DNA of 5,984 nucleotides from Octopus sinensis (Eukaryota). Every line of letters begins with the position of its first letter. Position 1 is the stretch's first letter. The position numbers and the translations under genes are program-made. The notes below the pieces were generated by a model that did not search any database, had not been told where the DNA came from, and worked only from the letters and a program-made list of their open reading frames with translations. The stretch covers positions 1 to 5,984 of the forward strand of contig NW_021829552.1 of the NCBI RefSeq assembly GCF_006345805.1, given 5' to 3'. This document shows positions 1 through 5,984 of this stretch, piece after piece.

Positions 1-59
1 AAAGGGAACTCAGAGTAACAGGTTTTGTGTGAATTTTTCTGCTGCTTTAAATAAAGTGT

Positions 60-156
60 TATATATATATATATATATATATATAGATATATATATATAA
101 TATATATATATATATTAAGTATGTATAGTATGTATGTATGTATTGTATGTATGTAT

Positions 157-199
<43 letters not shown>
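60..199. repeat. Compound (TA)n-(TATG)n-(TA)n microsatellite
   Basis: Direct reading: (TA)n about 60-115, (TATG)n about 120-157, (TA)n about 160-199. It may be the internal microsatellite of the family A copy that follows. Confidence 0.95.
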
Positions 200-205
<6 letters not shown>

Positions 206-240
206 TGTAGTATTGTATAAAACGCACACACACAAACATA

Positions 241-393
241 CACCGCTTGACAACCTCTTCGGGAAAAGACACCGACAGAATAAATTCTTGGCGAAATACA
301 TACATAATACATACATACATGTATGTATGTATGTATAAATAAATACTGGTGCCCCAGCATAACCACAGTCTAATGACAGAAACAAGTAAAAAG
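241..393 (+). mobile_element. Family A SINE, 3' part only, internally deleted
   Basis: CACCGCTTGACAACC (241-255), AAAAGACACCGACAGAATAAA and GGTGCCCCAGCATAACCACAGTCTAATGACAGAAACAAGTAAAAAGA (348-393) match the reverse complement of the 3' part of the copy at 2142-2320. There is no head to the left. Confidence 0.8.
296..336. repeat. (ATAC)n/(ATGT)n microsatellite containing a perfect 26-bp palindrome (307-332)
   Basis: ATACATACATACATGTATGTATGTAT is self-complementary around ACATGT. Confidence 0.9.
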
Positions 394-507
394 ACCCGAA
401 AGATGTACGGTACAATGGCCAGCTGCTTTTACTGGTCAGTTTGAATGGAACTAAGGCGTGCAGTGATTGGATGGTTGGATGACTTCCCACATACATTCAT
501 GGATATT

Positions 508-717
508 CCTTCCTACTCTAAGCACAAGGCCTGAAATTTGGTGGGAGGGGGCAGTCGATTAGATCGACCCCAGTACGCAACTGGTATTTAATTTATTGAT
601 CCCAAAAGAATGAAAGGAGAAATCGACCTTGGCGGAATTTGAACTCAGAACGTAAAGACATACGAAATACTACTAAGCATTTCGCCCGGCTTGCTAACGT
701 TTCTGCCAGCTCGCCGC
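508..717 (-). mobile_element. Family B tRNA-derived SINE, monomer with tail type 1
   Basis: The minus strand reads GCGGCGAGCTGGCAGAAACGTTAGC (A-box-like), GAGTTCAAATTCC (B box), a diverged copy of the central block seen in the other units (GGTCGACTTTGCCTTTCATCCTTTCGGGGTCGAT), then tail CCCCCTCCCACCAAATTTCAGGCCTTGTGCTTAGAGTAGGAAGG. It is homologous to 4004-4166 and to the heads ending at 1327 and 4582. Confidence 0.9.
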
Positions 718-718
718 T

Positions 719-744
719 TTTCGGAATCTGCGTTCATAAATATT
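719..744. repeat. Target-site duplication of trimer 1, left copy
   Basis: TTTCGGAATCTGCGTTCATAAATATT versus TTTCGGACTGTGCGTTCATTAATATT at 1328-1353: 23/26 identical, directly flanking the trimer. Confidence 0.85.
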
Positions 745-1327
745 TATTTCTTTATTGCCCACAAGGGGTTAAACACAGAGGGGACAAACAATGGGACTAA
801 GTCGATTACATCGACGCCAGTGTAATTAACTTGTACTTATTTAATCGACCCCATAAGGCAAACCCGACCCCGGTGGAATCTGAACTTAGAACGTAACGGC
901 AGACGAAATACATATTTCTTTACTACCTACAAGGGGCTAAACACAGAGAGGACAAACAAGGACAGACAAACAGATTAAGTCGATTATATCGACTCCAGTG
1001 CGTAACTGGTACTTATATAATCGACCCCGAAAGGATGAAAGGCAAAGTCGACCTCGGCGAAATTTGAACTCAGAACGTAGCGGCAGACGAAATACCTATT
1101 TCTTTATTACCCACAAGGGTCTAAACACAGAGAGGACAAACAAGGACAGACAAACAGATCAAGTCGATTACATCGACCCCAGTTCGTAACTGGTACTTAA
1201 CTTACCGACCCCGAAAGTATGAAAGGCAAAGTCGACCTCGGCGGAATTTGAACTCACAACGTAACGGCAGACGAAATACGGCCACGCATTTCGCCCAGCG
1301 TGCTAACTTTTCTGCCAGCTCACCGCC
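745..1327 (-). mobile_element. Family B SINE head-to-tail trimer; all units have tail type 2
   Basis: Units 745-911 (with deletions), 912-1095 (184 bp) and 1096-1327. Each has a B box, central block and tail AATCTGTTTGTCTGTCCTTGTTTGTCCTCTCTGTGTTTAGCCCCTTGT..AAAGAAAT. Only 1096-1327 has the 48-nt A-box head (1280-1327). Flanked by a 26-bp TSD. Confidence 0.92.
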
Positions 1328-1353
1328 TTTCGGACTGTGCGTTCATTAATATT
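1328..1353. repeat. Target-site duplication of trimer 1, right copy
   Basis: See 719-744. Confidence 0.85.
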
Positions 1354-1408
1354 GATAACATTAACATTAGGTTCATCGCAAAATCTATTTCTTGTTGCAA
1401 CATAATGG

Positions 1409-1572
1409 CTTCTCTCTCTCTCTCCCATCTCCCTCTCCTTCCTCTCCTCCCTCCTCTCTCCTTCTGTCTACCTCTTTATCTCTGTTTATGCATAAGCATG
1501 TTGTTATCTTTTAATGTACGAGTAATCTCCTCCTCCTCACTCCTCTTCTCTTCTCTTTCTCGTATTCTCTCT
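1409..1572. repeat. Two (CT)/(CCT)-rich polypyrimidine low-complexity tracts (about 1409-1482 and 1526-1572)
   Basis: Direct reading. Confidence 0.85.
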
Positions 1573-1761
1573 GTATTCATATATTTATGCTCGTGCACGC
1601 GTGCGCATGTGCATTGCCTCCAGTATCAAAACATACTGTTGTTAAAGCAGGCTGAATGTCCTATCAGCCGTGCCAAATCATCAATGTCCAAACTGCCGCG
1701 CCCGATTGTCCCTAATCTGCGTTGTCTAACGGCCAAGTTTTCATATAAGATAAAAGTGCAT

Positions 1762-1825
1762 ATGGATAGACTTGAACCCTCAATCCTAGTGGACGGAGTA
1801 CAGTAGTTGTCTCACTGAGCTTTGG
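1762..1825 (-). mobile_element. Candidate tRNA-derived head (type 2 Pol III promoter) of a further SINE-like element; the body may extend left to about 1615
   Basis: Minus strand AAGCTCAGTGA (1822-1812, A-box-like) and GGTTCAAGTC (1778-1769, B box). The starts are 44 nt apart, which is tRNA spacing. There is no convincing cloverleaf and no second copy in the window. Confidence 0.45.
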
Positions 1826-1830
1826 ATTAT

Positions 1831-1905
1831 ACACGCAGGCGCACACGCGGGCACACACGCAAGTGCACCCGCACGAGCAACGTATGCGCATGCGCGCGCG
1901 CACAT

Positions 1906-1952
<47 letters not shown>
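1831..1952. repeat. Degenerate (CG/CA)n tract followed by perfect (CA)22 (1909-1952)
   Basis: Direct reading. Confidence 0.95.
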
Positions 1953-1953
<1 letters not shown>

Positions 1954-2057
1954 CGGCTAAGTCCAGTTATCGTCCACCAGAATTCCTTGACCAATTATTG
2001 GTCAGCTGAAGGCAACAAGAAAAAAAAGGAGAAAAAATACCAGAAAACGAACAAACT

Positions 2058-2121
2058 CCATAGCGCCGCAGGCTGGGATTGAACACAACATTGCAGCGTT
2101 ACGACACGAACTGCTTAACCA
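2058..2121 (-). mobile_element. Degenerate tRNA-like SINE head fragment
   Basis: Minus strand TGGTTAAGCAG (D-loop end) ... GTGTTCAATCCC (2086-2075, B-box-like) then AGCCTGCGGCGCTATGG, loosely like the family A head. It is cut off next to the tail of the copy at 2142. Confidence 0.45.
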
Positions 2122-2322
2122 TAATTCTTTTATTATTTTATTCTTCTACTTGTTTCAGTCATTTTGACTGCGGCCATGCTGGAGCACCGCCTGTAGTCGA
2201 GCAAATCGACCCCAGGACTTATTCTTTGTAAGCCTAGTATTTATTCTATCGGTCTCTTTTGTCGAACCGCTAAGTTACGGTGACGTAAACATGCCAGCAT
2301 CGGTTGTCAAGCGATGTTAGGA

Positions 2323-2323
<1 letters not shown>

Positions 2324-2362
<39 letters not shown>

Positions 2363-2466
2363 ACACACACACATACATACATAACATACATGCATATATA
2401 TATATATATATATCGATATATATATATATTATATATATATATATAATATATATATAGATATATATA
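2324..2466. repeat. Internal (CA)n-(CATA)n-(TA)n microsatellite of the family A copy
   Basis: Direct reading; (TA)n resumes at 2651-2662. Confidence 0.95.
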
Positions 2467-2650
2467 AAATAAGTAACAAGTATATCTTAGGTAATTTGGT
2501 ACGATCGTTTTATGCTATTTCATTTTATTAAATATTATATATATTACATCAATTTTAAAATGTTGAACAATCTTCAGCCATTTATAGAAGTCTTCCATCA
2601 AACGGACAATATATATTCTTATTTCCATTTCGCTGAACTTTTACTGAACT
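2467..2650. other. 184-bp AT-rich unassigned segment inside the SINE's (TA)n tract
   Basis: Non-repetitive sequence with (TA)n on both sides and absent from the other family A copies here. No terminal inverted repeats seen. Confidence 0.6.
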
Positions 2651-2902
2651 TATATATATATACGACGAGTTTCTTTCAGTTTCCGTCTACCAAATCCACT
2701 CACAAGGCTTTGGTCGGCACGAGGCTATAGTAGAAGACACTTGCCCAAGGTACCACGCTGTGGGACTGAACCCGGAACCACGTGGTTGGTAAGCAAGCTA
2801 CTTACTACACAGCTCAAAATTTCTTTTTAAAATATCGATTTGAATCGTCGCAACAGCCATGTATCCATCTGTATCCTGTCGAAAAGTCATCGGGGGTGTT
2901 TC

Positions 2903-2970
2903 ATTCTGCTAGACACAAAAGCCAAATCTCCCTCAACTTACACGCTTCGGTGTTCAATCAAGAAGGATGC
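2903..2970. mobile_element. Possible fragment of another interspersed repeat
   Basis: ATTCTGCTAGACACAAAAGCCAAATCTCCCTCAACTTACAC resembles an octopus repeat as I recall it. There is no second copy in the window, so this rests on recollection only. Confidence 0.25.
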
Positions 2971-3042
2971 TTTCAGGCAAGAAATAATAAACCTTGTCAC
3001 AGTTTGATTGTTGCTCTCTTGTTAAATCAGGCATGAATGTTT

Positions 3043-3087
3043 ACCACCACCACCACCACTAACAAGAACAACATGTACATCAACATC
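3043..3087. repeat. Short (CAC)n/(AAC)n trinucleotide tract
   Basis: Direct reading. Confidence 0.8.
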
Positions 3088-3233
3088 TGCTAGTGAAAAA
3101 ATTCCTATGATTAAATAACAATAATATCATAAAAACGCATAGTTACCGCAGCTTGCAGTCAAAGGGAAATAACTCTCATCTTTCAGTAAGTTATTGGCGG
3201 CTTCGATTGTGGGATTGTTGGAATATTATTTTA

Positions 3234-3270
3234 GTTATTGTTGTTGTTGTTGATATTTCTGATGATGCTA

Positions 3271-3301
<31 letters not shown>

Positions 3302-3350
3302 CAATGATGATAATGGTGGTGATGATGATGATGATGATGATGATGAAGAC
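3234..3350. repeat. (GTT)n followed by interrupted (GAT)n trinucleotide repeat
   Basis: Direct reading; it accounts for the poly-Val/poly-Asp ORF 3153-3383. Confidence 0.95.
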
Positions 3351-3420
3351 AAAGATCTGGCAACGAATCAAAAATTCTTTTAAGATAGAAATCTTTGTTT
3401 TATTTTCCTAATTTTCTTAT

Positions 3421-3910
3421 CTTTTTTTCACATAGTTTAGTCATTGGACAACGGCCATGCCGGAGCATCACCTCGAAAAATTTTCGTCGAATATGACCCA
3501 CTGCACTATTTATTTATTTATTTATTTTTTCTTTGCCAAACTCTCTTATTCATTCCATCGGTTTCTTATGCCCAAAAACTGAGTTAAAGGGTGTTGAAAA
3601 AAAAGGTCAAAAGGGAAGGAGGGGTGAGGTCAAACACACACACACACACGCACATACACACACACACACACACACAGACACAACACACACACACACACAC
3701 ACACACCACACACGCACACAACACACACGCACACACAGAGACACACACACACGCAAGCATTTCGCGTGCGCGCAGCAGACGTTCATACAGTTTCCACGTG
3801 CCAAGTTCACACACAAGGTATAGTGGAAGCCACCTTTTGCAGAGAGCCGTGCTGTGGGACAGAACCCCAAACCACGCGATTGGCCAGCGAATTTCTTTAT
3901 CACACAGCCA
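3421..3910 (-). mobile_element. Family A SINE, full length but old and diverged
   Basis: Collinear with 2142-2815. Tail AGTCATTGGACAACGGCCATGCCGGAGCATCACC (3439-3472), TTCCATCGGTTTCTTATGCC, a (CA)n tract, CAGTTTCCACGTGCCAAGTTCACACACAAGG, and head GTGGGACAGAACCCCAAACCACG...TATCACACAGCCA (to 3910). Confidence 0.8.
3634..3754. repeat. Imperfect (CA)n microsatellite inside the family A copy
   Basis: Direct reading; it accounts for the His/Thr- and Val/Cys-rich ORFs at 3533-3957. Confidence 0.95.
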
Positions 3911-3983
3911 AGCCTACCCACCAGGTAATTATGAGAAACAAAACGGCTAAACTTTGAGTACGAGGCTCGTTATTTGACTGAAA

Positions 3984-4003
3984 TTCAAAAACATTCGTAT
4001 ATT
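3984..4003. repeat. Target-site duplication of trimer 2, left copy
   Basis: TTCAAAAACATTCGTATATT versus TTCAAAGCATTCGTATATT at 4583-4601; the core 12-mer CATTCGTATATT is identical (3992-4003, 4590-4601). Confidence 0.88.
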
Positions 4004-4582
4004 CTTTTCTATTCTAGGCACAAGGCCTGAAATTTTTGGGCAGGGGGCAGTCGGTTAGATCGATCTCAGTACACAGCTGGTACTAAATGTATCGACCCCG
4101 AAAGGATGAAAGGCAAAGTCGACCTCGGCGGAATTTAAACTCAGAACGTAAAGACAGACGAAATACCTATTTCTATTTCATTACTACCCACAAGGGGCTA
4201 AACATAGAAGGGACAAACAAGGACAGACAAACGGATTAAGCCGATTATATCGACCCCAGTGCGTAACTGGTACTTATTTAATCGACCCCGAAAGTATGAA
4301 AGGCAAAGTCGACCTCGGTGGAATTTGAACTCAGAAGATAGACGAAATACCTATTTCTTTACTACCCACAAGTGGCTAAACACAGAGGGGACAAACAAGG
4401 ACAGACAAACGGATTAAGTCGATTATATCGACCCCAGTGCGTAACTGGTACTTATTTAATCGACGCCGAAAGGATGAAAGGCAAAGTCAACCTCGGCGGA
4501 ATTTGAACTCAGAACGTAACAGCAGACGAAATACGGCTACACATTTCGCCCGGCGTGCTAACGTGTCTGCTAGCTCGCCGCC
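4004..4582 (-). mobile_element. Family B SINE head-to-tail trimer with mixed tails (5' to 3': type 2, type 2, type 1)
   Basis: Units 4004-4166 (tail type 1), 4167-4350 (184 bp, tail type 2) and 4351-4582 (tail type 2, full head). A-box-like TAGCAGACACG at 4572-4562 and B box GAGTTCAAATTCC at 4510-4498. TSD on both sides. Confidence 0.93.
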
Positions 4583-4601
4583 TTCAAAGCATTCGTATAT
4601 T
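4583..4601. repeat. Target-site duplication of trimer 2, right copy
   Basis: See 3984-4003. Confidence 0.88.
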
Positions 4602-5020
4602 GACTGAGGAATTGTATATTGACTAGATGTACCACCTGTATTTTGTGGGAAAGGAAAAAAAAAACGTAGAAACGCACCTTCATTTTATAATATTCTTGCT
4701 TTTAGTACCACATAAATTACGATTCTGAACAAAATAGTTTTCGGAAAAATTTCAATTTTTCACATTTTGCTACACCCCATCCCACTATCCATCCATAACC
4801 ATGATGTAATATTTTTCTATTAATCTGCTCCGAAACTTTGGTTAAATTGTCTTGATCTGACGGCAGATCCCAAATATCTCTACTTTTCTTGAAATAACCT
4901 CCAGCAAAATCTCAAATAAAGTTTTTGTCGTGACGGCAAAAGTAAACCAGACCTATACAGGGAGGTAACTCTTACTTGACTTTAGCCTTCAAAATTATTA
5001 TTGTTTGTTGTCGCTTAACT

Positions 5021-5255
5021 CCTTCGTATCTTATGTTTCCGTTATTGGACCGTGGCCATACTGGAGCATCGCCTTGAAGGGTTTAATCGAACAAATCAAT
5101 CCCATCATTTATTTTTATATCGACTCTGGTACTTATGCTAAAGATTTATGGAGACGTAAAGAATCCGACAGGAGCTATCAAATGGTGGGAACGGACAAAC
5201 ACACACACAACAAAGAACACAAAACATACACACCCATACACATGTACATGCAAAT
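5021..5255 (-). mobile_element. Family A SINE, 3' half (5'-truncated at the CA-rich tract), diverged
   Basis: TGTTTCCGTTATTGGACCGTGGCCATACTGGAGCATCGCCTTGAAGG..TCGAACAAATCAATCCCA, GCTAAAGATTTATGGAGACGTAAA, then a CA-rich tract from about 5195. Collinear with 2142-2400; no head follows. Confidence 0.75.
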
Positions 5256-5440
5256 ACTACGTCGCACACGCTTAGAAATAATGACACATAGGAATTTAAA
5301 ATTGTCAAGGGAACATGAAGTAATTCTTTTTTGGAACGGTGAATCCCGAAGCAGATTAAGTTATAAACAATAGTGTGTAAATGCTAGGTTAATAAAAAAA
5401 ACTCTTTGGACACACAGACACGCACACACACACGCACATC

Positions 5441-5655
5441 GTGAGGACGTAAAGCCTAGTGGTTAAAGTCGCGCGATCGTGGTTTCAATTCGTAGACTGG
5501 GTGGTGCGTTGTGTTCTTTCGCAAAACATTTCGTTCATCTCACGTTGCTCTTTGACACCTGACGCGCGTTACACTGAGCACCTGTTAAGACAACATCGAT
5601 GTGATGGAGAGACAGAGCTAAGGTGTAGCACGAACATTCGATAACTATAAACAAA
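5441..5655 (+). mobile_element. Family C tRNA-derived SINE
   Basis: A-box-like AAGCCTAGTGG (5452-5462), B-box-like GGTTTCAATTCG (5481-5492; spacing short, so probably an internal deletion), CORE-like TTGTGTTCTTTCGCAAAACATT. The body resembles an octopus repeat from memory, and the 3' boundary is uncertain. Confidence 0.65.
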
Positions 5656-5678
5656 TTCGTAATTGTATTCGTAATTGT
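5655..5678. repeat. Perfect 12-bp tandem duplication (ATTCGTAATTGT)x2
   Basis: 5655-5666 is identical to 5667-5678. Confidence 0.9.
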
Positions 5679-5693
5679 GTACCATGTTCTCCG

Positions 5694-5735
5694 TTTTTTG
5701 TTTGTTTTTTTTTTGCTTTTCTTTTTGTCTTTGTT
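5694..5735. repeat. T-rich low-complexity tract
   Basis: Direct reading. Confidence 0.8.
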
Positions 5736-5984
5736 GCCGTACACATTCGCTAGCTTTCTTACAAAGGGGTCTAATGCTCGTAGCTTAGACGTTTTTTGGG
5801 GAACAACCAAATCGAACCATCTCAAGTGTAACTGTCCGAAATGGTCGTGACGTCTGGTACTTGACTGATGAAAGAAAGCCAAGAATGACCCGTCTTTTTC
5901 TGCCTGTCCATCTAATTGATGTTCTGTTGTCCGCCTTTGTGTCGTCTATCTGTCCGAATATTTTATGCCCTCTATTGCGTTTTT

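Follow-up and report, generated by a model that had tools for sequence, protein, structure and literature searches.

An oligomeric octopus SINE with units of two subfamilies inside one target-site duplication

SINE multimers in other animals and in octopus

In chimeras of the U6-L1 type, template switching by the reverse transcriptase (RT) of a LINE joins the 3' end of an RNA to a 5'-truncated copy, within one target-site duplication (TSD). HCD-tRNA SINEs of the ark clam Scapharca broughtonii form multimers of the structure TSD1-(SINE)n-TSD1, some of which include elements of another family; the mechanism involved was left open, and unequal recombination was suggested (PMC11481361). Tandem B1-B2, B2-B1 and Dip/B1 multimers of the mouse and the Gobi jerboa are very frequent in some genomes, and their origin is debated, the proposals being insertion into the tail of a neighbouring element and retroposition of a multimeric template (PMC8466645; PMC10702118). 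Complex SINEs (Alu and others, following the SINEBase definitions) contain monomers placed under one promoter and within one TSD (PMC3531059). The SINE-derived satellites of squamates consist of tandem partial-SINE units, the last of which is longer and extends to the SINE end (PMC10702118). Template switching is the accepted route for the exchange of modules among SINEs (PMC4758252). SINEs account for about 11.6% of the O. vulgaris genome (PMC13282606), and their diversification in this genome is poorly described.

The window analysed here is the whole stretch of 5,984 nucleotides of Octopus sinensis DNA. Positions 4582-4004 of its minus strand are one retrotransposed copy of an oligomeric octopus SINE, referred to below as trimer 2. 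It is 579 bp long, and its three units, arranged head to tail, belong to two subfamilies, type 1 and type 2 (Table 1). The units start with GTATTTCG (plus-strand ACGAAATAC, ending at 4534, 4350 and 4166), and Tandem Repeats Finder reports a period of 178 bp with 2.5 copies at 4049-4514. At both junctions ...GAAATAG is immediately followed by GTATTTCG, as in a second trimer of the same window (trimer 1) and in an O. vulgaris locus. The whole array is flanked by a TSD of 19/20 bp, the two copies of which have 12 exact bases in common, a match reached by none of 20,000 shuffles of the flanks. The AATAT that follows the end of unit 3 may be part of the tail or of the TSD. An earlier note on this DNA had described a single TSD around the array and units joined at the same canonical junction, and both descriptions are borne out. 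The window is dense in repeats and microsatellites, in which reads of different SINE copies might be joined during assembly, but such an artefact is scarcely credible here: the TSD copies on the two sides match, the junctions are in register, and a second assembly independently shows the same junction.

Table 1. Positions of trimer 2, its flanks and the comparator elements in the window
Feature	Position	Strand	Remarks
5' TSD copy	4583..4601	-	AATATACGAATGCTTTGAA; adjoins first base of head
Head, 48 nt	4535..4582	-	GGCGGCGAGCTAGCAGACACGTTAGCACGCCGGGCGAAATGTGTAGCC; box A-like motif; hairpin loop resembling that of type 2
Predicted hairpin, ~12 bp, spanning head and unit 1	4523..4550	-	GGGCGAAAUGUG-UAGC-CGUAUUUCGUCU; 3' arm with TATTT
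Unit 1, subfamily 2, 184 bp	4351..4534	-	box B-like AGTTCAAATTC
Unit 2, subfamily 2 core and tail, ~184 bp	4167..4350	-	6-bp deletion near start; doubled tail repeat GAAATAGAAATAG
Unit 3, subfamily 1, 163 bp	4004..4166	-	end ...CCTAGAATAGAAAAG
3' TSD copy	3984..4003	-	AATATACGAATGTTTTTGAA; holds TTTTT at 3987-3991
Trimer 1 (comparator)	745..1327	-	head and three type 2 units; junctions after 1096 and 912
Downstream copy of the trimer 1 direct repeat (744-718), then type 1 monomer (717-508)	508..744	-	upstream copy of the repeat at 1353-1328

Trimer 2 resembles the clam multimers in three respects: it lies within one TSD pair, only its first unit has a full head, and the units that follow show the same truncation of the head. 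It differs from them in its inner tails, which are complete, whereas in the clam multimers a full tail is confined to the last unit, the inner ones having a truncated 3' tail; the inner type 2 tails of the octopus array (...AAAGAAATAG) have the same end point as the terminal type 2 tail of trimer 1 (...AAAGAAATA). A further difference from the clam is the position of the octopus junction in a hairpin arm that contains TATTT. As in the rodent multimers, the array is head-to-tail and mixes different kinds of SINE, but the rodent units are full-length, A-tailed and L1-driven, whereas in the octopus array the first 48 nt are missing from the later units, A tails are absent and joining always takes place at the same internal base. 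The architecture of complex SINEs is fixed and common to all copies, whereas the three octopus arrays vary, and the inner units of trimer 2 are not near-complete monomers of the Alu kind, units 2 and 3 being without the first 48 nt, including the box A-like part. With the U6-L1 chimeras, the array shares the anatomy of a template switch, a complete type 2 tail being joined to base 49 of the next unit inside one TSD; the breakpoints of these chimeras are scattered, whereas the octopus breakpoint is one constant base, and its donor and acceptor are related. The squamate satellites can reach 1000 homogenised units and have a subtelomeric preference; the octopus arrays are dispersed and TSD-bounded, and trimer 2 has three heterogeneous units that are 74-93% identical. 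The octopus case is thus set apart by the fixed hairpin-arm junction with TATTT, the bias in internal tails described below and the presence of two recognisable subfamilies. Mixed SINE multimers within one TSD have been described before, as has the suggestion that switching causes them, and the novelty is modest.

Subfamily typing and other copies of the family

The full monomer of the window (717-508) consists of a 48-nt head (GGCGGCGAGCTGGCAGAAACGTTAGCA...GGGCGAAATGCTTAG..), a body and a tail. The body begins with GTATTTCGTCTG and contains the box B-like AGTTCAAATTC and the conserved core GACTTTGCCTTTCATCCTTTCGGGGTCGAT. Two versions of the body and tail exist in the family: type 1 ends in ...GGCCTTGTGCCTAGAGTAGAAAAG(AATAT) and type 2 in ...CCCCTTGTGGGTAGTAAAGAAATA(G), where the tail closes with GAAATA, single or doubled. 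Relative to type 1, type 2 contains about 20 additional bases, with the type-2-only stretch TTAATCCGTTTGTCTGTCCT, and a near-identical core of about 60 nt is common to both subfamilies.

The units of trimer 2 were typed against consensus references from which all of them were excluded, making the typing non-circular. The type 1 reference was made from five copies (from the window, O. vulgaris and O. bimaculoides) and the type 2 reference from the units of trimer 1 and O. vulgaris. Of 25 informative diagnostic columns, 23 place unit 3 in type 1, which it follows from its 13th base through the tail, and it is gapped in alignments across the stretch found only in type 2, TTAATCCGTTTGTCTGTCCT. Its identity is 84% with the type 1 monomer (670-505) and 73-74% with the five type 2 units, which are 84-93% identical to one another. 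The sequence at the end of type 1 copies from O. vulgaris and O. bimaculoides is ...GTAGAAAAG(A/T)ATA(T/C). In unit 1, 27 of 28 diagnostic columns are of type 2. These trimer-2-free comparisons agree with the earlier note, which had placed the 3' unit in subfamily 1 and the 5' unit in subfamily 2. The same note had described the middle unit as a mosaic with a type 2 core and tail and a start derived from type 1. The first part stands, unit 2 being type 2 at 24 columns, type 1 at three and neither at one. The second part is weak because a single base carries it: with the 6-bp deletion best placed (GTTACG), GTCTATCTTCTGAG is one substitution away from type 1 and two from type 2.

The last unit of a trimer consisting of type 2 units could, in principle, have been overwritten by type 1 sequence after insertion, through ectopic gene conversion or unequal recombination. 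The near-identical core of about 60 nt could support conversion, but the converted tract would have to begin within the 12 bases shared by the subfamilies and end exactly at the 3' end of the element, and an ectopic crossover is ruled out by the intact TSD. Change after insertion is, thus, very improbable.

The family is present in O. vulgaris, O. sinensis and O. bimaculoides, in loci around the rhodopsin gene. These 24-kb loci, reached with an octopus rhodopsin query, are L002 (O. vulgaris), L003 (O. bimaculoides) and L004 (O. sinensis). The elements are short (<1 kb), interspersed and repeated, with three loci in the window and independent copies in the three species, and their TSDs vary in length (19/20 bp, 26/27 bp and about 11-14 bp, the last at L003 56-222). 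A type 1 monomer at L002 22498-22705 has an ortholog in O. bimaculoides that lies inside a small inversion; the monomer and about 53 bp of its 3' flank are inverted (L002 22447-22703 versus L003 18948-19204) in colinear surroundings. A rearranged type 2 array is found in O. vulgaris at L002 24008-24260, where a 5'-truncated unit is followed by the canonical junction (AAAGAAATCG then GTATTTCG), a 59-nt piece of a unit ending in TTT, AAAA and a head-only piece. This array is not at the orthologous site in O. bimaculoides, which holds about 800 bp of other sequence (L003 19955-20757); it can be read as an insertion accompanied by deletion of the target, with a probable jump between two SINE RNAs, from the 5' end of the first onto the 3' end of the second.

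No SINE of this kind was found in the large contigs L005-L007, which were reached through RTE-like and Tc1-like ORF fragments of L002; L008, a further contig reached in this way, is just 1 kb long. Exact-pattern scans with the SINE core in viral, metagenome and prokaryote collections returned no octopus DNA and a single match, in a metagenome contig from an unrelated eukaryote (L001, Ga0209339_1041834), in which positions 1791-1816 are identical to 26 bases of the core (GACTTTGCCTTTCATCCTTTCGGGGT). Judged from these bases, the match suggests a conserved SINE domain common to distant animals. This core, GACTTTGCCTTTCATCCTTTCGGGGT, may be of the Deu/Nin kind, as we presume. The junction-spanning ORF and the ten longest ORFs of the window had no matches in a protein collection, and a full-text search of the literature with SINE sequence strings yielded nothing relevant. 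L002 contains the decayed C-terminus of an RTE-type LINE with a (GATA)n tail and a decayed Tc1-like transposase fragment (23248-23560 and 18558-19052). The RTE-like fragment was considered as the partner LINE of the SINE and rejected, its 3' end, (GATA)n, being unlike the SINE tails; no partner LINE was found in the octopus DNA examined.

Junctions, heads and the origin of the arrays

Three arrays were compared, the two trimers of the window and the O. vulgaris array of L002. The same junction occurs at five places in these three loci, the O. vulgaris junction lying at L002 24115/24116. A tail is followed by a unit start in five of six cases for type 2 and in none of five independent copies for type 1 (one-sided Fisher p ~0.013, computed by hand, the junctions within one array being non-independent). 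The composition differs among all three arrays. Within trimer 2, the type 2 units are 93.3% identical, as against 93.5% between the trimers and 91.3% within trimer 1. The units of trimer 1 carry three different combinations of two sub-markers, GATAAGTTAAG/G versus GATTAAATAAG/A: unit 1 has GATAAGTTAAG with GATG, as in the O. vulgaris unit, and unit 2 has GATTATATAAG with GATA. Because identity within arrays is no higher than between them and the sub-markers of trimer 1 are mixed, the arrays appear to have been assembled from different sources. Local duplication within an array was rejected on the same identities. The claim that duplication of a single monomer cannot produce trimer 2 therefore holds, the 3' unit belonging to the other subfamily and the type 2 units being no more alike within the array (93.3%) than between arrays (93.5%).

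The head of trimer 2 has the loop GTGTAGCC, which resembles the head of trimer 1, GCGTGGCC, whereas the four type 1 heads have GCTTAG... By this sequence likeness it seems to be of the type 2 kind, trimer 1 providing the single type 2 reference head. The head region (97 nt) has a minimum free energy of -36.8 kcal/mol (z -2.27), and an equivalent hairpin is predicted in the heads of trimer 1 and the monomer; the repeat unit begins 1 nt inside the 3' arm of this hairpin. Matches to box A in the head and to box B in unit 1 each cover 8 of 11 positions. No tRNA was called in the element by ARAGORN, no Rfam tRNA match was obtained at E values up to 1, and a D-arm-like GAGCTGGCAGAAACGTTAGC and an anticodon-like hairpin were recognised in the head by eye only. 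TATTT is found at sense positions 50-54 of the head, and it is present at every junction and in every head. Terminators in the Dip and Ves SINE families are reported to consist commonly of TAT followed by three or more T (PMC8466645). Two head-only copies end at or near TATTT (L003 21680-21733 and L002 24008-24053). Five of eight heads directly follow GAA, AAA or AAAA (window 4582, 1327 and 717; L002 24053; L003 21680). These A-rich bases could reflect a second-strand cut preference, additions to the RNA 5' end or a 5' end upstream of GGCGG.

A reasonable possibility, and the origin that we tentatively prefer, is a switch of the RT from a type 1 RNA to a type 2 RNA, the switch point being fixed within the hairpin of the head, either during the insertion of trimer 2 or in an ancestral source copy. 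The single TSD around the array together with the adjoining type 2-like head, the non-circular typing with type 1 at the 3' end and type 2 at the 5' end, the recurrent junction (five places, three loci) with its bias towards internal type 2 tails, and the assembly of the arrays from different sources all count for template switching. So do the occurrence of TATTT at junctions and heads, with the terminator reported in Dip and Ves and the head-only copies that stop near TATTT, and the apparent jump between SINE RNAs at L002 24008-24260. The small number of arrays, just three, limits this reading, and the greater divergence of the 3'-most unit (see below) argues against an origin in one step, though an older or divergent source of the first template would account for it.

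The element was inserted by target-primed reverse transcription at a site containing AATAT. Under template switching, cDNA synthesis would have begun on a type 1 RNA at the target nick. Synthesis would have proceeded as far as GGUAUUU (positions 48-54) in the 3' arm of the head hairpin, moved to the 3' end of a type 2 RNA, in the simplest case a two-unit type 2 transcript, and continued up to its head. One homology-guided switch within the 12 nt common to both subfamilies (GTATTTCGTCTG) would be enough to add the type 1 unit, and repeated origins of the shared junction need not be assumed. A more specific model concerns the choice of the switch point. A type 2 transcript presumed to stop at TATTT would end in ...GAAAUAGGUAUUU-3', and the nascent cDNA of any member of the family at positions 48-54 would end in ...AAATACC-3', which is complementary to the GAAAUAGGUAUUU RNA end. 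Such pairing between the cDNA and the RNA end would fix the switch point, and only type 2 tails would then lie inside arrays, with type 1 units confined to the 3' end. TATTT in the hairpin arm would, thus, serve both as a Pol III stop and as a docking site, allowing type 2 to concatenate with itself at a fixed base. We regard this model as doubtful; the head has its own TATTT, which would also stop transcripts early and counts against the switching account. Microhomology of the cDNA with a tail ending in GAAAUA was also considered and rejected, the two being of the same sense and non-complementary; complementarity arises only if the acceptor ends in GGUAUUU. If the docking model were true, octopus genomes would record switching between identifiable RNAs, and the order of the units would be the order of the templates.

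The array might instead have been copied from a chimeric source gene that already combined a head with two type 2 units and one type 1 unit, so that one Pol III RNA was reverse-transcribed and no switch occurred during the insertion of trimer 2. Transcription of the whole array is possible: the head is of a promoter type, the 579 bp of trimer 2 contain no run of four or more T, and the first such run downstream of the head is a T5 that starts 13 nt past the end of the element, in the 3' TSD copy. An identical junction everywhere would be most simply inherited, and dimeric SINEs that amplify as units, such as Alu, are well known (PMC3531059; PMC10702118). This origin is nevertheless improbable, because the three arrays all differ in composition, no second copy with the unit order of trimer 2 is present in about 79 kb made up of the fetched octopus loci and the window (L002 and L004 largely overlapping), and a prior switch or recombination would still be required.

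Stepwise growth in place is a somewhat unlikely rival to template switching. A type 1 monomer would have been inserted first, with its TSD, and type 2 cDNAs would later have been primed at a nick adjoining position 48/49 of the resident copy, their 5' ends being resolved by annealing to the resident copy, leaving no inner TSD and no extra head. The direct repeat or TSD of trimer 1 (26/27 bp) bears on this scenario. Its downstream copy runs unbroken into the head of the type 1 monomer, stopping exactly at this resident head as a join by homology predicts, suggesting that resolution of a new copy against an older one is possible. The 3'-most unit is, moreover, the most diverged in both trimers, significantly so in trimer 1 only. 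In trimer 1, two deletions and one insertion are found in this unit (911-745), and substitutions are about twice as frequent as in the other units (17 differences in 163 columns versus 18 in 364, Fisher p 0.024; binomial p 0.0012 with the three indels counted). The divergence of the trimer 2 units rises through 2.2, 4.5 and 6.1%, with the 3'-most unit highest, a gradient that is not significant (Fisher p 0.16). Stepwise growth is also consistent with the older appearance of type 1 copies, of which that at L002 22498-22705 has its O. bimaculoides ortholog, with the absence of the sole type 2 array of the fetched loci from O. bimaculoides, and with the type 1-like base just past the junction in unit 2. 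The 3' junctions can be read with a TSD starting with TAT/TAC or with AATAT before it (trimer 2, trimer 1, the monomer and the copies at L002 22498, L002 7349 and L003 56), and the unit start GTATTT holds the same TAT as the TSD starts.

Several features of the arrays tell against growth by steps. In its simple form, in which the old type 1 head is retained, it was rejected on account of the type 2-like loop in the head of trimer 2. This head adjoins the outer TSD, so that an old head would need to have been partly replaced. The five junctions in three loci would each require a nick at the same internal base, a bottom-strand primer at GTATTT is not complementary to a tail ending in GAAAUA, and no half-built intermediate was seen among the loci examined. 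The array had been said to need either template switching or a chimeric master copy. Taken together, these two are indeed the most likely origin, but the statement is too exclusive, as stepwise growth remains a rival in view of the diverged 3' unit of trimer 1 and the repeat that ends at the monomer head.

On present evidence, trimer 2 is an instructive example rather than a new principle. Fixed-junction arrays of recognisable subfamilies would be suitable for asking how often LINE RTs switch templates in vivo, and they could also show the birth of new composite SINEs.

Other repeats of the window

The window consists of repeat-rich, octopus-like DNA. The motif AATATT(A/T)ATGAACG occurs three times between 494 and 1353: ahead of trimer 1 (1353-1340), between trimer 1 and the type 1 monomer (744-731) and, in the diverged form AATATCCATGAATG, past the monomer (507-494); from its sequence, this looks like one target site used again by two insertions. 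At least two other SINE-like families are present, on the plus strand at 2140-2320, 3425-3600 and 5030-5200 and on the minus strand at 2660-2815 and 3770-3920. One of these families holds GGCCATGCTGGAGCACCGCC and runs into (AC)n microsatellites. Another has a GGGTTCAGTCCCAC box B and a CTTGGGCAAGTGTCTT motif, the latter presumably recalling the CORE-SINEs (octopus OR1/OR2).
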